Part shown: in pieces, positions 1 through 42,920 of the stretch
Layout of the letters: each line of letters starts with the position of its first letter
How positions within the stretch are numbered: the first letter of the stretch is position 1
IMG/VR virus record: IMGVR_UViG_3300045988_025922
Span: 1-42,920 of that record
Length of the DNA: 42,920 nt
Direction: 5' to 3' (one strand)
Origin: a virus
The notes under the pieces: model-generated
The model's database searches: none
Seen by the model: only the letters and a program-made list of their open reading frames with translations
Told to the model about the DNA's origin: nothing
Position numbers and translations under genes: made by a program

Positions 1-55
1 TAAGATGTTCAAAACATTGTTCCGTTACCCCGTTAAAACAAACGAGGTAACGGGC
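1..55. repeat. 55-bp terminal direct repeat (second copy at 42866..42920), consistent with a circular-closure overlap
   Basis: Bases 1-55 (taagatgttcaaaacattgttccgttaccccgttaaaacaaacgaggtaacgggc) are identical to the last 55 bases of the window. The unique unit is 42,865 bp. Confidence 0.9.
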
Positions 56-1549
56 ATTTGTTTTGATAAGTTGAGCCGCATTTTTGACGGTCGTAACCCG
101 GCGTTCAACTATCAGTTTATGAATAGCGAACAACGGGACGATTGGGAGTATTACCGACAGGATGTTTTGCACGAACCGGATATTTGGAGCAATAAAGGTT
201 GGGAGTTTTTCCAAACGGAAATAAACAGCGTTTTAATTGTCGATTTAGCCGCCGAGCAAAACCCCGCCGATAAGTACCCCGCACCGTATTTCTATTGGTT
301 GCCTATTGCGTCCGTGATTGATTACAGAGCCGACCGGACAACGGGCGTTATGGATTGGATTATATTCAGACAGGACGACCGCCGGATTGCAGTAATTGAC
401 AACGAGCGTTACCGGGTATTCAGAGAAAACGACGGGGGGGATATTGGCGAAATGTTGGTTGATAACCCGCACGATATAGGTTATTGCCCCGCCCGTTTCT
501 TTTGGAACGAACCGTTGAGCCTCAAAGAACCCGATATTAAACAATCCCCGCTAACCAAGCAATTGGAGGCGTTGGATTGGTTTTTGTTTTACCATATCAG
601 TAAACGTCATTTGGATTTATACGGAGCGTATCCGATATATTCCGGGTATGAACAAAGTTGCGACTTTAGCAACGCCGAGAATGGCGACTATTGCGACGGT
701 GGGTTTTTAAAGGACAAACAGGGGTTTTATAGGTTAGACCAAGCGGGTTTGTTGTTGCGTTGCCCTAAATGCGGCGAAAGCCGTATTAACGGCGTTGGTT
801 CCTTTGTGGAAATACCAATACCGGACGGGGATAAACAACCGGATTTGCGTAACCCGGTGCAAATGTTGACCGTTGACCGTGGCAGTTTGGAATATAACGT
901 TGCCGAGGAAGAACGATTGAAAAACAATATTATTACGTCAATCGTAGGAACCAACGAGGAAATAACCACACGGGACGCACTCAACGAACAACAAATATTG
1001 GCAAACTTTGAAAGCCAATCGACCGTATTAAACCGGGTAAAGAAAGGATTTGAAGCGGCGCAACAATTCGTCGATGAAACGGTTTGCCGTTTGCGTTACG
1101 GGTCGTTGTTCGTGTCTGCAAAGGTAAATTACGGCACGGAGTTTTATTTGTCGAATGCCACGGAGTTACGGGAACGGTACAAGGTTGCCAAAGAAAGCGG
1201 CGCAAGTGAGGCAGAATTAGACGCATTGCAGAACCAAATTTTGGAAACCGAATACCGGAACAACCCAACCCAATTGCAACGTATGTTGATATTGGCAGAG
1301 TTGGAACCGTACCGCCATTTGACCCGGAACGAGGCGTTGGATTTATACGGTCGTAACCTTTTGAGTGAGGACGAATTGCGGGTAAAACTTAATTTTGCTA
1401 ACTTTGTACGGAGGTTTGAACGTGAGAATACTAATATTTTGGAGTTCGGCACACAAATACCGTTCGACAAAAAGATTGAAACCATTAATTTAAAATTTTT
1501 AGAGTATGCGAGTGAAAACAGGAACCGAGGGGAAAACAAAGGACGTTGA
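5..1549 (+). CDS. portal protein (main body; the reading frame is open upstream across the circular junction, likely start at 42675)
   Basis: 514-aa ORF lying downstream of terL and directly upstream of the scaffold and major capsid genes. The same frame is open through 42675..42869 at the other end of the window. Confidence 0.6.
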   Translation: MFKTLFRYPVKTNEVTGICFDKLSRIFDGRNPAFNYQFMNSEQRDDWEYYRQDVLHEPDIWSNKGWEFFQTEINSVLIVDLAAEQNPADKYPAPYFYWLPIASVIDYRADRTTGVMDWIIFRQDDRRIAVIDNERYRVFRENDGGDIGEMLVDNPHDIGYCPARFFWNEPLSLKEPDIKQSPLTKQLEALDWFLFYHISKRHLDLYGAYPIYSGYEQSCDFSNAENGDYCDGGFLKDKQGFYRLDQAGLLLRCPKCGESRINGVGSFVEIPIPDGDKQPDLRNPVQMLTVDRGSLEYNVAEEERLKNNIITSIVGTNEEITTRDALNEQQILANFESQSTVLNRVKKGFEAAQQFVDETVCRLRYGSLFVSAKVNYGTEFYLSNATELRERYKVAKESGASEAELDALQNQILETEYRNNPTQLQRMLILAELEPYRHLTRNEALDLYGRNLLSEDELRVKLNFANFVRRFERENTNILEFGTQIPFDKKIETINLKFLEYASENRNRGENKGR

Positions 1550-1829
1550 TATTGCCAACGTAACCCCCGAAAACTACATTGTCCCGGACAATGAGAAACA
1601 TTTGTATCATGCGGTTATCGAAATCCGCAAGTTCGACAGCGAAACGGGCAAACGTTTATCCGTCCCCCGTATTCAGAAATTCGGCAAAAAGGCGTGGGAA
1701 AACACCGTTGCCGATAACATGAAAAAACAGGGTTACACGGTAACGATTTTGCACGACCCGAACGAATGGTTGGCAGAAAAAGCCGAGGCGGACAAAGCCA
1801 AAGCCGCAAAAAGCGAGGGCGGAAAGTAA
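1506..1829 (+). CDS. hypothetical head-module protein
   Basis: 107-aa ORF. Its frame opens at 1503 just after a TAG. The ATG is preceded by AGAGTATG, the same context seen at 26103 and 41878. It overlaps the portal 3' end by 44 nt and has a Lys/Ala-rich C-terminus. Confidence 0.55.
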   Translation: MRVKTGTEGKTKDVDIANVTPENYIVPDNEKHLYHAVIEIRKFDSETGKRLSVPRIQKFGKKAWENTVADNMKKQGYTVTILHDPNEWLAEKAEADKAKAAKSEGGK

Positions 1830-1864
1830 CCGATTTTATTAACTAATAATCAAAGGGTAAGATT

Positions 1865-2824
1865 ATGGCATTAACAAGCGAAGTATTAAAGGCAAATGCG
1901 GCATTAGCCGGATTAACCGACGAACAAATTACGGCAATTACCACATTGTCGGCGAATGACGAAAATAGCGTTATTGCGAAAAAAACGGGCGAAATTTACG
2001 GCGGGTTGGATGCGGATATTTTGGAAGTATCCGGCATTGCCAAGAACGGAACCGAAAAAACGTTTGATTACGCAAAACGTGTGTTGTCCGAGTTCAAAAC
2101 CAAAGTAGAGGGCGCAACCGGGTTGCAATCCCAAATCGACAGTCTGACGAAAGAAAAGGCACGTTTGGAAAAGGCAATTGCAGACGGGGCAACCGATGCC
2201 GAAACGAAAAAGGCATTGAAGCAAGCGCAAACCGACCTTACGGCGGTAACAAACCAATTCAACGAGTTAAAAACCAAATACGACCAAGCCGAACAAACAT
2301 ACCAAACGGAGTTGTTCGGCATTCGTATTGAGGGCGCATTACAGGGAGCAACCGCCGGATTGAAGTTTAAGGCGGGATTGCCCGAAAGCGCAACAAAGGT
2401 TCTGTTAGACCAAGCCGTTGCGAAAATTAAGGCAATGAACCCCGAATTTATCGACGACGGCAACGGCGGTAAGATGTTGGCGTTTAAGGATGCGACCGGG
2501 GCAATTATGCGTAACCCGAACAATCAGTTGAACCCGTACACCCCCGGCGACCTTTTGGCAAAGGAATTGGAAACAATGGGCGTGTTGGATAAGGGACGCC
2601 AAGCGGCGGGCGGCGGTACTAACTCCCTGGCGGGCGGTGGTTCCGGTTCCGGCGGCGGTTCGGGTACAATTGATATTTCCGGCGTTAAAACGAGGGTTGA
2701 AGCATACGACGCCATAGCGGGCAACCTTATGGCGCAAGGTTTAACCGTTGGTTCGGAGAAATTCGACGCCGCAATGAAACAGGCATGGCAGGACAACAAT
2801 ATTGCCGCTTTGCCGGAAAAGTAA
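1865..2824 (+). CDS. scaffolding protein
   Basis: 319 aa, Ala/Lys/Glu/Gln-rich with coiled-coil character and a Gly-rich linker (GGGTNSLAGGGSGSGGGSG). It lies immediately upstream of the capsid gene. Confidence 0.6.
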   Translation: MALTSEVLKANAALAGLTDEQITAITTLSANDENSVIAKKTGEIYGGLDADILEVSGIAKNGTEKTFDYAKRVLSEFKTKVEGATGLQSQIDSLTKEKARLEKAIADGATDAETKKALKQAQTDLTAVTNQFNELKTKYDQAEQTYQTELFGIRIEGALQGATAGLKFKAGLPESATKVLLDQAVAKIKAMNPEFIDDGNGGKMLAFKDATGAIMRNPNNQLNPYTPGDLLAKELETMGVLDKGRQAAGGGTNSLAGGGSGSGGGSGTIDISGVKTRVEAYDAIAGNLMAQGLTVGSEKFDAAMKQAWQDNNIAALPEK

Positions 2825-2877
2825 ACAACGTGGGTAAAGGGTCAACCCAATTCAATAACAATTAAAACTTTTAAATT

Positions 2878-3981
2878 ATGTCATTAGTAGCAACAAGATT
2901 GCAGAATTGGCGGATTGAAAACCCGGAATTAGACCGGAATATGACCCGCCCGTGCGAATATGGCGCATTGGATTTTTTCATAGAGCAAACCAACGCCGCC
3001 AATTCGATTATTAACCCGAATTTGCGCGACCGTGCGTTTGCGTCGATTGGTAACACGGTACAAGTGCCCGTTATCAATTACGACGAAAACGTACAGGTTA
3101 GCAACGTTCGGTCGTGTGTTATCGCAGACAATGAAAATACGTCCGCATTGGTAACGGTCGTTTGGGCGACTTACGCCATTGGTTTTACAATGGTTCCCGC
3201 AATGTACATGAACAACGAAATTTCGTATCAGCATGACTTTTTGCGGAAAATGGAGAAAACGACCCGTGCGTTGGCAAACACGTTGGATGCCGGGGCGGTT
3301 GCCGCATTGGAAGTCAACAAAACGCAGGTTTTCAAAACCCTGCTTAACTACACGCAGACGGGGAACGTTATCGAAGTGCCAACCCAAATGGCAACGGAAA
3401 TTCTGGGCGACATTAACCCGATTATGCGGGCAAACTGTTACCCGGAATATATCCACGTTATCGGTAATGCCGGTATTGACGCCCTTATTCGTAAGTTGGC
3501 GCAACACGGCATTTACAACGACGTAAACAAGCGCATGGAGTACGACAACAAGGTTATCCACTACACGAACAACGTAGCGGATGAATCCGGCAAAATGGGA
3601 ACCATGTTTGCCGTTGCCGACGGTAACGTTGGTATCCTTACCCGTGTTGACCGTGAAGCATTGCGCCGCACCCGTGCGAATTTCCACGAATGGGACGTTG
3701 TACGTTTGCCGTACATTGATTTGCCCGTTGGTTCGCATTATTACACGGCGGTTGGCGACCAATCAGCAATCGCAGGGGACGCAACGGCGGATTTGACTTG
3801 CGCCGTTAAGGAGTATTTCGGATTTTCGGTTGACGTGGCGTATATGGTAGCTTACAACAGCAACTCGACGACCATTGCAAACCCGATTATCAAAGCCGAG
3901 ATTGCCGCACGCAACCCGAACGAACCGTTGGGAATGCCTGTTTACGTTACGAACGCCGGGGAGTTTCCCGCCGGGGCGTAA
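2878..3981 (+). CDS. major capsid protein
   Basis: 367-aa ORF after the scaffold gene, followed by a strong GC hairpin terminator. Size and position are typical of an HK97-fold coat protein. Confidence 0.7.
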   Translation: MSLVATRLQNWRIENPELDRNMTRPCEYGALDFFIEQTNAANSIINPNLRDRAFASIGNTVQVPVINYDENVQVSNVRSCVIADNENTSALVTVVWATYAIGFTMVPAMYMNNEISYQHDFLRKMEKTTRALANTLDAGAVAALEVNKTQVFKTLLNYTQTGNVIEVPTQMATEILGDINPIMRANCYPEYIHVIGNAGIDALIRKLAQHGIYNDVNKRMEYDNKVIHYTNNVADESGKMGTMFAVADGNVGILTRVDREALRRTRANFHEWDVVRLPYIDLPVGSHYYTAVGDQSAIAGDATADLTCAVKEYFGFSVDVAYMVAYNSNSTTIANPIIKAEIAARNPNEPLGMPVYVTNAGEFPAGA

Positions 3982-4003
3982 GTAAGCCGCAATTGTTTAA
4001 TCA

Positions 4004-4042
4004 AAAGGGGGGCGGGGATACAAAACCCCCGTTCCCCTTTTT
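4004..4042 (+). terminator. intrinsic terminator after the capsid gene
   Basis: aaaaggggggcgggg / loop atacaaaa / cccccgttcccctttt followed by T residues. Confidence 0.75.
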
Positions 4043-4055
4043 AATTTAACGCAGT

Positions 4056-5378
4056 ATGTACCGGATTAAAGAGATACAAGATAAATTATTGCACGTTGTC
4101 GGTTGGGAACAATCGTACAATCCCGCCGCCGCCATATCCAAGGAATTGACCCAAACGGAAAGCGGTTTATATTTTCAAGGGGCGCACCCCCTTATGACGT
4201 TGGAAAACATGGCGGCAATAGTACCGGACGATTGGGGGTATCAATACCCGGATTGGAACGATACAAAAGAATGGAAAGCCGGAACCGTGGTACATTACGC
4301 CAACGATGCGTCCGGGAATAAAAAGTATTGGCGGGCGAAAGTGGATAACGTCGCCGAGGTTCCCGCCGACGATTCGGCATTTTGGGAGCCGTACAACATT
4401 TTATCCGATTATTTGGAGCGTTTGACCCGCAACGGAATATCCACGGCGGTACAAACGTTTACACAAATAAAATCGTTGGATAAGGAAACAAAGAACCTTT
4501 TGGAGCGTCGCCCGTTCTTTGACGGGGCGGGACGTATTCGGGCGACCGTTTCCAATACACATAAATTGGTAGGCTTTGAAATTGTCCCGGTGCGGGCAAT
4601 GGGAGTTACCGCCCAAATAAACCGGATAGGCTTACAAATGACAGGGGCAACCGGAACCGTGAAAATGTATTTGTTTCATAGTTCACAGATTGACCCAATA
4701 AAGACGTTTGATTTGGAATTTACCGTTACCAACGGCGGGTTCCAATGGTTCAACCTTACGGACTGTTATTTGCCATATATCAGCGATGCCAACAACGCCG
4801 GGGGTGCGTGGTTCCTTTGTTACAACCAAGACGAATTGCCCGCCGGAATGCAGGCAATAAATATGACGAAAGATTGGAGTAACGAACCGTGCGGAACGTG
4901 TACGGGTTACGGCAATATTGAGGCATGGCGGCAAATTACCAAGTATTTACAGGTATCCCCGTTTATGATGAACGCCCCGGAAACGTTCGACGAATACCCG
5001 GAGTTGTGGGATATTGCACATACGATGTACACGAATACCCAAAATTACGGGTTGAATTGCGAAATAACCGTTGGTTGCGACCTAACGGATTTTATCGTTG
5101 AACAACGGGCGATATTCCAAACCGTTATTCAACGCCAAGTCACCGCAATCGCTTTACGGACGTTGGCAATGAATCCCGACGTAAGGGTAAACCGTAACCA
5201 ATCCAATGCGTCCAAAATGGAAATATTATACGAGTTGGACGGCAACGTTGAGGGTCGCCCCGGCGGTTTGGGTTATGACCTTAAAAAAGCATACGAGGCG
5301 TTGCGATTGGATACGCAGGGTATCGACCGCATTTGTTTGAGTTGCAACAACCGTGGCGTTAAGTACCGGACAACATAA
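4056..5378 (+). CDS. virion structural protein, function unassigned
   Basis: 440-aa ORF between the capsid gene and the tail genes. I recognised no motif. Confidence 0.5.
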   Translation: MYRIKEIQDKLLHVVGWEQSYNPAAAISKELTQTESGLYFQGAHPLMTLENMAAIVPDDWGYQYPDWNDTKEWKAGTVVHYANDASGNKKYWRAKVDNVAEVPADDSAFWEPYNILSDYLERLTRNGISTAVQTFTQIKSLDKETKNLLERRPFFDGAGRIRATVSNTHKLVGFEIVPVRAMGVTAQINRIGLQMTGATGTVKMYLFHSSQIDPIKTFDLEFTVTNGGFQWFNLTDCYLPYISDANNAGGAWFLCYNQDELPAGMQAINMTKDWSNEPCGTCTGYGNIEAWRQITKYLQVSPFMMNAPETFDEYPELWDIAHTMYTNTQNYGLNCEITVGCDLTDFIVEQRAIFQTVIQRQVTAIALRTLAMNPDVRVNRNQSNASKMEILYELDGNVEGRPGGLGYDLKKAYEALRLDTQGIDRICLSCNNRGVKYRTT

Positions 5379-5386
5379 TTGGCACA

Positions 5387-5863
5387 ATGGCGGGTTTGGC
5401 TTCAATAGAGGAATTGCGACACCGGGTTAATGAATTTAATACCGGGATTGTATCCGGTAAATTTATCCGGGACGCAATCGACGACGGGGAAACGACGGCG
5501 TTTATTATCGACGCCAACGCCGAGGAACAATTATTTGAACAAGGTATTAACCGTTTGGGCGTCGATATTATGGACTATGCGCCGTATAGTCCCCTAACCA
5601 TACAGATAAAACAGGAGAAAGGGCAACCAACCAACCGGGTAACGTTACGGGATGAGGGGGATTTTGAAAGTAGCTTTTATTTGGAGGTTGGCGACACCCA
5701 ATTTGAAATAAAGGCGGGCGATTGGAAAACGGAAGATTTGATAAAGAAATACGGGCGGCAAATATTGGGATTGACAGACGAAAATATTGCGACGTTGATT
5801 TGGCAATATGTGTACCCGGAGTTACTAACAAAAGCAAAAACGGTTATTTATGGCAATAAATAG
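5387..5863 (+). CDS. head-tail joining region protein, function unassigned
   Basis: 158-aa ORF in the morphogenesis block. It overlaps the next gene by 14 nt. Confidence 0.5.
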   Translation: MAGLASIEELRHRVNEFNTGIVSGKFIRDAIDDGETTAFIIDANAEEQLFEQGINRLGVDIMDYAPYSPLTIQIKQEKGQPTNRVTLRDEGDFESSFYLEVGDTQFEIKAGDWKTEDLIKKYGRQILGLTDENIATLIWQYVYPELLTKAKTVIYGNK

Positions 5864-6419
5864 AGTACCAACCATTGCAAACCCGGAATTGTTCGACCGG
5901 GTTATTGCAGACATTCAAAAGGGGTTAGCCGACAATTTGGGTTGGCTAACCCGGTCGTTTGGTAGGGCGGAACGATTAGTTAAGATTATCGGCGGCAAAC
6001 GCTATTATACGCCCAATGTATATGCCGGGGGGAATGAGTATTTGCCCGTGTCCCCGGACGCCAAATTGGGTAACTTTTCGTTCTTTGTATTGGACGACCC
6101 GCAAACCGTCGATTGGTTGCCAAATATCCAATCGGATTGGAAAACCCCGTTTTCCGTTATCTTTTGGTTTGATATGCGAACAATAACCAACGATGCCAAC
6201 AACCGGAATATCGAAAAAGTGAAAGCCGAGATATTGCACGTATTGAACGGCGGGTTTTGGTTACGTTCCGGGGGTATAACGATAAACCGGGTATATGAAC
6301 GGGCGGAAAACATATACAAGGGGTTCACGTTGGACGAAGTGGATAACCAATTTTTAATGCACCCTTACGCCGGATTGCGGTTTGAGGGCGTTATGAGTAT
6401 TCAACAACCATGTTTATAA
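5850..6419 (+). CDS. head-tail joining or tail tube candidate, function unassigned
   Basis: 189-aa ORF upstream of the chaperone-position gene and the tape measure gene. Confidence 0.45.
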   Translation: MAINRVPTIANPELFDRVIADIQKGLADNLGWLTRSFGRAERLVKIIGGKRYYTPNVYAGGNEYLPVSPDAKLGNFSFFVLDDPQTVDWLPNIQSDWKTPFSVIFWFDMRTITNDANNRNIEKVKAEILHVLNGGFWLRSGGITINRVYERAENIYKGFTLDEVDNQFLMHPYAGLRFEGVMSIQQPCL

Positions 6420-6426
6420 TTGAGAT

Positions 6427-6684
6427 ATGATACAATTTGCATTTTATACCGCCGTGGTCGCTTTGGTTGCGGCGTTCGGTTTGACCCTGTTAAAAAAATG
6501 GGGCGTCGTTGAGTGGGTGCAAGTCCACGGCAACGACTTTTTCGCAAAGATGTTCAATTGCGATTTTTGTTTGTCCTTTTGGGTGGGCGTCGTTTTGGCT
6601 ATCTTTGTAACAGCCATTGCCGGGAACCCTGTATTGTTGTTGGTTCCCATTTGTTCAACCATGATAACCCGGATATTGTTATGA
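6427..6684 (+). CDS. small integral membrane protein (DUF1360-like CDFCLSFW motif)
   Basis: 85 aa with three hydrophobic segments (FYTAVVALVAAFGLTLL, LSFWVGVVLAIFVTAIA, VLLLVPICSTMI). ATGA overlap with the next gene. Confidence 0.55.
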   Translation: MIQFAFYTAVVALVAAFGLTLLKKWGVVEWVQVHGNDFFAKMFNCDFCLSFWVGVVLAIFVTAIAGNPVLLLVPICSTMITRILL

Positions 6685-7451
6685 AAAAAACAACGATAGG
6701 TAAACACACAGTCGAGATATACGACGCAATAGACGATTTGCCGATGTTGCGTTTTCATAAGTTCAATAAAATGCTGTTAGTTGACGCCGGGGTTGGTTCC
6801 GACCTTGCAGAGTTCGACACGCATATTGAAAAGGCAATCCGGTATTTGCGTAGCAAGAACCCGGAGTTGGCGGAAAAAGAATTGGATAATATGCGGCAAA
6901 ACGTGTATTTCATTCAATCCGGTATCAGTCCAAAGCATTTGGCGTTTTGCGTGTTGGTTAAGTCCGTGGACGGCGTGGAGCAAAACGACCTATCCGACGA
7001 CGGATTGCAAAAGTTATTGGATATGTTCGCCGACGTTCCGCATACAGAAATGACCGCCCAATTGGAAGCGGTCAAAAAAAAAATAGACGATGAATTGCGG
7101 TTGTATTTCCCAAAGTCATTTGACGACGCAAGCGTAAAGGAGTATTTCGACGAATTGAAACGCCGCACGTTGTTAATGTTAGACCAAATAATTGACGGGG
7201 ATACAACCGACCGCCGGGCGGAAATTGAGCGAATAACAACCGATATGTTGTTATATAACAAACCCCAATCGTTTAACGGGTCGGATAGTATGGAAATTCA
7301 GTACGACAAACAGTTTGAAAATATGTGTTTGACAATTTCCCAACATTTGCATACCGACCCCAAACGATACACGGTTTTGGAGTATTACAACGCTTTTGAA
7401 CGTATAAAAGATATGTTCAAACCAAAGGGAAACCAAAAAGGGGCAAAATAA
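6681..7451 (+). CDS. hypothetical protein in tail-assembly-chaperone position
   Basis: The track ORF 6513..7451 overlaps the upstream gene. The ATG at 6681 (MKKTTIGKH...) forms an ATGA overlap with the stop at 6682-6684. The gene contains an in-frame A10 run at 7074-7083. Confidence 0.55.
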   Translation: MKKTTIGKHTVEIYDAIDDLPMLRFHKFNKMLLVDAGVGSDLAEFDTHIEKAIRYLRSKNPELAEKELDNMRQNVYFIQSGISPKHLAFCVLVKSVDGVEQNDLSDDGLQKLLDMFADVPHTEMTAQLEAVKKKIDDELRLYFPKSFDDASVKEYFDELKRRTLLMLDQIIDGDTTDRRAEIERITTDMLLYNKPQSFNGSDSMEIQYDKQFENMCLTISQHLHTDPKRYTVLEYYNAFERIKDMFKPKGNQKGAK

Positions 7452-7559
7452 GCCCGTTTGCGGCTTTAAATTGTCCGGGCGGATTAATCACGGAAAAGGA
7501 AATAAAATTGAATAGCGGGCAAATTACCCGTAAATAACAACGAAATACATTGCGGAGTT

Positions 7560-10500
7560 ATGGCAGACAATAACAACCCGATTAAATACAGCGATTTAGT
7601 AAAGCCGGATAATAGTATTACCGACCTTATTAATCAGTTAGACCAATTATCCGACGCCTATATGAACACTCTTAAAAATATAAAGAGTGAAGCAATAACG
7701 GTTAAGGCGGCATTGGCGGGGGTATCCGGGGCAACCGAGCAGGGGCGGACGTCTATACGGGGGGCGTCGTCGGATACCGACAAATTGACAAAGGCGGCAC
7801 GGGAATTGGCGTTTGCCGAAAGCGAGAACGCAAAACGGTTGGCGGAATTGCGCCAAGCCCGTAAGGAGGCAAACGATATAACCAAGCTAACGCAACGTTT
7901 GAACCAATCCGCCGAGGGTTCATATAACAAGTTATCCGCCCAATATTCCCTAAACAAAATATACCTTAACAACATGACGGTTGAGGAAAGGGAGGCAACT
8001 GAGGAAGGGCGGCAATTGGTAGAGCAAACAAAAGCCATTTACGAGGAAATGAAGCGGTTGCAGGCGGAAACGGGGAAAACGTCGTTGAACGTCGGTAATT
8101 ATTCGGATGCCGCCAAAGGATTAACAACGCAGATAGAGAACCAAACAAAGCAATTGGCGTTGTTGCGTTTGGAGGGGAAACAGGGAACCGCCGAATATCA
8201 AAATTTAGCAAAAGAAACCGCCGTATTGCGGGATGCCGTCCGGGATGCCACAAAGGAAATAACCAATATGGCGTCGGATACGTCAACGTTGGATTCTGTA
8301 TTGAGTTTGGCGGCGGGTGCATCCGGGGGATTTGCGGCATTTACCGGGGCAATGGAGTTGTTCGGGTCGGAAAGTGAGGAAGTACAGGAAGCGCAAAAGA
8401 AGTTACAGGCGGCAATAGCCATTACGACCGGGGTACAGGCAATACAAAACGCCGTACAAAAACAATCCGCCCTTATGTTGGGTATATCCCGCATACAACA
8501 AGCCGCATTAACCAAAGCAAAGGTTTACGATAGGTTGGTTACAATGCAGGGAACAAAGGCGACATTGGCGGCAACCGTGGCGCAAAAAGCGTTCAACCTT
8601 GTTGCGTCGGCTAACCCTTACGTCCTTTTGGCGATTGCTTTAATTACCGTTGTCGGGGCGTTGGTTGCTTTTTCGTCCGGGACGAAAGCCGCCGCCAAAA
8701 ACCAAGAACGTTTGAACGCCTTACAGGGTGCGTATTTGGATACGTTGGAGTTGGAAAGCAACAAATTATCCGAGGTTGCCAACGAACGGGTCAAAGCGAT
8801 TGAACGGGAATTGCAGATTGCACAAGCCCGGAACGCAAGTACCGCCGAGATACGAAAGATTGAGGACAGATTAGCAACCGAACGACGCCGGGCACATAAC
8901 GAACAAGTCGGATTTTACGGACAGGAAATAAAGGATTTGGATACCAATAAGGCAAAATTGGAACAATACCGTAAATCCCTTATTAAACTGAATGAATTAA
9001 AAGCGCAAGGCAATAAAAAAATCGTTTGGGACGTCGAATTGGACGGCAATATTGAAACGTACAAAGTTGACGACGCAATAAATATTGCACAGGCGAAAAT
9101 AGATAATTACGGGCGCATGGTTAGTATTGCCGTTGACCTTAAAACCGAGGGCGACGATATTAATACAGCCGATGCCGTCCGAGCCGCCAAACGCCAACAG
9201 GAACAAAAAGACGCCGTAAAAACCGAATTGGATTTATTGCGGAAAGCCGAGGACGCAAAAAACGCCCTTATCCAAAACAGTTACGACCGTCAACGCACAA
9301 TCGCCAAAGCCGCCAACGCCCGGCAAATTGAGGACTTGCAATATCAATTGAAAAACGATGCCAATTTAACGGCACGGGGACGGGCGGCGATTAACGCAAC
9401 AATCGTTTCGTTACGTCAACAACTGACAAACGAATTGGTCGATATGGAAAACGCAGAACGGGCGCAAATCCTATCCGCCCGCCGTGTTACCGAGGACGCC
9501 GAAATTGCGTTAATGGTTGAGGGTTCCGCCAAACAGCGGGAACAATTACGCATACAGTACGAACGCCAAATTGAGGACATACAAACCCGGTTGGATACTG
9601 AAAGGGGATTGACCGAACAACAGACAACCGAATTGTTGGCACAACAAACGGCGGCACGTCAACAGTATGCAACGGATTTGGCGAAACTCAACGACCAAAT
9701 CAATATCGACCAACTCAACAAGGAAGCCAATACAATACAATTGCGATTGGATGCCGTCCGGGAGGGTTCAGAGGAGGAAATAACTTTGCGTACCCAATTG
9801 TTGAACAAACAACGGGCATTGGAATTGGCGCAAAATCGCCAAATAGCCGCCGAATTAAGGCAGGACGAAAAGGACATAAACGCCAAATACGATGCCGAGA
9901 TATTGAAGCAAACAACCGAATTAAGCCAACAACGGGCGTTATTGCTATTCGACCAACAACAAGCGTTGGAAGCGTCGGAGTTTGATTTAATCCGCAATTC
10001 CGAGGAACGCAAAACCCGGTTCCGTTTGCAACAAGAAAAGGAACGGTTAAAAAAGATTTTGGAGTTGAACAAAACCGCCGGGGTTAAGTTGACCGAAACG
10101 GAGGTTGAAACCATTAAAAACACAATCGCCAAAATCGACCAAGAAATACAACAGAGCAAAGGCGACGAACGGGGCAAAGATATTTACGGACTGTTTGGGT
10201 TGAATTTGGACGACGACCAAAAGGAGGCAATAAATGCGTCGGTATCGTTTGCAATGGAGCAATTACAATCGTTTTTGGATGCAAAAGTTGCCGCCGCCGA
10301 TGCCGCCGTTGCCGCCGCCGATAAAGAGGTTGACAGTTCAAAACGAGCATTGGACGCCGAATTGGAAGCACGGGCGAATGGGTATGCGTCAAGTGTCGTG
10401 CAGGCGCAAAAAGATTTGGATTTGGCACGGAAAACGCAGGAAAAAGCGTTGAAAGACCAACAGAAAGCCCAAAAACAACAGGCGGCAATACAGACAATAC

Positions 10501-11042
10501 AGCAAATCGGAAACCTTGTAACGTCAACCGCTTTAATTTGGTCGCAATTGGGGTTCCCGTGGGCGATTCCCGCCATTGCGATAATGTGGGGTTCATTTGC
10601 CGCCGCTAAAATCAAAGCCGCCCAAATGACGAAAGCACAACAGGCGGAAACATACGGCGACGGTACGGTTGAGTTGTTGGGCGGTGGTTCGCACCAGTCC
10701 GGCAACGACGTTGATTTGGGAACCAAGCCGAACGGAACCCGGAGGCGTGCCGAGGGCGGCGAGTTTTTCGCCGTTATCAATAAACGCAATTCCCGCCGTT
10801 ATCGTAAATTGATACCGGACGTTATCGGAGCATTGAACCGGGGAACGTTTGAAAGTAAGTATTTGAACGCATATAGAGGGGCGGACGGCGTAACAATCAA
10901 CGTTTCGCACAATAGCCCGGATATGCGGGATTTGCAAAATGACGTTCGGAAAATCCGGGAACAAAACGAAACCCGGTATTTTACCACGGCGGACGGTAAA
11001 ACGGTAATGATTTACAAGAATTTGAAACGAATAATAAATTAA
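7560..11042 (+). CDS. tail tape measure protein
   Basis: 1160 aa with long A/E/K/Q/L coiled-coil stretches and hydrophobic segments (PYVLLAIALITVVGALVAF; LGFPWAIPAIAIMWGSFAAAKI). It lies directly upstream of the distal tail genes. Confidence 0.8.
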   Translation: MADNNNPIKYSDLVKPDNSITDLINQLDQLSDAYMNTLKNIKSEAITVKAALAGVSGATEQGRTSIRGASSDTDKLTKAARELAFAESENAKRLAELRQARKEANDITKLTQRLNQSAEGSYNKLSAQYSLNKIYLNNMTVEEREATEEGRQLVEQTKAIYEEMKRLQAETGKTSLNVGNYSDAAKGLTTQIENQTKQLALLRLEGKQGTAEYQNLAKETAVLRDAVRDATKEITNMASDTSTLDSVLSLAAGASGGFAAFTGAMELFGSESEEVQEAQKKLQAAIAITTGVQAIQNAVQKQSALMLGISRIQQAALTKAKVYDRLVTMQGTKATLAATVAQKAFNLVASANPYVLLAIALITVVGALVAFSSGTKAAAKNQERLNALQGAYLDTLELESNKLSEVANERVKAIERELQIAQARNASTAEIRKIEDRLATERRRAHNEQVGFYGQEIKDLDTNKAKLEQYRKSLIKLNELKAQGNKKIVWDVELDGNIETYKVDDAINIAQAKIDNYGRMVSIAVDLKTEGDDINTADAVRAAKRQQEQKDAVKTELDLLRKAEDAKNALIQNSYDRQRTIAKAANARQIEDLQYQLKNDANLTARGRAAINATIVSLRQQLTNELVDMENAERAQILSARRVTEDAEIALMVEGSAKQREQLRIQYERQIEDIQTRLDTERGLTEQQTTELLAQQTAARQQYATDLAKLNDQINIDQLNKEANTIQLRLDAVREGSEEEITLRTQLLNKQRALELAQNRQIAAELRQDEKDINAKYDAEILKQTTELSQQRALLLFDQQQALEASEFDLIRNSEERKTRFRLQQEKERLKKILELNKTAGVKLTETEVETIKNTIAKIDQEIQQSKGDERGKDIYGLFGLNLDDDQKEAINASVSFAMEQLQSFLDAKVAAADAAVAAADKEVDSSKRALDAELEARANGYASSVVQAQKDLDLARKTQEKALKDQQKAQKQQAAIQTIQQIGNLVTSTALIWSQLGFPWAIPAIAIMWGSFAAAKIKAAQMTKAQQAETYGDGTVELLGGGSHQSGNDVDLGTKPNGTRRRAEGGEFFAVINKRNSRRYRKLIPDVIGALNRGTFESKYLNAYRGADGVTINVSHNSPDMRDLQNDVRKIREQNETRYFTTADGKTVMIYKNLKRIIN

Positions 11043-11044
11043 CA

Positions 11045-13933
11045 ATGAACCCGATTTATAGGCATTATTTAAGCGGAGGCAATCAAACGGTTAGCGTATC
11101 CGATAATTTGAAAGTTGGGTATTATGACGGTACAACGGGGGTATATAATCCAAACGCCCCCGGTTATCGTTGTGCGATATTCCCGGCAACATACGGCGAT
11201 TATTATTTGCGGAATGGTTGGGCGCAACAAGCGGGCGCACGTATGTTGTGTTTACAATCGGATACAACGGGCGGCGTATTGGCGTTGTCCTTATCCGGCA
11301 CAATCGTTGCCCCGCAAGGAACCAAATTTATTGCCCTTAATTTTTTGGTTGACGCCCGGATTACGGAACCGTACAACGTTCCGTTTACAATCCGACCAAA
11401 CGAGCAATTGCCGGATAATACGACGGGCAATTGGGTTCCCGACCCGGATAGAGATATTACCGACCCAATACCCGTTGCGGGCGCAAGCGCATTCCGAATG
11501 TATGCAAGCGACGGCGGCAATGTTGTTGGGGGCGTTTATGTGTATTCAACGCCCGGTTCCAACGCAAACGGCGTAACGGTTGGCGATTATAACAATTATA
11601 TCCCGGAATTTATCTATACCCCAAAGGAGGGCGACGACCATTTTATTGCCGTGCCCCGTCGCCCCGGAATAGATACAAGTGGAACGTTAAGAATTGAGGC
11701 AACGCCGATATATGAACCGTTGCCCGTTCCCCCGGACGGTTGGCAATATTTTACGCTTACGGAATTAAACAACCTTACAATCGTGGGTTCCGTGTTTCGT
11801 GAAGTGTACCCAAAGTATAAAGACGATTTAAGCAAGGATTGGGAGTTGGAAAGTAACCAACGATTTTATCGGGCGAAATTGTCCGGTAAATTGTCGTTTA
11901 TCCGGGACGATTACAATTATATTGCGGCGCAACCATTCGACACGGAATTTATATACAGGATTGAACAAAGCGACGACGGCGGTATTTCATATTTCCCATA
12001 CTTTACGGGTAAGTTTATGAAAACGGATTGCGAATTTAACCAAGACGACCAAAAAATTACGGTTCAGCCGGACGCATACGACCAATATAACGATACATTG
12101 GCGGGATTGGAAAAGGAGTATAATTTGATTGAGTTAGCCCCGGAGATTGTCCCAATGAAGTTGCAACGCCGCCCGCTTATCCAAATATATATTCCCGGCG
12201 ATACGGTCGTTTCCTGTTTTTTAGGGGGTAATTATTGGGAACAGGACGCCAACGCAACCACGAATAAAAGCGATTTAGTGAATAAGTATTATTTCGCTTT
12301 GGATACCATGTTGAAAGAAGTTAATATAACCGTCAACGGTGCGCCGTCCGATGCGTCCGGGTTATATGGCGGGCGTATGACTTTCCAAAGTAACAATAAC
12401 AATTGGACGGGGACGATTTACAAAGGCGATAATAAATATCAATTAGTTATATCGCAACAACAAATGGGTTTGCCGTGGGCGTATATTGCAACGGTTGAGT
12501 TACGCAGAACCGCCGACCAAGTGGTTTTATTTCGTTATCAGAAAACCACGCAGGGCGATTTTGATAATTTGGACTTTACAATGAATGCCGTCGGAGGCGG
12601 AGCGACCGGAACCGCCACGGCGGAAATGGCAACATACAACGTATTTGCCCGGTATGTTACGGACAATTACCAACCCGCAGGGTCAAGCGTTCACGCATAC
12701 GAAATACCGACGGATGATATTGTTGAGGACAACCGCAATTATCGTTATGCAATTGGGTACGCTTTTGGCGTGGCTTATTTGTCAAATCAATATTCTAATG
12801 TGCCGACGCAATGGGGTATCCGGGATGACGGAACGTATTTTGTGCCGCCGTATAGCATTTGGGGACAACAGTTTTTCCCAATCGCCCGGTCAACGTGGCG
12901 GTATGCGTCCATTTGGTTTGGTTTTTCGGCGTTTGATTGGATAACAGAAAAGCAATGGCGACAACCATATACGTTGCGGGATACAAACCCGTTGTCGTCG
13001 GTTATATCGGTTTTGCTGAAACAATTTGCGCCGGGCATTACCCACGAAGCAACGGAGGAATACAGCCGTTTTTTATACGGAGCGTCGCAACCAATCGGAT
13101 ATTATCGGTTTACTTTGATGTTGTCGCAAAAATCCAACGTCTTAAAAGGCGATTACGACCGACCCGCACAAAAAGCCCCGATAACCTTACAACAGGTTAC
13201 AAATATGTTGCGGGATTGTTTCCGGGCATTTTGGTATATTGAGGACAACAAATTTAAAATCGAGCATATCGAATTTTTCCGCAATGGTGGTTCTTATTAT
13301 GGGGCGACCATTGGGACGGACTTAACGCAATTGCAGAATATCCGCAACGGTAAGAATTGGAGTTTTGCGACAAATAAATGGTCGTTCGATAAGGTCGATT
13401 TGGCGGAACGATACCAATTTGAATGGATGGACGACGTTACAAAAGCGTTTGAGGGGGAACCAATACAAGTAATATCCAAGTATGTAACGCCGGGGAAAGT
13501 GGAAACAATCAATATTTCCAATTTTACGTCCGATGTGGATTATATGTTGTTGAACCCCGGCGATATTTCACAGGACGGATTCGCCTTGTTTGCGGCGGTA
13601 AATAATGGTTCCGGGTTGGAATTGCCGTTTATTGAGTGGCATTTGAACGGGTTAGATTACTTTTTGCAAAATGGGTTGTTGTCTATGTTGTGGATACAAC
13701 CAACATATTACCCGTATGATTTACCCGCCCAAAATGTATTGATTAACGGACAACAATTTTACGCCTATGGAATTGAGCGTAAAAAGAAACAAACGTTAAA
13801 TTATCCGAGTATCGACGACCCCGACCCAATGAAATTAATAAAAACGGGTATTGGTAACGGTCAAGTCGAGAAAATAAGTGTAAATTTGTCGAGTAGAATG
13901 AATAAAATAACGTTGAAGTATGACACCGAATAA
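11045..13933 (+). CDS. distal tail / baseplate protein with an N-terminal repeat module shared with the fibre gene
   Basis: 962-aa ORF starting 3 nt after the tape measure stop. Residues about 113-222 (PFTIRPNEQ...RIEATPI) are about half identical to modules in ORF 14794..17448. Confidence 0.6.
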   Translation: MNPIYRHYLSGGNQTVSVSDNLKVGYYDGTTGVYNPNAPGYRCAIFPATYGDYYLRNGWAQQAGARMLCLQSDTTGGVLALSLSGTIVAPQGTKFIALNFLVDARITEPYNVPFTIRPNEQLPDNTTGNWVPDPDRDITDPIPVAGASAFRMYASDGGNVVGGVYVYSTPGSNANGVTVGDYNNYIPEFIYTPKEGDDHFIAVPRRPGIDTSGTLRIEATPIYEPLPVPPDGWQYFTLTELNNLTIVGSVFREVYPKYKDDLSKDWELESNQRFYRAKLSGKLSFIRDDYNYIAAQPFDTEFIYRIEQSDDGGISYFPYFTGKFMKTDCEFNQDDQKITVQPDAYDQYNDTLAGLEKEYNLIELAPEIVPMKLQRRPLIQIYIPGDTVVSCFLGGNYWEQDANATTNKSDLVNKYYFALDTMLKEVNITVNGAPSDASGLYGGRMTFQSNNNNWTGTIYKGDNKYQLVISQQQMGLPWAYIATVELRRTADQVVLFRYQKTTQGDFDNLDFTMNAVGGGATGTATAEMATYNVFARYVTDNYQPAGSSVHAYEIPTDDIVEDNRNYRYAIGYAFGVAYLSNQYSNVPTQWGIRDDGTYFVPPYSIWGQQFFPIARSTWRYASIWFGFSAFDWITEKQWRQPYTLRDTNPLSSVISVLLKQFAPGITHEATEEYSRFLYGASQPIGYYRFTLMLSQKSNVLKGDYDRPAQKAPITLQQVTNMLRDCFRAFWYIEDNKFKIEHIEFFRNGGSYYGATIGTDLTQLQNIRNGKNWSFATNKWSFDKVDLAERYQFEWMDDVTKAFEGEPIQVISKYVTPGKVETINISNFTSDVDYMLLNPGDISQDGFALFAAVNNGSGLELPFIEWHLNGLDYFLQNGLLSMLWIQPTYYPYDLPAQNVLINGQQFYAYGIERKKKQTLNYPSIDDPDPMKLIKTGIGNGQVEKISVNLSSRMNKITLKYDTE

Positions 13934-14789
13934 TAATCTATCCGTATTACCATTTTACCCGGATGAAAAGTACCAAGATTTCCGCAAATCTTATGCGTAT
14001 GGCGATATATACCCGTTATATACGCCCCCAAATAAGTTGTTGCCGTTTCAGATAGTGCGACCAACTCAAACCGGATTTAATCCAACGGCAATAATTCGGC
14101 GGGTTAATAAGGTTGGATTGGTTGGGGATATTGTTTTGGATGTTACCCAAACGTTATTGCAAGGCGGTTTAAGGGTTGACCGTTTCCCGGCTTTGGGTTA
14201 TGACGTTATCAGTTATCCCGGTATATTGCCATTTCCAACAAACATGGAACAAGGGCAATATTATTTGGGATTCCATGACGGTTATAACCGGAGTGTATCC
14301 GACGTTTTTACGGTTGCGTATGGCGTTGAAAGCTATTTAAAAATTGAATGGTGGGATACGGACAACATGACCTTTGAGGGGGGCGCAATTGATTACAAAG
14401 TACCGTTTAAAAACTTTGTGTATTTATGCGCCCAATTGGGAAAACCGGAATACACTTTTGAGGAAGAGGGCGAAGATAGGGACGGCTTTTTTTTCCCGGA
14501 AAAACAGTTGAGCGAAAAGCGGTATAAATTCCAATTCCTTGCACCGGAATACCTTTGCGACGCTTTGCGGGTTGTTCGTATGGCGGATTACGTGAAAATT
14601 ACGTCTAACGGATTGACGTATGATTGCGACACGTTTTTAATTACTGTAAAATGGCAAACGCAGGGGAATTTGGCGAGTGTGGAGGCGGAATTTGAATGCG
14701 ACACAGTAATTAAAAAGATTGGGCGGGGCGTCGTGCCGACTAATTTAGGAGATTTCAACGACGATTTTAATAACGATTTTAACAATTAG
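13920..14789 (+). CDS. tail protein, function unassigned
   Basis: 289-aa ORF between two large tail genes. The C-terminus is three tandem 12-bp units encoding DFNDDFNNDFNN. Confidence 0.5.
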   Translation: MTPNNNLSVLPFYPDEKYQDFRKSYAYGDIYPLYTPPNKLLPFQIVRPTQTGFNPTAIIRRVNKVGLVGDIVLDVTQTLLQGGLRVDRFPALGYDVISYPGILPFPTNMEQGQYYLGFHDGYNRSVSDVFTVAYGVESYLKIEWWDTDNMTFEGGAIDYKVPFKNFVYLCAQLGKPEYTFEEEGEDRDGFFFPEKQLSEKRYKFQFLAPEYLCDALRVVRMADYVKITSNGLTYDCDTFLITVKWQTQGNLASVEAEFECDTVIKKIGRGVVPTNLGDFNDDFNNDFNN

Positions 14790-14793
14790 TAGT

Positions 14794-17448
14794 ATGGCAA
14801 ATTGGACTGAATTAATTGCGGCGATTAACGCTGTTATTAAAACAAACGGGAACCGGGCAATTACCGGGGCAATCCTGCAAAACGTGTTGGATACAATGGT
14901 TACGAATTTGGGAGCAAACCGACAATATGCCGGGGTTGCAACCCGTCGAACCAATCCGGGAACCCCGGACGGAAATGTTTATTACCTTGCAAACGGCGGC
15001 GGCACGTTTACGGGGTTCGGGGAATTGGTTGTTGACGCCCGGCAATTAACCCTTTTGTACAACACGGCGTCCGGTTGGGGTAAACTTGCGTTGAATGTTC
15101 CGACGGCGGCAGAATCAGCCAAAACACGGGTATTGGGTGCAACGGGTTACAATTGGAATTTATACGACCCGGCGACCCGTTCGTTAAATACTAAATTGGA
15201 CGCAAGCGGCAACCCGATAGAATCAACCATTTTTGATACGTCCGATTATATACCGGTATCGCAGGGTTCATATACAGCCGCCCCCGGTGCGGGGATGTTG
15301 CGTTTGTATGATGCCGGAAAGTCCTATTTATCAACAATAGGTACGGCGGTTGGTAATATTGCCCCCTTTGACCGAATACAGGAATTTATTATTGCCAATC
15401 CGAATGCGGCGTTTGCCCGATTGGTTGTATATCAAGAAACCGCCGATATATGCGTATTTTCCCGGCGTGCGGTTCCAATGGATTACGGGATTAGCCAATA
15501 CGCAAGTCCGGCAACCGAACACAATATTGCAAATACGGTTGGGTTGGCACGGGTAAAAATTCCGTTCCGGTTAAGAACCAATAGCCAAACGCCCGTTATT
15601 GATAAGAACGGTAACGATTATTTCCCCGTTGATAAAAGCCGGGATATTTCGGATTATATCAATGTAACCCAATTAACGGACATAACTATTACAACAAAAA
15701 ATGGAAAGTTAATTGCGCCGTGTTTGTTCATGTATGGTGCGGACTTTTCATATTTGGGTATGATAGGCAATAATATGGGTGCGGTTGAACAATATACAGC
15801 GTCGTTAGTTGGTCGAAATGCCGCGTATGTTATTGCCCTTTTCAGACGTCCCGAAAATCTGCCAAATAATGTGGCGGGAACGTATGACGTTGAAATTACG
15901 GGAACAATTAAAGGGTCGTCAATTGAAGTGTTCAAACCGAACCAACAATTAACCCCGTATGCAATGCCGTTTACAATTCGGAATAATGAACAACCACCGA
16001 CCGCCGCCGGATATGTTCCCGACCCGGAACGAGATTGTACCGATTATATCCCAACCGCCGGGGTCAAGTCTTTTAAAATGACAGCCGGGGGCGACAATGT
16101 TATTGGGGGTATTTCAGTATATAACGCAAAAGCAACAAACCGCGTAACAGTTGGCAATTATAATAATTATGTACCGGAGTTCGTATATACCCCGGAACCC
16201 GGACAAAATTATTTCGTTGCCGTAACCCGACGCCCCGGTTTTCCGTCCAATGCGGCAAAATTTGCAATTGAAGCAACCCCCGTTGGAACCGCCGTTGCGA
16301 TTATGGAAAACAAACAACCGCCCGCCAATGGCGTTTACTCGACCGACCCGGAAAGGGACGTAACGGATTATATCCCGGTATTGGGTAAAACGTTGGTAAC
16401 AATGAAAGGCAACGGAAAAAAGGTATCATGTGCGTTTATGTTTTATGAGAGCAAACAAAGTGTTGGCGTAACCGTTGGTAATTTTGCCAACTATGCCAAC
16501 GAATTTACGGCGGAGGTTCCCGAAAACGCCCGTTATGTTGTGGTTGTTACCCGTCGCCCCGGAATGCCAAACAATGCCGATTCAATCAGTATTGAAGTTG
16601 TAGGAACCCCAACGTTAATGTATTTCGGAAATGAGGTTTACGACCCGGCACAGGATACCAATTTGATTGCCCGTATTGCGGATAAAATCGACGTGCAGAA
16701 CGTAAATTTGGAGGGTAAGAAAGCCGCCGTTTTTGGTTCGTCGAATACAACCCAATATTACGGAATTTGGTTCCAAGACCTTTGCGATTATTTCAAAATG
16801 GATTATAAGATTTACGGGATTGGCGGCGCAACGTATCCGATTGTTCCCGGAAATAATGTTTGGAGTGGCGCAAGTGGTATCGCGGAGGAAGTTTTGGGAC
16901 AACCAAACAGCATGGTAACGGAGGTTGAATATAAATTGAACAACGACCCAACGTTTATACCGGACGTATTTATGTTCAATTCCGGGTTCAATGAAGCGGC
17001 ATTAAAACCGCCCGTTGGAGATTTGGCAACCGTGTTTACAAAAACGTTGGACGAAATACGCAATAGTACCGATTCAAATTTTGGTATCAATACGTTAATT
17101 GGCGGTATGCGTTGGTGCTTAGAAACGTTAATGATAAATTACCCGGATGCGGTATTTATCGGTATGATACCGTTTCAAGCCTCAAACGTTCCGACCGCCT
17201 ATTTTATTGAAACCCTTTTGCAACCAATGTTGGAAACGTTCGGACGGTTGGCAATCCCGGTTATCAATTGTTTGTATGACGGCGGGTTTTACTCACAGTT
17301 TGAGAACGCCGCCCCGTACAAATATACCGTCGATTCAATTCATGTTCGATTAGGAACAAACATAAACGAGAAAGGGCGATTTGTTCAAAACGAGTTTTTG
17401 AAACGCAATTTCTTAAATGTATATTACCCAAAGAATAACGCACAATGA
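14794..17448 (+). CDS. tail fibre / receptor-binding protein with four tandem modules and a C-terminal SGNH (GDSL-type) esterase domain
   Basis: 884 aa. It has repeated D-x-T/S-D-Y-I-P/N-V/T and A-x-x-R-R-P motifs. C-terminal SGNH blocks are AAVFGSSNT (I), GIGGAT (II), FNSGFNEA (III) and DSIHV (V). Confidence 0.7.
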   Translation: MANWTELIAAINAVIKTNGNRAITGAILQNVLDTMVTNLGANRQYAGVATRRTNPGTPDGNVYYLANGGGTFTGFGELVVDARQLTLLYNTASGWGKLALNVPTAAESAKTRVLGATGYNWNLYDPATRSLNTKLDASGNPIESTIFDTSDYIPVSQGSYTAAPGAGMLRLYDAGKSYLSTIGTAVGNIAPFDRIQEFIIANPNAAFARLVVYQETADICVFSRRAVPMDYGISQYASPATEHNIANTVGLARVKIPFRLRTNSQTPVIDKNGNDYFPVDKSRDISDYINVTQLTDITITTKNGKLIAPCLFMYGADFSYLGMIGNNMGAVEQYTASLVGRNAAYVIALFRRPENLPNNVAGTYDVEITGTIKGSSIEVFKPNQQLTPYAMPFTIRNNEQPPTAAGYVPDPERDCTDYIPTAGVKSFKMTAGGDNVIGGISVYNAKATNRVTVGNYNNYVPEFVYTPEPGQNYFVAVTRRPGFPSNAAKFAIEATPVGTAVAIMENKQPPANGVYSTDPERDVTDYIPVLGKTLVTMKGNGKKVSCAFMFYESKQSVGVTVGNFANYANEFTAEVPENARYVVVVTRRPGMPNNADSISIEVVGTPTLMYFGNEVYDPAQDTNLIARIADKIDVQNVNLEGKKAAVFGSSNTTQYYGIWFQDLCDYFKMDYKIYGIGGATYPIVPGNNVWSGASGIAEEVLGQPNSMVTEVEYKLNNDPTFIPDVFMFNSGFNEAALKPPVGDLATVFTKTLDEIRNSTDSNFGINTLIGGMRWCLETLMINYPDAVFIGMIPFQASNVPTAYFIETLLQPMLETFGRLAIPVINCLYDGGFYSQFENAAPYKYTVDSIHVRLGTNINEKGRFVQNEFLKRNFLNVYYPKNNAQ

Positions 17449-17918
17449 TTGGAACCGTGATACAGGAACGCAATATTATTAACGGAGCGACCGCCGCAAT
17501 GGTCGCCCCGTTATTGGATTTTTACCAAAAGTTGGTTCCGTTCCTACTTTTGGCAATCGTTTTAATTATCGTTGATAGTCGGTTTGGAATAGCCGCCGCC
17601 AAAAAGCGTGGCGAAACAATCCGCACGTCCCGGAAGTGGAGGCGGGCGATAAATAAATTGGTTGATTATGTTTGTTGGGTAACGTTGGCGGGATTATTTG
17701 GAACCGCATACGGCGAAATATTGGGGATACCTATATTGTCGGCGTTGTTCCTGTTAATCGTGTACGGCGTTGAAGTTTCAAGTTGTTTTAATAATTACTT
17801 TGAGTACAAGGGAATTAAAAAACGCATTAATATTTTTAAATTGTTTAACCGCCCGGAGGTCGAGAATTGTATTGAAGATATACCGGACGAAAAAAAGGAG
17901 GACAAAGAAAATGAGTAA
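17445..17918 (+). CDS. holin (Phage_holin_4_1-like)
   Basis: 157 aa with three hydrophobic segments and the motif IVDSRFGIAAAKKRGE...SRKWRRAINKL typical of that holin family. ATGA overlap with the fibre gene. It lies directly upstream of the amidase gene. Confidence 0.6.
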   Translation: MIGTVIQERNIINGATAAMVAPLLDFYQKLVPFLLLAIVLIIVDSRFGIAAAKKRGETIRTSRKWRRAINKLVDYVCWVTLAGLFGTAYGEILGIPILSALFLLIVYGVEVSSCFNNYFEYKGIKKRINIFKLFNRPEVENCIEDIPDEKKEDKENE

Positions 17919-18504
17919 ACCGATTATTATTTTGGATAACGGGCACGGCATGGAAACGCCCGGTAAACGTTCGCCCGTATGGAGCGACGGAAAGCAATTG
18001 TTTGAATATGAATTTAACCGGGACATTGTGCGCCGCATTGAGGGCGCATTAAACGAACGGGGTATTGCGAACGTGGTATTGGTTCCCGAATGGAACGATA
18101 TACCATTGGCAGACCGGGCAAAGCGTGCCAACGACATTGCCAAAGGCAACAAAGGGGGCGCAATCCTTATTTCGGTACACGCCAACGCCGGGGGCGGTAC
18201 GGGTTGGGAGGTTTACACGTCGCCCGGACAAACCAAAGCCGACCCGTTGGCGACCATATTATACGAGGAAGCGGAAAAAGAATTTGCCCCGGACGGTTGG
18301 CGTATGCGTGCCGACCATTCAGACGGCGACCCGGATAAGGAAAGCAATTTTTATATCCTAACCAAAACAAGTTGCCCGGCGATGTTGTCGGAAAACTTTT
18401 TTATGGATACGGAAAAGGATTGCCGTTTCATTATGAGCGTTGAGGGTCGCAAGCGTATTGCGGACGTCCACGTTAGGGCAATCGAAAGGATGTTGCAGGG
18501 ATGA
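17911..18504 (+). CDS. N-acetylmuramoyl-L-alanine amidase (endolysin, Amidase_3 type)
   Basis: ILDNGHGMETPGKRSP, ISVHANAGGG and NFYILTKTSCPAMLSENFFMDT motifs. The start is chosen at the ATG at 17911 (MSKPIIIL), inside track ORF 17770..18504. Confidence 0.85.
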   Translation: MSKPIIILDNGHGMETPGKRSPVWSDGKQLFEYEFNRDIVRRIEGALNERGIANVVLVPEWNDIPLADRAKRANDIAKGNKGGAILISVHANAGGGTGWEVYTSPGQTKADPLATILYEEAEKEFAPDGWRMRADHSDGDPDKESNFYILTKTSCPAMLSENFFMDTEKDCRFIMSVEGRKRIADVHVRAIERMLQG

Positions 18505-19115
18505 AAAAAATACTAATCTATACGGCGGTAATTGGGATAATTGCCGCCGTACTTTGGGGACAACACGCCCGTATAAAGTCGTTGAAGTCTGAACGGGACA
18601 AATACAAGTCCAACACGGAAACGTTATTGCAGGACGTCGAACATTACCAAACAAAAGACAGTTTGAACGCCGTAACCGTTGGAGTTCTGCAATTGAAGTT
18701 GTCAGAGTTTGAAAAGTACCGGGCGGACGATGCGGCGTTAATAAAAACGTTGCAGACAAAGAACCGGAATTTGCAAGCGGTTACGACCGCCCAAACGGAA
18801 ACGATAAACGAATTGCGGGGAACCGTCCGGGATAGTATCGTATATTTGCCCGGCGACACGGTTACGACTGTATTACGTTGTGTTGACATTGTGGACGAAT
18901 GGTTTGAATTGCACGGATGCGCCAAACCGGACGGGTCGTTTACCGGGACGCATATAAACCGGGATAGTCTATTGATTGCGGCGACCGTCAAATATAAACG
19001 GTTTTTGGGGTTCCTTTGGAAAACCCGAAAGGTAAAAGATAGAAAGATTGACGCCGTAAGCAAAAACCCCGCAACAACCATATTGGGGGTTGAGTATATC
19101 GAAATAGAACAATAA
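18501..19115 (+). CDS. spanin-like / lysis accessory protein with an N-terminal membrane anchor
   Basis: 204 aa. N-terminal TM segment (ILIYTAVIGIIAAVLWG) followed by a coiled-coil region. ATGA overlap with the endolysin gene. Confidence 0.4.
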   Translation: MKKILIYTAVIGIIAAVLWGQHARIKSLKSERDKYKSNTETLLQDVEHYQTKDSLNAVTVGVLQLKLSEFEKYRADDAALIKTLQTKNRNLQAVTTAQTETINELRGTVRDSIVYLPGDTVTTVLRCVDIVDEWFELHGCAKPDGSFTGTHINRDSLLIAATVKYKRFLGFLWKTRKVKDRKIDAVSKNPATTILGVEYIEIEQ

Positions 19116-19217
19116 GGGGGCAATAGCCAATGCCAACCCGGATGCGAGAATTACGAAACATTTACGCACCGCCGCAAAAAGTTCTACCAATATGAATATA
19201 GAGCCGAGGACGGCGAA

Positions 19218-19469
19218 TTGTTTACGTGCGTAAAGCCTACATTGTCCGAATGCCGGGCGATACGGGACGAACATTTTAAACCCGTGGTTGTAGTTTATAC
19301 CCCGGAGGAGTTCCAAACAAAAGGGTTCGACGGCGAAATTGCAAAGTATATGCGGGAACACACTAATACGGCAATCGTCGGCGATGTTCCCGGAGTTGAC
19401 CGCCACGTTATCCGGTTCCGTACACATAAGGATTGGACGAATTACAAAAACCCTTATTCAACAAAGTAA
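19218..19469 (+). CDS. hypothetical protein; true 5' end probably at ATG 19130 in another frame (see findings)
   Basis: The frame is open from 19116 with no ATG or GTG before TTG 19218. The upstream codons read as protein (KKFYQYEYRAEDGEL). Confidence 0.45.
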   Translation: MFTCVKPTLSECRAIRDEHFKPVVVVYTPEEFQTKGFDGEIAKYMREHTNTAIVGDVPGVDRHVIRFRTHKDWTNYKNPYSTK

Positions 19470-19475
19470 TAACCC

Positions 19476-19495
19476 GCCGGGGGTTCGCCCCCCGG
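19476..19495 (+). terminator. 8-bp GC hairpin with a UUCG tetraloop
   Basis: gccggggg ttcg cccccggc immediately after the TAATAA stop. Confidence 0.6.
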
Positions 19496-19511
19496 CACAA
19501 CAACAAAGATT

Positions 19512-19880
19512 ATGGCAAAGTATATTTTGAGCAAACAGGCAAAAGGCAAAAAGTATTTATACACAGTTACCGACGAAAACGGCAACGTAGTTTCAACAAG
19601 AACGTCCGCCCGTGATTATGTGGCGTGTACCGCCGACGGTTCGTTTTATTTCGGTCGGTTGGATTTAATCGGCAAAGGCGACCACGGCAAACGGTTAAGC
19701 CACATAGCGGAAATATTGGCGAACCCGGAAAAGGCATATAAAAAGAGTGCGGCGTATTTTACCCCGGATTATCGGAGTAAATGGATTGCCGAGAACCCCG
19801 CCGAACAATGGGTTGCCCGGAACGTTGAGGGCGCAACAAAGGAAAAAGAGAGGTTAAACGCAATTGCATATTTGCAGTAA
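19512..19880 (+). CDS. hypothetical protein
   Basis: 122-aa ORF bounded by hairpins on both sides. Confidence 0.6.
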   Translation: MAKYILSKQAKGKKYLYTVTDENGNVVSTRTSARDYVACTADGSFYFGRLDLIGKGDHGKRLSHIAEILANPEKAYKKSAAYFTPDYRSKWIAENPAEQWVARNVEGATKEKERLNAIAYLQ

Positions 19881-19887
19881 TAACCAA

Positions 19888-19905
19888 GCCGGGGGAAACC
19901 CCGGC
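19888..19905 (+). terminator. GC hairpin with a GAAA tetraloop (part of a repeated intergenic cassette)
   Basis: gccgggg gaaa ccccggc, preceded by cagtaataaccaa and followed by ataaacatttagagcgATG. A near-identical cassette lies at 26795-26848. Confidence 0.6.
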
Positions 19906-19921
19906 ATAAACATTTAGAGCG

Positions 19922-20137
19922 ATGAACAAAATAAAACGGTATCGTATCAACCGGGAAAAATACGATATAATCCAAAACGCAAACGGCGGGTTGTTCCTGT
20001 TATATACCCGCCATAACCCCGGCGACGTTTTGAACCTATTATTGGACGGCAACGATATTGGGTTGACGTGTCGGATTGAAAAATTGTTTGACCGATTTTA
20101 TAGGTATTGCCGAATAATTACGGAGGGCGAAAAATGA
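19922..20137 (+). CDS. hypothetical protein
   Basis: 71-aa ORF. The start has the AGAGCGATG context. ATGA overlap with the HNH gene. Confidence 0.55.
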   Translation: MNKIKRYRINREKYDIIQNANGGLFLLYTRHNPGDVLNLLLDGNDIGLTCRIEKLFDRFYRYCRIITEGEK

Positions 20138-20586
20138 ATATACCAAAGTTTAAGGAATGGTTGGTTGCCCGTGGATGCGAGATATTACCAACAACGAACG
20201 ATTACGAGGCGTTGAGGTTCAAAGGCTCACAAATCGGCGTCGTCTATACGTCCGGGCGTGTCAATAGTCCATATACAGGGCGGGCGATTACTTGTTTTAA
20301 GACGGGGAAAGGTTGGGACGGCGCACCCGCAAGAACCGGACGTTATCCGGGATACAAGAAACAAAAGATTGAGTTGTTGAAACGGGACGGTACACGTTGT
20401 TTTTATTGTGGTAAAGAATTGGGCGACGATATAACCGTTGAACATTTAATTGCGTTGAGTTGTGGCGGGAAAAACGAGTTGTCGAATATGGTATTAGCGC
20501 ACCAACATTGCAACCAAGCCGTCGGAAATATGCCAATCGTTGAGAAAGTGAAATTTGCAATAAAAAAGAGAACCCCCGGAACGTAA
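20134..20586 (+). CDS. HNH endonuclease
   Basis: CFYCGKEL...ITVEHLIALSCGGKNELSNMVLAHQHCNQAVGN (HNH/His-Me finger). The start is chosen at ATG 20134 (MNIPKFKEW). Confidence 0.8.
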   Translation: MNIPKFKEWLVARGCEILPTTNDYEALRFKGSQIGVVYTSGRVNSPYTGRAITCFKTGKGWDGAPARTGRYPGYKKQKIELLKRDGTRCFYCGKELGDDITVEHLIALSCGGKNELSNMVLAHQHCNQAVGNMPIVEKVKFAIKKRTPGT

Positions 20587-20602
20587 CAGATACGCCGGGG
20601 GT
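20572..20602 (+). terminator. hairpin at the end of the late unit
   Basis: acccccgg / 15-nt loop / ccgggggt, spanning the HNH stop codon. Confidence 0.5.
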
Positions 20603-20716
20603 TCGGTACGCAGTAACCGAGAGCGATGTAATGGTAATGCGGTACGACAAAAGTACGCAATTATTCCGATTTGTAAGCGTTCCGGGACAATAAAAGACAA
20701 AAACAAAAGGTTTATT

Positions 20717-20747
20717 TTTGGTAGTTAAAAATATATTTGTATTTTTG
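20717..20747 (+). promoter_or_regulatory. Bacteroidota-type promoter (early)
   Basis: TTTG at 20717-20720, a 19-nt spacer, then TAttTTTG at 20740-20747. A second TAtaTTTG lies at 20732-20739. It sits in a 199-nt gap upstream of the Zn-ribbon and HTH genes. Confidence 0.7.
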
Positions 20748-20785
20748 CAGAAACAAAACCCACCGGGGGGATACCCGGCAACGAT

Positions 20786-21214
20786 ATGAGAATAAAAGAG
20801 AGCGAACATTTAAAGTATTTGGCGACCCAATCCGGGAAACAAGCCAACCAAGTATCCGAAACAATCGTTACGGAGTTAATCAACCGAAAAATCATTGCCG
20901 ACATATCGGATAATTGGGGTTGCCCTTTGTCCGATTGTTACGAACGGGACGTTACCATTGCCGAGTTTGCCGGGGTTATCCGGTCAATCGGTATTTCGGT
21001 TGTTCGTTACGAGCATTTGGACGCATTGTTGGAGTGTGTATTGATTGGTTCCGGGGATTGCCCGGAATGCGGCGGCGAAATGGAAGTTACGGACGGCGAA
21101 TATAAACGCACCGGAGGCGACGGATATATTACGGAGCCGGAATATACCCCAATTTGGGAGCAAAAAACGTGTACGCATTGCGGACACACAGAGAGCGACG
21201 AACCGAGTTTTTAA
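20786..21214 (+). CDS. hypothetical protein with a C-terminal Zn-ribbon
   Basis: 142 aa with CPECGG...CTHCGH. First gene after the early promoter. Confidence 0.6.
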   Translation: MRIKESEHLKYLATQSGKQANQVSETIVTELINRKIIADISDNWGCPLSDCYERDVTIAEFAGVIRSIGISVVRYEHLDALLECVLIGSGDCPECGGEMEVTDGEYKRTGGDGYITEPEYTPIWEQKTCTHCGHTESDEPSF

Positions 21215-21231
21215 CATTAAAATTTGTAGAA

Positions 21232-21465
21232 ATGAAATTGAAAGTAAACGAAGCAATCGCCCGTTCGGAGGCAAACGGGAAAAAGGTATTGAAAAAAGAC
21301 ATTGCCGCCCGTCTTTTTCCGGGCGTGGCGGATAGTGCCCAACAGGTCAATATGACGAATTTATGTAACGGCACAACCAAACGGATTGTCCCGGAATGGG
21401 TCGTTATTATTTGCGAAATGTTGGATTGTTCGGCGGACTATTTATTTGGTTTGAAAGATGAATAA
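21232..21465 (+). CDS. XRE-family HTH transcriptional regulator (Cro-like)
   Basis: 77 aa starting at ATG 21232 (MKLKVNEAIA...). The C-terminal ...MLDCSADYLFGLKDE is typical of HTH_3 proteins. Confidence 0.65.
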   Translation: MKLKVNEAIARSEANGKKVLKKDIAARLFPGVADSAQQVNMTNLCNGTTKRIVPEWVVIICEMLDCSADYLFGLKDE

Positions 21466-21670
21466 ATTTGCCCGCATTATGGATGCAATCGGGGACAAAG
21501 TGTTTTCCGAGTTGTTCCAAGCCAAAGCAATGATTGTAATATTTGGAATATTAGGCGTTGCGGCTTTGATTGGCACATATTGGAACCCGTCGCAATTATT
21601 TGTTTCGGCAATGTGTGCAATTATGGTTTTATGTGGTTTGAGTGAATACCGTAAATTAAAAAGAAAATGA
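21458..21670 (+). CDS. small membrane protein
   Basis: 70 aa with two hydrophobic helices (AMIVIFGILGVAALIG; LFVSAMCAIMVLCGL). Confidence 0.55.
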   Translation: MNKFARIMDAIGDKVFSELFQAKAMIVIFGILGVAALIGTYWNPSQLFVSAMCAIMVLCGLSEYRKLKRK

Positions 21671-23001
21671 GAGTAAAGAGCGATGCACCGGGCGACCCGG
21701 TAAAACAAATGGTTGGAACAACGGGTAATATTCCCGCCGACCAATTCCCGGAGATAACCGAGGAACAACAACAGATAATCCCACCGTTTGCGGCAATGGA
21801 GCCGGAACAACAAACCGGAGCGTTTGAGATTGTGCCGGGCATGACGGTTGAGGAAATGACGGCAATGTTTTTCAACGTCGATGCGTTGATTGAACCGCCG
21901 TATAAGGTTTGGCAATTAAACAGTAAGGGACACCGGTATTATTACCGTTACGACGAAAAGGGAAACCCGGAGTTTTTCCCGTCGGTAACAACCATATTGT
22001 CCCAAACGTTGCCAAAATCGCCGTTTCTTATCCAATGGATTGCCAACAAAGGGATTGAGGAAGCCGAACGATACAAGGGCGAACGGGCGGCGTATGGTAC
22101 GTTTATGCACGCCGCATACGAGGAATTATTAATTAATCGGGCGTATGATTTTGACGGGTTGAAATCCAAGTTGAAAGAATACATTGAGGTAAACAGATTG
22201 CCCGCCGATTTTATCTATTATGCGGACGATTTGAAAAAGGACGTTTTGGCATTCGCTCAATTCGTTTTGGATTACGATGTACGCCCGTTGGCGGTTGAGA
22301 TTGCATTAGTACACCCGTGGCACAAATACGCCGGAATGATTGATTGCCCGTGTACCATGTTGGAGAAAATCGGAGGAACCGACCGTATAAACGCAATTGT
22401 CGATTTTAAAAGCGGGAAAAAAGGTTTTTACGAGGAATCGGAAATACAATTGCATTTATACCGGGATATGTGGAACGTCAATTTTGAGCAATACCCAATT
22501 ACACGGGTTTTCAACTTTGCCCCGAAAGATTGGCGCAAAAAACCGTCGTACAATCTAAAAGAACAAACCGATAGCGTGAACGCAAAGAAAATCCCGGCGT
22601 TACTTATGATTGCCGAGGTTGAGGACGGGAAACGGGATAACGTGTTTACGTCCATATCCGGGACAATCAATTTGGATGCCGCCCCGGATTTAACGCAAAA
22701 CGTTATTTCGCTGACGTTATCCGAGTTGGTAAAATCCAAAGCCCCGAAAGATAAAACGCCGAACGAACAAACAGCCGTAACCGCCGCCGATATAAAGGAA
22801 GTCCCGGAGCCGGAACCCGAAAAGGCGAAAACAAAGATTGTTAAAAGAACGCCCGCAACGGCGGCAAAAAAGCCCACCACGGGCAAAAAGACGGTCAAGC
22901 GGGGGAATACTGCCAAAAAGGAAACAAAGCCCGCAAACGAGCCGAAAAGGGGCAAAAATGAGAATAAGCAAAAGTTGTTGAACGATGAACCGGAAATTTA
23001 A
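21667..23001 (+). CDS. PD-(D/E)XK nuclease (RecB/Cas4-like recombination exonuclease) with a Lys-rich C-terminal tail
   Basis: GTFMH, AGMIDCP, IVDFKSGKKG and EIQLHLY motifs (D...D/ExK...QxxxY). The last 90 or so aa are K/P/T/A-rich. Confidence 0.65.
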   Translation: MRVKSDAPGDPVKQMVGTTGNIPADQFPEITEEQQQIIPPFAAMEPEQQTGAFEIVPGMTVEEMTAMFFNVDALIEPPYKVWQLNSKGHRYYYRYDEKGNPEFFPSVTTILSQTLPKSPFLIQWIANKGIEEAERYKGERAAYGTFMHAAYEELLINRAYDFDGLKSKLKEYIEVNRLPADFIYYADDLKKDVLAFAQFVLDYDVRPLAVEIALVHPWHKYAGMIDCPCTMLEKIGGTDRINAIVDFKSGKKGFYEESEIQLHLYRDMWNVNFEQYPITRVFNFAPKDWRKKPSYNLKEQTDSVNAKKIPALLMIAEVEDGKRDNVFTSISGTINLDAAPDLTQNVISLTLSELVKSKAPKDKTPNEQTAVTAADIKEVPEPEPEKAKTKIVKRTPATAAKKPTTGKKTVKRGNTAKKETKPANEPKRGKNENKQKLLNDEPEI

Positions 23002-23018
23002 GTAAAACAGATAGAGCG

Positions 23019-23744
23019 ATGAAAGGACGAATAAAGCAACCGGAGGCGCAAAAGCCCCGGTTAATATTGCCGAGGGTCGGCAAAATAAAAATCGGAATGA
23101 AAGGCGCAAACGGGTATCCGCAAAGCGTCGATTATTTTATACCAACCGGAAAATATGCCGGGTTATTTACACAGGCATACGGAGAAAAGCCGCAAACCGT
23201 ACAAATTGTTTTCCCGGACGACGACCCGGCGAAAGTTTGCAACGAGCAATACGAGTACCGGGACGATGCCGGGCGGCGCATTGCTTACGGCGACGGGGAA
23301 ACGTTCGACGTATGGGACGGGAAAAAATACGAAACGTTGAGCGTGTCGGATTATCCAAACCTTATGGCGGGCGTTGCTAAAAAATACCCCAATCGTAAAG
23401 TCCAAAAGGGCGGCGACGGTTGGGATATAACGTTGACGTTGAATTTTATTTGCCCGTTGGTTCGTGGCGTTGCCGGAATATGGACGTTTGAAACAAAGGG
23501 TACAGCGTCCACAATTCCCAATATCCGGGACACGTTCGACGGGATGTTGTCGGAACGTGGGTTTGTAAAGGGAGTAATATTTGATTTGAATGTACAATTT
23601 GCCACAACCCAAAAGCCGGGCGACAATTCCCGTTTTCCCGTTGTGTCGTTGGTTCCCAATGAAAGTGCAGATAATGTGTTAAAAGTTAAAAAGGCATGGG
23701 AGCCGATAAAACAATTGGAGGGCGGCGATAATGGCAACGAATAA
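23019..23744 (+). CDS. hypothetical protein; possible ssDNA-binding/annealing partner of the nuclease
   Basis: 241-aa ORF adjacent to the exonuclease, with an AGAGCGATG start context. The assignment rests on position only. Confidence 0.3.
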   Translation: MKGRIKQPEAQKPRLILPRVGKIKIGMKGANGYPQSVDYFIPTGKYAGLFTQAYGEKPQTVQIVFPDDDPAKVCNEQYEYRDDAGRRIAYGDGETFDVWDGKKYETLSVSDYPNLMAGVAKKYPNRKVQKGGDGWDITLTLNFICPLVRGVAGIWTFETKGTASTIPNIRDTFDGMLSERGFVKGVIFDLNVQFATTQKPGDNSRFPVVSLVPNESADNVLKVKKAWEPIKQLEGGDNGNE

Positions 23745-24588
23745 TAATACAATAACCCGACGCAAGTATGACCGGGATTTTACGATTGTATCGAATGATT
23801 TTTTAAAGGATTCCCGGTTGAGTTGGAAAGCAAAAGGAATAATTGCATACGTTGCAATGTTGCCGGATGATTGGGTTTTAAATATGCGGGATTTGACGAA
23901 CCGAGCAACGGACGGGCGGGATAGTCTGTATAGTGGGATTAAAGAGTTAGAAACGTGCGGATATTGTGCAAAGACAATGAAACGGAACCCGGACGGAACG
24001 ATTGCGGGTTATGCGTATGAGATTTGCGACAAACCCGTTTTCGACCAACCATTTACGGAAAATCCGGTTACGGATGCACCACAACCGGAAAACCCGGATA
24101 CGGTTAAACCCGATACGGATAAACCGGGTACGGAAAATCCGACACTAATAAATACTAATGATACAAAGGACGTAAATAAACCAAGTACGAAAGGTACAAA
24201 CCCCGCCAACGATGTTGTCGGCGGCTTATTCCCGGATAACGATATTGTGATTGTGGATAAAAAGAAAACAACGATATTTCGTAATTCCGGCGTTTACAAG
24301 TTGGTAAAGTTTGGGGCGGACGGCATAAACGATTATTCCGAATTTGAAAAACTCTTTGCTACACCGGAATTTGCACCCGTCGATTTGATTTATTATTTTC
24401 ATTCCGTAGCCGATTGGTCGGATACTAAAATTGGCGTCAAACGAAATTTCAACGGTTGGGTTGCAACCGTGCGTAATTTCATACGGGGGGACATTGAAAA
24501 AAAGAAAGTGCATTTGAAACCGGAAAACCAAGCCCCGCAAAACCGATTGGATATTGGCGGCGCAATGGATTTTCTTAATGATTATTGA
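23731..24588 (+). CDS. replication initiator / replisome organiser (N-terminal winged-helix)
   Basis: The N-terminus FTIVSNDFLKDSRLSWKAKGIIAYVAMLPDDWVLNMRDL...IKELETCGY resembles the phage replication-initiator winged-helix pattern. A central 15-bp tandem repeat forms the linker. Confidence 0.5.
   Translation: MATNNNTITRRKYDRDFTIVSNDFLKDSRLSWKAKGIIAYVAMLPDDWVLNMRDLTNRATDGRDSLYSGIKELETCGYCAKTMKRNPDGTIAGYAYEICDKPVFDQPFTENPVTDAPQPENPDTVKPDTDKPGTENPTLINTNDTKDVNKPSTKGTNPANDVVGGLFPDNDIVIVDKKKTTIFRNSGVYKLVKFGADGINDYSEFEKLFATPEFAPVDLIYYFHSVADWSDTKIGVKRNFNGWVATVRNFIRGDIEKKKVHLKPENQAPQNRLDIGGAMDFLNDY
24051..24140 (+). repeat. six tandem 15-bp units (core TACGGA/T) inside the initiator gene; candidate iterons
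   Basis: tacgga/tacggt cores at 24054, 24069, 24099, 24114 and 24129, spaced 15 or 30 bp. The units encode pentapeptide repeats (TENPV TDAPQ PENPD TVKPD TDKPG TENPT). Confidence 0.6.
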
Positions 24589-24592
24589 GCGT

Positions 24593-25546
24593 ATGGAAAC
24601 ATTATCCGAAAAATTGCCGGATAAGATACAGAGCGTTGCAATTGCGGTATATTATCCAAAGCCCGGAACAAAGGCAATAGACATTCGGCGGCAAATGGTC
24701 GAATTACCGGAGGTTGCCAAATCATTAACGCCAATTGAAAAGTACATATTTGCGGCGTCAACGAAAACCCAAATTTGCGAAATGGACGACGCCACGTTGG
24801 TTGCGAAAACCGGGCAAATGTTCAAGTTTATAGCAATGGACGTTGGGTTTAGGGTTCCAACCGACCGGGACGAATGGGCGTATATTTGTACCCGGTTATT
24901 GGATATACTAAAACGGTATTATTCGCAATTAACATTGGCGGATATAAAGTTGGCATTTGAGTTGGCGACGACCGGGGAATTGAACGAATATTTACCAAAA
25001 GACAGTCAAGGCAACCCGGATAAAAACCATTACCAACAATTCAACGCCGAGTATTTCGCAAAGATTCTGAACGCTTACAAGCGCAAACAGAACGGCGCAA
25101 TTTCCAAAGCATATACAGCGTTGCCCGAACCCAAACGGGAAATATCCCCGGAGAAAAAACGGGAATACCATAACGATACCGTCGAACGTTGCCGGAATGC
25201 TTTTTTGGAATATAAATACCGGGGTAAATATGACGCCGGAATGTTGGGCGATATGTTCGTTTACAATTGGTTGTATGCCGTTGGGTTGGCGGATGAAGTC
25301 AAACAAACCGAGGACGACCGCAAAACCGCCTTATCTCGTTATTTGCAACGAGCCGCCGCCGGGTGGTATAATCGTTTTGAAGTGGAAAGCGTCCGCCGTA
25401 AACAGACGGAAAGCCCCGAAATTGATTATACAGCGTTTGAGGTTGCCCGTCATAAAGAGATTAAAAAAGCATTTGACCGCATGATTGTGGATGAATTGCA
25501 AGTTGATAATTATTTGAATTATTGGAATGAACACAATAACGATTGA
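24593..25546 (+). CDS. hypothetical replication-module protein
   Basis: The start is chosen at ATG 24593 (METLSEK), after the upstream stop at 24586-24588. 317 aa. Confidence 0.5.
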   Translation: METLSEKLPDKIQSVAIAVYYPKPGTKAIDIRRQMVELPEVAKSLTPIEKYIFAASTKTQICEMDDATLVAKTGQMFKFIAMDVGFRVPTDRDEWAYICTRLLDILKRYYSQLTLADIKLAFELATTGELNEYLPKDSQGNPDKNHYQQFNAEYFAKILNAYKRKQNGAISKAYTALPEPKREISPEKKREYHNDTVERCRNAFLEYKYRGKYDAGMLGDMFVYNWLYAVGLADEVKQTEDDRKTALSRYLQRAAAGWYNRFEVESVRRKQTESPEIDYTAFEVARHKEIKKAFDRMIVDELQVDNYLNYWNEHNND

Positions 25547-26063
25547 TTGTATTATTGGCATTGACCCCGGAAAAACCGGGGGAATTGCCATTTATCGCCC
25601 TAACCATAAAACGGAGGTTATCAAAATGCCGGGCGACCTTAAAGATTTGAAACCGTGGTTGGAGTATATGCAAAGTATTTGCCGCCCCCTTGTTTTCGTG
25701 GAAAAGGTGCAATTGCGCCCGGACGACGTAAACGACAACCCCGGTAAAGCGTTCCGGGTGCAAAAACTGTTATCCGAGTTCGAGCGATTGAAAACCATTA
25801 TTGAAATGTGCGGCGTTCCATTTGTGTTGGTACACCCGCAAAAATGGCAAAACGCATTGAAATTGCGAGTTAAGGGAGAGGAAAAGCCCCAACGGAAAAA
25901 GAGATACCAACGAGCCGCCGCCGCATATTACCCGGACATAAAGGCAACGTTATGGAATGCCGACGCCCTTATGATTATGCACTTTGGGCGGTACATTTTG
26001 CAGACACAACCGAAATGGATATTGGAGAATTTACCAACAGCCATGCACGGAAAGTTATTTTAA
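25527..26063 (+). CDS. RuvC-like Holliday junction resolvase
   Basis: IIGIDPGKTGGIAIY (Asp 1), VFVEKV (Glu) and WNADALMIMHFG (C-terminal Asp). Confidence 0.7.
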   Translation: MNTITIDCIIGIDPGKTGGIAIYRPNHKTEVIKMPGDLKDLKPWLEYMQSICRPLVFVEKVQLRPDDVNDNPGKAFRVQKLLSEFERLKTIIEMCGVPFVLVHPQKWQNALKLRVKGEEKPQRKKRYQRAAAAYYPDIKATLWNADALMIMHFGRYILQTQPKWILENLPTAMHGKLF

Positions 26064-26090
26064 GCCCGTACAGACAATGAAACAATAAAA

Positions 26091-26316
26091 ATGGGTAAGA
26101 GTATGGCAGACGAACAAACAACCCTTAAAACGGAAAATTTGAAAGAAATAACTTTGCCGGATTTTGTCGAAATGGTAAAGCAGATGCGACACAACCAACG
26201 GCGATGCGAACGGGAACCCAACCCCGGAAAAAACAAATACCCGGATAGAATGGGAACGGAAAGTTGATGCCGTGGTTGCCGCCCTTACCGATACACAATT
26301 GGCATTATGGAAATGA
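26091..26316 (+). pseudogene. small gene interrupted at an A6 run (54-58 aa as written, about 75 aa if one A is skipped)
   Basis: ATG at 26091 or 26103 (AGAGTATG context) reads MADEQTTLKTENLKEITLPDFVEMVKQMRHNQRR... to TGA at 26267. The +1 frame is open from 26179 to TGA at 26316 and overlaps the next start by 10 nt. Confidence 0.5.
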
Positions 26317-26498
26317 ATGAATATATTTATTTAGGCGACCGATTGACCCGCCCGGAATTGCGACGTATGCCGTGCCGGGCGGTTCGTCGTTCTAACGGTA
26401 AGTGCATACGAGGACGTAACGGTAATATGTTGGTTGAGTTCGACGGCGTGGGTAAATGTGTTGTATTGGGGCGACTTTTGCGGAAAATTAAAAAATAA
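26307..26498 (+). CDS. hypothetical small basic protein
   Basis: 63-aa ORF, Arg/Lys- and Cys-rich. Confidence 0.5.
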   Translation: MEMNEYIYLGDRLTRPELRRMPCRAVRRSNGKCIRGRNGNMLVEFDGVGKCVVLGRLLRKIKK

Positions 26499-26501
26499 AA
26501 G

Positions 26502-26540
26502 AAAAAACTTTTGGAGATTAAAAGAATTACCGTATATTTG
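26502..26540 (+). promoter_or_regulatory. Bacteroidota-type promoter, copy 1 of an exact 39-bp duplicate
   Basis: aaaaaacTTTTGgagattaaaagaattaccgTAtaTTTG: TTTG at 26510-26513, a 19-nt spacer, then TAtaTTTG at 26533-26540. The same 39 bp occur at 31241-31279. Confidence 0.75.
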
Positions 26541-26596
26541 TGGCATGAAATAACAACGACCGGGCGTTTTCCCGGAACAAAAAAACAATTAGAGCG

Positions 26597-26800
26597 ATGA
26601 AAACAAAAGTATCAATTTCGGATTTTCGGTTTATGCCAAGCGGTTGCGGACATTATAAAGTAACCTACACGTCGCCCGTTACGGGCAAAAGTTGGACGGC
26701 GACAACAACTAATATGCCGTTAATCGACGCAACGAAAAACGCAGACGAACCGAAACGTTGCGATTTGGAAACCCTTAAAAGAGTTTGTAAAAATCAGTAA
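26597..26800 (+). CDS. hypothetical protein
   Basis: 67-aa ORF with an AGAGCGATG start context. Confidence 0.55.
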   Translation: MKTKVSISDFRFMPSGCGHYKVTYTSPVTGKSWTATTTNMPLIDATKNADEPKRCDLETLKRVCKNQ

Positions 26801-26807
26801 TAACCAA

Positions 26808-26829
26808 GCCGGGGGCGCAATCCCCCGGC
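26808..26829 (+). terminator. GC hairpin (cassette copy 2)
   Basis: gccggggg cgcaat cccccggc, with the same flanks as the 19888 hairpin. Confidence 0.55.
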
Positions 26830-26845
26830 ATAAACATTTAGAGCG

Positions 26846-28291
26846 ATGATTATAAAAAAATTAGAGTTGTCGAATTTCCAAGTAATTAAGGAGTTCAACG
26901 CAGATTTTGAGGGTAATGTATATTTCATTACCGGGGACAATGAGTTGGGGAAATCAACCCTATTAAAAGCAATCGGCGCAATGCTAACCGGGAACCGGGA
27001 CGCCGTGTTGAAAAATGGCGAGGACAAAGGGTTTGCCAAAATGGTTGTCGGGGACGACGGCGAGGAATACGAAATTGAATTGCGGTTTACCAAAGCCAAC
27101 CCCCGTGGTACATTGTCAATCAAACAGAAAACAACCGGGATGCGGTCGGATAACGTAACCATGTTGCAACGCATTTTCGGATACCAAGATTTTGACGCCG
27201 TGGAGTTTTCCCGTTGGTCGGAAACCGCCGAGGGACGCCGCCGACAAATCGAAGTCGTAAAGGCTTTGTTGCCGGAAAATGTACGCACCCGGATTGCTGA
27301 AATTGACACGGAGGTTACGACCGTTAAGGAGAAACGAAAAGATACCAACGCCGAGATTAAAACGTACACGACCATTTGCAACGCCGCCGAAAAGCAATTG
27401 AAGCCGGGGGACGTCAAAACGTATGCCGAAAAAAAGGATATAACGGCGTTAATGGAGGAACAAAACGAAAACGCCCGATTGATTGAGAAAGCAAAAACGG
27501 TGCGTTCCGCTTTACAGACCCGGACGGAACAATTGGAGGCAATCCCGGAACGGATAAAAAAAGCGAAATCCGACCACGACCAAGCCGCCAAACGTATTGC
27601 CGACGATTTGGCATTTGAGGAAAAAGAGGTTGCCCGCATTATTGCCGAGGCGAACCAACGTTTAGCAGATGCCAAAAACGAGGCGGAAAAGTCCAAAAAG
27701 TTAATTGACAAAGAATTGAAAACGGAGTTGGAGCAAATCGAAACCGACAAAGCCGATTATGAAACCCGCAAGAAAAACGCCGCCGAATGGTTGAAAAAGT
27801 ACGAAGCCAACAACCCCGAAAATATGGATACGGCGCAACAACTGAAAGCCGCCGAGGAACACAACCGTATTAATGCGTTGGTTGTCGATTATCAAACCAA
27901 GAAAAAACAAAAGGAGGTCGCCGAGAAAGTCGCCCGCACATACGACGAAAGGTTGGCGGTATTGGCAAAGGAACGGGAAACGCTTATTGCGTCGTCCAAA
28001 TTGCCAATCGACGGGTTGACGTTTACGGACGACGGGTTGGAGTTAAACGGCGTGCCGTTTGTCGCCGGGAAAGTATCCGACAGTCAAATAATGGAGGTTG
28101 CCGCAAAACTTATCATTGCAAGCAATCCGACCGTTAAGGTATTCCGCATTGCGAGGGGCGAAAGTTTGGGGGAAAAGCGTTTGCAAACTATTATCGACAT
28201 TGCCCGCAAAAATGGTTTTCAGGGCTTTATTGAGGAAGTCAAGCGGGGACAGGACGATTTGCAAATTGAGGAATACACCGAAAATGAATAA
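26846..28291 (+). CDS. SMC/Rad50/RecF-like AAA ATPase with a central coiled coil
   Basis: The N-terminus MIIKKLELSNFQVIKEF...FITGDNELGKSTLLKAIG carries a Walker A motif. The middle is a long K/E/A-rich coiled coil. The C-terminal globular end has a hydrophobic strand plus acidic residues (GFQGFIEEV). Confidence 0.65.
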   Translation: MIIKKLELSNFQVIKEFNADFEGNVYFITGDNELGKSTLLKAIGAMLTGNRDAVLKNGEDKGFAKMVVGDDGEEYEIELRFTKANPRGTLSIKQKTTGMRSDNVTMLQRIFGYQDFDAVEFSRWSETAEGRRRQIEVVKALLPENVRTRIAEIDTEVTTVKEKRKDTNAEIKTYTTICNAAEKQLKPGDVKTYAEKKDITALMEEQNENARLIEKAKTVRSALQTRTEQLEAIPERIKKAKSDHDQAAKRIADDLAFEEKEVARIIAEANQRLADAKNEAEKSKKLIDKELKTELEQIETDKADYETRKKNAAEWLKKYEANNPENMDTAQQLKAAEEHNRINALVVDYQTKKKQKEVAEKVARTYDERLAVLAKERETLIASSKLPIDGLTFTDDGLELNGVPFVAGKVSDSQIMEVAAKLIIASNPTVKVFRIARGESLGEKRLQTIIDIARKNGFQGFIEEVKRGQDDLQIEEYTENE

Positions 28292-28329
28292 TAACCGGGG
28301 GCGCAATGCCCCCTTAATATCCAAATCAA

Positions 28330-29604
28330 ATGGCATTTACTTTGAACGATAATTTGAAGCGTTGGGCGGAAAAATACGAAACCGCCGAGTTTATCAAATC
28401 CGACCCGGTGCAAATCCCGCACCGTTACGATAGCCGGGTTAATATTGAGATAAGCGCATTTGTAACGGCGTGGATTGCGTGGGGCAATCGTAAACAGATA
28501 ATCCAAAAGGCGGATTTTATCGACCGGGAAATATTTAAGGGTGCGCCCTATCATTACATTGTCGGAACCGACACACAGGGAGCCGCCCCGGAATGGGAGC
28601 AATACAAAGATAGTACCGCCAACTTTTACCGAACGTTTACATACGGCGACTTTTACGACCTTTGCGCCCGCTTGCATCATGTTTATACCAACTGGGCGGA
28701 TATGGCAACGGCAATACAGTATTCGCACGAAATCAACGGGGAACCGCCATTGCAAACGATACAATCGTTGTTCGGTTCTGTTAAGGGTATCCCGGATTTT
28801 GAAACGCAATCCGCTTGCAAACGGTTGTGTCTGTTTTTGCGTTGGATGTGTCGCAAAGGTTCCCCGGTTGATTTTGGATTGTGGGATTTTTGCGACCCCC
28901 GCAATTTGATTATTCCGTTGGATACCCACGTACATAAACAGGCATTGCGGTTGGGATTGGTAACACGACGGACGCCAGATTTACAAACCGCAATAGAAAT
29001 TACCGACCGTTTCGCCGAGATATTCCCGGACGACCCAACCAAAGGGGATTTTGCATTGTTTGGGTATGGAGTGAACGCAGGAACGACGGACGCAATTAAT
29101 GAGGTAACGAAAGCAACTAAAGCATTTGCCGAGGCTTCAAACGAAGCGGCAACGGTTGTGGCAGACGCCGAAAAACATTTGCCCCGTTCCGAGGACGACC
29201 CGGAACCGGAGGCAGTCGAACCGGAACCCGTCCCGGAGGAAATACCCAATAAAGCGGTTGCCGATATGAGTATTGCGGACGTATTGACGTTGCCGTTGTT
29301 CTATAATAACGCAACCCGTGTTGTCCGGGATATATGGAACGACCGGGAAACCGCACGCAAAAAAGCGGGTAAAAAGGACGAACGATTGAAAGCGCACCCA
29401 ATCGACGCACTACACGCCGCCGGGTTGTTGGAGCCGGGAAAATTCGTTGTTGCTTTTGCACACGTTTTGGATAAGGTCGCAACCGGATTACCACGGGCGC
29501 AACGGGATGTATTACATACGTTGGGAATGACAGCGTTTCAAAAAACTATGCAAAAATTAATCGACGATGAAAAGGCGGGAAATAACGGCGACGGGAACAA
29601 TTAA
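28330..29604 (+). CDS. TIGR02757/DUF2400-family protein fused to a C-terminal extension of about 170 aa
   Basis: FIKSDPVQIPHRY...EISAFVTAWIAWGNRKQII near the N-terminus and IIPLDTHVHKQALRLGLVTRR...DPTKGDFALFGYG match my recollection of the family. An acidic PEPE linker and an extra domain follow. Confidence 0.6.
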   Translation: MAFTLNDNLKRWAEKYETAEFIKSDPVQIPHRYDSRVNIEISAFVTAWIAWGNRKQIIQKADFIDREIFKGAPYHYIVGTDTQGAAPEWEQYKDSTANFYRTFTYGDFYDLCARLHHVYTNWADMATAIQYSHEINGEPPLQTIQSLFGSVKGIPDFETQSACKRLCLFLRWMCRKGSPVDFGLWDFCDPRNLIIPLDTHVHKQALRLGLVTRRTPDLQTAIEITDRFAEIFPDDPTKGDFALFGYGVNAGTTDAINEVTKATKAFAEASNEAATVVADAEKHLPRSEDDPEPEAVEPEPVPEEIPNKAVADMSIADVLTLPLFYNNATRVVRDIWNDRETARKKAGKKDERLKAHPIDALHAAGLLEPGKFVVAFAHVLDKVATGLPRAQRDVLHTLGMTAFQKTMQKLIDDEKAGNNGDGNN

Positions 29605-29623
29605 CCAATCCGGGGGGTTGGCA

Positions 29624-29998
29624 ATGTACATGGGCGAATTAAACGAATTTTTCGCCATGCACAAAGGTAGCCGGGTAATTGCCCGGTTTACCGTTGCATC
29701 GCCCGGTTCGTCCGCCGCCTTGCGGGGTTATTATTTCAATTATGTTGTACCCACGTTTAAGGCGGCAATATTGGACGCCGGGGAACGGTTGACCGAGGAA
29801 CAAACCGAACAACGTTTGCGGGAATGGTCGCCAATAATGCACGCCGAAAACGTCGATTATGACACCGGGGAATATACCCACGAATTGCGAACCGTGGCGG
29901 ATTTAAGTAACGCCGAGTTAATCGAACATATCGAAACGCTCAAACAGTTAGCCGCCGAGGAATATAACACGTATATTGACGACCCGCAAACCCTTTGA
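29624..29998 (+). CDS. hypothetical protein
   Basis: The start is chosen at ATG 29624 (MYMGELNEFF), after the upstream stop at 29604. 124 aa. Confidence 0.5.
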   Translation: MYMGELNEFFAMHKGSRVIARFTVASPGSSAALRGYYFNYVVPTFKAAILDAGERLTEEQTEQRLREWSPIMHAENVDYDTGEYTHELRTVADLSNAELIEHIETLKQLAAEEYNTYIDDPQTL

Positions 29999-30000
29999 TT

Positions 30001-30189
30001 ATGTTTTGCAAGTGTGGAGGAAAACGTAAGGATTACCCGTTGACGGGTTGGCGGGTTGTCCGGTCGAAATACACCCCGCACCATTGGAGCCGTTTATATT
30101 GCCAAAATTGCAAATGTAGTTGGGTAACGGGTGCGGCTTATGTTGAACAAACGCCCGAAACATTCGGGCAAATGAAATTGAAATTATGA
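30001..30189 (+). CDS. small Zn-ribbon protein
   Basis: MFCKCGG...CQNCKC. The track ORF starts at TTG 29995; ATG 30001 is preferred. Confidence 0.5.
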   Translation: MFCKCGGKRKDYPLTGWRVVRSKYTPHHWSRLYCQNCKCSWVTGAAYVEQTPETFGQMKLKL

Positions 30190-30392
30190 GTTTACAGGAC
30201 ACCGACCCAATGCCGCAAGGCAAATTTAAGGGTCAGCAAATGCAAACCGTCCCGTATTGGCATTTACTTTGGTTGGAGCAACAACCGTTTTGCCGTAAGG
30301 ACGTCCGGGAATACGTCGAGGAAAACCGGGACGTATTGGAAGTTGAAAAAAAGCGGGATGCGTACCGCCAACAGAGAGATAACGCAGAGTAA
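30186..30392 (+). CDS. DUF3820-like small protein
   Basis: MPQGKFKGQQMQTVPYWHLLWL resembles the DUF3820 signature MPFGKYKG...P..YL.W. Confidence 0.45.
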   Translation: MSLQDTDPMPQGKFKGQQMQTVPYWHLLWLEQQPFCRKDVREYVEENRDVLEVEKKRDAYRQQRDNAE

Positions 30393-30413
30393 TAACAATT
30401 AAAATGCAGTAAT

Positions 30414-31241
30414 ATGAAAGTCTTTAATTTGAGCGATGTTTGTTTTTTCGATTGTGAAACAACCGGGGTTCCCGGAAAATCCCAAAAATGGGACGTCGAT
30501 TTTATGGAGTTCCCGCACGTCGTACAATTGGCGTGGTCGTTGGGCGACAAAGAACGCAGTTTTATAATTAAGCCGGACAATTACGAGATACCGCCGGAAA
30601 CGACCGCCATACATGGCATAACGACCGAACGAGCAATTGCCGAGGGCGTACCGTTTGCCGAGGTTGTGGACGAATTTTTGGCAGATGCCGCCGCCGCCCC
30701 GCTTGTATGTGCGCACAACATTTATTTCGATACGTCGATGTTGAAAGCAAACATATTGCGGTATTGTGGCAAAGCGTATTACGACGCCAAAGCCGAGGAC
30801 GCATTGCACAAAGGCAAACGGGTTGATACCATGATGAAAACAATACGGTTTGTTGGTGCGTGTTATTCTAACGGTAAGCCGGGAAAGTTCCCCAAATTGG
30901 AGGAATTATATGCAAAGTTGTTTCCCGGCGAAACGTTCCCGGCGCACGATGCGTTACAGGACATACGAGCGTTACGCCGTTGCGTCCCGGAATTGGTCGA
31001 ATTGGGGATTATAGAGTTGAAACAAAAGGAATACCCGGCGGAGCAATTAAAATTGAATGTAGAGCCGGAAAAGGAGCAAAGCGGGCGTAATATCGTATTT
31101 AATGACCCCAACCCGGTAACGGAACCAATTGGAACCGCCACGGCGTCCAATGAACCGCCCGCACCGGAACCGGAGCCGGAACGCCCGGCGGGGGTTACAA
31201 ATCAAGCCACAAAGGAATTATTGGACGAAACCGAGTTTTAA
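30414..31241 (+). CDS. DEDDh 3'-5' exonuclease (DnaQ/epsilon-like)
   Basis: Exo I FFDCETTG, Exo II CAHNIYFDTSML, Exo III FPAHDALQDIRAL. Confidence 0.8.
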   Translation: MKVFNLSDVCFFDCETTGVPGKSQKWDVDFMEFPHVVQLAWSLGDKERSFIIKPDNYEIPPETTAIHGITTERAIAEGVPFAEVVDEFLADAAAAPLVCAHNIYFDTSMLKANILRYCGKAYYDAKAEDALHKGKRVDTMMKTIRFVGACYSNGKPGKFPKLEELYAKLFPGETFPAHDALQDIRALRRCVPELVELGIIELKQKEYPAEQLKLNVEPEKEQSGRNIVFNDPNPVTEPIGTATASNEPPAPEPEPERPAGVTNQATKELLDETEF

Positions 31242-31279
31242 AAAAACTTTTGGAGATTAAAAGAATTACCGTATATTTG
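31241..31279 (+). promoter_or_regulatory. Bacteroidota-type promoter, copy 2 of the exact 39-bp duplicate
   Basis: Identical to 26502-26540. TTTG at 31249-31252 and TAtaTTTG at 31272-31279. Followed by hairpin ccggggg taatattg cccccgg at 31289-31310. Confidence 0.75.
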
Positions 31280-31331
31280 CGGAAACGTCCGGGGGTAATA
31301 TTGCCCCCGGATAACCAATAAAAGCGATGTA

Positions 31332-31706
31332 ATGGCAAAAAGAACAAAAGACGAATTTACACGGGATTGGATTATTGAACAATCCATTGACGTGTTAAGC
31401 GGCTACGAAAACGGAATTTTAACGATACGTGCGTTGCACTATCAGTTAGTAAGCCGGGGAATGACAAACACGTTACAGCATTATAAACGTGTTGTCGCCG
31501 CAATGGAGGTCGCCCGGTGGGATGGACGGGTTGATTTTGAGGCATTCAGCGACCGCGACCGGGGAATGGTTGGCGTAACGAAAGCCGAGATAACCGATTT
31601 AGAGGACAAACAAACCGAGGCAAAACAGCAAGTCCGGGCGTGGATGAACGCATACAGAAAAAAACCGTTGGGAAAACCAACCATATTACCCGGAAATCCT
31701 TATTGA
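31332..31706 (+). CDS. Topo VI-A/Spo11-like protein, fragment 1 (winged-helix 5Y-CAP-like part)
   Basis: Contains ILTIRALHYQLVSRG (R-x-x-H-Y). The ORF ends 40 nt after an A7 run (31658-31664), where the +1 frame continues the protein. Confidence 0.6.
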   Translation: MAKRTKDEFTRDWIIEQSIDVLSGYENGILTIRALHYQLVSRGMTNTLQHYKRVVAAMEVARWDGRVDFEAFSDRDRGMVGVTKAEITDLEDKQTEAKQQVRAWMNAYRKKPLGKPTILPGNPY

Positions 31707-31716
31707 GAAAAAAGCA

Positions 31717-31926
31717 TTGGAGGGCGTTTTTGCGAAACCGTGCCGAGAATGGGACGTTGCCGTTGGAGCCTGCAAGGGGTATCCGTCGTTGACGTTTTTA
31801 TTTGAGTTGTCCGAACGATTACGGGACGCCCAAAACGAGGGCAAACAGCCGATAATATTGTATTTCGGCGATTACGACCCGTCCGGCGAGGACATTACCC
31901 CGGTCGATTGGCGAGAATTTGGATAA
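31717..31926 (+). CDS. Topo VI-A/Spo11-like protein, fragment 2 (Toprim core)
   Basis: The frame is open from 31648. Reads NRWENQPYYPEILIEKKALEGVF...CKGYPS...ILYFGDYDPSGEDI (acidic E, G-x-P and DxD motifs). Confidence 0.6.
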   Translation: MEGVFAKPCREWDVAVGACKGYPSLTFLFELSERLRDAQNEGKQPIILYFGDYDPSGEDITPVDWREFG

Positions 31927-32221
31927 ATTCGGGGTTTATGGCGTGGAAATTCGCCGTATTGCGTTAATGGAACAACAGGTTATCGAATGGAAGTTGCCGC
32001 CCGCCCCGGCAAAGGAAACGGACAGCCGGACGGCGAATTGGGACGGATTGGGACAGGTTGAGTTAGACGCCGTAAAACCGGAAAAATTGGTTGCCTTGTT
32101 AAACGATGCAATCGGCGAAATATTCGACAACGATTTGTACGACGAATTGCAAGCGACCGAGGACAAAGAACGGGAATTGTTCCAAACGGAATTGCGCCGT
32201 TATGTAACCGAAGAAATTTAA
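31919..32221 (+). CDS. Topo VI-A/Spo11-like protein, fragment 3 (C-terminal part)
   Basis: The frame is open upstream through the C4 run (31898-31901). Reads RSIGENLDKFGVYGVEIRRIALMEQQVIEWKLPPAP... Confidence 0.6.
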   Translation: MDKFGVYGVEIRRIALMEQQVIEWKLPPAPAKETDSRTANWDGLGQVELDAVKPEKLVALLNDAIGEIFDNDLYDELQATEDKERELFQTELRRYVTEEI

Positions 32222-32241
32222 AACCATAAAAGAGCGATAAA

Positions 32242-32550
32242 ATGAATACCAAAGTTTGTGTAAAATGCAATATCGAAAAACCCGTTGAAAATTTTTCCAA
32301 GTCGTCAAGTAGTAAGGACGGGTTGCAATCCTATTGTCGGGAATGCCAAAGCGAGGCAAACAGGGCGTCCGCATTGCGCCGAAAATGCGGGGGGGGGGGT
32401 AAGATACCCCAATTAAATAAAGTGTCTAAAATCGACTCAAATAACCCTTTATCGGGATTTACGCCCCGTGAGTTGATGCGGGAATTATATAACCGGGGTT
32501 ATATTGGCGAATTGACATTTTCGCAAAAGATAGATATTTCAAAATTGTAA
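32242..32550 (+). CDS. Zn-finger protein with an internal poly-G tract
   Basis: 102 aa. CVKC...CREC zinc-finger N-terminal half and a GFTPRELMRELYNRGYIGEL C-terminal half, joined by GGGG encoded by G11. Confidence 0.6.
   Translation: MNTKVCVKCNIEKPVENFSKSSSSKDGLQSYCRECQSEANRASALRRKCGGGGKIPQLNKVSKIDSNNPLSGFTPRELMRELYNRGYIGELTFSQKIDISKL
32389..32399 (+). repeat. G11 homopolymer inside a CDS
   Basis: tgc ggg ggg ggg ggt aag, with eleven consecutive G. Confidence 0.9.
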
Positions 32551-32590
32551 ACCGCCGCCGGGCGGGTTCCCGGCAACAAATAATTCATTT

Positions 32591-33283
32591 ATGAGTACAG
32601 AGGAAAAAAAGGCAACGGACGTTATGTTTGTCCCGTCTGAAAAGTCGTTTGCATTGTCAAAGGTCAAGTTGATAAAGGACGGCGGGTTGGATGTTCATTA
32701 CGAAGTTACCGAAACGGTCGGTAATGAGAGTTACACAAACAAATACCACGTCGAAAGCGCAAAGGACATACACCCCGATTTGCGGGCGTGTTTTGAGCGT
32801 TTGCGCCCAATCATGGGTCGCATTTTCAATATTACGTCCTTTTTGTCGTTTATGGAAACGCCGGAAACAAAGGCGACCAAAGCACAAAAAGACGCCGCCC
32901 GTGAGTATGCCGACGAAATGTTGAAAAATATCGAAGTTCGGGGCGTGTCCTTTTCCGGTCAAGATGATAATGTTGGCGTTGTGCTTACCGGGTTGTTTAC
33001 GGTATCCAACAATCAAAAGACGGCGATAAATTCGCCCCGCCTTAAATTCAATACCGAAACGTTCGGGTTTGAGGAAGAATTGGAGGAAACCGCCGGGGAT
33101 ATTGAACGGGAAGTTTACGCCTTTTTGTTCAAAGGGAAAAAGGCGCAATTGGAGTTGTTCGGAGCCGACGGAAACGCCGCCCCCGGAGTTGAGAACGAAC
33201 CGGGTTTGTTCCCGGATGTTAACGACCCCGCAAATGAGAACGACAACGATAACGGAGGCGACGACGAAACCGGGGATATTTAA
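32591..33283 (+). CDS. hypothetical protein with an acidic C-terminus
   Basis: 230-aa ORF with an Asp/Asn/Glu-rich tail (NDPANENDNDNGGDDETGDI). Confidence 0.55.
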   Translation: MSTEEKKATDVMFVPSEKSFALSKVKLIKDGGLDVHYEVTETVGNESYTNKYHVESAKDIHPDLRACFERLRPIMGRIFNITSFLSFMETPETKATKAQKDAAREYADEMLKNIEVRGVSFSGQDDNVGVVLTGLFTVSNNQKTAINSPRLKFNTETFGFEEELEETAGDIEREVYAFLFKGKKAQLELFGADGNAAPGVENEPGLFPDVNDPANENDNDNGGDDETGDI

Positions 33284-33287
33284 CCGC

Positions 33288-33737
33288 ATGGAACCGATTT
33301 TGCTAACAAGCCGGGAGGAATACCAAGTTGTAACCGATAAGGGGTTTTGCCCCCTATTGGATTACAAACGGTTTACAATGGATATTCGGTTGCGTGTGGA
33401 AATCCAACGGGAATTGTTCGGACATTGCGTTTTCGGTCGTGGCAACATACCGCAAGCAAACGAACGGTTTTTTAGGTGGGTTTGGGAACATAAACCACAC
33501 CAATGCGAGGAAACATTACGACCGTTACCGAGTTATTCCGCCGTTTATTGTTCGCATATCCTTACGAGGGGGGCACACCCGGAAATAGCGCACGACCCCC
33601 GAAATATCAATATCCTAACATTTGAAATGCACAACCGTTGGGAAAATGGCAACCGGGAAACAATGCGAATTTATCCGGCGAACGTCCGGTTGATTGAGTT
33701 AATGAAATCAGAGTATCAACAATTACAAATCCGGTAA
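33288..33737 (+). CDS. hypothetical protein, possible His-Me finger nuclease
   Basis: The start is chosen at ATG 33288 (MEPILLTSREEY). Contains CEETL...YCSHILTRGAHPEIAHDPRNINILTFEMHNRWENG. Confidence 0.35.
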   Translation: MEPILLTSREEYQVVTDKGFCPLLDYKRFTMDIRLRVEIQRELFGHCVFGRGNIPQANERFFRWVWEHKPHQCEETLRPLPSYSAVYCSHILTRGAHPEIAHDPRNINILTFEMHNRWENGNRETMRIYPANVRLIELMKSEYQQLQIR

Positions 33738-34094
33738 ATGAGAACAAAAAAGAGAACAACCGATTTTGGGGCAATTTCCCGGTCGTCTGTTAAACGAGAT
33801 TTTCAAAGGGCACAAACATACCCCAAAGAGGAAAAACGCCCGGAAATCGAAGATTTGCCAAAAATAAATGCCGAACGCCGCATTATCCATATATCAGAAA
33901 CAAGCGGATACGCCAAATTTGCCCGGTATATTGTGGGTAAGTTGGTACGCCTCAAAGAAAAATCCGATTTGGGCGGTAATTCATGGTATTGCGAGTTTGT
34001 ACACGACGATGACCGCCGGGCGTTAAATGCGGCGGCGGGTTGGTCAGATAACAAACGGGAATATTTGTTTGACGGAATCAAATTTAAAAACTAA
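33738..34094 (+). CDS. hypothetical protein
   Basis: 118-aa ORF. Its ATG follows the upstream TAA directly. Confidence 0.5.
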   Translation: MRTKKRTTDFGAISRSSVKRDFQRAQTYPKEEKRPEIEDLPKINAERRIIHISETSGYAKFARYIVGKLVRLKEKSDLGGNSWYCEFVHDDDRRALNAAAGWSDNKREYLFDGIKFKN

Positions 34095-34098
34095 AAAA

Positions 34099-34512
34099 AT
34101 GAGTGTAAACAAAGTTACATTATTGGGAAATACAGGGAACGACCCTGTATTTAAAGAGTTCGACAACGGCGGTTGTGTGGCGACCTTTTCGTTGGCAACT
34201 TCAAAACGAGGCTTTACAACAAAGGACGGGCGGCAAATCCCGGAGCGTACCGAATGGCATAACGTCGTTTTGCAAAACGGGTTGGCAAAGGTCGCAAATC
34301 AGTATATCAAAAAGGGCGACAAACTATATATTGAGGGCGAATTAAGAACCCGGAGTTATGACGACGCCAACGGCGTTAAACGGTACATTACCGAGGTGGT
34401 CGCAATCAATATGGAAATGTTGACCCCGAAAGCCGCCGGAACGATGCAAACGCCGCCGCCGCCCGTCCCGGATAGTCCCGCCCCGGATGCAACCGACGAT
34501 TTACCATTTTAA
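34099..34512 (+). CDS. ssb: single-stranded DNA-binding protein
   Basis: MSVNKVTLLGNTGNDPVFKEF...TEWHNVVL...GDKLYIEGELRTRSY (OB fold) with a Pro-rich linker and the canonical acidic tip DDLPF. Confidence 0.9.
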   Translation: MSVNKVTLLGNTGNDPVFKEFDNGGCVATFSLATSKRGFTTKDGRQIPERTEWHNVVLQNGLAKVANQYIKKGDKLYIEGELRTRSYDDANGVKRYITEVVAINMEMLTPKAAGTMQTPPPPVPDSPAPDATDDLPF

Positions 34513-34514
34513 CA

Positions 34515-34778
34515 ATGGCACATACTTTTAGCAAATCCGCCAATGTTTTTATTGATAATAATATTAAAACCAAAACCAACATACAGGCGGCAGAAATAGC
34601 GGTAAATATGGCGGTTAATGATGTTGTTAATATCGCAGAACAAATGTTGGTCGAATTTTGCCCGCATAAAGAAATATGCACCCGACAATATCAAAGGGGC
34701 GGTTGTGATTGTTCGTATTTATACCAACGAATGAACCGTATAAAAGGGGATGAAACATTGTGTTATAGTAAAAAGTAA
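34515..34778 (+). CDS. hypothetical Cys-rich protein
   Basis: 87-aa ORF. Confidence 0.5.
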   Translation: MAHTFSKSANVFIDNNIKTKTNIQAAEIAVNMAVNDVVNIAEQMLVEFCPHKEICTRQYQRGGCDCSYLYQRMNRIKGDETLCYSKK

Positions 34779-34783
34779 AAGAT

Positions 34784-35632
34784 ATGGGAGCGATTAACGG
34801 ACGGGTTATTTATAGCCCAAAGGGTAAAGCGTTGGAATACGCAGAGAACGCCGCCAATTTTTACGTCGGTTGTTCAAATGGTTGCACATACTGTTATTTG
34901 AAAAAAGGCAGGGGCGCAAAAGTGTTGGGCGGGAATCGCCCGGAGTTGAAAAAATCGTTGCGGGAACCGCCATACGCTTTGGATATATTCAAGAACGAAT
35001 TATTGGCGCATAAACCGGAATTGCAAAAAACGGGGTTGTTCTTTTCATTTACAACCGACCCGTTGTTGCCGGAAACTCAACGATTGACCCGCCAAGCCGT
35101 CGGATTTTGCCAACGGCACGGCGTCCCGGCTAAAATATTGAGTAAATGCGCCGAGGGTATCAATACGTTTATAGATTATGCCGAGGCGTCCGAGGGGTGG
35201 GATTTGTCCCGCATTGCCATTGGTTCCACATTGACAGGGTGCGACGAATTGGAGCCGAACGCAAGCCCGAACCGCTTACGGGTTACGGCATTGATACGAG
35301 CAAAGCGGCACGGGTTCCGCACCTTTGCAAGTGTTGAGCCAATCCCGCCGGGAATGTTCGACCGGGCGTTTGCCGTAATTGCATTGGCGTACCCATTTGT
35401 TGACCTGTTTAAGATTGGTTTGCAAAGCGGTTGCCGATATACCAAGCGGGAAACGTTCGGATTTTATCAAGATGTTACCGAGTATTGGGAGGCGCACACA
35501 GGACAACCCCGGATATATTGGAAACATAGTTTTGTAACCGCCGCCGGGATTGACCGGGATACATTACCCGGCTTTTGCGTTCCGGCGAATTACGATTTGT
35601 TTAACGAAAACAATAACGAAAATGCAGTTTGA
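34784..35632 (+). CDS. radical SAM enzyme (COG1533 / SplB-like 'DNA repair photolyase' type)
   Basis: FYVGCSNGCTYCYLKKG carries the CxxxCxxC cluster motif near the N-terminus. 282 aa. Confidence 0.65.
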   Translation: MGAINGRVIYSPKGKALEYAENAANFYVGCSNGCTYCYLKKGRGAKVLGGNRPELKKSLREPPYALDIFKNELLAHKPELQKTGLFFSFTTDPLLPETQRLTRQAVGFCQRHGVPAKILSKCAEGINTFIDYAEASEGWDLSRIAIGSTLTGCDELEPNASPNRLRVTALIRAKRHGFRTFASVEPIPPGMFDRAFAVIALAYPFVDLFKIGLQSGCRYTKRETFGFYQDVTEYWEAHTGQPRIYWKHSFVTAAGIDRDTLPGFCVPANYDLFNENNNENAV

Positions 35633-36137
35633 TAACAAAGATTACAAACCCGCCGACCACGACCGTTGGCGGGCGTTGACAGTAAAACAGCCGTATGCAA
35701 CCAATTTGGTTACGGCGGCTTATGAGTTGGACGGACATACATACGGCGTTAAGTCGATAGAGGTACGGAGCAAATCCACGACGTACCGGGGCGACATAAT
35801 GGTTTGTTCGTCCGCCAAACCCGAAATTGCCGGATTAGAAAGCGGCGTAACATTGGGTTTGTGTGAGTTGTACGACGTTAAGCCCGTCGCCGAGTTCACC
35901 CCGGAAGATTGGGCGAATACCCGGATACCGGAGGAAAAACGCAAGTTCATAACAAAGGGTTACGGGTGGTTGATGCGGAACCCCCGCCGGGTTGTTGAAT
36001 TTCCGATAAAGGGGCAATTGGGGATTTATAATTTGGTTTATACCAAAGGGGTTATTGTCGAATATCCAACGGCAATGGTTATGGATAAAGAGGGTTACGA
36101 ATTAGCAAAAAAACAAGCCAATGAAAACAAAGATTGA
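35622..36137 (+). CDS. ASCH (PUA-like) domain protein
   Basis: The start is at ATG 35622 (MQFDNKDYK). WRALTVKQPYATNLV...KSIEVRSKSTTYRGDIMVCSS fits the ASCH beta-barrel pattern. Confidence 0.55.
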   Translation: MQFDNKDYKPADHDRWRALTVKQPYATNLVTAAYELDGHTYGVKSIEVRSKSTTYRGDIMVCSSAKPEIAGLESGVTLGLCELYDVKPVAEFTPEDWANTRIPEEKRKFITKGYGWLMRNPRRVVEFPIKGQLGIYNLVYTKGVIVEYPTAMVMDKEGYELAKKQANENKD

Positions 36138-36498
36138 CCCGCAGGAAAAGCGGGACGCCGCCCGGTATAAAGTAATTGCGACCGGGCAAAAAATAAAAGC
36201 CGTAAATGTGGCGTACGGTACATATAAGGACATAAAAACCGGACAACGGTATATGTTCGACGAAATCGAATATTTGGGCGAACGTCGCCACATGGTGCAA
36301 ATTAGGTTCCATATTTGGCGGTTCGGTTTGTGCCTGTATTGCCGGGAATATCTTAAATATAACAGTTGGTTTATATTCCCCGGCGTTACCGTCGATGCGG
36401 TCAACGGTTACGACCGTTATTTGGACGTGGAATTGAAAGCGTTGTTTGTTGGGGTCGGTATCCGGTTTATATGGATAAAACGAAAGGGCAAACGATGA
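36121..36498 (+). CDS. hypothetical protein
   Basis: 125-aa ORF overlapping its neighbours by 17 nt and by ATGA. Confidence 0.5.
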   Translation: MKTKIDPQEKRDAARYKVIATGQKIKAVNVAYGTYKDIKTGQRYMFDEIEYLGERRHMVQIRFHIWRFGLCLYCREYLKYNSWFIFPGVTVDAVNGYDRYLDVELKALFVGVGIRFIWIKRKGKR

Positions 36499-36791
36499 AA
36501 ATACGTGCAATTTTGCTATCTTTGGCAACGGTATTGTTGTTGTCATGTAGCGCAACGGACGACATACAAAGTTATTCATTAAAAAACGAGGCGATGAACA
36601 CAGAAACCAAAGTAGTAAGCAACGAAGTTGCGGGCGTTATTCAGACCAACGCCGCCGAATACAATTGCGAAATCATGGAAACCGCATTGTCGGCGGGCGG
36701 ATTTATCCGTATTACCGTACAGGGAACCCCGGAAGATTTGGAACGACTTTTTGCGTTTGCCAATGAGAGTACAGGAACCGAAACCGTTTGA
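36495..36791 (+). CDS. lipoprotein
   Basis: MKIRAILLSLATVLLLSC: a signal peptide with a lipobox Cys. The start is at ATG 36495, inside track ORF 36366..36791. Confidence 0.65.
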   Translation: MKIRAILLSLATVLLLSCSATDDIQSYSLKNEAMNTETKVVSNEVAGVIQTNAAEYNCEIMETALSAGGFIRITVQGTPEDLERLFAFANESTGTETV

Positions 36792-37137
36792 CCCGGAACG
36801 GGAATATAAGCCGGGCGAACGGTGCGTTTATCGTGGTATGGTTTTAATTGCCGAAATATGGACGGCGGCGGATGCACGATTGGCGAACAATAGCCCGGCA
36901 ATATTTACCCAACGTTGCGTCCGGTGCAAAATCAAACGGGAAGATTGCCCCAGTATCGGTCGCCAATGCGATAAATTCCACAGGACGGATAAACGGACAA
37001 TTTATTGGCGAATGTTACGGATTGTTGGAGGTTTTAAGGGCGTCGAAACGTTGGAATTTAAGAGGAACGGAACAATTGCCGGGGTAAGGATTGAAGCCGC
37101 CCCGGATAGTATTAACAGTAAAAATAAAGAGCGATGA
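36763..37137 (+). CDS. hypothetical Cys-rich protein
   Basis: The start is chosen at ATG 36763 (MRVQEPKPFDPE). 124 aa. Confidence 0.45.
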   Translation: MRVQEPKPFDPEREYKPGERCVYRGMVLIAEIWTAADARLANNSPAIFTQRCVRCKIKREDCPSIGRQCDKFHRTDKRTIYWRMLRIVGGFKGVETLEFKRNGTIAGVRIEAAPDSINSKNKER

Positions 37138-38081
37138 AAAAATTAACCCCTTTTGATGCGGAATGTATCCGTATGATTGCGGACATTACACACGTCGAAC
37201 CGCAAGTTGAGCAAAAAGACGGACGTATTTACGGTTGCAGTTATGTTGGGAACCGTGCCAACCGAAACAATACAGGCGTTGCAAAACGCCATTATCGGGC
37301 GATTGGGCGAACGGTTGAAGTTACACGGAACAACCGACGACCAATTGATTTTTACGATTGCAACGACCCGGAGGGCGAAACGTTGCCCGATATGTTGGGC
37401 GGCGATGTTATCGAAATCGACCCCAACGCCGGAACCCGGTATTGTCGTACACTCAAAGAAATAAACGCAATACAGGTTGACCGGGACAACGTGGAGGAAT
37501 TGCAACGATTTACGGGCGGCGGTTCTATGACAATACCACGTATTCCCGGCGGCATTGGGATATATTCGTTTATCAGCGATAACGGGTTGTCAATCGACGT
37601 GCCGGAAACGTGGTACATTATCCGAGAGGACAACGGCAAATTTTCCAAGTATCCAAACAGGGATTTTAACAAAGAATTTGAGCCGAAAGAATTTGAACGT
37701 TGCGAGAATTGCGAAACGAACGTTGAAACCGAAAAGATGTTGCACGACCGGGAGGGCGTACCACTTTGCCCGGAGTGCGTCGAGGCATTAAGCGGCGACC
37801 CGGAATTTGAATTGGTTGGAGTTCTGAAAATAAAAGAGGAACGGGAAAGCCAAGTTTATGAACACGGGTACGATGTTACCCACGACCGCAATAACAACAA
37901 ACACGGGGAAATAAAACAAGCCGTCGCCGCAATATTGAACGACGATTTGGATTTGTTCGCCCGGACGGGTTGGGATTATGAGTTTTACCACCATATCAAA
38001 GCGAAACCCGAATTGGAACAATTGGCAATATGCGGCGCATTGGTAGCCGCCGAGATAGACAGATTAACCACTAAAAAATAA
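37134..38081 (+). CDS. hypothetical protein; the C-terminal all-alpha domain resembles MazG/DUF550-type NTP pyrophosphohydrolases
   Basis: The C-terminal ...KHGEIKQAVAAILNDD...WDYEFYHHIKAKPELEQLAICGALVAAEIDRL resembles a phage NTP-PPase family from memory. The middle has CENC...CPEC. Confidence 0.35.
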   Translation: MKKLTPFDAECIRMIADITHVEPQVEQKDGRIYGCSYVGNRANRNNTGVAKRHYRAIGRTVEVTRNNRRPIDFYDCNDPEGETLPDMLGGDVIEIDPNAGTRYCRTLKEINAIQVDRDNVEELQRFTGGGSMTIPRIPGGIGIYSFISDNGLSIDVPETWYIIREDNGKFSKYPNRDFNKEFEPKEFERCENCETNVETEKMLHDREGVPLCPECVEALSGDPEFELVGVLKIKEERESQVYEHGYDVTHDRNNNKHGEIKQAVAAILNDDLDLFARTGWDYEFYHHIKAKPELEQLAICGALVAAEIDRLTTKK

Positions 38082-38088
38082 TAGAGCG

Positions 38089-38550
38089 ATGAAAAAGACA
38101 TTTGCACAAGAATTGGCGGAATTGATTAACCGCCACAGTATCGACGCCAAATTGGATTGCCCGGATTGGGTATTGGCAAATTACGTTGTTAATTCATTAA
38201 ACGCATACGGAGAGGCAAACGCAAGTAAGGGGAAAGCAACCGGACGCAAACGCCGAGTTATGGAGCCGGGCGGATTCGTCCCGGAACCGGATAACGACGA
38301 ATGCAATTGCCCGGCTTGCACTTTGCGCCGTATGTTGGGGGATGATGAACCCGTAATTAACAAACGCCCCTACAAAAAGCCGGAAGCGTTCGACGTTCCC
38401 AAAGAGATAAACGAGGTTGCTGATTTAATCCGGGAAATATTCCCCGGAACCAAAATTGAAATACACCGGGTCGAAGTGCCCCGGAGGAACCCACGGGATA
38501 AACGCCGGGGAAAGAACAAACGCAATAATGGGAAAGGAGGCAACAAATGA
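38089..38550 (+). CDS. hypothetical protein with a basic C-terminus
   Basis: 153-aa ORF with an AGAGCGATG start context. Confidence 0.55.
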   Translation: MKKTFAQELAELINRHSIDAKLDCPDWVLANYVVNSLNAYGEANASKGKATGRKRRVMEPGGFVPEPDNDECNCPACTLRRMLGDDEPVINKRPYKKPEAFDVPKEINEVADLIREIFPGTKIEIHRVEVPRRNPRDKRRGKNKRNNGKGGNK

Positions 38551-38720
38551 ACCGATACAGTATTGAAAGAACCGACGCCGAGATTGACGAACAATTGAAT
38601 AAAGCCGCCGACGGTATAAACGACGGTTCCCAATATCCCGGCATGAGTTACGAGGACGGAATACAACAATTTTGGTTGTGGCTTACAGGCGAAACCGAGG
38701 AAAAACCGTTTGAGGAATGA
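38547..38720 (+). CDS. hypothetical small protein (57 aa, below the ORF-track cutoff)
   Basis: MNRYSIERTDAEIDEQLNKAADGINDGSQYPGMSYEDGIQQFWLWLTGETEEKPFEE. ATGA overlaps at both ends fill what would otherwise be a 166-nt gap. Confidence 0.55.
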   Translation: MNRYSIERTDAEIDEQLNKAADGINDGSQYPGMSYEDGIQQFWLWLTGETEEKPFEE

Positions 38721-38974
38721 AAAGGAAAAACAATTGCCCGGACATAATCCCGGATAATATGCCGACCGGATGCGCCCCGGATAACAGACGACCGGAAAAG
38801 ATATGCGGAACGTGTCGCCATTTTAACCCGGAATTTCCGGTTAATGGGAACCCCGCCCCGGTATGTTTGGCAATAAAGCAAATGAAAGGGGGAACGGAAT
38901 ATACCAACCCCCGTGGAACGCAATCGCATTTTCGTTGCTCAAATGGGAAATACGAAAACGGTATTGGACAATAG
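38717..38974 (+). CDS. hypothetical Cys-rich protein
   Basis: 85-aa ORF. Last gene before the terminator. Confidence 0.5.
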   Translation: MKRKNNCPDIIPDNMPTGCAPDNRRPEKICGTCRHFNPEFPVNGNPAPVCLAIKQMKGGTEYTNPRGTQSHFRCSNGKYENGIGQ

Positions 38975-38975
38975 A

Positions 38976-39016
38976 GCAAAACGCCCCCGGAAAACATACC
39001 GGGGGTTTTGCTGTTT
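38976..39016 (+). terminator. intrinsic terminator at the end of the early/middle unit
   Basis: gcaaaacgcccccgg / aaaacata / ccgggggttttgc followed by tgttt. Confidence 0.75.
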
Positions 39017-39060
39017 ATAGGTAGTAGGGACGACCGGAACAATAATTGAAAGAAAAGCCC

Positions 39061-39068
39061 TATATTTG
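39061..39068 (+). promoter_or_regulatory. -7 element of a Bacteroidota-type promoter (late/packaging)
   Basis: TAtaTTTG, 45 nt after the terminator. No clear -33 TTTG at the canonical spacing. Confidence 0.5.
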
Positions 39069-39305
39069 CCGTACAATCAATTTAAACGTATAGAGATAGA
39101 CAAAGTATTGAGTAAAGAATAATAATCTCTTAAAATGGATATTCGCCGCAAATAACTTGCAAAGGGAAAGCAACGTTTTAAGGAGGAAAACAAAGGGACG
39201 GGAAAACAGAAAAGGCAGACCAACCAACGGGACGATAGAACCAAAGGACGGAAGGCGGAAAGAACGGATTTTTACCCCCTTTGTTTAAGCTAAAGAGATT
39301 TTAAA

Positions 39306-39989
39306 ATGGAAAAAATTAACAAAGGCAATCGGAGCCGAAAACCGAACGGATATAAGAAGCGAACCGAGGAACAACGTGCGTATGATATTGCGTTTTGTTC
39401 CCGTCTGTTTTTGAGGGGGTACACCTACAAAGAAATTACCGACCTATTAAATGCCGATGTTGCCGCCCGTGGGTGCGATTATTCGTTGACCCTGCAAATG
39501 GTTTATTACGATTTGCAACAAACCCTTATCGAATGGAAGCGGGAACGGTTGGATACAATCGACGATTACGTTACACGGGAATTGGCAAAGTTGGACGCAA
39601 TGGAGCAGCAAGCGTGGGAAGCGTGGGAAGCGTCCAAACAGGGGCGGCAAAAGGTTAAGGAAAGAACCAACCGGGGGCGTCCAATCAAAACGGACGCCGA
39701 GGACACGGAACCCACATATTACGGGTACGACGAAACCGCAACCGAAACGTCCGCCGGGAATCCCCGGTTTTTGGATTTACTTTTGAATATTCAGCAACGC
39801 CGGGCAAAGATGTTAGGATTTGACGCCCCGTTGAAAATAGAGATACCCGGATATAATGCCGGGACGGACGATGACAAACCCAAATACGACGTTAAGGCAA
39901 TCCCGGACGATATGTTGTTTGCGTTGGCGGACAAATTGCAATCCGCCGAGTTTCAACGCACGGTTATTGAGAAAGGAGGGGCGCAATAA
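39306..39989 (+). CDS. terS: terminase small subunit
   Basis: 227 aa. HTH-like GYTYKEITDLLN, a coiled-coil ELAKLDAMEQQAWEAWEAS, and GNPRFLDLLLNIQQRRAKMLGFDAP. It lies upstream of terL. Confidence 0.7.
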   Translation: MEKINKGNRSRKPNGYKKRTEEQRAYDIAFCSRLFLRGYTYKEITDLLNADVAARGCDYSLTLQMVYYDLQQTLIEWKRERLDTIDDYVTRELAKLDAMEQQAWEAWEASKQGRQKVKERTNRGRPIKTDAEDTEPTYYGYDETATETSAGNPRFLDLLLNIQQRRAKMLGFDAPLKIEIPGYNAGTDDDKPKYDVKAIPDDMLFALADKLQSAEFQRTVIEKGGAQ

Positions 39990-40204
39990 TGGCAAAAAGA
40001 GTAACAGCCCCCAAAAAGGGCACGACTGCCCCCGGAATCCAACACGTTTGCGGCGAATGTAAACACGGCAATTGGGTTGAGAGTTCACACAATTTGGATT
40101 GGCAGGGGAACCCGATTTGTTTAACGTGTCCGTACCAACAATACCATATCTTACGAGGTCGGAAAGCGTGTCATAATTTCAAACCAAAGGAGGGCGTACA
40201 ATGA
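39989..40204 (+). CDS. small Zn-ribbon protein between terS and terL
   Basis: CGECKHGNW...CLTCPY. TAATG and ATGA overlaps with its neighbours. Confidence 0.55.
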   Translation: MAKRVTAPKKGTTAPGIQHVCGECKHGNWVESSHNLDWQGNPICLTCPYQQYHILRGRKACHNFKPKEGVQ

Positions 40205-41754
40205 CGAACGAACAAACATTGCAGATGTACGCCGCAATAAAGAGCCAACCGGATTTGTTGGTTAAAGCCGCCGCCCGTAAACGGCTTATTAACTTTGCCC
40301 GGTATATGCAACCGGATTTGGTATTGGAGCCGTTCCACGTCGTTTATTACACGTTGTTGGATATGTTTGCACACGGGAAAATACGAAAGATGATTGTACA
40401 GCAACCGCCCCAACATGGAAAATCGGAGGGGTCAAGCCGTAAATTACCCGCATTCATGTTGGGATTAAACCCGGATACCAAAATATGTATTGGTTCGTAT
40501 GCGGCGACAATCGCACGGGATTTTAACCGGGACGTACAACGCATAATCGACACGCCCCGGTATCGTGAAATATTCCCGGATACCTATTTGAACGGTTCCA
40601 ACGTCGTAACAATGGCGAATACTTATTTACGCAATTCCGATGTTATCGAAATGGTCGGGCGTAAGGGGTCGTTGCGTGTTGTCGGTCGTGGTGGTTCGCT
40701 TACGTCAAAAACGGTTGACGTGTCGATATTGGACGACGTGTATAAGGATTACGCCGAGGGTAACAGCCCGATTGTAAGGGCGGCGGCGTGGAAATGGTAC
40801 ACAACGGTTGTTCGTACCCGCTTGCATAATGATTCGCAGGAATTAATCGTATTTACCCGTTGGCATGACGACGATTTGATTGGACGTATTGAGAAAAGCG
40901 GGGAAATAATTATTGATGTTACGAGTTGGGCGGACTTGCAAAACATACCCGCCGGGGCATGGGTTCGCATAAACTTTGAGGCATTAAAGACAGGCGAACC
41001 AACCGAGTTTGACCCCCGCCCGGTTGGGGCGGCATTATGGGACGGACGCCATAACCGTTTGAAGTTGGAAGCGCAAAAGGCATTAGACCCGGTACAATTC
41101 CAATGTTTGTATCAGGGCAACCCCGGTTCCGCCGAGGGGCGATTATATCAGCCGTTCAAAACGTGGGTTGAAAAATCCGATTACGGGCAATATATCCGGT
41201 CGGGCGCATACGTGGACGTTGCCGACGAGGGGGACGACCTTTTGTTTGCCGCAACGTATGACGTGTACAAATCCGACAACATGGTTTTCAACGAACAAAC
41301 AAAGCGAATGGAACCGTTATTGTTTGCCCTTATTACCGATATGGAAATGACGGACGAAAACACGGACGTAACAACCGTAACCGTCCCGGCGATGATAAAC
41401 CGGAACGGCACGCAAAAAGTATGGGTTGAGAGTAACAACGGCGGGGCGGGTTATGAAAAGGTTATTAAAAAGAAAATCCGGGCAATGACTGACCCGTTTT
41501 ATCAAGGCGGCAACAAGGAATCCCGGATTGTAACAGCGTCCGCAATGGTAAATCAACATATTATTATGCCGTTCGGTTGGGAAACCCGGTATAAAGCCGT
41601 GTACGACCATGTTACAACGTTCTTACGGAATTTCGATGCCAATACGCACGACGACCCGGAGGACGGATTGACCGGGATATACGAAAAGGAGATTGCGGAC
41701 GGCAATATTGCACCGTATGCACACGAACGCCGGGGCGTTAAAAAACGCAATTAA
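40201..41754 (+). CDS. terL: terminase large subunit
   Basis: Walker A-like QQPPQHGKSE, Walker B VDVSILDDV, coupling motif FTRWHDDDLIGRI, and a C-terminal RNase H-like nuclease region. Confidence 0.85.
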   Translation: MTNEQTLQMYAAIKSQPDLLVKAAARKRLINFARYMQPDLVLEPFHVVYYTLLDMFAHGKIRKMIVQQPPQHGKSEGSSRKLPAFMLGLNPDTKICIGSYAATIARDFNRDVQRIIDTPRYREIFPDTYLNGSNVVTMANTYLRNSDVIEMVGRKGSLRVVGRGGSLTSKTVDVSILDDVYKDYAEGNSPIVRAAAWKWYTTVVRTRLHNDSQELIVFTRWHDDDLIGRIEKSGEIIIDVTSWADLQNIPAGAWVRINFEALKTGEPTEFDPRPVGAALWDGRHNRLKLEAQKALDPVQFQCLYQGNPGSAEGRLYQPFKTWVEKSDYGQYIRSGAYVDVADEGDDLLFAATYDVYKSDNMVFNEQTKRMEPLLFALITDMEMTDENTDVTTVTVPAMINRNGTQKVWVESNNGGAGYEKVIKKKIRAMTDPFYQGGNKESRIVTASAMVNQHIIMPFGWETRYKAVYDHVTTFLRNFDANTHDDPEDGLTGIYEKEIADGNIAPYAHERRGVKKRN

Positions 41755-41797
41755 TAAACTTTTCGACATACGCAAGCGTTTACCAAAAAAAAGATTA

Positions 41798-41805
41798 TAT
41801 CTTTG
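41798..41805 (+). promoter_or_regulatory. -7 element of a Bacteroidota-type promoter
   Basis: TAtcTTTG in the 123-nt gap after terL. Confidence 0.5.
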
Positions 41806-41877
41806 TAGTCGATAAGGGCGGCAAAGGGTAAGCCCCCGGAAATGAAACAAAGTTTTTAACGTTAAAAAATTAAGAGT

Positions 41878-42519
41878 ATGATTTGTAAGTGTCCAGCGGC
41901 GGCGGCTTTGCCCGATGTACCCGCCATTACTTGCGCCGAAACGTTCGGTCAAGTGCAAAAAGTCGCTTTTCAGCGATTGACAAAAACCGACGGAAGCAAA
42001 AACAGTTTTACCGAAGCGGCGGCAATTACGTTGCTTGCATCATGGACGCCGAAATTGTCGGCGGCGGATGATACCAAAATTGTTGTTTCCCCGTATATCC
42101 AAGCCCCAACCGCCGAGGCGGGAGCCGCCCGAACATTCGGAGGCGGTAACGAAACGTTGGGAGGCGTTGAGGATATTATAGGGCGTGAGCCAACCCCGTT
42201 TACCGGAGTTATCCGCAAAGCCCCGCAAGCCGTTATTAAAGCACTCAAAGAAATGCAGTGCGAAAGTTGGAGCGACAATTTGGGCGTTTTCATTTTCGAC
42301 GAAAACGGAGCGATTGGAGCGATTGAGGACGAAACCACGCCCGGAACGTATTACCCGATTCCGATACGTTCGTTGTTTATCGGCGACAAAACGTTGGGAG
42401 GTTTGGAAGCCCCGGACAGCAACGCAATCCAATGGTCGTTTTTGCCGAATTGGTCGGACGATTTGGCGATTATTGCCCCGGCGTTCAATCCGCTTACCGA
42501 CCTAAAGGCAACGGCGTAA
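41878..42519 (+). CDS. virion structural protein candidate (possibly the major tail protein)
   Basis: 213-aa ORF with its own promoter-like element and an AGAGTATG start context, inserted between terL and the portal gene. Confidence 0.35.
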   Translation: MICKCPAAAALPDVPAITCAETFGQVQKVAFQRLTKTDGSKNSFTEAAAITLLASWTPKLSAADDTKIVVSPYIQAPTAEAGAARTFGGGNETLGGVEDIIGREPTPFTGVIRKAPQAVIKALKEMQCESWSDNLGVFIFDENGAIGAIEDETTPGTYYPIPIRSLFIGDKTLGGLEAPDSNAIQWSFLPNWSDDLAIIAPAFNPLTDLKATA

Positions 42520-42520
42520 T

Positions 42521-42739
42521 ATGGCGGCGAAAACAACGTTGGTTCAATTAGTTTGTCCGACGCATGAATTGAGCCAAGAATTTGAGATAAAGCACGCCGA
42601 ACGCTTGTTGCGAATGAAAAACAACGGCGGTTGGCAATTACCCAAAAACAGCGATTTTAAATTTACCAACGACAATGGGATTGAGTATAGAGGAAATAAA
42701 AAGACGGATAAAGGAGCCGAAAAAACGGGCGACGATTAG
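42521..42739 (+). CDS. hypothetical protein
   Basis: 72-aa ORF starting 2 nt after the upstream stop. Confidence 0.5.
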   Translation: MAAKTTLVQLVCPTHELSQEFEIKHAERLLRMKNNGGWQLPKNSDFKFTNDNGIEYRGNKKTDKGAEKTGDD

Positions 42740-42920
42740 CCGGGCGGTTTATCATCAAAACCGTATAAATTTCCACGCTCAAACCCGTATATCGGGATAC
42801 GACATAAACCAACCCGTTACGGACTTTTTGGCGTTTGTCGGAAACCTATTGCCGCATGATAAGTTTAAGATGTTCAAAACATTGTTCCGTTACCCCGTTA
42901 AAACAAACGAGGTAACGGGC
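42675..42920 (+). CDS. portal protein, 5' segment (continues at base 5 through the circular junction)
   Basis: ATG at 42675 is in the same frame as ATG 42870 (which is base 5). No stop intervenes. It reads MGLSIEEIKRRIKEPKKRATISRAVYHQNRINFHAQTRISGYDINQPVTDFLAFVGNLLPHDKFK-MFKTLF..., giving a portal of about 579 aa. Confidence 0.55.
   Translation, partial: MGLSIEEIKRRIKEPKKRATISRAVYHQNRINFHAQTRISGYDINQPVTDFLAFVGNLLPHDKFKMFKTLFRYPVKTNEVTG
42866..42920. repeat. second copy of the 55-bp terminal direct repeat
   Basis: Identical to bases 1-55. Confidence 0.9.

Follow-up and report, generated by a model that had tools for sequence, protein, structure and literature searches.

The closest described relatives of the gene analysed here are the Mini-A proteins, virus-encoded homologues of topoisomerase VI-A of ~300 aa that consist of the 5Y-CAP and Toprim domains only, without the N-terminal Top6B-binding part (Takahashi et al., NAR Genom Bioinform 2019/2020, PMC7671362). 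Their motifs are R-x-x-Y/F-Y, E...DxDxxG and, towards the C-terminus, a T2BI box; in Top6A this box contacts the catalytic Tyr, and its sequence is said to tell Mini-A (xWELDAL) apart from Topo VI (R/KxExxA/S) and Topo VIII (RVELNAM); carrier groups named for the family include Chi-like Salmonella, Pseudomonas and Listeria phages (PMC7671362). That paper gives no account of presence/absence polymorphism or decay of the gene in one phage lineage.

Our window, the whole 42,920-nt stretch of viral DNA that was analysed, contains a gene that is like Mini-A in its length of ~300 aa, its apparent 5Y-CAP and Toprim domains without the N-terminal Top6B-binding part, the R-x-x-aromatic-Y, E...DxDxxG and ELDA motifs, its location in a phage and the lack of a B subunit, and unlike it in that the window copy is split by two frameshifts. 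With Top6A (M. jannaschii 1D3Y) and Spo11 it has in common an apparent 5Y-CAP domain collinear with the Toprim domain and an LPPxPxKxxD motif, although the window protein is 70-100 residues shorter, has no Top6B/TopoVIBL partner, falls below the PF04406 and PF21180 thresholds and has no Foldseek match to them; Top6A is moreover cellular and essential, whereas the window gene is viral and dispensable. Topo VIII, a plasmid-borne fused type IIB topoisomerase, differs by its fused GHKL ATPase and transducer and by its RVELNAM box, neither of which is found here. The JetD (Wadjet)/DUF2399 nucleases have a Toprim domain of the same subgroup, going by weak Pfam and PADLOC matches in family members. 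JetD, reported to be a hydrolytic nuclease that lacks a catalytic tyrosine, partners the JetABC SMC complex, whereas here there is no JetABC, and Tyr and Arg are invariant. The window gene is an optional gene of a known family, not a new system.

The genome is that of a gut Bacteroidales siphophage with Alistipes phage AS73P1 and Bacteroides phages C1_85S2P and BKO1-3 as relatives; it is a complete phage genome of 42,865 bp in which portal, TerL, capsid and tail genes are present. Three consecutive ORFs, which an earlier note on this DNA had read as one protein interrupted twice, do form a single gene (Table 1): deleting one base at each of two sites yields an 888-nt ORF of 295 aa, and uninterrupted 295-aa proteins that match the repaired product are many, with identities of up to 99%. 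As it stands, the coding sequence is broken by two +1 insertions and runs through three frames, with no intact Mini-A ORF. We defined the lesions by alignment with intact relatives that are 97-99% identical at the DNA level (L001 and L002). The first lies in the A7 run, as the note had proposed. The second had been placed inside the C4 run at 31898-31901, giving a junction GEDIT|RSIG; the alignment instead shows a change from GACATACCCC to GACATTACCCC, in which the extra T adjoins the C4 run but lies outside it, and the native junction reads GEDIPRSIG.

Table 1. Positions of the Mini-A gene, its two lesions and the neighbouring features in the window
Feature	Position	Strand	Remarks
Promoter copy 2	26502-26540	+	Identical 39 nt (longest common substring 39 nt), upstream of a 67-aa gene
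DnaQ-like 3'-5' exonuclease gene, 275 aa	30414-31241	+	Pfam RNase_T, E=4.9e-12; left border of variable slot
Promoter cassette	31241-31279	+	-33 TTTG, 31249-31252; -7 TATATTTG, 31272-31279
Hairpin, 5' leader	31287-31312	+	GC-rich; stem CCGGGGG/CCCCCGG plus flanking pairs
ATG-TAA-TG	31327-31334	+	Overlaps the Mini-A ATG (ATGTAATG)
ORF1	31332-31706	+	Frame 0; past 31657 continues out of frame to stop at 31706
ORF2	31717-31926	+	Frame +1
ORF3	31919-32221	+	Frame +2
Mini-A codons 1-109	31332-31657	+	Frame 0; predicted winged-helix 5Y-CAP part; R33, 31428-31430; Y37, 31440-31442
Lesion 1	31658-31664	+	A7 against A6 in intact relatives; frame 0 to +1; from alignment and indel lists
Mini-A codons ~111-187	31665-31895	+	Frame +1; first half of predicted Toprim domain; E125, 31705-31707; G149/S152; D180, 31870-31872; D182, 31876-31878
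Lesion 2	31896-31897	+	TT against a single T in intact relatives; ATA to ATTA; frame +1 to +2
Mini-A codons 188-295 and stop	31898-32221	+	Frame +2; remaining predicted Toprim domain and C-terminal helix; LPPAPAKETDSR (K227); T2BI box QVELDAV; E243, 32060-32062
102-aa CxxC...CxxC gene	32242-32550	+	Shares the slot; closest relatives only (matched in 2 loci)
230-aa gene	32591-33283	+	Right border of variable slot; no Pfam match

Sequence comparison supports placing the repaired protein among the published Mini-A proteins, as the earlier note had suggested. The 295-aa product matches phrog_6247 ('DNA topoisomerase') over residues 29-286, spanning both junctions (E=7e-65). Homologues numbered 1,910 by word index, and 6,452 clusters at 50% identity were matched with E<=0.001. 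Across 98 diverse homologues R33, Y37, E125, K126, G149, S152, D180, D182 and G185 are invariant, and the R-x-x-H-Y, IEK, KGYPS and DYDPSG motifs listed in the earlier note are all present. The Arg/Tyr motif reads R33-A-L-H-Y37 here, a His preceding the Tyr in 11 of the 98 where 70 have Tyr and 16 Phe. The T2BI box occupies residues 241-247 and has V in place of W, as in 43 homologues (W in 48); the remaining columns are E in 98, L in 93, D in 97, A in 97 and L/I/V in 95.

A family profile searched against all PDB sequences gave the Top6A chain 1d3y as best match (E=0.006) and as the sole match below E=0.01. Aligned by hhalign with 74 full-length Top6A proteins drawn from archaeal genome loci, the family reached 94% probability over its full length (residues 1-295 on Top6A 69-361 of 369) and 95% for the Toprim half (111-295, E=3.5e-8), against 0.3-0.5% for reversed controls. 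This alignment sets Y37 on the catalytic Y103, R33 on R99 and the DxD on D249/D251. The N-domain by itself gave P=0.07 and 0.8% probability, its best local alignment (11-39 on 79-105) again setting Y37 on Y103, so that homology to 5Y-CAP is suggested by motif, collinearity and predicted topology. In the AF2 model (pLDDT 94) the N-domain is predicted to fold as helix-strand-helix-helix-wing (by DSSP H11-22, strand ~30, H32-40 with Y37 on this second helix, H48-63, strand ~72) and the remainder with the beta-alpha topology of a Toprim domain.

Unlike the profile comparison, the structure search proposed in the earlier note gave no match to Top6A. Foldseek of the model against PDB returned nothing at E<=0.001, with Top6A absent among the 50 matches listed and RecR the best Toprim protein among them; against BFVD it returned no Top6A or Spo11, the sole significant match being a 152-aa PDS1 fragment of Mini-A. 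Since the sequence-profile evidence is specific, we do not take the Foldseek miss as refuting the family assignment. Single-protein phmmer against PDB sequences found nothing, and the repaired protein had no Pfam match, PF04406 and PF21180 included, at curated/gathering thresholds. Sub-threshold matches among the 98 family members were to DUF2399 (17), TP6A_N (6), JetD_C (4) and TOP6A-Spo11_Toprim (2), all of them within the Top6A/Spo11/JetD Toprim group.

In agreement with the stand-alone status put forward in the earlier note, the precomputed Pfam tables, at Pfam sensitivity, contain no GHKL/HATPase/Topo VI-B family among the genes of the window (~1045-42221). By tblastn the family is present in 84 cultured-phage records, among them Chi-like Salmonella, Pseudomonas and Listeria phages. 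A conserved 'Mini-B' partner beside Mini-A was considered and rejected, as the neighbours differ and include no common ATPase: a ligase and Sak4 in Pseudomonas phage NP1, ThyX in Salmonella phage SPN19, and an excisionase and a polymerase in Listeria phage LWP01. A literature search found no assay of any Mini-A protein.

Related phages reveal a variable slot with the exonuclease gene, which is kept in 52 related loci, on its left and the 230-aa gene on its right; Mini-A is optional cargo there. In 80 related loci, picked via the 230-aa gene as a probe independent of Mini-A, the slot was empty in 50, held an intact Mini-A in 17, a disrupted one in 4 and a C5 DNA methylase in 2, and had other content in 7, four of which retain a 3' Mini-A remnant of 56-67 nt. 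The gene is therefore found intact, frameshifted, partly deleted or as a 3' remnant within one phage group. Frame changes in Mini-A occurred in 6 of 55 loci with the window excluded, all at different codons and in addition to three partial deletions, compared to 6 in 367 copies of neighbouring genes (Fisher p=0.002; p=0.007 without PDS1); two loci with a common 4-bp deletion and 100% identity over 5.5 kb (L048 and L049) were counted once. Among cultured relatives AS73P1, C1_85S2P and BKO1-3 carry an intact Mini-A, the AS73P1 protein being WAX05450.1 and that of BKO1-3 XPO94805.1, and PD491P1 lacks it and has the methylase in its slot. In Parabacteroides phage PDS1 Mini-A is split into gp28/gp29 by a -1 change at codon 128; we rejected this phage as proof of viability without Mini-A, as the essential TerL is frameshifted in the same GenBank record, which probably contains indel errors. 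The window copy is probably a fresh pseudogene of this dispensable accessory gene.

Our preferred explanation, which we consider likely, is that an optional Mini-A gene of a gut Bacteroidales siphophage was recently inactivated by two genuine one-base duplications, A6 to A7 and T to TT. Three observations indicate that the frameshifts are probably real mutations. First, the sequence is the same in at least three Illumina-derived assemblies that were built in different ways. Four contigs on record encode the 124-aa truncated product; those identified are the window itself and contigs of 42,912 and 42,984 nt, and the longest on record has 42,991 nt. Two matching assemblies show 100% DNA identity with the window across 6.4 and 20.3 kb, both lesions being present in each, and one is traceable to the XIEH16 sample SAMEA3449334 (ENA ERZ28657064), which we take to belong to an Illumina study. 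Second, 15 of the 16 codons that differ from the nearest intact copy are synonymous, with a single non-synonymous difference. Lastly, Mini-A holds two of the three frameshifting insertions of the genome: when scanned with AS73P1 proteins, the genome showed frame breaks in Mini-A and one small gene only, and under a uniform model at least two of the three would fall in the 888-nt gene with P=0.0013. Where the earlier note had left the gene as mis-assembled, recoded or freshly inactivated, these data favour the last and lend less support to the other two.

We also considered whether loss of Mini-A is adaptive and not neutral, the gene being conditionally useful in phage-host conflict and some Bacteroidales hosts selecting loss-of-function alleles, a speculative reading that we hold only as an outside chance. 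Mini-A would then be a counter-defence or a nuclease that targets host DNA, or the DNA breaks that it makes would be sensed by an abortive-infection system of the host. Adaptive loss would explain the roughly six-fold enrichment of frameshifted copies over neighbouring genes, the anti-restriction-type C5 DNA methylase as alternative slot content, and why neither of the two Parabacteroides distasonis isolates recorded so far has an intact copy, one having the methylase in the slot and the other a frameshift in a record that is possibly erroneous.

It is about as unlikely, or slightly more so, that the actual phage has an uninterrupted gene and that errors of sequencing or assembly added the two extra bases. 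Site 1 lies in an A7 homopolymer, each of the window's three frameshifting changes repeats the base next to it, as indel errors typically do, and the concordant contigs, being 100% identical, may stem from a single read set. Exact-allele searches of IMG/VR and JGI metagenomes for the A7 and TT variants found neither, and the PDS1 record, with its frameshifted TerL, indicates that indel errors occur in this phage group. Against this, the same sequence emerged from assemblies with different k-mer overlaps and lengths, and the traceable sample is presumably of Illumina origin, a type of data that seldom has consensus indel errors. There is no homopolymer at site 2, every large essential gene is intact, and random errors are unlikely to place two of three events in 2% of the genome. 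Independent relatives, moreover, have unambiguous deletions of Mini-A.

A further reading, improbable in our judgement, concerns function and not decay: instead of being a tyrosine-transesterase relative of Top6A, the protein could be a Toprim nuclease that acts by hydrolysis, like JetD/DUF2399, or else an unrelated Toprim protein that binds DNA, so that the label 'Mini-A/topoisomerase' would mislead. DUF2399 is indeed the commonest weak Pfam match (17 of 98, best 2e-6), ahead of TP6A_N and the Top6A Toprim family; PADLOC adds weak JetD matches; Top6A was not recovered by Foldseek; the homology of the N-domain to Top6A is not significant on its own; and neither an ATPase partner nor a strand-passage apparatus is present. 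However, R33 and Y37 show no change among 98 sequences that, the eight closest apart, share 31-38% identity with this protein, a constancy that would be surprising if the tyrosine were not catalytic. The best N-domain alignment, with Y37 exactly on Top6A Y103, is also collinear with the Toprim match, and the ELDA box corresponds to the T2BI box that contacts the catalytic Tyr in Top6A.

Recoding that would yield some full-length Mini-A, by RNA polymerase slippage or +1 ribosomal frameshifting at A7 and a +1 shift at ATT-A-CCC, is very improbable: A7 runs can support low-level transcriptional slippage and skipping the A after ATT restores the wild-type D-I-P-R-S exactly, but full-length protein would require two independent events of low efficiency, no +1 slippery context or stimulator is known for site 2, the shift sites are not conserved (the two closest intact relatives aligned, at 97% DNA identity, have A6 and ATA), close relatives have uninterrupted 295-aa ORFs, and other relatives have their frameshifts elsewhere (codons 59, 68, 128, 185, 231 and 244).

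Upstream, the gene had been credited with a duplicated promoter, a 5' hairpin and an ATG-TAA-TG start-stop element. A single promoter of the form TTTG-N19-TATATTTG precedes Mini-A (31249-31279), which we take to fit the Bacteroidetes promoter consensus; the duplication is real in that an identical copy exists, but that copy lies elsewhere in the genome (Table 1). The wider pattern TTTG-N18-21-TANNTTTG occurs five times versus 1.5 expected, two copies being identical. The hairpin was borne out by RNA folding (dG -22.2 kcal/mol, z=-3.9, none of 200 shuffles as stable), and three relatives (L008, L009 and L043) have a hairpin of different sequence at the same place. The ATG-TAA-TG is present, yet it is limited to the five closest loci (the window, L001, L002, L006 and L007); other promoter-bearing relatives have GATACAATGG in its place and most relatives have no leader at all. 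We therefore rejected it as a functional element, and the ATG-TAA overlap is probably fortuitous. Downstream, the 102-aa gene that shares the slot had no match in a Pfam search and contains a G11 run (32389-32399).

By homology, a winged-helix 5Y-CAP domain with R33 and Y37 would make up the first part of the intact 295-aa product, followed by a Toprim domain with E125 and D180xD182xxG185 and, at the C-terminus, the ELDA (T2BI) box; the protein would work as a homodimer. We postulate that it cuts DNA by Mg2+-dependent transesterification to Tyr37, leaving a 5'-phosphotyrosyl link as in Top6A/Spo11 but without a GHKL ATPase partner. Since the gene stands just after that of the DnaQ-like exonuclease and near SSB, ABC/SMC-like ATPase and HNH genes, Mini-A may act in phage replication or recombination. 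Under the preferred reading, the window would represent the earliest stage of Mini-A loss, from which no full-length Mini-A would be made.

The three ORFs are best annotated as one merged pseudogene; public collections list them as three hypothetical proteins. Within the type IIB topoisomerase/Spo11 family, Mini-A forms a large branch carried by viruses (more than 6,000 clusters at 50% identity); human-gut Bacteroidales phages of one well-sampled group have it as an optional gene that has been lost repeatedly. This optional status argues against a core role in replication, and the cultured relatives with and without the gene provide a natural presence/absence panel for probing the role of Mini-A.

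Removal of one base at each of two sites restores an 888-nt open reading frame (ORF) encoding 295 aa within 31332–32221, bearing out the proposal of the earlier note that three ORFs in successive frames read as one protein. A match to PHROG family 6247 ('DNA topoisomerase') covers residues 29–286 of the repaired product (E = 7e-65), spanning both junctions, and many uninterrupted 295-aa proteins with up to 99% identity to it are present in the protein database; the join is therefore more than chance. Alignment to related phage contigs, as the note had advised, yielded close relatives with uninterrupted 295-aa ORFs, and we took as reference two intact loci, L001 (JGI 3300009856) and L002 (Logan ERR14040631), with DNA ~97% identical to the window in this region. 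The first lesion is one extra A, the A6 of both relatives being A7 at 31658–31664, as predicted. The second, previously placed inside the C4 run 31898–31901, is an extra T at 31896/31897 (GACATACCCC to GACATTACCCC) that adjoins the run but lies outside it, and the native junction therefore reads ...GEDIPRSIG.... The observation is thus confirmed, with one positional correction.

The repaired protein alone had nothing at threshold in Pfam and no phmmer match among PDB sequences. Its family is large (6,452 clusters at 50% identity, E ≤ 0.001), and across 98 aligned members, most of them 31–38% identical to the window protein, R33, Y37, D74, R77, E125, K126, G149, S152, D180, D182, G185, K227 and E243 are invariant, with residues 241–247 forming an x[W/V]ELDA[L/I/V] box. 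These conserved features are the ones that define Mini-A, described by Takahashi et al. as a virus-encoded type IIB A-subunit homologue of ~300 aa without the N-terminal B-binding part and with no B subunit encoded nearby, its marks being R-x-x-aromatic-Y, E followed by DxDxxG, and a C-terminal xWELDAL 'T2BI' box (PMC7671362). By tblastn the family is present in 84 cultured-phage records, including a haloarchaeal virus and Chi-like Salmonella, Pseudomonas and Listeria phages, the latter three being carrier groups named in the same paper (PMC7671362). No GHKL or Topo VI-B family appears in the precomputed Pfam tables for genes called across ~1045–42221 of the window, in line with the lack of a B-subunit gene reported earlier. 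On its sequence, we accept the window gene as a member of Mini-A.

Comparison of profiles links the family to topoisomerase VI-A (Top6A). The 98-sequence profile, searched against all PDB sequences, ranked Top6A of M. jannaschii (1d3y) first, at E = 0.006, with no other match below E = 0.01; in a stretch of this comparison that is below threshold, TLRQLYY pairs with TLREAYY. Against 74 full-length archaeal Top6A proteins extracted from genome loci, hhalign returned 94% probability (E about 1e-8 to 1e-7), and in the global alignment Top6A residues 69–361 match window-protein residues 1–295, with R99/Y103 under R33/Y37 and the DxD motifs aligned. With the domains compared separately, the Toprim half reached 95% (E = 3.5e-8) and the first 110 residues were not significant (P = 0.07), their best local alignment falling again on the catalytic-tyrosine helix; reversed-sequence controls scored 0.2–0.5%. 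Individual members gave weak Pfam matches within one Toprim subgroup (DUF2399 in 17/98, TP6A_N in 6, JetD_C in 4 and TOP6A-Spo11_Toprim in 2), and PADLOC gave only weak JetD matches. A high-confidence AlphaFold2 model (pLDDT 94) opens with a helix-strand-helix-helix-wing unit whose second helix carries Y37; beyond it lies a Toprim-like core of alternating beta and alpha elements. Of the checks proposed in the note, the profile comparison thus recovered Top6A, whereas Foldseek of the model against PDB gave no match at E ≤ 0.001, with Top6A absent among the 50 listed, and against BFVD only a fragment of the same gene from Parabacteroides phage PDS1. At the level of sequence, Toprim homology to Top6A is demonstrated and 5Y-CAP homology likely, and the interpretation as a stand-alone Topo VI-A/Spo11-like protein is supported.

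By homology to Top6A/Spo11, Mini-A would act as a homodimer in which Tyr37 and Arg33 of one subunit work with its partner's E125/D180/D182 metal site, Mg2+-dependent transesterification yielding a 5'-phosphotyrosyl-linked break; at rest, the ELDA box (E243) would cover the tyrosine. A literature search turned up no experiments on any Mini-A protein. The gene belongs to a replication/recombination module, where it follows that of a DnaQ-like exonuclease (RNase_T) and has AAA_15/23 ATPase, DUF2400, HNH and SSB genes nearby. Replication, recombination or nucleotide-metabolism genes also neighbour Mini-A in Pseudomonas phage NP1, Salmonella phage SPN19 and Listeria phage LWP01, with no partner gene common to these three loci.

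Upstream of Mini-A we found a single promoter-like motif, TTTG-N19-TATATTTG at 31249–31279, which we take to fit the Bacteroidetes promoter consensus. The promoter, claimed before to be duplicated, is so only in that the 39-nt segment carrying the motif (31241–31279) recurs exactly at 26502–26540, ahead of a different small gene. Both copies are followed by a hairpin and then a gene start, as a promoter cassette that has moved or been duplicated might be. The 5' hairpin is genuine (dG −22.2 kcal/mol, z = −3.9) and belongs to a set of 14 GC-rich CCGGG-N4-10-CCCGG hairpins in the window (19477–39767; 1.2 expected), among them 26560–26575, 26809–26828 and 32558–32573. Several lie between early/replication-module genes; the set resembles a repeated punctuation signal, possibly for termination or RNA stability. 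Promoter and hairpin are confined to a subclade, Mini-A starting 1–7 nt past the exonuclease stop codon in most relatives. The ATG-TAA-TG element, earlier regarded as a feature of the gene, occurs in the five closest loci only, and comparison of related loci lent no support for a function.

Mis-assembly, recoding and fresh inactivation had all been considered for the interruptions, and we favour real mutations. The window is a closed assembly (55-nt terminal overlap, 1–55 and 42866–42920; unit 42,865 bp) with the portal gene crossing the junction. The truncated 124-aa ORF 1 product is on record on four contigs, of which three were identified (42,920 nt, the window; 42,912; 42,984; longest on record 42,991), lengths that fit different assemblers or k-mer sizes. 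Two of these contigs match the window DNA at 100% identity across stretches of 6.4 and 20.3 kb, each including both lesions; one concordant contig is labelled XIEH16 / SAMEA3449334, from an Illumina twin-cohort study. Since all may derive from one read set, this concordance excludes artefacts of the assembler and leaves room for read-level error, under which the gene would be intact in the real phage. Three further observations make error the less favoured explanation. First, the second lesion is at no homopolymer. Second, the window differs from the nearest intact gene by 15 synonymous codons and 1 non-synonymous, with every catalytic residue still encoded; purifying selection therefore acted on Mini-A until very recently. 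Lastly, scanning the whole window with proteins of Alistipes phage AS73P1 revealed frame breaks only in Mini-A and a small gene near 26212; at least two of the genome's three frameshifting insertions in one 888-nt gene has P = 0.0013 under a uniform model, a concentration unexpected of random error but expected if selection clears such changes from essential genes. Full-length Mini-A could be made from the window only if both lesions were bypassed, and such recoding is unlikely, as it needs two separate events, A6 and ATA stand at these sites in the two closest intact relatives aligned, close relatives carry uninterrupted 295-aa ORFs, and frameshifts in other relatives sit at different codons.

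The small gene (26103–26267) carries a GG to GGG duplication relative to L001 and AS73P1, giving a 54-aa product with a different C-terminus (69–74 aa in relatives). Elsewhere, a +1 and then a −1 indel relative to L001 (37221 and 37363, 142 nt apart) make up a compensated frame change inside an intact gene of ~346 aa, by which one of the two genomes has ~47 residues recoded.

Six of 55 loci (those found through Mini-A plus L001–L004, window excluded) have a Mini-A frame change, at six different codons and mostly outside long homopolymers; large deletions occur in three more loci (Table). For eight neighbouring genes from these loci the count is 6 frame changes among 367 copies (Fisher p = 0.002; p = 0.007 without PDS1 as well, discounted because its GenBank record also has a frameshifted essential TerL). 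In that record (L004, MN929097) Mini-A (15138–16024) and the large terminase (23502–25054) are both frameshifted, so it probably contains indel errors and mis-split annotations; its Mini-A is entered there as two genes, 'DNA topoisomerase' and 'DNA primase'. Every stage of Mini-A loss is visible among the relatives, the window being the earliest.

Mini-A ORFs, disruptions in related loci, and contents of the slot between the exonuclease and 230-aa genes
Feature	Position	Detail
ORF 1	31332–31706	frame 0
ORF 2	31717–31926	frame +1
ORF 3	31919–32221	frame +2
Frame change	codon 59	GG to GGG
Frame change	codon 68	4-bp deletion
Frame change (PDS1)	codon 128	loss of A
Frame change	codon 185	loss of C
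Frame change	codon 231	CC to C
Frame change	codon 244	TT to T
Deletion, L056	residues 1–158	exonuclease gene also absent
Deletion, L057		exonuclease residue ~125 fused to Mini-A residue 188
Deletion, L058		Mini-A residues 1–96 only
Slot empty (53–58 nt)		50/80 loci
Slot: Mini-A intact		17/80 loci
Slot: Mini-A disrupted		4/80 loci
Slot: C5 cytosine DNA methylase		2/80 loci
Slot: other		7/80 loci

To avoid ascertainment through Mini-A, we retrieved 80 loci via the downstream 230-aa gene and classified the interval between it and the exonuclease gene. The census shows Mini-A to be dispensable in this phage group, as optional cargo in a variable slot that behaves as an exchangeable accessory locus. 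The methylase (350 aa, PF00145, E = 5.9e-46) fills exactly this slot at 2313–3365 of L146, the cultured Parabacteroides phage PD491P1, and occurs also in L167 and L226. In four of the seven 'other' loci (L152, L153, L155, L216) the promoter/hairpin leader remains, followed by a short insert unrelated to Mini-A and by the final 56–67 nt of the gene with its stop codon (89–93% identity), a scar that is direct evidence of deletion. One CCGGG...CCCGG hairpin lies within the 'empty slot' of relatives. The window slot also holds a 102-aa CxxC...CxxC gene (32242–32550), with no Pfam match and matched in only two loci, whose G11 homopolymer (32389–32399, encoding GGGG) is potentially slippage-prone.

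Mini-A was already described in 2019, and GenBank entries for close relatives carry the label 'DNA topoisomerase', so the identification itself is of low novelty. Loss of Mini-A may be neutral or selected. The new and modestly useful element is evidence that Mini-A is an accessory gene, repeatedly lost by gut Bacteroidales phages, whose slot can instead hold a DNA methylase.
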